64,000 nt of DNA, taken from Amoeboaphelidium occidentale. Its lineage: Eukaryota. A program made the translations under genes and the position numbers. Below, in pieces: positions 1 to 64,000 of the stretch; position 1 is the stretch's first letter; each line of letters opens with the position of its first letter. Location: the NCBI GenBank assembly GCA_023515795.1, contig JALGPX010000014.1, positions 1 to 64,000 of the forward strand, given 5' to 3'. Below the pieces are notes generated by a model. The model worked only from the letters and a program-made list of their open reading frames with translations, was not told the DNA's origin and did not search any database.

Positions 1-477
1 ATAAAAGTCGCAAGACGAGAATGGTGGATATCATTATTGCATGTTCTGAATTTTTGTTTATCTGAAAATAGAACAAATCGAAATGCTTGCGACTTGTGAC
101 TCGATTTTCACGACTGTTTCATGCATAAGGAAAATCGATTCCGTTTTAATAGTAACTTGCATGTGTTGGCTTATGGGTGTTGGTTATTTAACCTTAGCTG
201 AGTCTCGCTTTGGGATCCTTCAAGTTTTACATTTGGATTCTGTAAAACAAGACCTTTTAACATTAGAAGAGTTACACCAATTGAACCTACTAATAAACTA
301 GAAAACCCTACCCTGGTAGACTCTTATTAAATGGATTTGGAGACGTCTGGCCTCCCCATCAATGGTATCTAAGCAAACAAGACCATTTGATCACTACTGT
401 GTGGTCTGTGCGTTGATTGATTTCACCAAGCAAGATTACTAGACCTCTGAAACATCATAGAACTCATCAAAACAAGA

Positions 478-1077
478 ATGGAAAGCACATATCTACCTAC
501 AGGACAAGAATTGCAGTTCCGGCAGAATCTTAGAATCTTGTTTCAAGCTGTTGCTCACACAGAAGGAACTCCAATTGATGAACTATCAAAAGATCAAGAT
601 AGTTTGCACAGCTTAGATCCATATTCTCCATACTACAGCCATCGCAACTCTGCGACCGATGATGGTTTATCGCCTACACCTCCCGATCAAGATTCCTCTT
701 ATACCACCACATCAAGAACTTCTTACACTGTGAAGAGAGGTTATCAACAAGAAATACCGAAGAGCAATGATACAACCCCAAGAAAGAGGCCAAAATCTGC
801 TCAGACCGGTGAGAAGAAAGTACAGAAATCGGTATCATCTTCGAAGAGCTACGAACTTGTCCGTCATGATCCTGTTATGCACCGCTTGCACTGCATCAAG
901 ACAATGATACTTAGGGAACTAGGAAAGAAAAGAATGACTTTAGAGCAGGCTACAGCATCCGCAATGGAGAAGTTGTACTATCCTAAGAAAGCAACGCTGT
1001 TTCTATTGAACGATGAGCAACTTCTTGAAACAGAAAGAATGGTAAAAGCATGGCTGAAGGAGAAGTATGAAGCGTAA
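478..1077 (+). CDS. Hypothetical protein, low-complexity S/T/K-rich middle
   Basis: 199-aa ATG-initiated ORF; no recognisable domain. Confidence 0.5.
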   Translation: MESTYLPTGQELQFRQNLRILFQAVAHTEGTPIDELSKDQDSLHSLDPYSPYYSHRNSATDDGLSPTPPDQDSSYTTTSRTSYTVKRGYQQEIPKSNDTTPRKRPKSAQTGEKKVQKSVSSSKSYELVRHDPVMHRLHCIKTMILRELGKKRMTLEQATASAMEKLYYPKKATLFLLNDEQLLETERMVKAWLKEKYEA

Positions 1078-1228
1078 TACTGTGGGAGAAATACGCAAAA
1101 TAAAGTTTTCCTAATTCAATTTACTTCATACCACTCGATAGTAGTCAAATTTCTAACTGGAAACCTCGAACGCAGCCACCTGACGCAAAACTTGTTGGAA
1201 ATTTCCTTTAAATCACTTGAAAGACATC

Positions 1229-2293
1229 ATGGGCGCTTCTTTATCCAACCCAGAAAACTACGATCAGTCTTTGAAACAGAGTGATACTAATGATGGAGTC
1301 CAGAATTTTGATGAGAAGACAGTTGGGATATCTGACCAGACAAGACCTATAAGATCAGTTAGTCGCTCTGATGTTCAACATAGACCTCTACAACAAGAGA
1401 AAACCGATAAGGAAAATCAGAGAGAAAAGTTAAAGGCTGCTGCTGCACCTGTAAGGCCTGCTATGAAAAGAGCATCAGCTAGCCCTGTTAAATCAGCTCA
1501 AACTGCCGCTACTGATAAGAACATAAGAGCCACAGGAAGCCAGAGAAATTACAGTCGATCTCCAGTGATACCTCAAAAGTTTTTTACAGCTCAGACGTCT
1601 CCTGTAAGACCTACTTGGCAAAATAGGGAAGACCAATACACACCGGATGTGTTTTCTGAAGCTGATGAAGAATATGATGATATTGGTGCAGCTTTAAAAG
1701 TTACCGCTCAGGCAAGAGTCACACCTACTGTTACTGCTACAAGAGGTTCTGTTCGTAAAAGAGGTTTTAGAACTGCTTTTGATGTCCTGTTGCCTGATCA
1801 AGAGCAAAACCGCGAAAAGTCTCCAAGTAGACCTCCAGTGAAGGTTGTTGCAAAAGCATCTCCAAGAATTCCTGTCTCATCTTTCACGACTCCACAAAGA
1901 CAGACCGCTCCAAATCATTTGAGTCAAGGATCACCAAGTGGACCAGGAACAAGTGCTTCACCTGAACATGTTATCCCACTGGCATCAGCTATCAAAACAA
2001 AAGATAGAAGAGCAAAGGTTTATTGGACTGATGAAGAGTTTGCTGCTTTACAGGCTGGAATGAGAAAGCACGGAACCAAATGGAGTGATATAAAGAAAGA
2101 TCCAGCGTTTGAAGCAATTCTAGAAAACAGAACAGTCGTAGATCTGAAGGACAAGGCGAGGAATGAGAAAAGAGCCCGTTTGAGAAACTTTGGAATGTCG
2201 AACCATGGTCTTGGTGTGTTTGCTCAAGTCAGTGCAGTAGGAGGAGAAGGTGCGTGGCATTATGAGTCTCCCGAAAGAGCAGGAAGAACTTAA
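1229..2293 (+). CDS. TRF/telobox-type single Myb-domain protein (putative telomere-repeat binding)
   Basis: C-terminal WTDEE..LQAGMRKHG..WSDI..LENRTVVDLKDKARN matches the telobox Myb consensus; first ATG at 1229. Confidence 0.8.
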   Translation: MGASLSNPENYDQSLKQSDTNDGVQNFDEKTVGISDQTRPIRSVSRSDVQHRPLQQEKTDKENQREKLKAAAAPVRPAMKRASASPVKSAQTAATDKNIRATGSQRNYSRSPVIPQKFFTAQTSPVRPTWQNREDQYTPDVFSEADEEYDDIGAALKVTAQARVTPTVTATRGSVRKRGFRTAFDVLLPDQEQNREKSPSRPPVKVVAKASPRIPVSSFTTPQRQTAPNHLSQGSPSGPGTSASPEHVIPLASAIKTKDRRAKVYWTDEEFAALQAGMRKHGTKWSDIKKDPAFEAILENRTVVDLKDKARNEKRARLRNFGMSNHGLGVFAQVSAVGGEGAWHYESPERAGRT

Positions 2294-2368
2294 TTGAGGT
2301 TTCCTCTTGTAATGAATAGTAGAGAATAATAAACGAGTGTTGTTGCTATAAAGAAGTGTTTTTTGATC

Positions 2369-3397
2369 ATGTCACTTCAAGATGCTGAATATGTTGAATT
2401 ACTTTCACCGCAAGGATCTAAACCATTGGCTGAATGGGCGGAGGTTTCAAATAATAAGAGGTCTAGACCTGTTACAAGAGAGTATGATAGAAGTGCTAAA
2501 GGTCTATGTTTTGTATTGAATGGCCGCACTTTGAACTTTCCTTCAACAAAGAATTCTGATCTGTATCATCCTGTCATTGTGCTTCAAGTATATCTTGATT
2601 TAAATTGCATTATGTCTATTGAGATTATTGCTTCTGCCTCCTCTACTACAGTATCACATAAGTTTAGAAACAAAAGTTCAATGCTCACAAGAGATACAAA
2701 GATTGTGTTTAGCAGCGTTGTCAAGTCAAAGAAGAGTGATCCTTTGCATGTAACCCTTCCACTTGATGTGAAAAGAGGACGATGGAATAATGTTGTTATT
2801 GATATGGAAGCCGTGCTTATGGGAACATGCGATTTAAAGCTCAAAAAGATACACAAGCTCTCAATTACAGGATCTTGTCGAGTTCGAAAGGTTTTTGCAC
2901 TCAAAAGGCATTTAACTTCATTAAAGAATACAACCAAAGATATCAAGTTTCCCAGAGATTTGGATTTCTCATATGCTTGTGAACATGGTAATCTGAAAGT
3001 TGAATGTTTCGGTGATCAAATCAAGTGGTCAAGATATCGAGGGCTGTTAAAAAGTGACGATGATCTTACATGGGCTGAAGAAGCTAATCCGGAACAAGAA
3101 TTTAAGTTGTCTACTCCTCAAAAGAAACAACCTCCTGAAACAGGTTGCAGTGATCGTGGCCCAAAAGCTGAATCGGACTTTTTTGAAATGGAACCTCAGA
3201 AAGTAGCATTTAAATCTCCAAAAGGAAATTACAATCCATCGCGATATTACTCGATTGAGACGAAGAGCCTGAAACCGACAAAGCTGCATGAAACAATCAA
3301 CAATCCTCCTAGAATATCAAACAGAGATCTTGAGCTTATAAATCTGCTGCAAGAAACATCTTTGATTATATCCAAGGCTTATGCTAATCTATCTTAA
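2369..3397 (+). CDS. CFAP20-domain protein (CFAP20DC/C3orf67-like)
   Basis: YVELLSPQG, VLQVY, PLHVTLPL, WNNVVID and CRVRKVFALK follow the CFA20 domain pattern. Confidence 0.7.
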   Translation: MSLQDAEYVELLSPQGSKPLAEWAEVSNNKRSRPVTREYDRSAKGLCFVLNGRTLNFPSTKNSDLYHPVIVLQVYLDLNCIMSIEIIASASSTTVSHKFRNKSSMLTRDTKIVFSSVVKSKKSDPLHVTLPLDVKRGRWNNVVIDMEAVLMGTCDLKLKKIHKLSITGSCRVRKVFALKRHLTSLKNTTKDIKFPRDLDFSYACEHGNLKVECFGDQIKWSRYRGLLKSDDDLTWAEEANPEQEFKLSTPQKKQPPETGCSDRGPKAESDFFEMEPQKVAFKSPKGNYNPSRYYSIETKSLKPTKLHETINNPPRISNRDLELINLLQETSLIISKAYANLS

Positions 3398-3438
3398 ATC
3401 AATAGACGTTTAAATATGTTTATTTGGATTTAGTACCA

Positions 3439-4435
3439 TTAAAGGAAATAATCAGGAACAGGTTTCTTAGCTGGCGTACCACGAGTATCTTGAGGAGCTG
3501 CATCGAATATCTTGTATGTTCTTTCTAAACGGTCGTCTAGTTCTAATATAGCAGCTACATTACCACAACGATAACAATAATTTGGAGCTGACCAAACAGT
3601 TACAACAGTATCATTAAACATCTGCTTGTAACCTTCCATCACCAACTGATGCGCTCTAGCAATAAGTTCCAACTTATTTGTGTGATTAAATGCCATAGAA
3701 ACATCACCTCCAAACAGGTATCCTGCGCCTCTTGGACTCAAACCCCAGCCTGTGATATCGTCTGGATCACTCCATAACAAATCACACATTGCACCATCAT
3801 GCGGAACTTCTTGTTTCCTATCAATGGTTCTTATCTGATCAAGAGTATTTATGGAAGGAGACAAGCCACCATGCACACAAAATACTCGGTCATCAATAAT
3901 GGCAGACAGACTCAGAAAGTCAAAGATCTCGCAACAGTATCGCCATACATTAACAGAACCAAATTTCCGCAAGCATTCATCGTAAAAACCATAAACCTGC
4001 GTAATCTGTCTGGACTCATGGTTGCCTCTTATGAGAGTTATTCTGTCAGGGTATCTGACCTAAGCAATGTCAATTACAGCGGATACAGAAAGCGCATACT
4101 TTAAGAGCGAGCAACAAGAGAAAAGTCTCCACTGAGTAAAAGCCTCTGTCCACAAAATCGCCCATGAAAAGATAATTCGTCTTTGGACACTCTCCACCCT
4201 CTTTGAATAGTTCCTTAAGATCGTAAAACTGCCCATGAATGTCGCCGCAAATTGTCACTGGAGCATCGACCTTTTGTACATTCGATTCTTCAATAAGGAT
4301 TTCCTTTGCTTTGTTGCAGAGCTCCTTAACCTCTGCCTCTGTAATGAGCTCGCATTCCCTCAGCAGTTCGATTTGTCTTGTAAAGTCAGACACGCCTCCG
4401 TTTCAAAGTTACCGGTCAAGGTCATTGTGAGACAT
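3439..4435 (-). CDS. PPP4C: Ser/Thr protein phosphatase 4 catalytic subunit; introns 4377-4412 (36 nt) and 4060-4099 (40 nt)
   Basis: Spliced start [42 protein letters not shown]-terminal DYFL. Confidence 0.92.
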
Positions 4436-4754
4436 TTCTCAAAAACAAAAGTAGAACATGCAGGCAAGTGTTTTTTAGCATTTCGCGAAGGATATCGGCA
4501 AGATATATGTAATAGCCTTTATGATTTCATGAGCAGTGGACGATACTATTTCTGCATCATGTCATCCACGCAGTCTCGAATAACGCTTTAGCTTCCCACG
4601 ATGATTACACAATCTAGATCTAGATACGTGACTACAGCTTTACGCTATTAATCTTAAGTCGCCAATTCAGATGATTTCTTTTGTTAAGTCGCGCTTGGGC
4701 TTGAAACGTTCCTTCGGTTGCCGATCATGAAAATTTTTCTTTTAATCAGTCAAG

Positions 4755-4942
4755 GTAAAATACTCACAAATAATCGACCTTTCATCCGCGCTAAACAGGA
4801 GAGCTCAGCGTTTTAATTTGTTCGCAATGCCATTCCGAAGATGCCTACCGAAGACTGCATTTCAGGCTGATAAGTTCGACGTGTTTTGTGGATGAATGGA
4901 TCGATTGTATTATCAGAACGTACTAATTCTGTCTCTTTTTAG
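4755..4942 (+). other. Predicted 188-nt 5'-UTR intron of the eL42 gene
   Basis: CAAG|GTAAAA donor, TACTAAT branch site at 4921, pyrimidine tract and TAG immediately before the ATG; donor choice is inferred. Confidence 0.65.
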
Positions 4943-5263
4943 ATGGTCAACATACCAAAGACAAGAAACACTTTCTGTAAGGGAAAAGAATGCCAAAAGC
5001 ACACACCTCACAAAGTTACTCAGTACAAGACTGGAAAGGCTTCTTTGTTCGCTCAGGGAAAGCGCCGTTACGATGCTAAGCAGAAGGGTTTCGGTGGTCA
5101 GACTAAGCCTGTGTTCCACAAGAAGGCAAAGACCACAAAGAAGATTGTGCTTAGATTGGAATGCACTCAGTGCAAATACAAACATCAGCTCGCTTTGAAG
5201 AGATGCAAGCACTTTGAATTGGGTGGTGAAAAGAAGACCAAGAACGCTGCATTGAACTTTTAA
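4943..5263 (+). CDS. RPL42: 60S ribosomal protein eL42 (L36a/L44)
   Basis: [38 protein letters not shown]. Confidence 0.97.
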
Positions 5264-5290
5264 ATAAAACCAAATGGCAGTTTAATACGT

Positions 5291-8200
5291 TTATTGGAGT
5301 CTTTTGACGGTTTCATTGTAAATATCAAGTGCAAACTTTTCCAGAGGTCCAGCAACAGACTTATCTTGATCAAATCCTTCAAGTTGCTCCTTGAAATGAT
5401 CATTCCATAGTTTCGCGTTGAAGAACACAACTAATGAGTTCTTGGCTCTAGAGAACGCATCAAAAAGCTTTTCGGGTTTATCTGTAAACATTCCCACATC
5501 TTTTGTTCTAACAAGCGACACCAGAACATATTCAGATTCTCTTCCTAAGAAAGCATCAACTGTTCCACAAAAGTTTGGCACTCCAAATAGCGCTTGAAGG
5601 CCATCAGAAGAGCTGCATCGAGTTTTCAGAACATCTAGAAACCATTAGAATCTCCAATGAAACAGATTACCATTAATCAAGCTGGCTTGTCCTTGATAAG
5701 GTGTCAGTATTGATATATCTTTAGCGGGAACTCCATCAAGTCTCAAACGTTGATAGTAAGCTACAATGTATTCGGCTTCTGCAAGATTTTGGTAAAAGCC
5801 TTTTCTTGGTTCTGACTCTGAGATTTCTTGTCCAGAAAATTCACCACTAACATCAATTAGTTTTGCTACGCCTGATTTCTTTTCTTTTGCAGAAGTTTTC
5901 ATTGAAGTGTAATGGCTCGACATAACGGATCGCATTGCCTCTGCCGTAAATCGATGTGGCTCCAGAAGTTTAGTTGAGGGAACTCCAAGCCTCAATAACC
6001 TGTTGTAAAGACTAGACTTATTGGAATAAAATTCAGGACCTATNNNNNNNNNNNNNNNNNNNNCATTGCCTCTACCGTAAATCGATGTGGCTCCAGCAGT
6101 TTAGTTGAGGGAACTCCAAGCCTCAATAACCTGTTGTAAAGACTAGACTTATTGGAATAAAATTCAGGACCTATTCCTGCCATTACTGCTTTCCAATTCT
6201 TGACCAAAGAACCATCTCGAAGCAGAAGGGATAATGGTATGAAAGAGTTCAGTTCATCCAGCATATGGGCATCGTCAACTATAACAGTTGTAATTCCATT
6301 GATACCGCTCAATTCTNNNNNNNNNNNNNNNNNNNNNAGAACCATCTCGAAGCAGAAGGGATAATGGTACGAAAGAGTTCAGTTCATCCAGCATATGGGC
6401 ATCGTCAACTATAACAGTTGTAATTCCATTGATACCGCTCAATTCTTTCAAACGCATTAAACAATTTGTAGAAGTAACTGCGATTAACTTCATTTCAGTT
6501 CTCATCAAGTAATTGGCTCTTTCGTAGTTGGAGCTCAACAGATCCAGACACTTGAGCTGTTTAAGTTCAGTAAACAAGTTATTTAAATGAGACCAAGCCT
6601 TGTTAGTATCTTTTATCCCTAAAGCCTTGCTATAGTAATCTGTAAACGGAAAAGTGGAGGATTGACTCAATACCGTATCGTAAAAGTCGACGGCTGTGTA
6701 AGTGGACTCCCAAACGTCACCAACTGAATAGTTTAAAGTGGATACCATATCTTTGACCTGATTTAGCAGGACATCTCGCCTTTTTAAAAACGCTTTAACC
6801 CTATTCGGCTTCGAGTACTTGCTAAATTCATCCTCAGTGTGACCAATTCTCATAATGTACTCACTATCATCCAGTTTGTCCAAGATGATGTCACATGTAG
6901 AACCAGTCCTAGTGACCAAAAGAATTTTTCCTGCAGTATCTGACGCCAACAAGGAATTGATGTGTTCTGCCAAAACAAAGCTCTTCCCCGTTCCAGGAAA
7001 ACCATCCAACAATAACATACCTGTATTACCCAATAGATAATTCAAAGCCTCTTTTTGATCTTTCGAGAGCTTCTTTTTACTTTCTTTTAGCTTCGATGCC
7101 TTTTCATTCGAGTAAACTATTTCCTCAGGGTTTCCATAGCCCAAGATCATTTGACAAAGCTCATTGTTATCCAAAGCATTGTTGCGAACAATAGATTTCA
7201 CTGTGCTACTAACTTGCTTATAATTGTTCATACTAGGATTCAATTTCAAGACCAAATTATATCCTTCAAGCGTTCCTAACTCACTGGAGGCAACGCGAAG
7301 AACCAACTTGCTTGAATTTCCTCCATCAACTCTCATTTTCTCGCCAAGCAAGTATGGCTTTCCATGTTCATCTCTCACGAGATTTCCGGCACCCTCCTCC
7401 TGGACATAACCAACAAAACGAACACCTCTCACTTTTTCAATGCCATAATTAGTTCCACTGCTCTGATTAAAAGAGCTTTTTACAGATATCAAGTACAAAG
7501 TTTCTCCTTCTTCTAGTACTTCCCATTCTGCTCTTACAACATCTGAGAATCTAGACATGGATATACTAATGTCCAATTCTAATTCTTCACTGACCACAGA
7601 GTTTTCGTCGACAACATTTTTCATCGTAACAACATGATGGCTGGCGAATTTGACTTCGTAGTCCGATATTGGTAAAATATTTCTGGACCAACCATTAAAC
7701 TGAGTAAAATTCAATTTCTTTGCTTGTTCAGATAGAATGGGCGAGGGCTTCAGCTTTTTCAAAGATTCAGTCACAATCTGTTCCAACTTTGAAAAGTAAC
7801 TGCCAGCAAAACCACCAAAGTGCAACTTCAGATAATGTTTAAGAGATGCGAATTGGACAGGGTTGAATTCATAAGCATTCTTGAAAGAAAACAAATCTTT
7901 CTCATTTCCGTACAAAGTATCGTGTTCTTCATTGAAGTGAAAATCATACTTGTTGCTTAAGATTGTTAACAGTACTTCTTTGCTGTAATGCTCCTTATAA
8001 TCAGAACTCAGCAAACTTGTCCTTATTTGAAGCGCATCGCAAATATCTTCCAAAACGCTCAACTCAACCCTGTTCAATAAATGAATACTTTTAGATGCTT
8101 TCGAGATATTCAGAACACAAAACTCATCTCTAAGAACATTATTCTTAAACATAACCTTTTGTAAATCGAAAACTCGTTCATTCTTTTTTGTCAGATCGAA

Positions 8201-8830
8201 TATTTCTGTCAAAAGCTCCTTAGCATGATCAGCTTGTTTTAAATCGTCACGCCCTTTCAATAATTCCAACACATTCGAGTCAAGTAAAAGAATGCGAAAA
8301 TACTTTGAAACACTTTCAGAATAATTTAAAATAGCGTAAAATAACTTTAAACACTTTGTGACTTTGTCTAGGTCAAGAACCTTCGCTTTATCAAGCAGCA
8401 TTAACTCAAATTCTCCAAGCGCATGAACAAGACTTTCGTTAATATCATTAGCTTCCGACTGACTTTTAAGTTTCCATTTGTCATAAGCCTTTTTAAAATC
8501 CTTAGAGATGAGCTCGTTGCGCTTCGCATCATTCGCAATGTAATCCAACAGATGAGGCTTCAGCATTGGAAGCAATTTCTTTCGTACTTCCTCGGAATCG
8601 ATATTCAATGATAAATCCAAAAGCTCTTCGACAGAGAGAACGTTCTTTGATTCCATCTGCACCTCGGCGGTTACTGCGCTCTTGGCTTTCTTGCCACGCC
8701 CAGCCTTCTTCGATGCTTCAGGCGACTCATTCTTTCGTTTCTTAGTTTCTTTGGTAGCATCTTCTTCATGTTCCGATACTTCTTCGTCGCTCTTCTTTAT
8801 GTCCTTCGTTTTTCTGCGTCCCCTAGGCAT
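5291..8830 (-). CDS. AQR: Divergent Aquarius/Cwf11 intron-binding SF1 RNA helicase; 36-nt intron 5635-5670; model disrupted by N gaps and duplicated sequence
   Basis: FNGWSR, VRAEWE, GIEKVRG, NNYK, GYGNP, P-loop GFPGTGKS, YQNLAEAEYIVA, ISILTPYQGQ, SLVRT, SRAK. Confidence 0.8.
5932..6435. repeat. Near-identical tandem duplications beside N gaps 6044-6063 and 6317-6337 (probable assembly/haplotype artefact)
   Basis: About 100-bp blocks repeated on both sides of each N run with isolated substitutions (FTAEAM/FTVEAM, FIPL/FVPL). Confidence 0.85.
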
Positions 8831-9140
8831 TCTGCGTTGAAAGAATAAAAGCGGTTGATTGCGATCAATAAAGGAAACCACGCGCTGTACCACTAAAACG
8901 AAATACTTAACGACGACATCTCTCTAAAGTTTATTATAGTAGGCTAGGCAGGCTTCGATCAAGCGATAAAGACTTTGATCATCATGATAACACCAGTTCA
9001 TGATCATATTGGCAATACAACAATTCAATTATCTCGGAATCATTCCCAGAGCCCCAACATTCCAGCCCCGGAAGTCGCTTTATGTCGGATCTTCCCCATG
9101 AATTTCTTTGAAACTGAAAATTCACTTTGGTGATCTTCAC

Positions 9141-10316
9141 ATGAACTCGCAAAACAGCGATAATCATCTTGCAGTTGCTCATAAACTGAAGTCTCTGGTA
9201 TTTGAGGATCCTACTTCGATAATTCTTCTGAGCACAGAGACGACATCGCTGTTCCTTCGCTTGCTGTTACCTACAGATTATCATCACAATGATTACTGGG
9301 AGACTGAAAAACCATCGATCATGGACTACGCTTTTGCTTTACAGGATTATTTGAGTGTGTTTCTTCTATGCCGGAATGATCCCTTGTATGAGTTGGTTTT
9401 ATCTTTATGTTGGACCTTTGGCTGTTTGTATTACGAGCAGCTGATCACTGTCGCTGGGGTTTTGGCTCTTTTTGGGTTGTATGTCTGTGCAAAACATCGT
9501 AACTCTGAGAGCAGCACAGTAGAGATGCTTAAACCATCTGAGAAGATCAGAAGGTTGAACGATATTATGAGACAGGCTTCCGAAGTTCAGGATAGTTTAC
9601 CTGCAAAGTCAAATGTTTTACCGAATGATTTTAGATTCACCGGTATGCAGTTCTTGTTGTGTTCTATGCTCTGGGTTGCTGTACAAATTTATGTTCCAAT
9701 GCGCTATCAAGTAATGGTCGTTGGGAATGTTTTCATATTGTTCAATTGGCTACAATCGATCTATGACGCTTTGCCTGTCGATTATGTGTTAGATAAGGCA
9801 AGAAAAACATTCGCAAAGAAGAAAATAATCAAGAAAATTGAATTTGGCTTTCCTGTTGATAGTCGCAAAGTTGTAGAAGCTGATCATCGTGATCAAGAAG
9901 ATTATGAATTTGAATCTGCGTTTTCAAGCAACCAGTTAGAATTGGCCGAACAGGTGGAAGCTCAAAGACGTAGCGCTATTGAGTCGATCTTGCACTTGGA
10001 AGAAAGAGAAAGATACTGGGCTGGTCTTGGTTGGGCAAAGTTCTTCATTCCTGACATTGATCCTTCTTTTCCGTGCGCTTATCGGTTGTATTTGGATAAT
10101 GAAACTCCATCTGATTATTGGTTTGAGACTATGGATGAAGTCAAGAAATATGCTGAAGTTAACGAATTTGAGTTTTTAGAAGATGAATGGTCAGAATTAG
10201 GCGACTGGGAGTATTCAAATATGTTCTGGAAGACTGGCGGTTTCAAAGAGAAATCTTTGAGAAGCTTCACTCGCCGTAGACTTCTTACTAGAAAAGTTTG
10301 TGTTACTAAAGAATAA
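9141..10316 (+). CDS. Pex23/Pex24-family dysferlin-domain membrane peroxin-like protein (start uncertain)
   Basis: Hydrophobic reticulon-like stretches plus C-terminal ERYWAGLGW...WEYSNMFW...FTRRR dysferlin motifs. Confidence 0.7.
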   Translation: MNSQNSDNHLAVAHKLKSLVFEDPTSIILLSTETTSLFLRLLLPTDYHHNDYWETEKPSIMDYAFALQDYLSVFLLCRNDPLYELVLSLCWTFGCLYYEQLITVAGVLALFGLYVCAKHRNSESSTVEMLKPSEKIRRLNDIMRQASEVQDSLPAKSNVLPNDFRFTGMQFLLCSMLWVAVQIYVPMRYQVMVVGNVFILFNWLQSIYDALPVDYVLDKARKTFAKKKIIKKIEFGFPVDSRKVVEADHRDQEDYEFESAFSSNQLELAEQVEAQRRSAIESILHLEERERYWAGLGWAKFFIPDIDPSFPCAYRLYLDNETPSDYWFETMDEVKKYAEVNEFEFLEDEWSELGDWEYSNMFWKTGGFKEKSLRSFTRRRLLTRKVCVTKE

Positions 10317-10327
10317 ACAATGTTTTA

Positions 10328-11364
10328 TTATTTCTTGGCCATAGTGGAATCCGTAAACAAGAACATGAATGTAAAAAAGAAACCCACCCATGTTCCGATC
10401 ATAATCAGAAGAACTATGGTGCCTGTGCTCAATTGTTTAGCTTTGGAAGCTTGTTGTTGATTCTGTGCATTTTCTATAGTCGCAAATAAAGGATAGTAAT
10501 TTCTGACCAGCACAAACGATGTTAAACCCAACCCAGCTAGCCCCACTACAGTCTTGAAGAACACTCCCGTGTAAATTGTCAGTATCAAGCACACACACCA
10601 AATTGCGATCGGGTAACCATAAGTTGCAATAACTTCAACCAAAGATATTTTAATGCCTGTCCAGTACTTCATAAGCAGCCACATGAAAAGCGGAACAATT
10701 GTAACCATTGAGTACACAACAGACGCAGAATATCCAACCTTCTCGAATGGATATTTAAAACCGCCATTCTGCGTGACGTAAAGCATGTTCCTTATGGTTC
10801 CGGTGACGAATATTAAAAGTATAAATGTTGTCGCTATCCAAAATGGACCGTATAAATCTTTACAAAAAGTCTTAGTATCCTCTTGGACATAAATAGAAAA
10901 GTTACCAGCGTTTCCTGCCATAAGATCGAACAAATACTCCTTTGGAATGAACACCGAGAAAGTTCTCTTCAAAACGTCGGATGTTTCAACTTCAAAGTAT
11001 CCCTGGTAGAATCCCAAAGTCCAGAACGGTTTCCCAGCGGATGATTGTTGTGCTCCTGTTGCATCTGCGCCAGCTTGTCCTGTCGAACTTTCAATTCCTA
11101 ATTACACAAAAGGCATGAGACGCTCTTTCATCACAAAATCGAATTTTACTAATTGAAACTTGTGGGTTCTGTCTGGGCTGTGGCGTAGTCGACAGTGCTG
11201 GTGGAGATTTCTGGTTGATAGCAGGAGCTGAGTTTGTCGAAAAGCTCTGGAATTCCAATGAAGCAGGGCCAAGTTCCGCATCCTTTTAAAATTTAGTAAA
11301 AAGTGTTAAACCATTTAATAATTACTGGGTCAAGGCCGTCTAGCAAAGCGTCGCTCTTTGACAT
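10328..11364 (-). CDS. Yip1-domain protein (YIPF1/2, Yip5-like) with short 5' introns
   Basis: Spliced MSKSDALLDGLDP/DAELGPASLEFQSF; FWTLGFYQGYFEV, DLYGPFWIATT, YGY; several TMs. Confidence 0.85.
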
Positions 11365-11471
11365 GATTTGTGAATTTGCTGTTGTTTGATGCTGAAAAAG
11401 AAAGACAGTAGGGCTTATTGGATATCGGGTTGCCCTTTAATTGGTGGATCTATTCGCTTATTAGAGAAAGC

Positions 11472-13364
11472 TTATATGGTCCAACCCTGCGCTGCTCTCC
11501 CAGCTGATGTAACAAGATGACTAGGTGAGTTATGAAACAATGACTTCCACATGTATGCTTCACTTAGAAGTATCTCTACTTCTTTTTCTGTCCAGTCTTT
11601 TGAAGGGATAGACTGCAGGAATATAATCATGTCTTGGAAGTCTAGTTTCTTCAAGTGATCAGACCATTTAGCAAGAAAAGCGCCACAAACATAAACATGG
11701 AAATCCGAGAACCCATCGGGTCCTTCTGATAAATAAGTGTCCCACATTCTAATAACATTTTGTAATGAAAGCTCTCGCATGAGTAAACAGTTCATCCATC
11801 GAAACGCAAACTGGATAAAATCTATACCTTGAGCTTGAATGTGCGAGAATAGCTCAGCGTCAATTCTTCCTATCAATTCCTTCATTTTCTGTATTTGTCT
11901 CAAGATGCCTGGCTGACCGTGTGTGTAATTATCTTGTATTCCATCCAGAAGCTTGGATAGACACCAGAAAGTATCGGCTTCAGTAAATTGTAGTATATCC
12001 TCAGATATAGTGTCTAAATCGACATGTTCATCAATTTCATCCCTCCGAAGATGATACGACAGGAACACTTGAAAGAAAGGCGTGCATAAGTCATTGATAC
12101 CTTGAACATATCCGCTAGCTGGATGCCGAATAGCCCAGCAATAAAGAATCTTCTCAAGTGAATTTTGAATTCTAAGGTGTTGATAAAGTTTAATAGAAGG
12201 ATTTGTTCTTGGAACATCAATATGAATTTGGTGCCAAATGGTGTGATCAAGACCAGCTTGTCCTTTTGAGAAAGATTGTCGCACGTATTCGTTGTATTCA
12301 TTACGCTTTTTCAGAAGGGTCTGCTGTCGCCGCTCTGAATTAGAGGGAAGGTATCCCATTAAAAGTTGCCATGTTGTAGCCCTAAACTCATCAGGTATTC
12401 CATTCCAACTAAGCTTTCGAAGTTTTTCTAGATCAACTACAGGCTCTTCTACAAGTAACTTGAACTTGTCTATCCGTGCAATTTTGTTATTAAGTTTCAT
12501 GATCTCCGATGCAATTTTTTCCTCTATAGGCTCTTTGACCTTTTCCCCATTAGTTCCAATTATAACCCAGTCATCAGATTTTCCACCTGCGCCAGATGAC
12601 ATTTTCAGTTCAGTTGGTGAATGCAACAAGTTCTTCTTTTGATAAATTATTGGTTTTGATACCGGAATAGCTTCCGGCTCTGTGTCTTGTTTAGTCGCAG
12701 GAATATCACGTAAAACTCTGCCCTGGACTGGAACGATATTGGTGCTACTCCGTTCCGATTCAGGCTTTCCATCCTCAAGAGATAACGAAGAAACATCATT
12801 TCCACTTATAACTGAAGGATGTTTGGCTCTGGTACCAGGTCGAGATGACTTTGCTTGTGAAACGGTTGTTGAAGTTGAATCCGCCGAAGGTGAAGCGACT
12901 CCGCCACTGGAAGATGTGCTTCCTATCGATGACATTGAAGATTCCTGACGGAGAACAGCGGCATTTTTCGAAGATGAAGCTTTAGCCACTTCATCAGCCT
13001 CCGAGAACCAGTCATCCTTGGTCGTCTTCACAAAAGCTGGTTCACTCTTCGATGGGGAAGGCTTTTTAGAACCAGACATTGAAGAAGAAGCAGCAGAACT
13101 ATTATTCGAAGCTCCGGAATGCGATATCAAAGGTCTGTGACCCAAAGAGGCTGAAGATGCGCTTTGGAAGTAGTAAAAAGAGCTCGAATTTTGTGACACC
13201 CTAAAAGACTCAGATATTGTGATATAATTAGCCATTTACTTTTGTACCGGGACCCGCTTATCTTGCAAAAGTTTATCTGAGCCTTGTATGAACTTAATCG
13301 AGTGAGCCCCGTAGGACAGTTCCTCGTCTACAGATTCGTCTGGAACATGCATGTTGTTGGACAT
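11472..13364 (-). CDS. GYP1: TBC-domain Rab GAP (Gyp1/TBC1D22); 39-nt intron 13201-13239
   Basis: LSWNGIP, QIHIDVPRT, ASGYVQGINDL, QFAFRWMNCLLMRE; upstream exon MSNNMHV...PVQK splices in frame. Confidence 0.9.
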
Positions 13365-13933
13365 CTCAAGGTCACTATCACAAAAGCGTTGAAACAGGTC
13401 ATTAAACTGTTAAACTTCGATCTGAAATTTCTATTTCTTCTTAGGGATAATACATTAGAAACGTGGTTTTCTCTTTCTTGCAGTGTACTTCGTGTCTGGC
13501 TGTACGACGTCGCCTTTCTTTCTCCTGCTCTCCTTCTTTCTAAGAACCCACTGCCTATCTTTCACATTCTTCTTTTTTTTNAGGACAGTTCCTCGTCTAC
13601 AGATTCGTCTGGAACATGCATGTTGTTGGACATCTCAAGGTCACTATCACAAAAGCGTTGAAACAGGTCATTGGAGTCTGGGGAAACTTACGAAAAAGAA
13701 ACTTTATTAAATATATCACAGCGGGTCACTTTCGAAAATCAAATTNNNNNNNCATTAAACTGTTAAACTTCGATCTGAAATTTCTATTTCTTCTTAGGGA
13801 TAATACATTAGAAACGTGGTTTTCTCTTTCTTGCAGTGTACTTCGTGTCTGGCTGTACGACGTCGCCTTTCTTTCTCCTGCTCTCCTTCTTTCTAAGAAC
13901 CCACTGCCTATCTTTCACATTCTTCTTTTTTTT
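13313..13933. repeat. Duplicated GYP1 5' / BUD23 3' block around N at 13581 and 13746-13752
   Basis: 13313-13403 repeats at 13582-13672 and 13400-13580 repeats at 13753-13933; the first copy lacks about 80 bp. Confidence 0.85.
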
Positions 13934-14731
13934 CTTCCTGTGATGTTCCCTTTGCTTTTGAGCGTTTCTGATAGTTCCAGAGTTGGTCTCATGCTCGTGA
14001 ACTGATAAATCATCCCCGTCGTACTCGCCATCAATAGCCATTTCGTCTGTGCGCCCAGTTGGCAAGTCATAATCAATGGAGCCATGACCAGCGAATAGAC
14101 ACAAGAAGTACTTCTTTCTTTTAGAACTGTTAGGATAATCAACCACTAAACCACCACTAAATCCTGCTTGCATTGCTGTACCTGTGATCATTGCGGTTTG
14201 CTCAGCATTTTCTGGATAGAATTGGAACACCGCTCTTGCACCATGAGACAGCGACGAGTATAACGAAGTAAATAATCGCATGAGACGCTTTCTAGGATTC
14301 TGTACCTTGTAATCAGCATTGCACAACCATTGTAAGCACGAAATGCTAATCGCACCATCAAAACTTCCTGCGCGATACCCAACGCCTTGTCCAGCATCCT
14401 GTAGAAAAAGATCACCTTCAGCCTCGGATTCCTTAGCTACGTTCAACATGGACTCGCTTATATCAAGGCCAACCCAATAATGTCCGTATTCCTCCAATAC
14501 TTCACCACTAAGACCTGAACCACATCCAATATCCAAAAGCAGACAAGGTTTTCCTTCTGGCAAATTAAGAAGCTCTAATGCTCTTTCTGTCATTTCTCCC
14601 TGAATTTGTCGTATACGCGTATTTATTGTGTACTTCTTTGCCTCATCGTCATTATAATACTAGACTCAATTAGATCATTAATAAAGCTAAATGCTTACAA
14701 TTTCCGGAGGACTCTCGTGTTCAGGGCGCAT
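13808..14731 (-). CDS. BUD23: 18S rRNA m7G methyltransferase Bud23/WBSCR22; 39-nt intron 14660-14698
   Basis: Spliced [51 protein letters not shown]. Confidence 0.95.
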
Positions 14732-15181
14732 TGTGAATTCTGATTTATGATCTAAAAGAAAATCAGAAGATATCTTGCTTGAACAAAGTCTAGCAACTCT
14801 TGGGTAATATCATGCATCAGCTGTTTCACGTGCATTTTGCCCTAGTCAACTAAAATGCGATTTGTACGACCCAAACCTTTCTGGAATTGGCTGACCCTTG
14901 CGACATACTCCAGCCAATCAGACTGGAGATATATATAATCACCAATACGAACTCAAAAATGATTTCTCACCATTGAAAAACCCTTAGGAAACTTTACACT
15001 ATAAGATCTTTGTAAGACATTATGTATGGTGAGCTCTGATATCTTATGCTTGATATTAGATCTCGCCGTACATTGGCTTGCAATGACTTTGTACGGATAA
15101 GCTTTCTGCTTAAGGTCGTTAGTCTCTGCTAGTAATAGTCTTGATGCTAGCCTCTTTTATCGTATCATAAACTATTTATTA

Positions 15182-15685
15182 TCACTTCTGTAACCCGTTA
15201 CGCTTTAGGAACTGAACGACAGGGTCAGTCTTCTCAAAGTCTTCTAACCACTTGTCCAAATCTAAGCCTTGTAATCGAGCCTTTTCTCTCTGTTTGTGCC
15301 ACCACCATGAATAGGACATGATACCCATCATTATTAAGAACAGCGTGAAAGAGAACGTCCATAACGCAGCGGTCTTGGCCAATAACGCGAAAGCTCTGTG
15401 GTCCAATGGTGGAAACTCTTGTTGATTTTGAGCTTTTCCAAACTCTGCGTATTTATAAGGAGTATTAGGAAACTGGAGCTTGTCTGACTTCAAAGAGTCA
15501 TTAAGGCGTGATAATGGTTGAGTATTTGGCTTCTTAGCAGGTTCCAATGCGCTAGAAAAAGACCTCTTCGGAATAACTTGAAATCTTCTGAATTGTATTC
15601 CAGTTAAGCGCCCTGTGAAGATGTTCGAGCTTAGCTTTGGTATGGAGCGCGTATGAATAGGTTTTAAGAGGAATTTCCAAAACAT
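15182..15685 (-). CDS. Hypothetical single-TM protein with a mitochondrial-presequence-like N-terminus
   Basis: MFWKFLLKPIHTRSIP...RRF..KRSFSS is Arg-rich and acid-free; one hydrophobic segment. Confidence 0.55.
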   Translation of the reverse strand: MFWKFLLKPIHTRSIPKLSSNIFTGRLTGIQFRRFQVIPKRSFSSALEPAKKPNTQPLSRLNDSLKSDKLQFPNTPYKYAEFGKAQNQQEFPPLDHRAFALLAKTAALWTFSFTLFLIMMGIMSYSWWWHKQREKARLQGLDLDKWLEDFEKTDPVVQFLKRNGLQK

Positions 15686-15698
15686 TTGTCTGTGAAGA

Positions 15699-16259
15699 AT
15701 GAAATCAAGGATCTCGCTATGGCAGGGAGATATCACAAAGTTGGAAGTAGACGCAATTGTTAATGCGGCCAATAATTCTCTATTGGGTGGTGGCGGAGTC
15801 GATGGCGCTATTCATCGTGCAGCAGGGAAAGCCTTGTTGCAAGAATGTCGAAGTCTTGGTGGATGTGAAACCGGTGAGGCAAAAATAACTAAAGGCTATA
15901 AACTTCCAGCCAAGAAAGTTTTGCACACAGTTGGTCCGCGTGGAGAAAAGCCAGACCTCTTACGAAGCTGTTACTTATCATGCTTGAATTTGGCATTAGA
16001 AAGCGGTGTTAAAACCATTGCATTGTAATCATTGTTAAGTTTTCTTTTAATTTCATGTAGCCCTTGTATTTCTACAGGCGTATATGGTTATCCTCAAAAG
16101 TCTGCCGCTAATGTTGCTTGCGAAACGGTCTCAAAGTGGCTAGCTGAAAATGATGGTGTTCTTGAAGAGGTCATATTTTGTGTATTTCTCGATGAGGATA
16201 GAAGTATCTACGCTTCTGAAGGCCCAAAGTTCTTTCCAGACGTCTTTTCAATAAAATAA
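15699..16259 (+). CDS. MacroD-type macrodomain ADP-ribosylhydrolase; 36-nt intron 16025-16060
   Basis: [31 protein letters not shown]; splicing restores [14 protein letters not shown]. Confidence 0.92.
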
Positions 16260-16293
16260 GTTTGCTCTTGATGTTGTTTCATCCATATCTTTG

Positions 16294-17808
16294 ATGACAG
16301 ATCGCAACTCTGTAACACCCAGCCCTGTTCCTACAGTATCAACAGTGGAGAGACCACTTCTCAGTTCGCAAACTCCTCCAAGAGACTCAAGCCTAAATGC
16401 TCAACAGGCCCAGAGACCTCGACAACCCCAACAGCAATATACTCCTGAGCAGATTCGAGCGATCAGAGAGCAAAGACTTAGAGAAATGACTCCAGAACAG
16501 CGAAGACAATTGGAAGAAGAATGGAGAATGCAGCAAGCTCGTGCTCCTACAGATGCAGAAGAACTGAAGTATTATGTCGAACAGATTTATCATATCGTTA
16601 AGCCAGTGATTGCTTGTATCATTCTTTCTGTGTTCTGGGTCAAGACTTCATTAAATGGAAGTGATTTTAGACCAGTTCAAAGTGGATTTGCTGTTTACAA
16701 TGAAGAAAGTAGTGCATCTACAGAAGATCGACTTGCTGGATCATTATTAAACGCTGCAATCATAATCGGAGTGATCATTGCTGCCACTGTTCTCTTTGTG
16801 GTCATGTTTAAGTATGGTTGTAGATGGTTTCTATACTTGTACTTATTTGCATCTGTTGTTTTATTGCTGGGTTTTATTGGATTCCTGCTACTTCTGAACC
16901 TGATCCAAGTTTACTCTGTTCCTGTGGACTACATAACCATAATGTTTGCACTATGGAACTTTGCCGCTGGTGGTGTTGCCGTAATTTTCTGGAGAGGAAA
17001 TCTATGGATACAGCAGGCTTATTTAGTGGTCATGTCTTCCATGATGGCTTTTTCTCTGAATGGTTTGCAAGCATGGACAACATGGTTATTGTTGGGTGCA
17101 TTAGCAATTTGGGATTTGGTTGCTGTATTATGTCCTTATGGGCCACTTAGAATACTTGTTAATACTGCCAGAGAAGAAAATCGTGAGATTCCGGCTTTGC
17201 TTTATTCCGTTACTATGGTTTGGGTTGGCATGGCAGATGATAGTTCTATTGGTGGAAAATCTAAAAAATCTAAACGCGGTAGTGAAGGTTCATCGCCTAT
17301 TCCTATGAGTGATATCCGTGCTCAAGCTCAAGAAGACGGGGAAACTTTGCCTGGAGAACCCATGAAGGAGCCACCTTCTGGTATTAAACAAGCAGAAAGC
17401 AAGGCGCCATTATTGGAAGAGAAAGAATCAGACCCTGAACCACCACGTAGTGATACACAACAAGCTGCGCGACCTGCTGCTGCTGCTGCTCCCCAGAACC
17501 CTAACAATGAAGAACAACAAGAGGAAGAAGATGATGAAAAGTCCGGTTTAAAATTAGGGCTTGGAGATTTCATATTCTACTCTGTCCTGATTGCAAGATG
17601 CTCAATGGAGGACTGGGTTACGACAATTGCTTGTTTCATAGCTGTTATGGCAGGCCTCAATGCCACAATTTTCCTTCTTGCCATTTACAAGAAAGCTCTT
17701 CCGGCTTTACCAATTTCAATTGCGTTTGGCATCTTATTCTACTTCATAAGCTCATTTTTACTTAGTCCTTTTGTGCAGCAGCTTTTCTTAGACGGTGTTA
17801 TAATATGA
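16294..17808 (+). CDS. PSEN: Presenilin (gamma-secretase catalytic subunit, A22A)
   Basis: LAIWDLVAVLCPYGPLR, PALLYS, KLGLGDFIFYS, KALPALPISI. Confidence 0.92.
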   Translation: MTDRNSVTPSPVPTVSTVERPLLSSQTPPRDSSLNAQQAQRPRQPQQQYTPEQIRAIREQRLREMTPEQRRQLEEEWRMQQARAPTDAEELKYYVEQIYHIVKPVIACIILSVFWVKTSLNGSDFRPVQSGFAVYNEESSASTEDRLAGSLLNAAIIIGVIIAATVLFVVMFKYGCRWFLYLYLFASVVLLLGFIGFLLLLNLIQVYSVPVDYITIMFALWNFAAGGVAVIFWRGNLWIQQAYLVVMSSMMAFSLNGLQAWTTWLLLGALAIWDLVAVLCPYGPLRILVNTAREENREIPALLYSVTMVWVGMADDSSIGGKSKKSKRGSEGSSPIPMSDIRAQAQEDGETLPGEPMKEPPSGIKQAESKAPLLEEKESDPEPPRSDTQQAARPAAAAAPQNPNNEEQQEEEDDEKSGLKLGLGDFIFYSVLIARCSMEDWVTTIACFIAVMAGLNATIFLLAIYKKALPALPISIAFGILFYFISSFLLSPFVQQLFLDGVII

Positions 17809-17855
17809 ACCCAGCAATAGAATTTTCTTGATTTCTGAAACTGCGATTTTGTGAC

Positions 17856-19501
17856 ATGATTAGAATATTGCTAGCTTTTACAAGTGCAGCAAGCACTGTA
17901 ATGAACATACAGTCACTACCATGGTTCTATGCGGAAGCTTTCGAGTCCAATACGATCAAAGCTCTTCTAATTGTCGCTGTAGCCGTGTCAGTGTTTGAAG
18001 GCGTGGTCAGTTTCACAATCTTTGGGTTGCGATCGAGACTTGGAATTCCGGCTATTTTATTCTTGGCTATGTTGTACATCGTTCAAACTTTACTTAATTT
18101 GAGCGTTTGTTGGATATCGTGCAAGGACGAGTTCATTAATTCCGGGCTTAGAACCAAAATAATTATGGACCAAGCGATATCTGCTGGCGCATCGATAATT
18201 GCGACCATCCTACTGTTATTCTTGAGACCAATGGGAAGCTTCACTTCACAGTATGGCGATGGTGAACATAAAGAAGTTAGATCACAGTTTGGATTACTGA
18301 TTATTCTTGCTTCAATATACGTTTCCTTTGGCGGAATTCTGTTCAGTATTCTGGAAGGCTGGGATATTGACGAAGCTATATTTTTATGTTTTGCTTCACT
18401 TTGCACAATTGGTGCTTCAAATGTCCAGTTTGAGACGGACTTTGGGATGGCGGNNNNNNNNNNNNNNNNNNNGGCGGAATTCTGTTCAGTATTCTGGAAG
18501 GCTGGGATATTGACGAAGCGATATTTTTATGTTTTGCTTCACTTTGCACAATTGGTGCTTCAAATGTCCAGTTTGAGACGGACTTTGGGATGGCGGTATT
18601 TCCCGTTTACGCGATTTTTGGTTTGCTGCTGTTCGGCATGATAATAAGTTCGACAAGACTACTGATAATTGACTACTTATCCCAGCAGTTTTCTTTGAAA
18701 GCATACAAACTACTGAACTATTGGGCAATAGGAAGAGCTAATTCTTTGAATGGTTTAGTAAGCGAAGAGCAAGTGATGCTGTCCTTGCAAGAAAATTCAC
18801 GCGATTGTCAATTAACACAAGGCAATTCATCTTCTGTTTCAATAGTACCAACTCTTGAACCTGTTGAGGAAGAATCCAGAAGGCAGGAAGCTGTTAGTGA
18901 GTTTTCAGCATTACTGCCAATACCGGAAATTCCTCGTGAGAGAATCATGCCGGTTCAAGTTGACGCGATGAAACAAGGTGTTGAACCAATTACTATGCCT
19001 CCGTTGCAACCTCTTAGTTTCCGCCAGATACGCACCACACTGTCACATGCTTCTCTAAGAACACCTGCAACAGTTAAAGTTGCAACACCATTTCGCTTAC
19101 CATTACATACGATACAATCTGAAGTTGACCGTTTCAAGAATTCTTCATGCACCGCTACGCCTCGAGTACTGTACATTGAGCTAAGAAAAATGCTGGGAAA
19201 GTTTTTACTAGCCGGCTTAATTGCGCTATTATTTTACGTGTTGGTATTTTCTTTGGTCATATCTCGATTAGAGAGCTGGGACTTATCAGAGGGAATATTA
19301 TTCACGTTTAATTCCATAACAACAATTGGATCTGGTTCAGTGACATTAAAGTGTTTCTTGAGCAAGAATATTTTCATGGGCGGTATCACGACTGGTTTGG
19401 CATTGGTTGCATTCTGCGGGAGTTTGATGACTGAGATATTGTCTTCAGAGTGGCACATTCACGTGGAAGATGTTGCCATGACAAGCGATGAGCTGGAATA
19501 A
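17856..19501 (+). CDS. TOK-like two-pore-domain K+ channel homologue with degenerate filters; interrupted by N gap 18454-18472 and a duplicated block
   Basis: N-terminal TMs then two pore units LEGW..AIFLCFASLCTIGAS and LESW..GILFTFNSITTIGSG. Confidence 0.75.
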
Positions 19502-19520
19502 AAGGTCAATAAAAATTTCA

Positions 19521-20390
19521 TTATTTACTGTCAACGCTTTCATCAGCTGAAACAATTTTTAAAGCCAAATCATGAGGACAACATACGGTCTCTTCTGTGT
19601 CCCTCTTCTCAAGCGCCTGTTCTACGGCAAAAAGAAGGGCTTCAAACCGCTCACATTTCGTGCTTCCCTGATGATGCACTCTCAAATGATCAGAATACTT
19701 TTCGTAAAGACCCGGAATTAAAGAATCAACCGTGCTAACCGGCTTCGGTAACAGTTTCCTGAATACTGTACATGAGTTAGCGCTATGGCATCCATTGTGA
19801 ATGTGCTGACTCTTGGCCTCTTCCGCAGCTCGCGCTTGAGCACGGCCAGAAGTAGGAGGCGATGGGTATCCCTTATAAGCATTAAAAGCTGCAGCAGTTA
19901 TATCATCTGGCGAGCTTGTAGGATTATCTTTCAAATATGCAGTGATATCAAAGTCTCCACCAAGGCTCTGTACCGAAGAAGAATGATCAAACATATCAAC
20001 TTCCCAATTAAGCATGTGAGCATACGCTGAAGGAAGAGTTCTATCATTAAGGAGTACAGTTTGCTTAACTTCTTGCTGGCCTTTCTTCCCAGAGCAACAT
20101 GTACATATTCCAGTCAAAGAGCAACTGCATCGCCGGACATCCTTCTGCGGATCTTCAACGTATCCTCTCATCTTTCCACCAGGGCCATTATTAGCAAAGC
20201 GAGAATCAGCTTCACAGTAGCACTTTCCTCCGCTGCCCTTCTTTATCCTGCAGCTTTGGCAAGATGTTCTTGGTCGACCTTTCGGCAATATCTTAACAAG
20301 CGTGCGATCTTTATGTGTACATGAGGATGTACGATGTCCTCTAACGCACGCCTCACATGCATATTTCTGGCCATCGATAACTATTGGCAT
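19521..20390 (-). CDS. Copper-fist (Ace1/Haa1/Mac1/Cuf1-type) transcription factor
   Basis: MPIVIDGQKYACEACVRGHRTSSCTH...KGRP plus Cys clusters. Confidence 0.88.
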   Translation of the reverse strand: MPIVIDGQKYACEACVRGHRTSSCTHKDRTLVKILPKGRPRTSCQSCRIKKGSGGKCYCEADSRFANNGPGGKMRGYVEDPQKDVRRCSCSLTGICTCCSGKKGQQEVKQTVLLNDRTLPSAYAHMLNWEVDMFDHSSSVQSLGGDFDITAYLKDNPTSSPDDITAAAFNAYKGYPSPPTSGRAQARAAEEAKSQHIHNGCHSANSCTVFRKLLPKPVSTVDSLIPGLYEKYSDHLRVHHQGSTKCERFEALLFAVEQALEKRDTEETVCCPHDLALKIVSADESVDSK

Positions 20391-20552
20391 TCTTGCGTTT
20401 GCGATGAACAAAGAGTATGAAATTTGCTCAATCACTTCTGTGAAACTATTGGATTGCATCATCTGAAATCGCTCAGGGTAATCGCTGGGGGTGGCGCACT
20501 GTCAATTCGAACACGCCGAGGTTCATTGGAACATTTAGCAGGGGAAATATAC

Positions 20553-20879
20553 TCACAATTTATTCACATACTGAGCAAAATCGTACACATTTTGATTCCA
20601 TTGTGCTTTGTACCCCTCCAATAGACGGTGTACTTCAGCTGAAACTTCAGAAATGTGTGAACTGACTTTGCGTGAAAAAGTATTTGTATTGCGACTACTT
20701 GCACTGTCGCTTTGTGCTAAATCGGAGCTGATGTTCCCATTAATTGTGTTAAGTTCTCGCTTTATCTTCTTCAAGTTTTGCTGCAGTAGCTTTCTATTAT
20801 CATCTGCGCTTTGTAGAAATGTGTAAGAAAGTGCCAGTGTGCCTAAGAAGCCTGAAGCAAATGCAGATGGGATGTTCAT
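20553..20879 (-). CDS. Small membrane protein, possibly MICOS Mic12/Mic13-like
   Basis: N-terminal GFLG hydrophobic segment and C-terminal K-x2-WN-x2-V. Confidence 0.4.
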   Translation of the reverse strand: MNIPSAFASGFLGTLALSYTFLQSADDNRKLLQQNLKKIKRELNTINGNISSDLAQSDSASSRNTNTFSRKVSSHISEVSAEVHRLLEGYKAQWNQNVYDFAQYVNKL

Positions 20880-20928
20880 TTAAATTTGTTCTCGGAGAGG
20901 ATGTTACTGCGAGAAAACTGAATGGATT

Positions 20929-22047
20929 CTATTCAAGTCTCAGCTTTGCAACAAACTCAGCGTGCTTCCGTTCAGAAGTTTCAAAATACGCCTGCATTTC
21001 CTCACTGACATTGAAGAAAGCCAAGTGTTCCTGGCGTAAGTTAATCAAGACTTTGTTGGTTGTGCTTGTTGGAGATTTCACTGGAAGATCTTCAATAGAG
21101 TCGAGCTCTGAGGTATCATTTGTCATCCAGCTCCTTCTTACGCTATCAAAGTGCTCGTTCGTGTTATTCGAAAGGGGAACTTTGAAGTCTTTGAAATCGA
21201 TCGTGTTTGTGGATTTCCTTGAAGCTGGAAAGGATTGTAACTTTGTTGGTTCAATTTCCTCATCCAGCCATGCGCCAAAATCGTCTTCAAATTCTTTTAC
21301 TTCTTTAATTGCAAGTGCCTTTTCCTGCTCTTCCAATTCATCAAATCCATCGAATTCATCCTGAGTTATCTCTGGCTTGGATGTCGCTACAGGCTGTTTC
21401 AGCTCCAATTTCGCAAATGTGTCTTGTGTCATAGATTCCCCCGTAATGTCAATATCCCAGTTAAGTTCATCAAGACCTTCTTCGTCTTCTTTGATAGCTT
21501 GCGGATAATCAATCTTTTGTATGGGCGATACTGTGCCTGAGATTGTTACCGTAGCAACTTTGCTTTCAAACGAGGCCACAGACATTTGCTCAGCAATAGG
21601 ATCATGCTCAACAGCCCAACTGAAATCTTCCTCATCTTCTTTGGTTACAAGGGCCTCTGGTACTTTGTTTTCATCGTTGCTCAAGTCATGCTCTTCTTCG
21701 AAAGGTATTTCTCGCTCAGGACTGTCTTTCCTCTTGGAATTTTTCAGCAGCGGTGTGTTAAGGCTATCAGGCCTCTTAAGCTTTGCATTTGGTAAACTGG
21801 CAAGTAATGCTTCATAGTCTTGTTTCCACTGAATGTGATCATGTGCTTCTAGGTCCATTGCGGATAATGTCCCATTCTTAAAACCGACAACATCTTCCTT
21901 AAACTTTGTCAGCCTCTTTTCAAGATCATTAGCCTTCTTTCTGTAGAGCAGCAAGTTCAAATATTTTGCCATGATATGTGAAACAACGGTGCAGTTTGAG
22001 CCTGCAACAACTTCTCTGCTATTTTTAGAAGGATCACGCTTTTCCAT
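20929..22047 (-). CDS. Hypothetical acidic protein
   Basis: 372-aa ATG ORF; no recognisable domain. Confidence 0.6.
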   Translation of the reverse strand: MEKRDPSKNSREVVAGSNCTVVSHIMAKYLNLLLYRKKANDLEKRLTKFKEDVVGFKNGTLSAMDLEAHDHIQWKQDYEALLASLPNAKLKRPDSLNTPLLKNSKRKDSPEREIPFEEEHDLSNDENKVPEALVTKEDEEDFSWAVEHDPIAEQMSVASFESKVATVTISGTVSPIQKIDYPQAIKEDEEGLDELNWDIDITGESMTQDTFAKLELKQPVATSKPEITQDEFDGFDELEEQEKALAIKEVKEFEDDFGAWLDEEIEPTKLQSFPASRKSTNTIDFKDFKVPLSNNTNEHFDSVRRSWMTNDTSELDSIEDLPVKSPTSTTNKVLINLRQEHLAFFNVSEEMQAYFETSERKHAEFVAKLRLE

Positions 22048-22095
22048 TTTGACTTAGATTTGTCAGTTACTCACACTATCTAAACAGAAAAGATT

Positions 22096-25000
22096 ATGTT
22101 TTTCAGTGGAAAGAAGAAGGCAGCTGCAGCAGGGCAAGCTACAACGAGTGCCACTTCACTCAAAGAAAGCAGTCCGGAGCATGTGGATCCATTAAGTGTG
22201 GAGGTCAAGCGGTCTGCTAAAGATTTACGTCAACAGCCAATGCTACCAAGCCCACTTTCACAATCTACGAAAGATCTCACGTTTATTGAGCCACCAGAGA
22301 AAGCAGATAAGCAACAGACATCGAGTGCATTTAGCGCCGAGGGATCGCCTCAAAGGCGTTCCTTCTTTGGAAAGAAGTTATCACTGTCGAATAGCAACAG
22401 GAATAGCGGAGAAGTGCCGTCGAGTTTTTTCGAAACTTTCTTGGGAATGGTAAAGGTATCGTCGCCACTGTCGGGATCAGGAGTCGTGGGACCAGAAGAT
22501 GACGTAGACACTCAAGGTGAAAGTCCTCTGTCGAAATCCAAGGCTTCGGACAGTTATATGGTGAATACATCACTCAGTAGTTTGGATACTTCTATTGCTG
22601 GAACACCTAATGGACCTACTTCACCGCTTGCAGGTTATTCAAATACTATTCGTAGAAGGAAGGATAAATCAAAGACTTCTCTGGCTGCACGAGCATCAAT
22701 TACATCGAGTGCTCTTGATCATGATAACTCGAGTTTATTCACGTCTACACTTGACCAAGATAATTCTAGAGAAGATGAAAGTTTGGACGCAGACGATGAT
22801 TCTGTATTTGGAATATCTGATCAGCTCAAGGAGATTCACTTGTTCGTTAAGTCAAGTCGTGAATCGTCTCCATATAGCTGTTTACCAAAAGCTATGATCT
22901 CTGAAGTTATACGCGATCTAATCAAAGGAGTCCTGGTGCTAGAAACACCTGATTTGCCAGAGGAAGAGAGGAATCCTGATAATTGGAGACTTTGTAAAAT
23001 TGATCGTAATATGCTTGCAACGCGTGTTTGGCTTCAGAATGATGCGTCTTTCGACAGCTACAAAATCAACGACGGAGATGAATTACGGTTGAAGCTAGTA
23101 ACAGAAAAAGATGCTATTAAAATACTCCCTCCTCAAGCATCTGTTGCAATTACTGAAGCCTTTTCATTTGAAGAAAATGTCAAGGATTTCATAGACAGAT
23201 TATTGAGTAAATTGGGAATCAAAGCAGGTAATCAGAAATATGGTTTATACTACAAGAAGATTGGTATCTGGCTTGACGAGAAGCGTACAGTCAACAGCTA
23301 TGAAATTGATCCTGATCATGTTATTGATCTCAGAATAGTGACACAAGAGTTCCTGCTGAGAGTCAATCTACCAGATGCAGAGACCAAATTGACAATTAAA
23401 GTCCTGCCATCTCTGACCGTATTTGACGTTCTTGGCATGTTGGTGTACAATCTGAGTGTTAAACGAATTGCTTTGGATGGTTTTAGAAGAGGAGGCGAGG
23501 ATGTATATACTCCTCCCACATCAAGGACTAAGCCAAGAATTTCTGAATTTCAAGTTTCCAGTGGAAGGAAATTGACAAAGTTCGGCCTTTACCTTCCTTC
23601 AAAAAATATTTGGCTAAATGAATCCAAAGTATTGGAAGATTATAATCTCGCGAAGCAGCCTGATGAAATCCACTTCAAGCCACAGTACCATCCGATAACT
23701 ATCAGTTTGCCGCAGAACATGGCATCCAAAAGAAGTGATTTGTTGCGTGTCCATGGATCGGACGGAAGAATAAGCGCTCAAAATTCAAACTTGGTGCAAG
23801 TGTTTGTTAGTTCCACAAACAAAGTCAAAGATATAACTGATCTTCTTAATATGGACAATCCTGATTATAAGGATTCTCCTATCGCTAAAGAATTTTCATA
23901 CGGACTATTTACTAGAGGTAATGAAAAACTTCGTGATGAAGAGGTTTTTTGGAATCTATTGAAAGATATTTCTCCTCTTGAGATAATCGATTATCGAATG
24001 TTAACAAGAAAAATAACTCTTACTTCTAGCGCAGACTTGGCTGTGAAAGTTGACGTGGATGTTGACTTTTCTAAACCCGTGGAATCCATTATTCCTATTT
24101 TCTGCAGGCGTTTTGGCGTTCTAAGGGAAACAGAGTTTAAACAGGTTCACTTGTTGGGATCCAATGTTCCTCTGGATCTGTTTAAATCTCTGTTACAACT
24201 TAAAATAAGTCCAGAATCGACTTTGGTATTCATGGTTGAGTACGGCCAAACACCTGTAGCGCAAAAAGATGATGATGCCAACGTTTGGAGTGAAGGTGAT
24301 GATTCCACATCAAACATTCAATATGCTGCAGAAGGAGATAAAGTCGTTACTGTTGCGTCTCTTAATAAGCTTATTGAATTGTTGACCTCGGCAGAAGATG
24401 GCTTAGAGTCATCAGCGTACTTGGACTTCATGAAAACCTTCTTGTTGACTTATCAAAGTTTCACAACTCCGTCGGCATTTCTAAAAAAGATTATCGAAAG
24501 ATATCACGTCCCGCGACAGATGTACAAAGGATTGACATTTCAGGAATTCGAGAAAATGAGGACGAAGGTGCAACTCAGATGTTGTAACGTGCTGCAACAA
24601 TGGACAAAGAAGCACTTTTATGACTTTGTTGATTTCTCTGGAACGCTTAGCTCAACTCAAGTGAATGTCAACGGAAACAAGTCACAGCTAGATCAAGACA
24701 GGAAAAAGGAGCAGGCTCTGAACAAGCATTTGTTATTGATCAAGGTTTTGGATTTCGCAGAAAAAGTTATTATTGAAGATCATCCATTGCTGGGTAAGCA
24801 AATTCGTAAGAACGTCCTGCGTCTTCGAGATGGTTCATACATAAGCCAAGCTCAGATGGTACGGCAGTCTTCAGTTAACACACCAAGCCCGAAAAGCCCT
24901 TCGAAGCCGATTACTGTGGGCGAGGACATCAATTTGTTTGCTCTTGAACCAGAGGAACTTGCTCGTCAACTGACAGTTATGGAATTTGACCTTTTCGCTA

Positions 25001-25811
25001 AACTGATGGTAACTTTATCATTTATAGGTGATTAATTTCTGTAGCCATATGAGTTCTTAAATCAAGCATGGACGAAGGGAGATGCCGATGTTAAAGCACC
25101 GAATATTATAAACATCACCAAGCGATTCAACGAAATAGCTTCTTGGGTAGCAAAATCAATTCTGGAGGTCAAAAGTATAAAGAGCAGAGTGAAGAGATTA
25201 ACAAAACTGATTGATGTCGCAGGGGTAAAGTTTACGCTGTATTCGCTTACTTTTAGTATCTTTATATGCAGAATAACTTTGCGACTTTGATGGCGTTCAT
25301 TGCAGGCTTCAACAAGGCTCCTGTAAATCGTCTTAAGTTCACATTCAAAGAGCTATCTGCAAAAAGTCAAAAGAAGTTTTCTGAGCTGGAAAAATTAATG
25401 TCGGCTGAGAGCTCTTATAAACAATACAGAGGCAAGATTCATAGAGTCAACCCGCCTTGTATTCCTTACATCGGTGTATACTTGCTTGACTTGACCTACA
25501 TGGAAGATGGCAATCCAAACAGAATCGGAGATTTGATCAATTTCTCAAAGCGAAGACTCATCAATAATCTCATCCGGGAAGTTCAGCAATATCAGGACCA
25601 GCCTTATGTCGGCTTGCGAAGCTCTGAAGAGATATTGCTGTCGCTAAGCAAAGCCTTTACTATGCCTATTGCAGCTCCCGATGCAATAGTCGGAGAAGGC
25701 CCTACAGGAAAACAGCAATTGTTCCCTTCTGTGAAAGCGTATGAAGACTTTTTATTTCAACTTTCATTAGAAAGAGAGCCCAGAAACTCTGAGCGAAGCC
25801 AACTTCACTAA
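22096..25811 (+). CDS. RasGEF (REM + CDC25) with N-terminal ubiquitin-like/talin-head-like repeats; introns 25009-25044 and 25225-25256
   Basis: ASLNKLIELLT, TFLLTYQSFTTP, ELARQLT, NNFATLMA, PPCIPYIGVYLLDLTYMEDGNP, INFSKRR. Confidence 0.9.
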
Positions 25812-25830
25812 TCCTACTCAATAGACGTCT

Positions 25831-27612
25831 TTACCTCAGTTTAGCGTTCAAGGTCATGTTCTTGTTTATGATCAGGGTTATCGATGCTGCTTCTTTACAA
25901 AATTCTTCCAAAATAATATGGTTTGAGAACCAAAGCGAGAAATCACTATCACCTGGAGCGGGTACATTAGAACTTAGAATTGCAGGAATATCTGTAGCAT
26001 CTGTATCAAAGCTAATCAAGCCCAACTTGTCCCAGACAAGCTCAAATTCTCCATTGCAATGTGATTTAACCGCATCGGCTAGAGCAGAATAGTTTCCGGT
26101 ATCATTCATGAGCGACCGAAGCATATCCATGAACGATTTATGTCTTCCTTCACCCTTCATTAACAGTTGAGTCTGTACATCAGAATCAGGGACCAGCAAT
26201 ACAGTGGCAAGTATTCCAGTTAGAACCAAGTTAGTCTGAACAGAGTTTGAGTAATACTTTTCAAACATTCCGACCACTAAATCCAGAAAGTAGACAGCAA
26301 TTTCTGTCTTTTCCTCATCTGCAAGAGTACTTCTGCCATTTGGATACCAATTGTTGTATGCTTTAAAGGATACTTCACTTCGTTCTAGAGCCAAAGCATA
26401 GTACTCATCAGTCAAGTAAGAGGATGGAAACAACTCAGGATCATATTTGATTTTTTCTTCAAAAGAAGGCAAATTATGGAAAACAAAATATTCATAAGCA
26501 AGCTTGCTAGAGAAAGATTCTAACAAGACACCAAACAAAAGAAGTGTTACAACTCCTGCTCGATTACCTGAAGCAGCAGACGCAATTCTTTTTACAAGAA
26601 CTGAAATAATTTGACCGCCCTTCGAGTTGGGAACATTCTGAATATTCAAATCATGTAAATCGTAATGAAACAAAGATTCCACGATACTATCAATTAAAAG
26701 CTCCACTCTAACAATTTTGAGCAAACCAACAAAGCTTTCGGTCGCAGCAATGATCTCTTCATCGTTAGCACTTAACAGGCGCACAAAAACGACTTCTTTC
26801 ACCACTTTATCCACAAGCTGATTACAAAAGTATTTCTTTAGTCGCTCCATAGATTCGTTACGTTTCAATGTCAACTCAACCAATAGATCTACAGCAAAAG
26901 ACCAAACATCAAAGAAACCATGAGAAGAGAAAGTCTCAGAGCATTTTTGCACAATAGCATCACATATATCGGATTCAATGTAAGAGGGCACCATGTTAGC
27001 AGCCAAACAAACCCCCAAACATAAACTTTCCCTTGCAACATCATCATCGCCCCAAACATATGCCATCAAGATGCTCAACAGATCAAAAGAATCCGACGTA
27101 ATGAATAAATTCAAAAGTGCAGGATTTGCACGCAATTGTCTCAAGAGAACATTAATTAATTTCGTTAAATCTTGGCTGTGCATTTGAGCAGCATGAGCCG
27201 TTGCGATCAGATTCAACAGCGGCAAGCGAACAGATCGCTCCGGAAGTAATCGATGTATCTGATGCAAATTGGACAGCAACAGAGAAAACATTTTCAGCGT
27301 CTCTTTTAACAGACCTCTGGGATTATCACCAAACGAAACCAATTCCTCGAGCATTCTCCGCTCCAGAACTTCACCCATACATTCGCCAGTCATCAATTCA
27401 TCCTTCTCTTCTAAGTATTCCAATTCTTCCTGTTTTATGTACTTCACGATGCTTTCCAGGTGATAGGGTATGTTGGTATCTTCAATGCGATCCGTTGAGC
27501 CAATTGATTGCCTGACATAGTTCCAATGGTCCTTAAGAGTTTCTACTCTGCTTTTTATAACAGCCGTGGCTGATATCGTTTCGCTTACGAGATTCCGAAG
27601 TCTGTTGAACAT
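25831..27612 (-). CDS. FHIP/FAM160 (RAI16-like) Hook-interacting protein
   Basis: IKQEE...GECM..VLERRMLEELV, NS..TNLVLTGIL, NHIILEEFCKE. Confidence 0.7.
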   Translation of the reverse strand: MFNRLRNLVSETISATAVIKSRVETLKDHWNYVRQSIGSTDRIEDTNIPYHLESIVKYIKQEELEYLEEKDELMTGECMGEVLERRMLEELVSFGDNPRGLLKETLKMFSLLLSNLHQIHRLLPERSVRLPLLNLIATAHAAQMHSQDLTKLINVLLRQLRANPALLNLFITSDSFDLLSILMAYVWGDDDVARESLCLGVCLAANMVPSYIESDICDAIVQKCSETFSSHGFFDVWSFAVDLLVELTLKRNESMERLKKYFCNQLVDKVVKEVVFVRLLSANDEEIIAATESFVGLLKIVRVELLIDSIVESLFHYDLHDLNIQNVPNSKGGQIISVLVKRIASAASGNRAGVVTLLLFGVLLESFSSKLAYEYFVFHNLPSFEEKIKYDPELFPSSYLTDEYYALALERSEVSFKAYNNWYPNGRSTLADEEKTEIAVYFLDLVVGMFEKYYSNSVQTNLVLTGILATVLLVPDSDVQTQLLMKGEGRHKSFMDMLRSLMNDTGNYSALADAVKSHCNGEFELVWDKLGLISFDTDATDIPAILSSNVPAPGDSDFSLWFSNHIILEEFCKEAASITLIINKNMTLNAKLR

Positions 27613-27671
27613 TTTGCTGGAGAATCGTTGGCTCGCTTTTCTGAGTGTCGAGTGTCGCAAAAGCAAAAGAA

Positions 27672-29018
27672 ATGGTTCTGACAAAACAACAGCAGCAACA
27701 GCAGCAGGAGGACACCAAAACAGACAAAACAGTAAAGCCTTTACATAAGAAGCTTTCTAACGTTGTCTGCTTTCCCTGTTTAGGTTGGCATTAAGTCATT
27801 TTATAAGCAAAAGATTGAAGAATTGGAGTTCGTCATAAATGATAAGAGCCAAGACTTGAAGAGACTCGAGGCCCAGCGAAACCAGCTGAACTCAAAAGTC
27901 AGGGCATTACGAGAAGAACTCAGTCTGTTGCATGAGCCTGGGTCATATGTCGGTGAAGTTGCCAAGTTGATGGGCAAGAACAAAGTCTTGGTCAAAGTAA
28001 ATCCCGAGGGAAAGTATATTGTAGACTTGGCCTCTAATATTGATCCTACTGAGCTGAAGCCTGGCTTAAGAGTTGCGCTTCGTTCGGACTCTTACACTTT
28101 GCACAAGATACTTCCGTCTAAAGTTGATCCTTTGGTCTCGCTGATGATGGTTGAGAAAGTTCCAGACTCCACTTATGATATGGTTGGTGGTTTAGATAAG
28201 CAAATTAAAGAGATCAAGGAAGTTATTGAGTTGCCTATTAAGCATCCTGAGTTGTTTGAATCATTAGGTATCGAGCAACCAAAAGGTGTTTTACTTTATG
28301 GTCCGCCTGGAACCGGAAAAACTTTGTTGGCTCGTGCGGTTGCTCATCATACAGACTGTCGATTCATTAGAGTCAGTGGTTCTGAGTTGGTTCAGAAGTA
28401 TATCGGAGAAGGAAGCAGAATGGTTCGTGAACTTTTTGTCATGGCTAGGTAAGTTTTAAAAAGTGAACTAGTTCATATTTCATAGAGAACACGCGCCTTC
28501 GATTATTTTTATGGACGAAATTGATTCTATTGGCTCGTCGCGTGGTGATGGTTCAGGTGATAGTGAAGTACAGAGGACAATGTTGGAATTATTGAATCAG
28601 TTGGATGGTTTCGAAGCAACTAAAAACATCAAGGTTTGTTGAAATTCTTATCGAATTTACATTTAAGGTTATTATGGCAACTAACCGTATCGATATTTTG
28701 GACTCAGCATTGTTGAGGCCTGGTCGTATTGATCGTAAGATTGAATTTCCACCTCCAAATGAGGCTGCCCGTGTTGATATCCTTAAAATTCACTCTAGAA
28801 AGATGAACTTGACCCGTGGTATCGATCTTGCAAAGGTTGCTGAGAAGATGTCTGGTTGTAGTGGAGCTGAAGCGAAAGGTGTTTGTACTGAAGCTGGTAT
28901 GTTTGCATTGAGAGAAAGAAGAGTTCATGTAACACAAGAAGATTTCGAAATGGCAGTAGCTAAGGTGATGAAGAAGGATTCTGATGCCAACATGAGTATT
29001 CGCAAGTTATTCAAATAA
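27672..29018 (+). CDS. RPT6: 26S proteasome AAA-ATPase Rpt6/PSMC5; introns 27732-27783, 28449-28485, 28634-28667
   Basis: [32 protein letters not shown], spliced [16 protein letters not shown]. Confidence 0.95.
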
Positions 29019-29129
29019 AGCCGCGATTGCGCGTATAAAAGAATTATCTGAATTGTTAGGAACTCGTACTAAAGAGTTGTACTTCAAACAGGTTTATTTT
29101 TTTGGGTCGGATGAGTTGTTACCATTGAA

Positions 29130-31164
29130 CTACCTTGCTACACCCTCTTTCTTCAATGTGGCTGATTCGATTTGGGCCTTTTCTGGTTCTTGTTTTGGAA
29201 CGTCCTTTCTTGAAGGTCTCCTAATGACTGGCTTGACTTCAGGTTTTGATACAGATGATGAGATCTTTTTTAGAGATGGCTGTCGTTTCACTGTAGCTCC
29301 TTCGGGTTTGTCTTCTTTTTGAGCCGAAGATGTTGTACTAGCGGTGTTAGAGGTAGACAACGCTCCTGCAATAGGAGTAGAAATATTCAGAGTTGATCGA
29401 TCGATACCGCTCTTCTTTGATGTGTTAGCAGCAGAAGGTACCAAAGCTTTGCTGTCTTTAGTGTCGGATGAATTTAGCGCAGAAATGGATGCCTTTTGTG
29501 ACATAAGAAACAATCTTGCTGTACTAGGCGCCTTGAATGCAGGATGAAGACCGGCATTTGCATGGGGCCCATTTTCTAGAGCATCGAAACTTGTTCCAAA
29601 TATTTCTAGTAGCCTTTCCATTTTACCAATCAATCTATCATTCTCGTTCATCAATTCGTCTTGCTCCCGCTGCCACTTCATTTCTTTGGTCTTGTATTCA
29701 TCAACTTGCTTTTTCAATGCGTCCATTTCCTCGGTTGATACTGCTTGTTCAGGTTGAGTGAATGTGACGGGTAATTGTGCTGTTGATTTGCCTGCTAACA
29801 AAATCCTCAAGTTCTCATTTTCAGTTTTGGCGAATTTAAGCTCTCTCTTCAAGTTTGCTATTAGTTCTTCTCTAGGATCCATTTGTACAACTGGTCTGTT
29901 TTGTATCTTCTTGGCCCTCGAGGCATATCGCAGTGTGTTCAATGTTTCATTCACGTTTACCGCACTAGGAGAAACACATGCTACCATAAGAGCTAAACCC
30001 GATCCACCAAGAGAATCGCATAATAACTTTGTAAGCTTTGAGTCTCTGTATGGAACATGCATGGTTGTGTTCTTTTTCTTCATATCTGCCAGAGCTGAAA
30101 TACAATTTCCTAAATAATTAGCAATAATTGACATAATTCTTACCCAGAGTCAATAAAGATTTGTTAATGTTGAGAGTTTCTGTCAAAGTGTCACCCTGTG
30201 CTCTAGATTCCTTGACTTTTTCGCTGCCAGCCAAATCAACAAAGGAGATTTTACCAGTTCGCTTTATAGTTCTACCATCATCTGGGTCTATGGTTTCACA
30301 GTCGATGGTAACAGTCATAAGACCATGAGATCGCGAAGAATGTTCGTTGAGTCTGTGAGATCCGACAGTACGATTCTTCAAACCTTCTTCTAAGACAGCA
30401 AGACAATCATCCAGAACGTCGCACTCTACTACGAACAAGTTTTCAACGTAGAACTTCTTCTCTCTGGAGTATCGTACAGGTAGAGAAGTGCTCGTAGAAT
30501 TGAGAAGATCCTGAACTTGCTCGTTGTAAATCTGCAAATATGACGCATGTATTGTGAACTTGTGACCTTCGGCAGATTTTGCAGTTATCAATTCAAACAG
30601 ATACCTCAGAGATCGCGGTACAATACCCCAATTCTCACTCGAAGATTCGTTAAACCCCATATTCTCTGGTCCCGTTATCGTGAAAGATTTTCCTGCTCCA
30701 GTTTGGCCGTACGCAAAGATTGTTGAAACGTATCCTTCCACGGCCTTCTCAATAAGATTCTTTACTCCAGATTCTTCAAATATCTGTTCTTGGTTTGTAA
30801 CTTCTCCAAAAGTCTTGTGAAATGTCATGGGCTTAACAGGTTTCCCATCAATGATCTTTTGAATTGTAACAGTTTGACCATCATCAGCAGCAAAGGTACA
30901 CTGTCCATCTGATCGATTCCGCTCCAGTGAATTCATCGGTCTTATTCTAACCACGACTCTTATTGTATCCGCGTCTTCGGGATTGATTATAGAGTCAGCT
31001 GTTGAGAATCTAGACATTGATGAATCCGAAGGTGAAGGCAAGATCTTCCTTGATACTGCCGGAGAAGGGCTAGCACTTGCTAGAGGATCACTAAGAGGTT
31101 TATAAGGAAAGTTTGGCTCAGCTGGAGATACAGAGGTTGACTTTGGAAGCCGGGTTTTGGACAT
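29130..31164 (-). CDS. Kinesin, KIF12 (kinesin-16)-like; 34-nt intron 30110-30143
   Basis: [60 protein letters not shown]. Confidence 0.85.
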
Positions 31165-31430
31165 TGAATAGAAACCTATTTTTAAAACTATGATCCAATG
31201 GTCATGGCCTGGAGTTTTACATGACGTATCAACTTTCACGTAGGTTTCGAGTTACTGCTTTTGAATATTATCGCGCAGTAGTAATCGACTTAAGCTGAAA
31301 CTCCTTCAGCTTTCTTTGGAGAAATTGCTCCAATGAGAGGTTCAACAACAAAACCACTTATGTAAAAGAAAACATAACTTTAATTGGTTAAAAAACGAGT
31401 TTTTCTAAGATATGACGCTACAGCGATTAA

Positions 31431-32579
31431 CTAAAAAGTGTTTCCATCTCCATTCTCCGTAAAGTCTGTGTTTCGATTCCAGTCAAAATCTACAGGATTT
31501 ACTCTTCCCACCGTAAGTTGTGCTTCAATTATCGGTTCCTGCATTATAGCGAGACTTATGATTTCGTTCATACTTGGCCGTTTATCAGGATTCTGATTTA
31601 CCATAGAATGAATGAGCGATGCCAGATCCGAACTGAAATTAGACGGAATAGGATCATAAGCAGCCTTCATTATTTTCAGTATGAGTGCAGGCAAGTTCTA
31701 AAGACATCAATAAGACATAATCTACACTTGAAACTTACTGAAGCATCAAAGAGTTTCCGTAAAATTACAATCTCAGCCAAAACACATCCGAGAGCCCAAA
31801 TATCCGATGCTTTGTTATAAGCCTTTCCCTCACAAAGTTCGGGCGATAAATAAGAGGGCGTACCAACAATCTACTAATAAGCAATTACGTATCGGAACAA
31901 TTACAGTTTCAGCTTTCGATTTCGTTGTAAGCACTTTTGATATACCAAAATCCCCAATTTTCAGCACCTTACCGGGCCCAATTCCGGAAATGAGAATATT
32001 AGTCGTTTTAAGATCCCTGTGAAGAATATTGTGCGAATGGACATGATGTAAAGCGAGCGCAAGCTGAGCGAACATGACCAAGATCTCTCGCTCTTCAAGG
32101 TATCCACCCTTCTGATCAGCAATATAGTCATGCAATGTGCCACCTGATAAAATCAATAATCCCAGATACTACAGCGAAATTACCATCAGCGTACTCCATT
32201 ACGATCATAAGGCTTCCAGAGTTAATCACTTCCTCTGTGGAGGACATGGGGTTATCGACGGTAAAGCTGTCAAAGTATGCAATAATGTTGGGGTGCCGTA
32301 ACATGGAAAGGACTTGAATTTCATTCATACTGACCTTCCTGTCCTCCTCAGACATCTCCCTTTGATACAACTCTTTAACCACCACCAGCGAAGAGTCTCT
32401 CTTTCGCCTACACAGCATGGCAACACTACAGACACTTAGAAACTACTGATCATTAAAAGTTTTACCCATGCGCACCCCTGCCCACTATCTTGATTTTCTT
32501 ATACTGGTCTATCTTGCTTAGCTTGTGTTTGGGGCACGAGAAAATTCAGGGGCATCGCCGCAAACATGTCCGCTTTCAT
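31431..32579 (-). CDS. NIMA-related kinase (NEK, NEK8-like kinase domain) with several short introns; start uncertain
   Basis: [70 protein letters not shown]. Confidence 0.85.
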
Positions 32580-32617
32580 TTTTTGGTTCCGCATTTTGAA
32601 ACCTTCTCAGTTAGAAA

Positions 32618-35600
32618 ATGCTTACGTCCAAGGCGGATAACACTGAAGAAACTTTGGCGGCATTCGTCAAAGCTCACGGTGGACATCGCGTTATACGGAA
32701 AATTTTGATTGCGAACAATGGGATTGCTGCTGTGAAGGAAATACGTTCGATTAGACAGTTTGCTTATGAGCAGTTTGGTGATGAGCGCTTGATATCATTC
32801 ACTGCGATTGCAACACCTGAAGATTTAGAAGCCAACGCAGAATACATCCGCATGGCTGACCAGTACGTTGAAGTTCCAGGTGGCGCAAATCATAATAACT
32901 ACGCCAACGTAGATTTGATCAGAGACTTGGCAGAGCGATGCGGCGTCGATGCTGTGTGGGCAGGATGGGGTCATGCGTCTGAGAATCCCAAATTACCTGA
33001 TGCACTTAAGAAAATTGGAGTCGTTTTCATTGGGCCTCCATCCTCAGCTATGCGCTCTCTTGGCGACAAGATATCGTCTACTATTGTTGCACAAAGTGCC
33101 AATGTTCCTGCATTACCTTGGAGTGGTTCATCTGTTGTTTTGCCGCCTGATGTTGAGCGAGGTCCCGATGAGTACGTTACTGTTCCTGAATCGCTTTATA
33201 TGCAGGCATGTGTTCAGGATGTTGATGAAGGTTTGATGCACGCTGAAGAAATTGGATTTCCTGTTATGATAAAGGCATCTGAAGGTGGTGGTGGTAAGGG
33301 TATACGAAAGGTTACGCAAAGAGCGGAGTTTAAACAGGCTTTTGAGCAGTGTTTGAGAGAGGTTCCTGGCTCTCCTATATTCATCATGAAACTAGCTTCT
33401 CATGCGAGACATTTAGAAGTTCAGGTATTGGCTGATGAGTATGGTAATGCAGTCTCTTTGTTTGGTAGGGATTGTTCAGTTCAACGAAGACACCAAAAAA
33501 TCATCGAGGAAGCTCCTGTTACTGTTGCTTCAGAAGAAACCTTCTTAGAAATGGAAAAGGCTGCTGTTAGGCTTGCTAAGATGGTCGGTTATGTAAGTGC
33601 AGGAACTGTTGAATACTTGTATGACACCATCAATGATAATTTCTACTTTCTGGAGTTGAATCCGCGTTTGCAGGTCGAGCATCCATGTACTGAAATTGTC
33701 AGCGGAGTCAACTTGCCTGCCGCTCAATTACAGGTCGCTATGGGTATTCCTTTGAAAAGTATCTGCGATATAAGAAAGTTGTATCAATTGGATGAATTTC
33801 CCGGAGAAGATGTCGATTTTGATCAAATTCACTCTAGTGACTTAAGGCCACATCCTAAAGGCCATGTTATTGCAGCACGTATTACTGCGGAGAATCCTGA
33901 TGCAGGATTCAAACCAAATGGGGGAACAATGCAAGAGTTGAATTTCAGATCAAGTTCTAATGTGTGGGGTTACTTCTCTGTCGGTGTTTCTGGTGGTTTA
34001 CACGAGTTCGCTGACTCGCAGTTTGGTCATTTATTTGCTTATGGAAATGATAGAGAACAAGCCAGGAAGAATCTGATTTTAGCTCTAAAACAACTCTCTA
34101 TTCGCGGTGATTTCAGAACAACAGTGGAATACTTGATCAAATTGTTGCAAACAGATGATTTCTCTCAGAATAGTATTCATACAGGATGGCTAGATGGACT
34201 TATTAAAGCAAATGTTCAAGCCGAGAAGCCTGACAAATTTGTTGCCGTTCTTTGCTGCGCTTTTGGAAAGGCTTACATGGCTTTTACACAGGGAGAAAAA
34301 GACTTTTTAAGCTCTTTGGAAAGAGGACAAGTGGATTCTAAAGACTTGCTCAAACCGGAGATGACTTTTCCAGTGGTTTATGACGGCTACAAGTACAAAA
34401 TGAAAGTAGTTCGAACTTCAGCGGATAGCCTAGCAGCTTCTTTGGATGGAAAATCCAAATTTGTTGAGGTCAAGTGCAAAGCTCTTAGTGACGGCGGAAT
34501 TCTAATGCTTTTTGATAGAAAGAGTCACACTGTATACATAAAGGAAGAAGTGACAGGTACACGGGTCATCATTAATGGCAAAACATGTGTTTTTGAGAAA
34601 GAGAATAATCCTTCCGAACTACGATCTCCGTCGACAGGAAAAATAGTCAAGTTCCGTGTTTCAAATGGGCAACATGTCACTGCCAATACAGCTTACGCTG
34701 AAATGGAAGTTATGAAGATGTGCATGCCTTTGATTACAACTGAACCGGGAAAGATTATGCTCCTTAAACAGGAAGGATCATTAGTTGAAGCTGGTGAATT
34801 AGTAGCTTCGTTAGTTTTGGATGATCCGTCAGGTGTTAAGAGAGCGTTGGATTACAGCGGAGAACTTCCAGACTTCGTCAGCGTTTTCCAAAAAGACGAT
34901 AAGCCGCATATGCTGTTGAAGCAATCTTTAAAGAAGATAAGGTGCGTGATGGAAGGATTTTTCAGTCTGCACAAACCCGGCGTACTTGTGGAGGAACTGT
35001 TTGAAGCTTTGAGAAATCCATCTCTCCCTAACAGTGAATTGGAGAATGTTTTGTCTTCGCTCTCAGGGCGTATCCCAGTTGATTTGGAATTGGCATTAAG
35101 AAGTAAAGTAGTTTCAGCGTCTGGCGCAGTTCTCCCTGTCGCTGAATTGTTGGACATGATTGAGAAGAGGTTGTCCTCGGATAGCGATGGCCAAGTAAAG
35201 GCTTCTCTTGAGCCATTGGTAACTACTTTGAGAAAGTTCCAGAACGGTCCACAAGGACATGAAGAAAGCATCGTTTGTCAGATACTGGAAAATTTCCATG
35301 AAACTCATGAGCAGTTTGATAAGATTTCTACTACAGGAAATGGGAGCTCTGAGAGTTTTGTTACAACTGAAGGCGTGATTTTGATGTTGAAAGAATCTAA
35401 ATTTGATAATGATGCTATTGTAGAGGCGTATCGATCGCATATGAAAGTTCAGACAATTGCATCCTTAGTTATGGACCTGATTTCTAAGATAAGAGTTGTT
35501 CATGGCTCTCAGAATAATGCCGCTTATTTACCTATTTTGAAGAAAATCGCTCAATTGTCTAGTCCAAGTGTCTCTCGCTGTTCACAAAAAGCGAAAGAAC

Positions 35601-38600
35601 ACCTGCTACATTCTTTTGTTCCGAGCTATGAAGAGCGTAGTGCATCCATAGAATCGATTCTAGAAAAAGCTGTTAGAGGCTCGAATGGTGGTAACAATTC
35701 GATGAAAATTCACTCTTATCGAATTCCATCAATTGAAATGTTGCGCGAGATTATTTACAGCAATTACACGATTTTTGATGTGTTGACTCCTTTCTTCTTT
35801 CACAATAATTATTGGGTTCAGCTTGCAGCACTTGAGGCTTACATCAGACGTGCTTATAAGGATTACAATTTAAAGAATGTTCGACATCATATTTCTTCTG
35901 CTCCTTTCTTCGTCGAGTGGGATTTCAGTTTGGAAACAGTCACTGATGGGAATAATTCACCGTATAAAGAAAATCCGAGGAAAGGAATTATGGCGGCATT
36001 CAGATCATTGGAGGCTGTGAGAATGAGGTTATCAGAACTGTTGTCTATATTTGGAAAAAGGGAACCGCACGATGAGACTGTAAGATTGCTGAATCTTGCG
36101 ATTTTGGACGAGGAGGGTATATCGTCAAATGATTTTGCCGATTTGGCTAACACAGTTATTTCTGATTTTGCTGAAGAATTTATCAAGTTTGGGCTGCGCC
36201 GTATTACTTTCATTTTGGTTAAGCCAGCCGATAACTACCCTGCTTATTTTACCTACAAGCCAAAATTCTCTGCAGACAAACTTTGTTATGAATTGCCATT
36301 CACTGAAGATGTTAATATTCGTAATGTTGATCCTGCTCATAGCCATCAGTTGGAACTGGGAAGACTGTCCAATTTTAGAATTACCCCGGCTCTCAATGTA
36401 GATAGTCGAAGTATTCATGTCTATTATGCTGAATCTATCGAGGATCCTTCAGACAAGAGATTCTTTGTCAGATGCTTTGTGAGACCAATTAGGTTGCGAA
36501 ACGATGAAGATACAGAAATGGTCAGTCCTGCTACAATTGAATATCTCATTTCAGAGGGAGATCGTATACTGAGTGCTGCTCTAGATGCTCTTGAATTTGT
36601 TTTGGATAAGCACAAAGATGTTCAATGCAATCATCTTTTTGTTCATTTCTCGCCGCATTTTATAAATGTTAGACCGGAAACTGCAGATAAGGTTTTCCCT
36701 GGATTTTTGAGTAGACACGGTAGTAAGCTGTGGAAACTCAGAGTTACTGAGGGAGAGATCAAGATTTCTATCAAGCCAACTCCTGATGGTCCCGTTTTGC
36801 CGTTAAGGGTTTACATCAACAATTCTTCAGGATATTCTGCAAACATGGATATTTATCACGAAACCAAATGGGGATCCAAAAGCGCTGTTTTGACGCATAT
36901 CAAAGTTCCGGGATTCTTTGGCAAAGGCGATAAGAACGGTATGTTGGCTTCTTATTCCTACCCAAAAAGAACAGAAATCGAAATGAAAAGGAATCGGGCT
37001 CAAAGTCTTGGAACCTCATACGTCCACGACTTTCCGGACATCTTCAGACAAGCTTTATACATTTTGTGGAAAACAAATGGATTAATGGCTCCGCTATATG
37101 ATAGTTTGTTGACTGCGAAGGAGCTGGTTTTGGATCAGTCCAACAATGAATTGCGTCTCGTATCAAGAGATCCTGGATTGAATGATATTGGAATGGTTGG
37201 TTGGGTCCTTAACATGAAAACTCCTGATTATCCTGAAGGACGAGAAATTGTTGTGTTAGCTAACGATATCACTTTCCAAGTGGGATCTTTTGGACCAGTG
37301 GAGGATCTTTTCTTTGCTGAAGTTTCACAGTATGCTAGAGAAAAAGGTATTCCGCGCGTTTACCTTAGTGCAAACTCTGGTGCCAGGATCGGCCTGGCCG
37401 ATGAGTTGATGGACTTGATACAAGTTAAATGGAAAGACGAGACAAACAAAGAAAAGGGGTTTTATTACTTGTATTTGTCATTCGAAAACTACGAAGTCCT
37501 AAAAACGAAGTGCGATGGGGACATATCAAAAAGTGTGAAGATCGAACCAGTACTGAATGATGATAAGGAGATTTCGCATTACAAGATTTTAGATATTGTT
37601 GGCCTTAAACATGGGTTAGGTGTTGAAAACTTGCAGGGCTCTGGAATGATTGCAGGAGAAACTTCCTCCGCTTACAAGGATATATTCACCATCACAATGG
37701 TTACTGGGCGAAGCGTAGGCATTGGTGCTTACCTTGTAAGACTTGGCCAAAGGACTGTCCAGATTGAAGGGAATCCCATTGTTCTGACAGGTGCTTCTGC
37801 GTTGAACAAAGTCCTGGGAAGAGAAGTTTACACTTCCAATTTGCAACTTGGTGGAACTCAAATTATGTATCTAAATGGAGTATCGCATATTACTGCAAAT
37901 GATGATTTGTCGGGTATAGGGCAAGTTTTGAATTGGTTGACTTTCGTAAAAAGATCAAAAGATGCGCCAGGATTGCATTTGTTTCCGACAACTGATCCTG
38001 TTGATCGTTCTGTTGATTTCGTTCCACCTGAAGGTGCATATGATCCAAGACTGTTGCTTGACGCCTCGTTCGACGAAGATGGTGCAGCCGGATTATTCGA
38101 TAAAGGCAGCTTTGTGGAGACGATGAGCGGCTGGGCTAAATCAGTTGTTACTGGAAGAGCTAGATTAGGCGGCTTACCGGTTGGTGTTATTGTTGTTGAA
38201 ACTCGAGCCACAGATACTGTTATTCCGGCAGATCCTGCTAATATTGAATCACATCGTCAAGTGCTTGTGCAAGCAGGACAAGTTTGGTTTCCAAATTCTG
38301 CGTTCAAAACTGCTCAAGCGATAAGAGACTTTAACAATGGAGAGCAGTTACCATTATTCATTCTTGCTAATTGGAGAGGGTTCTCTGGAGGTATGATGGA
38401 TATGTTTAACGAAATACTGAAGTTCGGTGCTATGATTGTTGATGAATTGCGAGACTACAAGCAACCAGTCTTTGTTTACTTGCCTCCAAACGCCGAGCTT
38501 AGAGGTGGCGCATGGGTCGTCGTTGACCCCAAGATTAACGAAGACATGATGGAGATGTATGCTGATCCTAGTTCCAGAGGTGGTGTTTTAGAGCCAGAAG

Positions 38601-39215
38601 GTATCGTTGAGATTAAATGCAGAAGATCTCAAAAGTTGAAGCTCCTTCAAAGATGGGATTCTGAGTACGCAGAACTTAAACGCTTGCATACTTCAGACCC
38701 TGCTAACATGGAGGTGGAAAAGCGTATGGAAGAGCGTGAAAGAAAATTGTTGCCGATGGTTAGTCAAGTCTGTGTTGAGTTTGCTGAGCTTCATGATAAG
38801 CCGCATAGAATGAAAGCAAAAGGCGCCATAAGAGAAATCATTGAATGGGAAAAGTCTCGATCGTTTTTTCTATTGGAGATTAAAAAGCAGGCTTCTTGAA
38901 GAAGAAGTACGAAAGGTCTTGTCGAAGGAATCTTCAATACTTTCAACCAAGAAGCTGATTTCAAGACAAGAATGTACAAATTTACTGAAGACCATGCATA
39001 CTGCTGCAGGTAATGAGCCTATTGTATTTGAAAATGATCGTTTTGTTGCTCAATTCCTGGAGGACGAACTCAAAACCAAAACGCTAATCAATGCAAAAGC
39101 TAAACTTCTTCGTTCTGAATCTTTGGCCAATATGATAACATCATTATCCGCAGACGATAGCAAACTTCTACAAAAGATAGTTTTGAGTGGTCTTGATGAA
39201 AAGCTAGAGGAATAA
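32618..39215 (+). CDS. ACC1: Acetyl-CoA carboxylase (BC-BCCP-CT) with an apparent +1 frameshift at 38864-38869
   Basis: ANNGIAAVK, WAGWGHASENP, EVMKM biotin site, ANWRGFSGG; conserved FYWRL...EE continues in the next frame to TAA 39215. Confidence 0.95.
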
Positions 39216-39300
39216 ATAACTGGCCCTTCGCTACAGGATTAGTTCAAATAAAACCAAATCTTACTTAGAAGAGCGTTACACGAATCGCACGATATCTCGG

Positions 39301-39560
39301 CTACGCTGGCGGAGACTGCACAAGTAAGTATGCGACCATAATCACCTGTTTTTTACCTTTGTTTGCATTCAAATCCAAGAAAACGTGTCTGATATTTCGT
39401 GCAGCGTTAATGTCCCTGTTCCAAACAGTTGAGCAATCTAAATTGCAGATTTTAACCGCCAAAACTTTGTCTGTTTCAACTCATGTAAGCAGAATGAACA
39501 TAAATTTTAGGATTCTGATGGAGCCAGATATACCCCCTTTAAGAAAGCGCATTCGCACTC
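39301..39560 (-). pseudogene. Degenerate C-terminal fragment of a Fanzor/TnpB-family RNA-guided nuclease (transposon remnant)
   Basis: Minus-strand LCSFCLHELKQTKFW, then a 1-nt shift to AVKICNLDCSTVWNRDINAARNIRHVFLDLNANKGKK; zinc-ribbon plus RuvC-III motif; no in-frame ATG upstream of the motif. Confidence 0.75.
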
Positions 39561-39691
39561 CAGCTCGCAGCATGTAGACGCTTGAGCTGGAGCTCTGCGC
39601 GATTAATGGCAAACCCTAATTATCTTGAGCACGTCGATTACTTAGTCTCGGCCAATCTGCTGAGCTTTCAGAAGTCACTGATTCTTGACAA

Positions 39692-41470
39692 ATGTCTGAT
39701 ACTCAATTGACAAAACCTAGGCCGAAACTGATAACGGATCTTCCGGTTGAGATACTCTTCTTGATATTCGAGTCTTTGCACGGAAATGTACAAGCATACG
39801 CGTCGTTATTGTGTTCAAACAAGCAGGTAAGGATGATCCTAAAGTCATGGGATCCTGCCTGGCGCTTAGAAAAGATCTTTTTCAAGGATAGTAATTCGAG
39901 CAAGACGCAATCTACTCATAGTTCATATGGCGAATTGGACGTCCTTCGGCTTTCAGATATATTTGCCCCAGCTGGTGTAGCCTCGCGACCTCGAGACGAT
40001 ATTGAAGTCTCAATAATCCAAGACGAGGTGGAACCTCCTTCCTTGAATGAAAGGCATTTGATGAATGACTTTGATTATCGAGAGTGGAGAGGGTTTGGAA
40101 GAAAATGGCGAAGGTTACTTGAAACATCAAGAGGTGCGTGTTTTGTAAGGGGTCAAGACTTGATTATCGGTTCCACTAGCTCAACACAAATGAGCGGCGG
40201 CCAAGTTTTTGGCTCTTTCGGGACGAATATCATCACGGCGTGGAATATCGACTCAGGTCAGATTGTGAAGAGGTTTCAAGGTCACGAAGGAAATGTTATC
40301 ACTTTACAAGTAAGTAAGAACATGCTGGTATCATCAGGGGCGGATAAATCTGTGATTATATGGGACCGCCACGATGGAAAACAGATTCTAAGAATGAATT
40401 TCGACTCGGCAATAAGGACAATCAAGTTCGATCCTGTTCAAGCAGTTTGTGGAGATTCGCAGGGAAACATTCACGTGCGAGATACTGTAACTGGACGCTG
40501 CATGGATAAAGTTCCTAATATTTGCCACAAGTCTGATATTACACACATTGTTTACGATCACAAGTTTGTCTGCTCAGTATCTTCTGATAGAGTCTTGCAG
40601 GTTTACGACAGAATGCAACAAAAGATTTCATTTTACTACACTTCCTTCTTATCAATTATCACCACTGTTACAATGAGCGGAGACATCGTTGTTGTTGGTA
40701 CTTGGGACGGCGGCATTTATGCTTTCTTATTGTCTCGTCAATATGATGGCGCAATTACTGATTATGATAAATCTGGATTGCAACAGCGTGGCATGGGAAG
40801 TGAAATCAAAATTATATCTGATGGAACTGGGTGCCATACTGAACGCGTAAACTGCATACAGGTTTTGCCCAAAAAGTCATTAGCCTACTTTACTAAGGAT
40901 GATGCATTAATTGATGACCTAAAGAATTATCCACCTTTTGTATCAGGAAGTAATGATGCTACAGTTGGTGTTTGGGCTCCAAGAAAAGACTCCAAAGAAC
41001 TCAATATTATTTATCAATGCTTGTACAAGCTTAGTTTCGATTCTACCGTTCTTTCAATGGAAATCGTTCCGAAGTTTGACCTTGATACAATTATTATCTC
41101 AGCTGCGTGTTTAGATGGAAAGCTATCTCATTGGCATTTATTACATACACGTGAAGGATATGGGCATGATGAAACGGATCCACGAGCTAAATATGTCAGA
41201 ATGCTAAAACAAGATCATCGTTCAACAACTATTAAAATTGGGAGCCAGACCACGTTTAATAGCACTTTCATGCCATTTATGATTTATCAAGAGTTCGTTC
41301 AACTGTTATTGGATAGAGATCCTGAAGATTTTGTTGCCGACGTGGGCTTGGAACGAAATGTTGAAAATGCTTTACAAAGGTCACACGTAAACGTTGAATT
41401 AGATGGAGACGATCCTGAAATAACTGCTGATGATCTAGACACATTCTTTAACGCCATGGAGTTTCCATAA
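39692..41470 (+). CDS. F-box/WD40 protein
   Basis: LPVEILFLIFESL F-box; GHEGNV...SSGADKSVIIWD and further WD repeats. Confidence 0.85.
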   Translation: MSDTQLTKPRPKLITDLPVEILFLIFESLHGNVQAYASLLCSNKQVRMILKSWDPAWRLEKIFFKDSNSSKTQSTHSSYGELDVLRLSDIFAPAGVASRPRDDIEVSIIQDEVEPPSLNERHLMNDFDYREWRGFGRKWRRLLETSRGACFVRGQDLIIGSTSSTQMSGGQVFGSFGTNIITAWNIDSGQIVKRFQGHEGNVITLQVSKNMLVSSGADKSVIIWDRHDGKQILRMNFDSAIRTIKFDPVQAVCGDSQGNIHVRDTVTGRCMDKVPNICHKSDITHIVYDHKFVCSVSSDRVLQVYDRMQQKISFYYTSFLSIITTVTMSGDIVVVGTWDGGIYAFLLSRQYDGAITDYDKSGLQQRGMGSEIKIISDGTGCHTERVNCIQVLPKKSLAYFTKDDALIDDLKNYPPFVSGSNDATVGVWAPRKDSKELNIIYQCLYKLSFDSTVLSMEIVPKFDLDTIIISAACLDGKLSHWHLLHTREGYGHDETDPRAKYVRMLKQDHRSTTIKIGSQTTFNSTFMPFMIYQEFVQLLLDRDPEDFVADVGLERNVENALQRSHVNVELDGDDPEITADDLDTFFNAMEFP

Positions 41471-41497
41471 GGACTCCTTCTTAGTCTATTTAAGATC

Positions 41498-41945
41498 TTA
41501 AAGCATGTTGCCTTGTCTCAAGTTTCTATCCAACTGATCAGGGTCTCTATCACCCTGTAACCGCTGCAAGTTCGGGTTGAACACGGAATAAGCAGACAAC
41601 CCTTCACGTCGTTTGGTGCTTGAATTCCAAATCAAGAGTCCAAAGATCGAGACAATAAAGAACACTAAGCCAAACTCGCAATAAACAAATATCGCTTGAA
41701 GAAGCACCCATAAGGTGAAAGGAATCATAAAACGCTTGTCTTGCAACCGGGCCTTCCAATGTCGTATAGTAACTGCGCTAATATAAATGCAAGTCAAAGT
41801 CGCATTTACCTTTTACTTCACGTTCCAATTCTTCCCTGCCATCGCTGTCATCTGAGTTCTCATCATCGCGCGAGGGTTTGTCGAAAATTGTCGCTATTCG
41901 TCTCCTCTCTCGCTTAGGTCGGCTTGAAGCGTCTTGCCGCTGCAT
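41498..41945 (-). CDS. SAYSD1: SAYSvFN-domain protein; one short intron near 41773-41809
   Basis: EFGLVFFI...GLSAYSVFNPN; upstream exon MQRQDASSRP splices in frame. Confidence 0.85.
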
Positions 41946-41967
41946 TTTTTTGACTGTTTCAGCCGAA

Positions 41968-42864
41968 ATGGAGAAAAGAAGGTTAATTGAGTTAAATTCA
42001 ATATTGGCAGACCCTCCGGAAGGTGTTCACTGTTGGGCTAAAGAAGAAAGCAATGAATTCTTAACTGCCCAGATACAAGGCCCTCAGAGTTCCCCTTATG
42101 AAGATGGTTGTTTCAGCTTGAGCATTCATTTACACGACAGGTAAAAATTTCGAGTATAATTACAAAAGATGTTAACTTTTACTATTTCCTGTTTAGATAT
42201 CCTTATGAACCACCAAGTAATCTTACAGGCTCAAGACTTATCATTTAGCAATCAAGTTCGTCACACCAATCTATCATCCCAATATTGATAAAGAAGGAAG
42301 AATATGCTTAGATTTACTTAAAGTTCAACCGAATGGAAGCTGGAGGCCTGCAATTTCACTCGGGGCCGTTCTGACTTCAATAAGATTTCTAATGGCTGAA
42401 CCTAATCCATCTGATCCATTATGCGCAGATATTGTAAGTTCCGACTTGGTAAATGTAACTTTTAAAAGGCAAAACAGTTTACAAATGATCGTCAAGAATT
42501 TGACAAAATAGCAAAGTCTGAGACTATTAAACATGCTGTTCGTGTTAAAGATGTTGAGCCAGAAGTTCCAGCGACTAGAAAGATTGTTGTAACAATCACA
42601 ATTGATAACGATGAGAACCAAGATAAAGCTATTGCTCAAACACATGAACAGATAACAGTAAAACCTGCACCCGTTTCTCTAAAAGGTAAAGAAAAGATGA
42701 TCAACCCGCAACCAAAAGATCGTTTGACCCTAAAGCCTAATCTTGAGCAGGAAGTTAGCAAGCGAGCTGATGGAAAATATGGTAGCAATGGGTTAATGTC
42801 ATCTAAAAAGCCACGCCTAAACTTGTCGAGTAAAGCTGCTTTTAAGAAGGTGGGAAGCAAGTAA
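41968..42864 (+). CDS. Ubiquitin-conjugating enzyme E2, UBE2T-like; three introns and a ~20-nt micro-exon
   Basis: GPQSSPYEDG, spliced RYPYEPP, IYHPNIDKEGRICLDLLKVQPNGSWRP, EPNPSDPL. Confidence 0.8.
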
Positions 42865-42972
42865 TAGAAAATTTTACGATGACTCTAAAACGATCGAACC
42901 GTTGCTAAGGCCAACAAGTGTTAGTTTCGGGCGAGAAAGAGTCGCAGAAACTCTTTTCTCACCGGACATTAA

Positions 42973-45900
42973 ATGAACGATTCAAGATCGCTTAGAAGTA
43001 CCACAGCGAGCTCGATGCATTCTGGATCATTGAGATCTGAAGCCTTCATTGAAGGTAGCACAGTTGCTGCTGCTGCTATGACTTGGTATCAGGAACGCCA
43101 TGAACTTGAGATCAAGGTTCGAACAAGACATTCAGTTTAGGCTAAATTTTTAGGCACCAAGGCTATTGAAGAAGATGCTTAGCCAGATATACACGGGCCT
43201 GTTTGGTTTGCTCTTTGCCTTGCAGAGAAAGAGTAAAGGAATGGAGTCGTAAGATCCGCTCACAACATGATCATGGCTAATATCTAGACCGATCTGGGTT
43301 GTACTATTTGAACTTTTTGAAATGTTACAATTGGTTTCGTTTTCATTTAAAAGAGCTGCACATTTTCCTTGGAATCCGGCTCATACATCCTGGTTCATTG
43401 CATTCGTCAACGCTACAGTCACAGAGACGTTCTTGGTTGGAAACACATCGATCTTCTATGCAGTTATAGCTGTTCTCAGTTTGATCCTCTTTGACGCACT
43501 GGTTGTTGGGTACTTCTTCTCTAGAAATCAGTACAGATTCATCTGGACATGTAACGATTTGTTTGACACGATGTTCGTTTGCTAAATTTTATAGTGAGAT
43601 ATGTTCGAATTATTTGCGTTCTGTTCATGACCGTGCTGTACATTCCTGTAATTGCTCTTTTTACTTCGATGTTGGTGAGTTGCGAAGGTGGTTGTTGGAC
43701 GGGAGCTTACGCAACAAGATCGGCCTTTGTGATTGTTATCAGCTTGTTTTACATTCTCCTTTCACTCACATTTGCTGTTGCTGTGTTTCAACAAGATGCC
43801 ACTGATCCCTCTGAATTACTGTCAAGACCCCATTCAAGATGTGAAGTCTATCATTTACTAGTGAAGACTGTTCTGACAATATGCTTTGTCTCTTTGGAGC
43901 ATCATCACCAGTATCATTGGTTGCTTATAGCTCTTAGCGTTTTTGGAAGCTCGTCTTTGTGGTTCATGTATACGTGGTTTCTTCCATTCTACAGATGGAC
44001 TTTTGCAGTTTTCCGTACCGTGACAATGGCCATTGTGATGTGGGCCAGTTTGTGTTTGGTTGTCGTGAAGCTCTTGAATGATCCAGAGCATAACAGTGTC
44101 AGTGTCATGTTCTTTTTTGCTCTTCCTGTGATTGTTATGGTCGCTATTTTCACTAGTAACGCAAGAAAAACTCGCGTTAAGACAATGCCGGTTACACCAA
44201 CCATAAATCCTCTCACAATTGAGTTAAAAGCAAGATTTATATTGGAAGACAATAATATGCTCTTCTCTAAACACGCAAAAGAACTTGTAACAGATGGTAT
44301 GAACACTAATGATCAGGAAAAGGCTGCCAACGAAAAGTTAGTTGTCGATCAGATTACAGAGTTGTACAATGAGGCAAGTGTCAACATTCCAAACTCGAGC
44401 ATTCTGTACATGTTCTGGGCCAATTTTTCATTGCACCATGCTGCGAACAAACAACGTTCGTTGTACTTGCTAGAAGAGTGCTTGAAAAGAAACCCGCAAG
44501 TTGATGAATTGTTTGTAGCATTTAGACAGAAGAAAGTCATGAATGAAGATGAAGGCTCAGGCCATATGGATATGCTTGACTTGATTATTGGTGAAGTTCA
44601 TATGAAGAAAGCTGCTAAACACGAAAGAAAAGCTGTTTCCCTTCAAATGCAGTTTTGGAATGAATTACTTAGCCCCTCCGGAGCAGACTTGCAAAAATTA
44701 TTTGTCATTGGAACAAAGATCAACTCTGAGACTCATCTTGCAGACTACCATTACTCCAAATCAATATCAAGTAATCCGAAATCGTCAGCTGTCCTGAAAA
44801 ATTACTCAGCGTTCTTGATGGATGTTTGTAACGACCAAAAGAGATCACTTGAGCTTCACGAAAGAGCCAAAAACTTGGACGACTTGAAAAGAAGAGCAAA
44901 CGCAGCTAATGACGGTATGATTGATATTGCGACGTTGATGAGCAGCACAAGTGAAACTGATACAGCAGTCTTTACCATAAACCATTTGGGTATTATTCAA
45001 AGTGTTACGTCTGGTGTATCTGGCTTACTTGGCTATGACAAACCTCAAATTCTTATTGGAAGAAATATTTCTAGCATTGTGCCGCCTCCGTTTGACAAAA
45101 TTCACGATGAATTCTTGAGTAATTACTTGAAGAAAGGAGAAGGTCAAGTTATTAGTAAAATCAGGAAAATCTTTGCAGTTTCAGCTGATGGCTATTTGAT
45201 TCCAGTGATGCTCTTGGTTAGACAGCTCACTTTTGGTGTGAACGGAACTTTTGTTGGTGTCATCAAGTCCGTCCCTGAAGGATCATACACCTACGATTAC
45301 ATATTGTTGGATACTGATGGCAATTTGAAAAGCTTTTCTCCACGTTGTACGGAGTATTTTGGAACAACCCCATCAGATGCGACTAGATTTCAGCTTCACA
45401 TATCTGACTGGATTGAGAATTACGGCGAAGTAGAGAATTTGATGAAACAGAATAACGGTTACACAATGGAGATCGCAGGAGCTGAGGGTAACAATGTTCA
45501 ACTGAATTGTACTCAGGTTAGTATAACGATCTCAGGGATCAGTATTTCTTTGATTAAATTGGTCAACCAAAACTCGTTGTTTACATCTAAAGCTGGCCAG
45601 ACTGACGATATTCGTAGTCAAATGCCCATGACTTTCTATGTTGACGCATCAAAGTATAACCAAAAGAATAAGAAAGAAACTATGGCATCTCAAGCAGTTC
45701 CTAAATCGATGTCTGTTCAAAGCCCAGAGAAAATGTCCACTAATGAAAGGAAATCCGACAAGAAAGCGAAATCTCCGAAAAGAAAAGCCGACGGTTCCGA
45801 GAATGATAGACGAGATGACGAATCTGAATCTTCAAAGCGCTCATCACTTAAATCTCCCAGAAGCTACAGTCCATCTAAAATGACCGACGCTTCTAGAAGA

Positions 45901-47850
45901 GAAAGCCAGACTCCAAGCAATATTGACCAAAAAAGTCAACACTCAGCTGCTAGCCAAACATCAACTGTGGTAAATCAGTTGATGCGTAACACGTTCACTA
46001 AGAAGATCCAGAGCACTTCGAAAAGATTGAGAACCTGTGGCTTTGTACTTCTTGGAATCATGATTACTTCTATTTTCTTGGTAATTGGAGAAGCAGTTTA
46101 TCTCAACAACTTGTATCAAGGAAACTTGAAAGCTGTACTTGATGTTGAGGGACTTGCAGAAGTTGAGGATTATGCCTTCCAAGCAGTCACCAAATTGGTT
46201 GATTTTGTTCGTGATGCTCCGTCTTTGACCCTCAATGAGAAGGTTCAGCGAAGAGATCAGGTTTTGCAACTCACAGATTCTTTGAATAACCGTTTCTTTG
46301 GTATTTATGATGGGGCGAGGGGCTTGCCTGCTGAAATTCAGAACACTTTTACGAAGCCAAAAATTAAGATTTATGAGTATGGTGCCAACACAAACCGTAA
46401 AGAGACGATTACAATCTCACTGAACGATGCCATCAACTTGTTTGTATCTCAGACATCCCGTCTTGCGAAAACTGCTGTTACCGATAACTCAACTTTGTTA
46501 GATGTTGGAAATGGGCCTTCAATTCTATTGGACTCTACGCTCTCCGTTTTGGACCATCTTGTTTACTTGTATTCAAGAAATGTAGAAAATTACGAACTAG
46601 CAAGCGAACGCTTTTATTACATCATCTTACTTGCTCCTATGGGCTTACTTGAAGTTATGACAATTGTGGTTGTCCTTTTGATATTCTGGAAAACAACAAG
46701 CGAAAGCAAGTTAATTTACAAGTTTTTCCTCGACGTGCAAAAAGATGTTATTAAAAGCATGCTCCTCAAATCAAAAGAAAAATTGGCGAGCTTGGATAAG
46801 AAAGCTGGAAACTCCTTGATGTCTGACCGTAGTCACAGAAATGCAGCGAAAGATTACGCTCTATTTGACATGGATAGGTATATCGTCGATCGCCATCTGG
46901 ATGCAAAACAAAAGCAAGATCAAGCGGCTTCAACAAAAGTAGAGGGACACAAGAAGACTTCTTATGAAGTTGCCAATTTGAGACGTTTATGTTTGCGTGT
47001 ATTCTTGTACATTTTAATCTTGAGCGGTTTTATTGGAGGCTTTGCACTTTATTCGACCCAATTTTTGTCTAAATCCAACGAGTCAATAACTTACTTTGCT
47101 TGGTCTTCCAATATTCTGAGATTGTCTAGAGAAACGGATTTAAGGCTTAGCTTGATTTTGGCTGAGAAGAACGGATCGGTATTCGATAACACATTCTCAA
47201 GAACAATTAATGCTTTGAATTTCACTGCCAATACTTTGGAAAGAGCTGGGTCGGCGTTTTACATCGGGAATAACACACTTAGTATGCCTGATTTTTACAC
47301 CGAGATAAGCAGACCTGGTGTTTCTGGATTTAGTCCTTTCTACTTAGTCAACGACATTGCTTTTGATCAGAATGATCACAAATTGCTGGATGATCCTGAT
47401 TGTGATATAGGGCTTCAAGGAGCAATGACTCGCGGGTTCATGAATAGTATCTTTGAAACCGTCGAAACTTTGTATGACATCGTTGGTGCCGTCAAGTCGA
47501 TCAATCAGCCAGTTGACATCAATGCTCTCAATGAATACATACCAGTTGTCTTCGCTAGAAGCTATGCAGGCAAATGTGTTCCTGCTGGAATGAGACTATT
47601 TCAAAAATTCCTTACGGTTGAAATCCACCAAGCTGTTGCGCTTGTTGGCGTATTATTAATTCCGTTGGTTGCCACATTTGTAAGCGTTTTGATGCTGCTC
47701 GTGTATTTCTTGGGTTTCAAGCCCGTTTTAAGAACAATGGAACACGAAGTTTCTTTGACTCCTTCTATGTTGCTCATGCTTCCACCTCATGCTCTCATGA
47801 AAGTTGATGCTATTAAGAACTTCATTTCTGATAAAAACACCGGAAAATAA
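42973..47850 (+). CDS. TmcB/TmcC-like multi-TM PAS-domain protein; three short 5' introns
   Basis: N-terminal TM block (SRPHSR, LPFY), helical region (FWNELL), PAS (LLGY..LIGRNISSIVPPPFDKIHDEFL), C-terminal TMs. Confidence 0.75.
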
Positions 47851-47858
47851 AGGATTTT

Positions 47859-48830
47859 CTATTGTTCTTCGTGCACAGGCTCAACAAATATACCAAACTG
47901 AAGTGACTGAATAGCCCGTTTATAAATAAGATTTACAGAAAATCCGCCCGCAAGAATCTGTGCCTGTTTATCCATTACAAAAGAAACCACTGAAGGATCC
48001 CGATAAGCACTAATATCAAGAAGAGGCGAATCGTTGTCTCTGTTGTAAGGCGTTTCAAGAACGTCTTCAAACGGGTTCGAGTATTTTACTACCTCTGTCA
48101 ATCGCTTCTTATTCATTTCAATCTGCTTTTGTATACTTAAACCACGCTTACCAGTAGAAAACTTCACAGATGTTTTACCACCTTCTGCTCCTGTGTGCGA
48201 GACTTCCTCCATAAAAGCAGGAAGGATATCGGTGGCCTTCTTGCGTGAAACAGCAATCTGTTGAATCAACTCTGTCTTGCGCGAGAGCTTTTTGCTCTGT
48301 TCCAATTGACGTTCCTTCAAATCTTGCTCAAGGGTCTCTTGATATTCTCTGTTCTGCGTCTCTAGCACCTGTTGCAACATCATCTCCTCATTCATCTCTT
48401 TTTGGATATTGCGCTGTATAATTTCAGCGTTCTCTTTACGATACTCTTCAATCTTATCTTCAATAGCTTGGATATTCTCATTGTTCACCAGATCGAATAT
48501 GATATCTTCTACACTCTCTAGATAATCGTTGTATGCATCCAAAGACTCAAAATCCTCTGGGCGCTTATTAAATATTCGCCACACTCGCCGCCTTATAACA
48601 CATTCTTTCTCAACGAATAAATCTTCGAATTTTGGCTTTGTGAAGTTACTCTTTCTTAGAGGATTCCTACAGACCGGACAAGGCGCTGAGCCCAATGCGA
48701 ATATCCGCTCGACGCAATTTTCGCACATCTTATGCATACATGACGATACCAGCAGAACCAAGTTAGGATTCAAGTATTTATCAGTCTTGCATATTGGGCA
48801 GGGCTCATCTTCTTTTACCATAAAATTCAT
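47859..48830 (-). CDS. MNAT1: CDK-activating kinase assembly factor MAT1/Tfb3
   Basis: RING CPICKTDKYLNP..CMHKMCENCV..CPVC; FEDLFVEKE; YNDYLE. Confidence 0.93.
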   Translation of the reverse strand: MNFMVKEDEPCPICKTDKYLNPNLVLLVSSCMHKMCENCVERIFALGSAPCPVCRNPLRKSNFTKPKFEDLFVEKECVIRRRVWRIFNKRPEDFESLDAYNDYLESVEDIIFDLVNNENIQAIEDKIEEYRKENAEIIQRNIQKEMNEEMMLQQVLETQNREYQETLEQDLKERQLEQSKKLSRKTELIQQIAVSRKKATDILPAFMEEVSHTGAEGGKTSVKFSTGKRGLSIQKQIEMNKKRLTEVVKYSNPFEDVLETPYNRDNDSPLLDISAYRDPSVVSFVMDKQAQILAGGFSVNLIYKRAIQSLQFGIFVEPVHEEQ

Positions 48831-49018
48831 GCTGATTTTCAAATATGATCACTTCACGGAAACAGCGCAATTGTAATGGAATCAACTGATTTTTAGGTGC
48901 GTAAATCTGACTTGACTGAAATTGAAGGGAAATATGCTTTCCGTTACTGAGGGAATTTACGTTCGTTACAGAATCTTCAATTTCCTGTTTCTGCGCGCCG
49001 ATCAAAAAAGCTTGCTGA

Positions 49019-51295
49019 ATGTTCTGGCTGAATTTGAGAACGTTTCTCCTATTGGGCACTCTTTTTACAAGCGCAATGACGGGCAGAGTTGAATGGGACG
49101 AAAAAGCCATCAAAATCGATGGTAAGAGGGTCATCCTGAATGTTGGTCACGTTCATTATCCGAGAAGCACTCCGTCAATGTGGGCGCACATCTTGGACGC
49201 TTCCGTTGCTGCTGGTATTAACGCAATAGACACTTATGTCTTTTGGAACTACCATGAAATCGAAAAGGAAAATGGCAAGATTGAATATGATTTCTCTGAG
49301 TTGGTTAACTTTCTGCGTTTCATTTCTGAGCGCTATGAAAACAAGTTGTACGTGGTTCTGCGCATTGGGCCATACGTTTGTGCTGAATGGAATTACGGAG
49401 GTTTGCCTACTCGCTTGAAGTTTATGGAGAACATGGAGTTCCGTACGCTTAATTCTGCATTTATGGCTGAGATGGAGTCTTTCACACGCAGAGTTGTAGA
49501 CGCCACAGAGAAGTACTTTTACACGAGACAAGGTTCTGTTATTCTGTTGCAGATCGAAAATGAGTACGGAAATATTCAGCACGATTATGGCTACAAGGGC
49601 CAGGAGTACATTAATTGGGCTGTCGATATGGCAATGAGTGTTACCGGAGAGTTGCCTTGGTTTGTGTGCCAGCAGAAGTTGAATGTACCTGTTGTTATTA
49701 ACACTTGCAACGGTTTCTATTGCCATGAATGGATTGAACGCAAGGTTTTCCCTTACAGCAAACAGCCAGCAATGTTTACCGAGAATTGGACAGGTTGGTT
49801 TGCTCGTTGGGGCGATGTTTGGCCAAGAAGACCAGTTGAAGATTTGGCTTATGGTGTTGCATTATGGTATGCTCATGGTGGTACTTACAATGCTTACTAC
49901 ATGTGGCACGGTGGAACAAATTTTGGTCGTTGGGCTGGTGGTCCTCAAGGCAATCAGATTGGACCAGGTTTTATTACTTCATACGATTACGATGCTCCAT
50001 TGAATGAGTACGGATATCCACACGAGCCAAAGTATTCTCAATTGAAGAGACTCAACAATTTATTGCTGAGATACGAGAATCATTTGTTGTATGGTGAAAA
50101 GACTGTGTACAAGTATCAAAACAAGGAAAAGATTGAGTACGAATTAAAGGAGATGAAAAGCAAATTGGTTTTTGTGATCAACTCCAATACAACTGAGGCT
50201 GTTTCTTTTGAAGTTGAAGGATCCAAATATGATATCCCAAGATGGAGTGTTTCTGTTTTCATTTGTGAAGGAAGCTGCAAGTTTTTGTACAATACTGCTA
50301 AAATTGATGATTTGCCTTCTAATACTGTTGTTTATGACCCAACAGAAAACTTTCCTGTAAAGATTGATTTCGTTGCTGAGAGTTTGGCTTACTTGAGAGA
50401 AATTAGCTTGACTGGTGGAACTGGATACTATCGTCCACGTGAACAATTAAGTCTTACAAAAGACAAGACGGACTATTTGTCTTACTTCTTGAACGTCAAG
50501 TTTGTTGATGCTGTTCCTGGTCGTGACATTGAAATCGAGTTCAAGGAAATTAGTGATTACTTTCAATTGTATTGGAACGACGAATTGATTGAATCTAGAA
50601 TTGGTGGAAGAGAACTCAAAGTTACAATCCCACAAGCTGTATTGAAAAGCGAGAATCACATCTCGATCATTACTCAAACTATGGGTTTGACCAACTATGG
50701 CGCTAACTTGGAAAGATGGGAACGCGGTATCACAGATCAAGTCATTTTGAATAATCGGGATGTGTCAAATCTTGAACACGGTGAATGGACTCATTTCATT
50801 GGTTTCACTGGCGAGAGAACACCAGCGTTATATGATCCTGCCAGCTCCAGCAATGAATGGAAATCGATTACTAAGTTGAAACAGAAGCCTGGATTTGTTT
50901 GGTATAAGTTACAATTCCCATCTTTAGAAAGAATTGAACCAAAAGATATGGCCTACGTCTTAAAGTTATCCTCCATGAAAAAGGGTTATTGTTGGGTTAA
51001 CGGGTTCAACATTGGCCGTTACTGGATGATCAAGACTAAAATTCCAAAAGAAGGCTCTAATGGTGAGAACGAGATTGTTGAATTTGGACCTGATGGAAAA
51101 TGTGATTATGCTGGAGTATTTAGTCCTGGTAAATGTAGAGACAGACCAGAGGGTGAATGGAGTCAAGAATTTTACCATGTCCCGATAGAACACTTGCATT
51201 TCAACAAACCCAATACTATTATTCTATTTGAAGAATTACCTGGAGCTGATCCTTCCAAGGTTCAATTTTTTACTGCGAAGGTAAAGGAAACTTGA
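49019..51295 (+). CDS. Secreted GH35 beta-galactosidase
   Basis: Signal peptide; HYPRSTP, LRIGPYVCAEWNYGG, QIENEYG, TENWTGWF, YYMWHGGTNFGR, SYDYDAPL. Confidence 0.92.
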   Translation: MFWLNLRTFLLLGTLFTSAMTGRVEWDEKAIKIDGKRVILNVGHVHYPRSTPSMWAHILDASVAAGINAIDTYVFWNYHEIEKENGKIEYDFSELVNFLRFISERYENKLYVVLRIGPYVCAEWNYGGLPTRLKFMENMEFRTLNSAFMAEMESFTRRVVDATEKYFYTRQGSVILLQIENEYGNIQHDYGYKGQEYINWAVDMAMSVTGELPWFVCQQKLNVPVVINTCNGFYCHEWIERKVFPYSKQPAMFTENWTGWFARWGDVWPRRPVEDLAYGVALWYAHGGTYNAYYMWHGGTNFGRWAGGPQGNQIGPGFITSYDYDAPLNEYGYPHEPKYSQLKRLNNLLLRYENHLLYGEKTVYKYQNKEKIEYELKEMKSKLVFVINSNTTEAVSFEVEGSKYDIPRWSVSVFICEGSCKFLYNTAKIDDLPSNTVVYDPTENFPVKIDFVAESLAYLREISLTGGTGYYRPREQLSLTKDKTDYLSYFLNVKFVDAVPGRDIEIEFKEISDYFQLYWNDELIESRIGGRELKVTIPQAVLKSENHISIITQTMGLTNYGANLERWERGITDQVILNNRDVSNLEHGEWTHFIGFTGERTPALYDPASSSNEWKSITKLKQKPGFVWYKLQFPSLERIEPKDMAYVLKLSSMKKGYCWVNGFNIGRYWMIKTKIPKEGSNGENEIVEFGPDGKCDYAGVFSPGKCRDRPEGEWSQEFYHVPIEHLHFNKPNTIILFEELPGADPSKVQFFTAKVKET

Positions 51296-51296
51296 T

Positions 51297-52519
51297 CTAT
51301 TGAAATATAATCTGTTCATCTTCATCAATTTTTTCGTGTTCCTGAGCAGATGCCGGCGGATTGTTGTACAGAAAGTTATTTGGTGTCAACGGTCCTAGAT
51401 TCTTAAGGATTTGCTTGGTTGCGATCGCAATAATCTTGTCTTCAACTTGCCAAGACTGATATGAAATATTGTCAGAAAGAACAATTGCCGCATAACCAGC
51501 TACGTGAGGACTTGCTTGAGAAGTTCCGGTCCAAGTCATTGTAGCGGTGTCTCCCGAAGAATGAGCGCCTGTTATGCTGACACCAGGAGCAAATATGTCG
51601 ATGCATTTTCCAAAAGCTCCATATCTTGAGTCGCTCCAATCGGTGGCGCCGACCGTGATAACATCTGGTAATCCTGAAGGATAAGAATGACATGCATCCA
51701 CGTTAAAATTGTTTCCAGCAGCAGCTACCATAGTAAAGCCTTTCTTTCTTGCAGCTTGGATAGCTGTTTTAAGCGCTTCACTTTGATACATGCCCCAGCT
51801 GAAATTCATCACTGATGGTCTGTTTCTTTGCTGTTTCTTTCCCATGGCCCATTGTATTCCTGCAATAGCATCGCTTTCGGCTATGAAGCCGTCATTATCA
51901 ATCACTCGAACAGATATAACTTGAGCTTTCTTTGCAACGCCATACTTGGTTCCCGCAGCAATACTTGCAACAGATGTTCCGTGCCCATTCTTAGGAACTC
52001 CAGTTTCGCCAGTGAAAGCACTACCGAGAATAACTCTTCCAGTAAGATCGGCATGGGTAACTCTGACACCGCTGTCGAGTATGTAAATGTCAGCATTCTT
52101 TCCAGCATCATCATCATAATAGTAATCAAGATGTCTAAGAGACTTCTGACATACTCTTGCCAAGTTCCAAGGTGCACCTTTCTGGACTGCGTATTGTTCT
52201 CCGAACTTCTCATACTCAGCATACTCAATTTCAGGCATAGATCTAAGATCGCTCAATGCAACATCGTCTGGAACGGCAAGAGCGAATCCATTAAGGCCTT
52301 CCATTTCATATGTGTACTTTACTTCTGAGCTCGGATATTTGTTCATGAAACCGGCCAGAAGGTCCGATGAGAAGGATGTTACTAAAGCATGATGATCTCG
52401 ACCTAGAACTTACCTGAGACGCCCTCTCTGAGTTTAATGATGACTCTATTGCTTTTCTTTTGAACACAAAGTGCAATGCTGATGAGGAATGTTAGAATTA
52501 TCCACTTGAAACTGTTCAT
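51297..52519 (-). CDS. Secreted S8 subtilisin (proteinase K type) with I9 prodomain; 32-nt intron 52382-52413
   Basis: Signal peptide MNSFKWIILTFL; ILDSG, HGT, AAAGN, GTSQASPHVAG. Confidence 0.9.
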
Positions 52520-52634
52520 GATCTTTGGACCTCTTGAGGAAAAGCTTCTCAAACAACGTCGTAAGTCGCAGAATTTGGCACTTTCTCAAAATTCACATAA
52601 ATCTAATAATGCTGCATTGAAATTTCTTCTATTT

Positions 52635-53902
52635 TTATTGATTAAATCCACCTTCTTGTAGTAACATTCTTGGTTCCTCATCTTCTCCGTATTCCATATC
52701 ATCATCTACTTCATCATCTGTAAGACTCTTTTGTGGAAAATAATACAACATTCTGTTTGAAGAGCGACTTCCCAAATCTCTGAGTGTATTTTTTGTAGCA
52801 TATCGATCCATATCACGCTCAACCTCCCATGGTTCATACCATTTTTTCCTTGACAAGATAACTGCAGCAACACCAGCGACATGTGGGGCAGCCATACTTG
52901 TGCCAGTCATAGTTGTAGTACTTGTATCCCCAGATGATGAAGCTGAAGTGATGCTGACACCTGGTGCGAAGATATCAATGCATTTTCCGTATGAACCATA
53001 ACGTTGATCACGAAGATCAACTGCGCCTACTGTAATAGCTTCATAAAGCCCCGATGGATAAGTCCTGCATGCATCTACATTTGCATTTCCTGCTGCTGCA
53101 ACGACGACAAAATTTTCCCTTCTTGCAGCTTGAATTGCCCTCTTCAAACTAGAAGACTGATACATGCCCCAACTAAGATTCATCACAGACTGACGCTTTC
53201 TCTTCCTTTTGTTGCGTATAGACCAATTTATTCCAGCCAAGGCATCACTTTCTGCAATGAAACCATAATTGTCGATAACCCTAACGGATATAATTGTAGC
53301 TTTCTTTGCAACACCATACTTGTATCCAGCAGCAATACCAGCAACATGTGTTCCATGAGTATTTCGGGGAGATCCATGTTCTCCTGTATATGAGCCTCCG
53401 TTGATAACCCTACGATTCAAATCTCTATGAGTTTTTCGAACCCCACTATCAAGAATGTAAATGTCTGTGTTCCTTCCGGCATCGGAATCATAGTAATAAT
53501 CGAGATGTCTCAGATCACGTTGGCTTATTCTTGCTAAGTTCCATGGCGCATTCCTTTGTACTGAGTATTGTTCCCCGAATCGTTCAAACTCTGCATATTC
53601 GATCTCTGGAACGGACTGAAGATCTCTCAGGGCCTGGTCCGAAGGCACGGCGATCGCATAACCATTCAAACCTTCCATCTCATACGAGTGTACAACTTCT
53701 GCGCTTGGGTACTTATTCATAAAGCCTGAAAGGAAATCCGTTGAAAAGGAAGCCACTACAAGGTTATCACCAATATGTGTGACTTACTTGATACATCATC
53801 TCTAAGCCTGACGATGACTCTGTTGCTTGTCCGGTTGGCATTTAGGGCGAATGAGACGATCTCGCACGAAGCTACAACCAGAAATGTTCTTATGAGTCTC
53901 AT
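52635..53902 (-). CDS. Secreted S8 subtilisin, tandem paralogue; 32-nt intron 53756-53787
   Basis: Signal peptide MRLIRTFLVVASC; ILDSG, HGTHVAG, AAAGN, GTSMAAPHVAG. Confidence 0.92.
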
Positions 53903-53994
53903 GCGGTGCTTTGATCAGTGGACAGATTCCGCAAGTTGTTTGACGGCTCTTGTTACACCTCTGACATCGCCAACCTCATAGACTTTCATTCGAC

Positions 53995-56213
53995 ATGTCA
54001 AATACGCACGCATCTGAGCATCATAGTCCGGGTCATATCAGAGCTTCTAGTGATGATAATATACTTGTACAGAAGACTTCTCAAACAAAGCAAGTTGATC
54101 AAGAATTACAAAGTCCTGAAATCATACAGGTTTCAGGCAAGCAAAAACGGGGACATCCATGCTGCACAGGATTATCATCATGGCTTTGGTATCTTAGCAT
54201 GAGAATATTTATGGTGCTGTTGCTATTAGTACCAGGGTTCGTTGATCTTAGTCAGACACATTCATCTGGAATACCAAGAGGCAACTTTGCCACAGAAGGC
54301 ACTTTCTACATTTATGACTACACTCTGATGTTTTGGTCTGTGTTTGCTGCAGTTGCATTCATTGTATATCAATTGTGTCAAGGATTCGTTTACGCATTGC
54401 CGATAGTACTGACATTCATAGTTCAAAGCTCTGTTGCACCAGTTACAAAACACTTTGATACAATTATCGATCATATTCGCTATCTTAAAGGATACATCGG
54501 CACTTCATTGTTCTTGATATTACTGATCATCTCTCAAAGTATCTTGTTCGCCAGAGAAATTCAGAATCAAGCAGCTTGGATCATTAGCTTCATGAACATA
54601 GTCGCATCACTGCTGGTGGTCAACATTTTGGTATTCTTGGAGAAGCTTTTCGTTCAGATTGTTGCAATACGGTTTCATAGAAGAGCTTACGAGGATAGAA
54701 TTCAGAAGATGCACTTTTGCACTGACGCTATCACTAAGCTAGCTATTGAAGCAAGAAAGATTTTGCGTGATAAGGAGCGAATAATTCAAGTTATGAAGAT
54801 CAAGAAGCCTAGACAGGGTAAAGTTAAAGATTATCTCGAAACATCAGCTCCAGCTGGTAATGCAAGAGGTTGGAACGTTCAACTACAGATACCAAACATA
54901 ATCAAAAAGCAACCTAAGAGGATAGAACCGTTATCTTCAATTGAAGCAGACATAGACAAGTTATCAGAAGATCCTGCCAATATTTTAATGAACGAAGACA
55001 CCGTGAGAAGCGCAGTTAGTATTGACCTCAGCAAACTCGAAGTCAAATCGATCATATCAGAAACAGAGCATTCAATACGTTCAATGTCAAGCCCACAGTC
55101 TCAGTCACCCTCGAACATGGCGGCTAAGGAGAGGTTTTCTAATATGGCCAGGACTGTTATTCTGAACTCGAATTTGGCACCGTATGATTCTAGAATTGTT
55201 GGAAAAATAATTCACGAAGCATTGTGTCTAGAAACTACAAAGCTATTGGCTGAGCATGGAAGAGAAAGAGCTAAAGCTGTTCTTGAGGCCACTAAGGATA
55301 AACCTAGGCCGGAGGAAGGTTGTTTGTTAATCGAGGACATAGCTCCATTCTTCAACCCTTTTGACGCCCAAAGGGTTTTCGAAATGTTTGATGAAGATCA
55401 GAATGGTTATATTACAAAACAGGAGTTGAAGGACACGATTATGAATTTAGAAAAAGAGAAAAAGGGTATATCCAAGTCATTACGAGACGTTGGTTCTGCA
55501 GTTGGCACATTAGATAATCTTCTTCTGGTGATATCCCTCTTGGTGTCGCTATTGATCATTCTGGTGATATTCGGAATTCCACTTTACTCTTTTCTCTTAA
55601 CTTCGGTATCTCTTTTGGTAGCAGTTACATTCATCTTTGGAAATTCTGCAAAGACGATGTTTGAGGGTATAATCTTCCTTTTTATAACGCATCCTTTTGA
55701 TGTTGGTGACAGAGTATTCATTGATAACTTTAATTACATTGTACACGAGATTGGTATTATAACAACTACATTTCGACGATGGGATGGACAGCTGGTTCTT
55801 TCCCCTAATTCAATTTTACTCACGAAAAATATTGTCAATGTCAGAAGATCTCCTAACATGATGGAAATTGTTGAGCTCCATGTTCATGTCAAGACCCCCA
55901 ACGAGAAGGTAACTTGACTTGATTAATGGCTAATCTTTAGTTAAATGCTCTCAAAACTCGTATGTTGAATTGGCTTCAGTCTGAATCTAGAAACTACATC
56001 CCAGCATTTGAGTTGAATGTTATGGGCGTAGAAAACATGAACAAAATGACCATACAGATTTTCTTGGAGCATCGTGATAATTGGCAAGATGGCGATAAAC
56101 GATGGGAAAGACATAACAAATTTTTGATTAAACTAAAAGATGTCCTTGACGAACTGAAGATAAGTTACAAGTATCCGGTGCAGCCTGTCCGTTTGATCGA
56201 CAGGGAGCCCTAG
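53995..56213 (+). CDS. MscS-like mechanosensitive channel (Msy1/2 type) with EF-hand; 32-nt intron 55909-55940
   Basis: FHRRAYEDRI, DEDQNGYITKQE EF-hand, IFLFITHPFDVGDRV, NVRRS. Confidence 0.9.
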
Positions 56214-56360
56214 GATGGAGAAGAAATACGCGCAAAGATCTTGTCTAGATCTTGCTGCCAATCAAACAATAGATCTAGATCTTAGCGGATCTTAGCTGAT
56301 GATCAGTACTTGAAAAGCAACCATCTCTGTGGCGTGCTTTAATTTCCCATTTCATTTCCT

Positions 56361-57491
56361 ATGAAGTATTTGCATATTAAAGCTCTGATAGTGTGTTTGT
56401 TATTTGTTTCATGTGGTTTCGCGCAAGATCCTTACGGTGGTGATTCTGCTCCTGCTCCTGCACCAGCTCCACAACAAGAATACGGCGGTGATCAAGGTGC
56501 ACCACCAGAAGATTTCGGTGGAGATCAAGGGCAGCAACAAGATTTTGGCGGTGATCCAGCTCAACAACAGCAACAAGATTTCGGAGGCGATCCAGCTCAG
56601 CAAGGTTTCGATCAGCCAAGTCCCGAACAACAAGGTCCTCAAGGCGGCTTCAACGATCAGCCACCAGTTGATCAAAATGCAATGAATCCTTTAGACAATG
56701 GTCCTCAACAAGGTATGGATCCAGCAGGGCAACCTCCATTAGGTCCCAACGGTCAAGGAGATCAACAACCATTTGACCAACCACCATTAGACCAACAACC
56801 TCCACTAGGACCAGATGGCCAGGGTATGGCACCACCATTAGACCAACCACTTGACTCAGATATGGCTCCTCCAATGGATCCTAATGGGCCACTTCCAGGT
56901 GACCCTGCATTTACAGATCCAGGTGTACTTGATCCAGCTTTGAGTGGCGTTGATCCAAGTATTGTAGGATCTGATGGTTTCTTGACAAATACAGTAGCAT
57001 TGGATGATGGTACCGTGTTTCCAGCAGTTTTGCAAGGAGGCATTCCTGTAAGCCCTGCAAATATCATGCCGTTGGCTGGTGGAGGATTCGGTTTCAATAA
57101 CGGAGGTCAAATAATGCCTATCTCTCCTGTCCCTCAAGCAAGACTCCAACCTGGTGCCAGACCGGGATTTGGTTCCGGCGTTGTTCCACCTCCTGCATCT
57201 GTTGCTCCTCAACTAGGTGTTCCTGGCGCGATTCCTCCAGGTGGAGCAGTTCCAGGTCAACCAGGCGTTGGAGGCGTAGCACCTCCTGCACAACCTGGCC
57301 AACAACAACAACTAGGAACAAACCAAATATGCTTCAATCCTAAATTCTCCAGTAGTATGCGTTTTGTCGGCTCTTTCTGTGACCAGAGGTTCACTCAGAT
57401 TCTTGCGACGAAACCAAACTGCATTCAACTTGTAATATCACAAACTCCAACGTGTGCGTTCTGCAGCAATGTACAAATGCAAGGATGCTAA
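56361..57491 (+). CDS. Secreted Pro/Gln/Gly/Asp-rich repeat protein with a Cys-containing C-terminus
   Basis: Signal peptide; (D/E)(F/Y)GGD and PPL(D/G) repeats; Cys-rich tail. Confidence 0.75.
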   Translation: MKYLHIKALIVCLLFVSCGFAQDPYGGDSAPAPAPAPQQEYGGDQGAPPEDFGGDQGQQQDFGGDPAQQQQQDFGGDPAQQGFDQPSPEQQGPQGGFNDQPPVDQNAMNPLDNGPQQGMDPAGQPPLGPNGQGDQQPFDQPPLDQQPPLGPDGQGMAPPLDQPLDSDMAPPMDPNGPLPGDPAFTDPGVLDPALSGVDPSIVGSDGFLTNTVALDDGTVFPAVLQGGIPVSPANIMPLAGGGFGFNNGGQIMPISPVPQARLQPGARPGFGSGVVPPPASVAPQLGVPGAIPPGGAVPGQPGVGGVAPPAQPGQQQQLGTNQICFNPKFSSSMRFVGSFCDQRFTQILATKPNCIQLVISQTPTCAFCSNVQMQGC

Positions 57492-57580
57492 CTCATATAA
57501 ACCCATAAAACTAATAGAAATTGTATAATTATTCATTTTCGGAAGCTGCAGTAGTTTTCCTAAGAGTGTTTCACGACAAC

Positions 57581-58209
57581 ATGACCGTTTCCACTCAACC
57601 AACCGATGACGAGCATTACGAAGGCCCGTCGCAGAGCTTCACTTCAGTTAACCCGGCCGAAATTTTAATGTCTCATGAAACAGAGGCATCGCCAATGGAA
57701 GCTGGAGCAGCAGCAGAGGATGAGACCGGAGCAAAATCTGCCAACAAAGAGGCATCAGCATCGTACTACACAACAATTCCATTGGCCAGAGTCAAGAAAA
57801 TAATGAAAGAGGAGCCAGATATGGAAAAGCTATCGGCAGACGCTGTGTTTTGTATGACTTTAGCAGTGGAATCTTTTTTAGCATACTTTGTTCGACATGC
57901 TTTCCAATACTCCAAGAAAGACAAAAGGAAGACCCTTGCTTATAAAGACCTGGTGCACGTCGTTAAGGAATTAGGACAGTTCGAGTTCTTAGAGGGTTTA
58001 TTCATTATATCTTTTGCTTAATTGTAGACATCATACCATTGCCAATAGCGATACAAAAAGCTCTTGAAGAACGCGAAAAGGTGTTAGGCCCTGCTAAAGA
58101 TGAGCCAGAAGTTGAAGAGCAACCTGAGAACACTGTGGCAGAACCCGAAGCAGAAAAACTTGAAACAGAACATGATCAGATGGCTGTTGACGAACCAACT
58201 GAAGCATAA
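57581..58209 (+). CDS. Histone-fold protein (POLE4/Dpb3/CHRAC1-like); 32-nt intron 57996-58027
   Basis: IPLARVKKIMKEEP, AVESFL, RKTLAYKDL, spliced FEFLEDIIP. Confidence 0.85.
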
Positions 58210-58307
58210 ACAACTTCCAGCCTAAATAAATTCTGTATCCCTTTTCTGTATATAAAGAGAGCACGAAACCAGTATGACATGAAGGTCCTCAGTATTCAGA
58301 CAGCTAC

Positions 58308-61300
58308 CTAAAAACTGCAATCACATTGAGCGATTGGTAAACCACACTCTGAGCATTCTGAAGGTCCCGATGGTTTTGAGGGAGTTTCTACAGGTTCAAC
58401 TTCTTTCAATGGTGAAGAAGATATGGAATCAGACGATCTCGAAAGATTCTTTGTGCCAACATTCCTAATTTCACTCAACAAAGAGTCACGAGCTGATTCT
58501 GTTTTTAAGTTCAACGAGTCTCTTGATGTGGAGCTTCTTGCAGGAGAAGGAGTTTCTGATTGCCGTTTCAATCGTTCTTGATTCTTTAAATAAGTTGCAT
58601 AAACGTCATCCAGAGACTGGAAAAACTGATCCAAAACTAGAAACAAATCTTCAGGTCTCTTAGAAGCACCAGTTGTATCCTCCAAGTTATAAGCAGGTTC
58701 TCCAACGTAGCTCGCAACTGATTCCCACGATGTTTTCATTTCTACGTAGGCATCTTTTAACATTTTTAGTTCATCTGACAAATCGCTAAGTAACGGAATG
58801 GTAAAAGAGCCATAAAAGTTATGGAACTCAAACTGAAACAGTTCGTTTAAAGGTTTGCTGGGGCTTTGAGGTTTATACTGTTTCAGATAATTCGTCTTCC
58901 TTTCAATTTCTTTCAATTCATTTTGCATGTCGGCAACATGCCAATGCCTCATCGACCGAAGTTCAGAGTACTTTGATGAAATACTCAATATAGAAGAGTT
59001 AGTTTTTGCCAAACTTTCCACAAGATAATGCATCAATGAAGATTTTCCGTCTTTTGACTTGACATCTTTTAGTCTAGTCAGAGTTTCAATTTTAAAACCT
59101 GATGCAGAACCGTGGCGATTCGAATACTGATAGTTCATGAGGTTCCCCAGATTCAAAACTGACGCAAAAATCACCTTAAGATCTTCATCCTGTCGCAGCT
59201 GTTCGCAGGAGGATGTGATTTTCTTAAACTTACTCAAAAGCAATGTTGTTTCCTCTTTATGCTGTTGCTTCATGATCAAAGTGTCTATGAAAAACTCAGC
59301 GTTTGGCTCGCAGCAGAATACTATCTTGAAACATTCGGGGTTGATTAAGCCAAATTCAGCAGGAATCTCCCAATTTTCTTGAACTGCATCGTTCTCTTTT
59401 AGCCACTTGAGTAAATCCTTTGTCTTTTGAATAAACAAGAGAATTTCGCTCTTTTCTTGATCAACAGGTAAAATAGACTTTAAGGCCAAAAGATCATCAA
59501 GAACAAGCTGGGAATCTCCAAGTCGCAATGCTTGCAGTAAACTAAGATGTGAAAAACGTTTCTGGAATCTTGCCAAAACAATTCCAACCAAACGAGCTTG
59601 ATTAACATCCAGTAAACGAATATTCCGTTCATTCTTCTTTTCTGCTGCAACGCCTGCTTTGGCTTTGGTATCTTTTGTTGGATCTATGCAAAACAATTCC
59701 TCAAACTTTTCAACATCGAAAGATGGTACTCCTTCAAAATCCTCTTTCTTCAAGGTTCCCCAAATAGAATTTCGAACTTGATTCTCCCTAACCTCTTCCC
59801 AATGAAGTTTGTTTTTTACCCGTTTTCGAACGGTTCCGCTTTGTGCATCATTAATAGCTAGTCCAGGGACAGGTGGAGGTGGTGGAGCACCAGGTGGTAG
59901 AGGAGCACCCGGAATCATGAATGGAGGTGGCGGCGGAGGCGGAACACCTGGCGGCAAAGGAACATTTGGGATAATGAAAGGAGGAGGTGGTGGTGGAGGC
60001 GCAGCAGGTACAGATTCTGGGGAGCTTTGCTTTTCTGGAATATCTTCCGAGTCACTACCAGCTGGTATTATTAGATCTGCAGGACTGCTCAGAGCATCTA
60101 TAAGTAATTGACTTGGTGGTGTTTTGACAATTTCCTTTTTGATTTCCTCTCCTATCTCGTTTTCTTTTTGCAATTCATCAAACGATTCACTTGAGCTTTC
60201 ATCAGTTGGAGATGTTTGAGCCAAAGTACTTGAAACTCTCCGTTTCTCTTTTACTTTCCGCTTTTTTTGCATCTCAGCAACTCGTGCTTTTCCAAGTTCA
60301 ACCATTTCCATATCCATCTTAGATAATATACCTTTCTTCACTGTTGTAGACAGATATTCATGCGCATCGTGAATCTCGTTTAAACTTCTCTGTAAAGCTA
60401 GCCGCACAATGCTCTTTTTATAACCCTGATTTTCTAATGCCTTAAGAAGCCGACTATCGGGTATTACTTGATGATACTGCGTCAATTTAGCCAAACCTTT
60501 TGTAAGTGACCCATCCAAAAATGTTTCATAAGAAATTTCCTCATCAGAGGTAGCAGTAGATTCTGAAAATATAAAATCCATACAAAACTCGGGATGAAAC
60601 CGCGAAAGTTTCGGGTCTTTATCTCTTGATGGTATATCCAGCTCAGAAAGCTTTAGCCGCACAAGGCCTACTCCCATAAATCCAATGTTGAACGTATATG
60701 ATGCGACAGTTGTAACGCTCCCTTCAGAACCTTTATGAATCAGTTTTATCTCGACATCTTTCTCAAGAATTAAGGCCTTCTTTTCGGATTCCCCTGTGAC
60801 TCTGAATATAATATTATAATTATCCTGTATGATATTCTGCGATCTGTCTAACCCGGAAGAATACATGAGCTTTTCGCCCATCCAAACTTCTAGAACAGGA
60901 TCAATCTTGTTCTTTTCGAACTTCGGAATAGTGTTCACAATAACTCCATGCAGTTTAAGAGGTTTCGGATTAGGCATGCGACCACCCAAAGACAAAAGAT
61001 CATCGAAATACTGAACATAGCGTTTATGCCATCCAGATATCCACTCCACATCGTCATGACATCTCAAGGATACGAAATACTCGAAACCCTCTCTAGCACT
61101 ATCGAATACAGAGATGTACCTCAAATAGCATGCCACTACCAATGAAGTTCGAGATATCCCGTTTGTGCAGTGCAAAATCGCAGTATTCGAAGGGTAAAGT
61201 TGCAACCACGCATCAAGCGCCCGCACGACATCAAATAGAATCTTTAGGCTAACGATTTTCATAGGGAAAGTAACAACTTGATGCTGAAAGTACGCAGTTT

Positions 61301-61628
61301 CATAAGTTCCAGACAGATTGAAGACCATGTAATGCTTGTAGCTTGAATTGATGTACTTTGCGACATGGTCAATCTGGTTGCGATGTATTCGCTTCTCCGT
61401 CCGCTGCTTCCACGGTAGGCCCATTACGACAATACGTTGAGATACATGAGTTATGTCCAATTCAGACAGAGCCGATTCCATCGTTGAGATCTGTTGCCTT
61501 GCTATTTCCTCCAAATCCTTATGCGATGCAGTGGCAATAGACTTTGGCGAGGACAATGAGTTACGCGGGCTTCTAGCAGAGGCTGCATCACTAATGAATA
61601 GCGACTTAAACCCGTTAACGAAGCTCAT
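58308..61628 (-). CDS. Formin with N-terminal PTEN-like phosphatase and C2 domains, FH1 and FH2
   Basis: LDITHVSQRIVVMGLP, HCTNGISRT, poly-Pro FH1, KLHW, SIW, LGNLMN..ASGFKIETL..SLMHYL. Confidence 0.9.
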   Translation of the reverse strand: MSFVNGFKSLFISDAASARSPRNSLSSPKSIATASHKDLEEIARQQISTMESALSELDITHVSQRIVVMGLPWKQRTEKRIHRNQIDHVAKYINSSYKHYMVFNLSGTYETAYFQHQVVTFPMKIVSLKILFDVVRALDAWLQLYPSNTAILHCTNGISRTSLVVACYLRYISVFDSAREGFEYFVSLRCHDDVEWISGWHKRYVQYFDDLLSLGGRMPNPKPLKLHGVIVNTIPKFEKNKIDPVLEVWMGEKLMYSSGLDRSQNIIQDNYNIIFRVTGESEKKALILEKDVEIKLIHKGSEGSVTTVASYTFNIGFMGVGLVRLKLSELDIPSRDKDPKLSRFHPEFCMDFIFSESTATSDEEISYETFLDGSLTKGLAKLTQYHQVIPDSRLLKALENQGYKKSIVRLALQRSLNEIHDAHEYLSTTVKKGILSKMDMEMVELGKARVAEMQKKRKVKEKRRVSSTLAQTSPTDESSSESFDELQKENEIGEEIKKEIVKTPPSQLLIDALSSPADLIIPAGSDSEDIPEKQSSPESVPAAPPPPPPPFIIPNVPLPPGVPPPPPPPFMIPGAPLPPGAPPPPPVPGLAINDAQSGTVRKRVKNKLHWEEVRENQVRNSIWGTLKKEDFEGVPSFDVEKFEELFCIDPTKDTKAKAGVAAEKKNERNIRLLDVNQARLVGIVLARFQKRFSHLSLLQALRLGDSQLVLDDLLALKSILPVDQEKSEILLFIQKTKDLLKWLKENDAVQENWEIPAEFGLINPECFKIVFCCEPNAEFFIDTLIMKQQHKEETTLLLSKFKKITSSCEQLRQDEDLKVIFASVLNLGNLMNYQYSNRHGSASGFKIETLTRLKDVKSKDGKSSLMHYLVESLAKTNSSILSISSKYSELRSMRHWHVADMQNELKEIERKTNYLKQYKPQSPSKPLNELFQFEFHNFYGSFTIPLLSDLSDELKMLKDAYVEMKTSWESVASYVGEPAYNLEDTTGASKRPEDLFLVLDQFFQSLDDVYATYLKNQERLKRQSETPSPARSSTSRDSLNLKTESARDSLLSEIRNVGTKNLSRSSDSISSSPLKEVEPVETPSKPSGPSECSECGLPIAQCDCSF

Positions 61629-61712
61629 GAATCCTGATGCTTGATCGAACAAAATCAATCTTTGTGACGAACCAAAGTGCAATAACGCCGCTTTATATTT
61701 TATTTCATAGAA

Positions 61713-62033
61713 TTAGAAAGTGGTCTGCGGACCTCTCTTACGACGCTTAATCTGTTTTCTCTTAGCAAACGCCTTTTTGTCTTTCTTTGTTCCCTCTACT
61801 TCCACTGCTGCTGGTTTAGTTTCGTGATTTTCCTCAACAGGAGCAGCGGATGAAGCCTCGACTGTTTCTTCTACGATTGCCATTTCGTTCTCGGCACTCT
61901 TCTGTAGTGAAGCTTCTGATTTAGCGGCTAATCGCTCTAATCGTTCGCGTTCCACTTGCTTGAAGACTGTGTCCCCCTCTCTCTTCATAGTCCGCATGCG
62001 CTTCTTGCTCTTTGATCTGATGCTCTTTGCCAT
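61713..62033 (-). CDS. LLPH/DUF2423-like small basic protein
   Basis: MAKSIRSKSKKRMR..KR N-terminus, ERLERL, basic C-terminus. Confidence 0.75.
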   Translation of the reverse strand: MAKSIRSKSKKRMRTMKREGDTVFKQVERERLERLAAKSEASLQKSAENEMAIVEETVEASSAAPVEENHETKPAAVEVEGTKKDKKAFAKRKQIKRRKRGPQTTF

Positions 62034-62103
62034 ATCTTATTCCAGTTGAATGAAAGAAATGCTGAAATATTTTCTGATTTTGATTTTTTTTGTTCAAATT
62101 CTC

Positions 62104-63075
62104 ATGCTTGATATTCCTGGATACATTTTTGATGCTGAGCGTAACAGATATTTCAAAGTTGGTTCAGCAGATGCACAGCACATAAAAGGAAGTATAAAAT
62201 CCAAACAGAAGCAAAAGCCAAAGAAGGATTGCATACTCAATGCTTTGCGTGATCGCGATTTGAAAGGTTCAGCCGTTAGTGTTTTTACTCGTAAAGACCT
62301 GCCATTCAAGAACATACGGCATGCACTATACTTCAAAACAACCAATTCAGTTCATCTTTTTGATGAAACTTCAATGTACTTCATACCGAATATTCGAGAG
62401 CCAGATCTAAATTTGTTCATGTCATTCTCATGGCGCATATTGTCAGTTAGTGCTGATCTCAGACCTGACTGTACGAAATACGCGGCCTGTTACGATAAAG
62501 GATGTCATATTGTTTCTGTTGGACCTGATGGAATTACCTCAACGCCTTTCATCGATATTCATGGAGAGAATGCAAAGTGTTATGATGGCAAGCTGTACTT
62601 TACACGAGGAAATGCTCTGTATTCAGTCCAAGGAGAAGTTGCCAGAATGCCAACAAAAAGCGATATTGTGGATTATTTGATAGGTTATTACGTGATCATT
62701 GCGCAACGAAACGGGACTATAACAATAATGCTTGAGGCAAAAGAAGTCTGTCGCCTTCAAGTTCCGCCTGTTGTTCGACTGCATCAACTGGAATCATACT
62801 TGATCATTGTAAGTACCGAAAAGGTCACAGTTTTCGATCTCTTTCTTTTTAAAATCCTGTATACATTACATATCGGAAAAGACAACTCGAAACTTCCTGT
62901 AAGTGCTGTTACAGAAAACAACATTTGCATAGCCCATCAGAATTGCCTCAAAATTTATCCATTATTTAGTCTAAAGCCTGTTTATGAAATGGAGCTGGAG
63001 GGGGGTTGCGAAGCGCTCTGTGGTATTGGCGATATGCTTGTGGTTTGTGGCGAGAAATGCTTCTTGATCGAGTAA
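62104..63075 (+). CDS. DCAF4/WDR21-like beta-propeller protein (divergent)
   Basis: IPGYIFDAERNRYFK resembles the DCAF4 N-terminal motif; beta-strand-rich remainder. Confidence 0.55.
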   Translation: MLDIPGYIFDAERNRYFKVGSADAQHIKGSIKSKQKQKPKKDCILNALRDRDLKGSAVSVFTRKDLPFKNIRHALYFKTTNSVHLFDETSMYFIPNIREPDLNLFMSFSWRILSVSADLRPDCTKYAACYDKGCHIVSVGPDGITSTPFIDIHGENAKCYDGKLYFTRGNALYSVQGEVARMPTKSDIVDYLIGYYVIIAQRNGTITIMLEAKEVCRLQVPPVVRLHQLESYLIIVSTEKVTVFDLFLFKILYTLHIGKDNSKLPVSAVTENNICIAHQNCLKIYPLFSLKPVYEMELEGGCEALCGIGDMLVVCGEKCFLIE

Positions 63076-64000
63076 ACATAAACAGCTTCAAAATCTTCCA
63101 ATGTAATATCGTAAATATCGAGAATATCTTCTAATAAAGATTCATCGTTTGATCTGAAAGCCATAGACACAAGGTCTTGAATTATTAATCGTGCTACTAA
63201 CAGCAAAGTGTTCTCCAAATAATCATCTCGTTCCAATTCATAAACTGCGAAGAACAGTTTCAAGTAGAAACCCAAGTTTTCCTCAGACTCGCCATCAATT
63301 ACATGTATCATGTACCATAAGCCGTACGAGGATATCTTCTTGAATGATGGTATCATGAACTTCTCGCCAAAGTTGTAACTCGGCAAGAAAACATCAAAAG
63401 CTAGATAGCTCAGATTAACTTCTGAATACTGCAAAGTATTTTTGATAACAGTTTTAATCCACTCAGCGGCTTCGAAGTCAGTAGATTCCAATGATGATGG
63501 AATGTAGAAAGTATTCACAAATTTGCAGAAATATTCTAAAACTATCGGGCTTTCTGTCATTTTGATAGAAGACTTTGATGCCTCTGAAAAGTGTCCTTCT
63601 AACATAGCATGAAATACTGGAGACAGATTACTCAGTAAAGATCGATTCATATTGAAACAACGATCATGGCTCTCCAGTGATATTTCCACAGAATCTTTTT
63701 GAGGCACTTGCTCTCGTTTCCAGCTTTCCTCGTTTTGAGGATTGAAATTTAAACTTGATCTGCCATATATAAAATGGATTAAAAGCTTCTTTCTTGAGTT
63801 TGGTACATCCCTCTTCAAAGGATATCCTTTAAGAATCGTGTAGGAAACAACATTCTCGTTGAAATTCACATTACGGTAATACTTTTCTTTCCTCAACTCA
63901 GTAAGTACTTGGTTCAGAACCAATTCAAAAACTTTGTTATCTTGTAATAATAAGCTCAAAGTCGCCATCACTGCCTCATCATTAAGCTGAAAAGCTGCAA
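62982..64000 (-). CDS. BTB/POZ-domain protein, 5' end beyond the window
   Basis: LLSNLSPVFHAMLEGHFSEAS BTB motif; frame stays open to the window edge. Confidence 0.75.
   Translation of the reverse strand, partial: AAFQLNDEAVMATLSLLLQDNKVFELVLNQVLTELRKEKYYRNVNFNENVVSYTILKGYPLKRDVPNSRKKLLIHFIYGRSSLNFNPQNEESWKREQVPQKDSVEISLESHDRCFNMNRSLLSNLSPVFHAMLEGHFSEASKSSIKMTESPIVLEYFCKFVNTFYIPSSLESTDFEAAEWIKTVIKNTLQYSEVNLSYLAFDVFLPSYNFGEKFMIPSFKKISSYGLWYMIHVIDGESEENLGFYLKLFFAVYELERDDYLENTLLLVARLIIQDLVSMAFRSNDESLLEDILDIYDITLEDFEAVYVYSIKKHFSPQTTSISPIPQSASQPPSSSIS

Follow-up and report, generated by a model that had tools for sequence, protein, structure and literature searches.

A nuclease-dead, multi-copy Fanzor1 mini-element with filled and empty alleles behind ACC1 in Amoeboaphelidium occidentale

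The enzymes described as partners of Fanzor1 are of the DDE, Crypton and Helitron kinds (Yoon 2023, PMC10711439). In Spizellomyces punctatus, the Fanzor1 element Spu-1 (SpuFz1) is accompanied by 134 ghost loci and 23 partial loci, and RNAs from the ghost loci have been proposed to let Fanzor maintain transposons in trans (Saito et al., PMC10432273). MCi-5 of Mucor circinelloides and CMe-1A of Cyanidioschyzon merolae are Fanzor1 elements of unknown class that lack terminal inverted repeats (TIRs), as does the element described here; MCi-5 is flanked by ATTTAT, and CMe-1A has about 150 copies (PMC3627910).

The window analysed here is the whole 64,000-nucleotide stretch at the start of contig JALGPX010000014.1 (assembly GCA_023515795.1) of Amoeboaphelidium occidentale. 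Aphelids parasitise algae. Whether Fanzors had already been described from this lineage was a question left by a first-pass annotation of the window, and two supplements answer it: supplementary file 3 of Saito 2023 (PMC10432273) contains 38 rows for Amoeboaphelidium, of which 26 are A. occidentale and 21 of those are labelled FZ1, and Table S2 of Yoon 2023 (PMC10711439) has 112 Amoeboaphelidium rows, among them KAI3657174.1. Neither KAI3657174 nor KAI3658458 appears in Saito's supplementary file 3, and the two available supplements of Jiang 2023 (PMC10530073) gave no match. Full-text literature, a search space that has Repbase and subscription journals outside it, yielded nothing that joins Fanzor with Amoeboaphelidium or aphelids, or A. 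occidentale with transposable elements; papers that pair Amoeboaphelidium with transposons bore titles on other subjects. No description of the mini-element was found in the accessible Fanzor literature, including PMC3627910, PMC10432273, PMC10711439, PMC10530073, PMC10288648 and PMC11423790. The nuclease family is already known; what may be new is the ghost-like miniature Fanzor1 element. There is very little doubt that this element, which sits 4 bp behind the ACC1 stop, is a nuclease-dead, multi-copy, polymorphic Fanzor1 derivative. Its features are:

39216..39601, minus strand: whole mini-element, about 386 bp, bounded by a depth step, piles of loose ends and the joints of empty sites; ends uncertain by a few bases
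39602..39606, minus strand: TTAAT, a TTWAT motif before the left end, placed by left-junction loose ends; predicted target motif or TAM
39547..39600, minus strand: left-end hairpin with a perfect 9-bp inverted repeat (39584-39592 / 39558-39566), from folds compared with shuffles
39512..39601, minus strand: left-end region without Fanzor homology (HMM and tblastn negative), containing the WSAN/FLKGG readings
39462..39503, minus strand: Fanzor1 remnant, first Cys pair (LCSFCLHELKQTKF); by tblastn, 16 of 18 residues identical to P0047 residues 259-276
39458..39459, minus strand: one-base frameshift common to a minority subfamily, from depth with the extra base against all depth
39351..39457, minus strand: Fanzor1 remnant, second Cys pair and RuvC-III WNRD motif, from the HMM match
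39294..39350, minus strand: 57-bp subfamily-specific stretch, which replaces 24 bp coding the usual C-terminus (RPLAFSR...), from a contig joint and loose ends
39216..39293, minus strand: right end, predicted omegaRNA scaffold (74-78 nt), ending CCAG-TTAT, in position and size like the 75-nt SpuFz1 scaffold
39201..39215, minus strand: host flank and would-be 15-nt guide, lying antisense to the stop of ACC1 and the codons before it; the guide role is modelled on Saito 2023

The coding remnant lies in two frames of the minus strand. Positions 39480-39304 translate as VETDKVLAVKICNLDCSTVWNRDINAARNIRHVFLDLNANKGKK..., with the W codon at 39421-39423, and positions 39506-39441, in the next frame over, as NLCSFCLHELKQTKFW; the first-pass annotation had read both peptides, and both lie where it placed them. 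Together they give CxxC...CxxxC-x3-WNRD across the frameshift, the C4 zinc finger followed by RD that is the Fanzor/TnpB motif of Bao and Jurka, and the pattern RDxN[AG][AS]xN[IML] has a single occurrence in the six-frame translation of the window. Of 2441 window segments scored with an HMM built from 18 relatives, with the same-family protein P0047 left out, the first of these two reached 53.2 bits (E=2.3e-15) and the second 11.9 bits (E=0.0076). The profile check proposed for the peptide gave a match to Pfam PF07282 below cut-off (E=8.2e-4, 19.9 bits against 26.3) and, for the relatives' HMM, scores clearly above 10 shuffled windows, whose best were 2.3-6.3 bits. With Fanzor1 as the nearest solved structures, this upholds the reading of the motifs as a Fanzor zinc ribbon and RuvC-III. 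An internally deleted Fanzor transposon had also been proposed, and fittingly the homology begins at about 39511, after the RuvC-II glutamate, and related copies are found elsewhere. The window copy has no ORF with the D-E-D triad of an active Fanzor nuclease; everything through the RuvC-II glutamate is lost, and it is therefore no nuclease.

Relatives were found by phmmer with a 59-aa segment, which returned 30 of 1.84 billion proteins at E<=0.001; a word-based protein search with the 59-aa piece gave 5 candidates, none passing. The best phmmer match, P0016, is A. occidentale KAI3658458.1, and within its 90% cluster lies P0047, A. occidentale KAI3657174.1, a protein of 325 aa with LDPG, LVNEHNTSKLC, four cysteines, WNRD and the unusual tail of the window copy. 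P0047 has the two marks of the Fanzor family, the DPG of RuvC-I (D95-P-G) and an alternative RuvC-II glutamate before TSxxC (E253), and also D289. The remnant segment of 55 residues is 85% identical to it; the window read-through, with X at the break, shows 88% identity to P0047 over 51 residues and 84-88% to A. occidentale proteins, and joins P0016, P0046 and P0047 with SH-aLRT 99 in a quick tree of 42 rows. Against PDB, a profile of 19 relatives matched SpuFz1 at 4.1e-19, PpFz1 at 7.6e-13, GtFz1 at 3.2e-10 and TnpB at 0.014, with Fanzor2 not listed, and P0047 alone matched weakly (SpuFz1, E=0.016). The predicted structure of P0047 (pLDDT 86.9) placed Fanzor1 chains at Foldseek ranks 1-7 and Fanzor2 at rank 17. 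Taken together, the PDB profile, the Foldseek ranks and the tree grouping make the element's nuclease a Fanzor1 rather than a Fanzor2 or TnpB; the relatives P0053, P0054, P0067 and P0071 are labelled FZ1 in Saito's table (PMC10432273).

That intact copies may exist elsewhere in the genome is borne out in part, by the 325-aa P0047 with its D-E-D triad. A full-length member of its family (about 650-750 aa) was not found in the protein searches, which counts against the guide-RNA model set out below. Among the matches, 24 reach at least 570 aa, seven of them A. occidentale models of other families, and none exceeds 50% identity to P0047; one of another family, the 749-aa A. occidentale protein P0067, has DPG, E and RD intact. 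Nine further matches of 178-569 aa have at most 53% identity. Exact DNA patterns of the element had 0 matches in viral contigs and 0 in metagenome contigs, and a search for loci with P0047 left 0 of 31 candidates in metagenomes and 0 of 4 in viral contigs.

Several observations concern these proteins in their own right. The A. occidentale Fanzor models P0053, P0054, P0057 and P0064 have blocks that recur within the protein, which points to tandem fragments or faulty assembly; the locus tags of P0047 and P0064 are neighbours, on contigs of equal length. In P0073 (1356 aa), a Fanzor C-terminus is joined to XPG_N and XPG_I domains. A 147-kb viral contig has two Fanzor-like C-terminal matches (L001 2875-3117; L002 3001-3045), the first of which is an 80-aa ORF with DEYRS-C4-WNRD.

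Other copies of the element were sought in the assembled contigs of eight sequencing runs (X1, X2, X3, X4, X6, X9, X15 and X16) of the 17 found; X15 and X16 contain only small shares of the search words. In X1 the summed contig depth rises from about 106-191 on either side to about 3,200-62,000 between 39217 and 39639, and X2, X3, X4 and X6 behave alike. Contig depth is not copy number, but single contigs are telling: one of 78 letters in X3 has a depth of 268, where unique DNA has 10. Loose ends (24 of 147 rows for X1-X4, 16 of 61 for X6, X9, X15 and X16) pile up before 39213-39217 and behind 39603/39607, and the flanks agree mostly at about 0.5, so that many different flanks must be present. 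Left-junction contigs number at least 19 in X1, 13 in X2 and 12 in X3 among the matches listed, and in five runs the junctions are confined to one or two positions. Read on the minus strand, a left junction consists of TTTAT or TTAAT followed by CGCGC, and the right end is GGGCCAG-TTAT-T; TTWAT occupies 0.27% of window positions. The check for shared ends suggested by the first-pass annotation thus turned up junction piles at both ends with many flanks. Its picture of a decayed, internally deleted transposon understates the locus, which is no isolated relic: it belongs to a multi-copy family, retains its two ends and is polymorphic between filled and empty states. Many copies, shared ends, different flanks and an empty site are together what a non-autonomous transposon presents. 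No second copy was found within the window, and no contig among the matches listed spans the whole element; X1 flank contigs reach 26-30 letters into it from both sides, with a bridging threshold of 31.

The same contigs account for the frameshift. One more base at 39458, as had been supposed in joining the two frames, is present in other copies in all eight runs, and P0016 and P0047 read in frame across the window's break. The depth with the extra base over all depth is 3263/4270 in X1, 298/606 in X2, 239/249 in X3, 275/400 in X4, 149/252 in X6, 6.6/8.6 in X9, 3.9/8.7 in X15 and 2.7/2.7 in X16, with the base missing from a quarter to a half of depth in X1, X2, X4 and X6. Frameshifted copies are thus multiple in those four runs, so that spread does not require the reading frame. 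An intron was considered as the cause of the shift and rejected: GT/GC-AG pairs are present, yet other copies simply have the extra base. The C-terminal tail varies as well. One X6 contig links 39293 to 39351 via 24 other letters, loose ends lie before 39351 in X1-X4, and P0047 has the tail of the window type, whereas P0016 and P0046 have the usual one.

Neither end resembles the other. There are no TIRs, no inverted pair links the two ends, the longest word common to both is 5 nt, and at most 10 of 20 terminal bases match. The left end folds well, with z=-3.49 for the RNA of 39512-39603 (0 of 200 shuffles as stable) and z=-2.54 for the DNA of 39540-39610 (2 of 200), these z-scores being uncorrected and drawn from ten end stretches and one other that were picked after inspecting the sequence. 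In longer copies (X2, X3, X15, X16) the alignment breaks off at 39503 and gives way to sequence for EHNT[SC]K, which places the deletion joint near 39511/39512, directly after the RuvC-II glutamate. Loose ends of 167-223 letters extend into these longer copies, and sequence coding the RuvC-II glutamate occurs, among the matches listed, in at least four of the eight runs, one an oligo-dT library. The WSAN/FLKGGISGSIR readings had been taken for a relic of the region before RuvC-II, a view that must be given up: neither HMM, Pfam nor tblastn matches anything upstream of 39503, and, with the joint where it is, the stretch is the element's left end.

How such an element moves and persists can be pictured in several ways. 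On balance, and with modest confidence, we favor a non-autonomous Fanzor1 mini-transposon of about 386 bp that is moved in trans by an HUH-type transposase and whose guide RNA directs an intact Fanzor1 to the element's own empty site. The transposase would insert the mini-element 3' of TTWAT; transcription through the right end would then yield a scaffold of about 75 nt followed by about 15 nt of flank. A putative full-length Fanzor of the P0047 family could load this RNA and cut alleles that have TTTAT directly before the flank, and repair from the filled allele would keep or restore the insertion. An HUH-type enzyme is probable given that hairpins are present and TIRs absent; no transposase was seen, the scans of metagenome and viral contigs having given no copy of the element. 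The nuclease tail has probably been kept because it adjoins the right end. A function in trans, as in ghost loci, gains support from S. punctatus, whose ghost RNAs work with SpuFz1 in trans (PMC10432273).

The right end likely still carries the predicted guide RNA. It would form a 7-bp stem, GCUCUUC (39274-39268) with GAAGGGC (39229-39223), within an outer GUAAC/GUUAU helix, and this stem survives both a point change and an interior deletion, in support of the prediction: a variant at 39272 in X6 and X9 turns a U-G pair into C-G, and one X9 contig lacks the interior of the right end and keeps both stem arms. The ACC1 C-terminus ends at the TAA of 39213-39215, which puts the would-be guide antisense to the final codons of that gene. 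The RNA fold has z=-2.17 for 39220-39282 and -1.25 for 39216-39293 (23 of 200 shuffles), the DNA folds are no better than shuffles (z +0.37 and +0.60), and Rfam has nothing for the element's ends, its two matches (E 6.9 and 8.6) being at chance level. The weak overall fold suits a possible, though doubtful, alternative, a passive miniature element whose right end is kept only for the transposase and gives no working guide RNA; an HUH transposase would bind the terminal hairpin anyway (PMC10288648). The oligo-dT RNA run X15, whose library may include DNA, has a long-form contig that codes the glutamate, along with a mini-element belonging to a different locus. None of its contigs lies over 39230-39405, which favors the passive element as far as contigs, which cannot show absence, can do so. 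The lack of a full-length family nuclease points the same way, and two traits of the window copy also count against the guide-RNA model, namely the changed 57-bp stretch that adjoins the predicted scaffold and private bases, such as that at 39431, which are absent from all X1 depth. A passive element leaves unexplained why the right end matches the SpuFz1 scaffold in size and position; moreover, the triad-intact P0047 and glutamate-bearing contigs exist, one of the latter in a poly(A) library, and the published ghost RNAs are functional (PMC10432273).

Natural alleles without the element bear on the mobilisation step. Empty sites occur in three of the eight runs (X2, X3 and X6), in which contigs join 39218/39219 to 39646 through 36-37 other letters. 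On the minus strand, the empty allele has TTTAT immediately before the window's right flank in X2 and X3 and TGTAT in X6, and both neighbouring genes are retained. A 13-bp core is all that the left flank of the window copy (39604-39645) has in common with the empty alleles, the coding flanks differing by about 3-4%; the insertion point is thus not fixed, and the direction may be insertion or precise loss. For this step alone, it is rather unlikely that a DDE-type or unclassified transposase generated TTAT as a target-site duplication of 4-5 bp, although MCi-5 of Mucor, with its ATTTAT duplications and no TIRs, is a precedent (PMC3627910). The single empty site is fitted equally by such a duplication and by a fixed right end after TTWAT, for it has one TTAT in X2 and X3, and copies of the TTTAT type would have TTAT on two sides. 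The window copy, with TAAT on the left and TTAT on the right, leans to a fixed right end after TTWAT, and left junctions of the TAAT type make up 7 of 19 in X1, 7 of 13 in X2 and 6 of 12 in X3 among the matches listed. The lack of TIRs also argues against duplication, as, weakly, do the right junctions listed, which mostly keep TTATT, where an aligner may pass one mismatch.

It is improbable that the element spreads without any transposase, by Fanzor cutting next to TTWAT and break repair pasting in a copy. No transposase was seen, and the short unrelated left-flank sequence resembles a repair scar; the ends are nevertheless sharp in five runs, where repair copying would be expected to leave them ragged, and the left end is a strong hairpin. 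A host-gene exon, a chance motif or an assembly artefact is hardly credible, for although the assembly has scaffolding gaps with duplicated flanks and no listed contig spans the element, the HMM value of 2.3e-15 stands against at most 6.3 bits in shuffles, identity to P0047 is 88%, X1 flank contigs enter the element by 26-30 letters from both sides, and alleles without the element keep both neighbours, an outcome that largely disposes of the host-exon reading raised in the first-pass annotation.

The neighbouring genes have peculiarities of their own. A run of six T at 38864-38869 shifts the ACC1 frame about 115 codons before its end; X2, X3 and X4 have one T fewer, and X1 has no such difference. 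The shifted frame runs to 39215 and matches the C-terminus of yeast ACC (E=0.01). An X1 contig of about 38345-39241, which covers the 3' end of ACC1 and just reaches into the element, has a depth of 191 compared to about 100 for long unique contigs and may represent two copies. One X15 RNA contig of the ACC1 3' end (39211-39224) stops 5 bases inside the element and 8 bases past AATAAA, a faint hint that the element may hold an ACC1 poly(A) site. The downstream gene (39692-41470) has WD40 matches, and no F-box family is among the 25 listed of 29 Pfam families. Elsewhere in the window, N gaps flanked by 90-180 bp of duplicated sequence, typical scaffolding artefacts, lie at 6044-6063, 6317-6337, 13581, 13746-13752 and 18454-18472; a tandem subtilase gene pair (51297-53783) has 67.5% DNA identity; and the genes include Copper-fist, CFA20, presenilin, FERM-RasGEF and formin, with long ORFs in the standard code. 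Galdieria, suggested as host by the hot-spring and biofilm runs, was rejected in view of the Copper-fist, CFA20, presenilin and FERM-RasGEF genes and of nearest named proteins that belong to aphelids.

The significance of the locus is twofold. For the role of Fanzor in its hosts, it is a test case in which the TAM (TTWAT), scaffold and guide are predicted and filled and empty alleles occur naturally. The locus is also a pointer to a TIR-less, unclassified Fanzor1 carrier in a lineage with many Fanzor families.

Compared to its closest relative, P0047, the window copy belongs to one family with it and shares its unusual C-terminal tail; DPG, the alternative glutamate and WNRD are all preserved in the 325 aa of P0047, whereas only the last part survives in the window copy, and Table S2 (PMC10711439) lists P0047 as a protein only. 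The likeness to Spu-1 lies in the Fanzor1 nuclease, the numerous short loci that have two ends but lack an intact gene, the conserved motif before the left end and a right end of about 75 nt before a variable flank. Spu-1 differs in having 30-nt inverted repeats, a CATA TAM and ghosts of about 550 nt without an ORF. The window element has hairpin ends and TTWAT, retains the zinc-finger/RuvC-III tail and has a right-end RNA that is predicted; lacking TIRs, it is not a ghost of the Spu-1 type. MCi-5 and CMe-1A are longer: CMe-1A is about 3 kb, and MCi-5 can carry a Harbinger-type transposase; the accessible part of their description does not mention hairpin ends or empty sites (PMC3627910).

The Helitron2-borne Fanzor1 elements CRe-1/2/3 of Chlamydomonas are likewise non-autonomous, with a hairpin that includes the 5' terminus, a T-rich target and internal deletions (PMC3627910). 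In contrast, the window element has no clear asymmetric TIR pair, its left ends are sharp and not 5'-truncated, and at the one locus with an empty allele there is no 7-19-bp duplication. Helitron1 elements are defined by 5'-TC...CTRR-3' at A^T and Helitron2 elements by asymmetric TIRs with two hairpins. A Helitron reading of the ends, A|TC...CCAG|T, is possible; CCAG is not CTRR, and the X2/X3 empty site misfits insertion at A^T. IS200/IS605 elements with TnpB insert 3' of a short T-rich motif, have hairpins near both ends and no TIR, and carry their guide RNA at the right end, where one is predicted in the window element. The nuclease here is a Fanzor1 (DPG, alternative glutamate) and not a canonical TnpB, and no Y1 TnpA was found. 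TTWAT on the left, TTAT on the right and the hairpins fit the IS200/IS605 pattern, and a 4-bp duplication fits the one empty site equally. The fullest form of this comparison is an unlikely one: the element would be a eukaryotic Fanzor1 transposon of IS200/IS605-like build, without inverted repeats, with hairpin ends and inserted right after TTWAT, whose dozens of miniature copies might serve as a bank of guide RNAs, each targeting its own empty site. At this locus the target would be the final codons of the essential ACC1, and filled and empty alleles would coexist in nature with what may be target-escaped ones (TGTAT).
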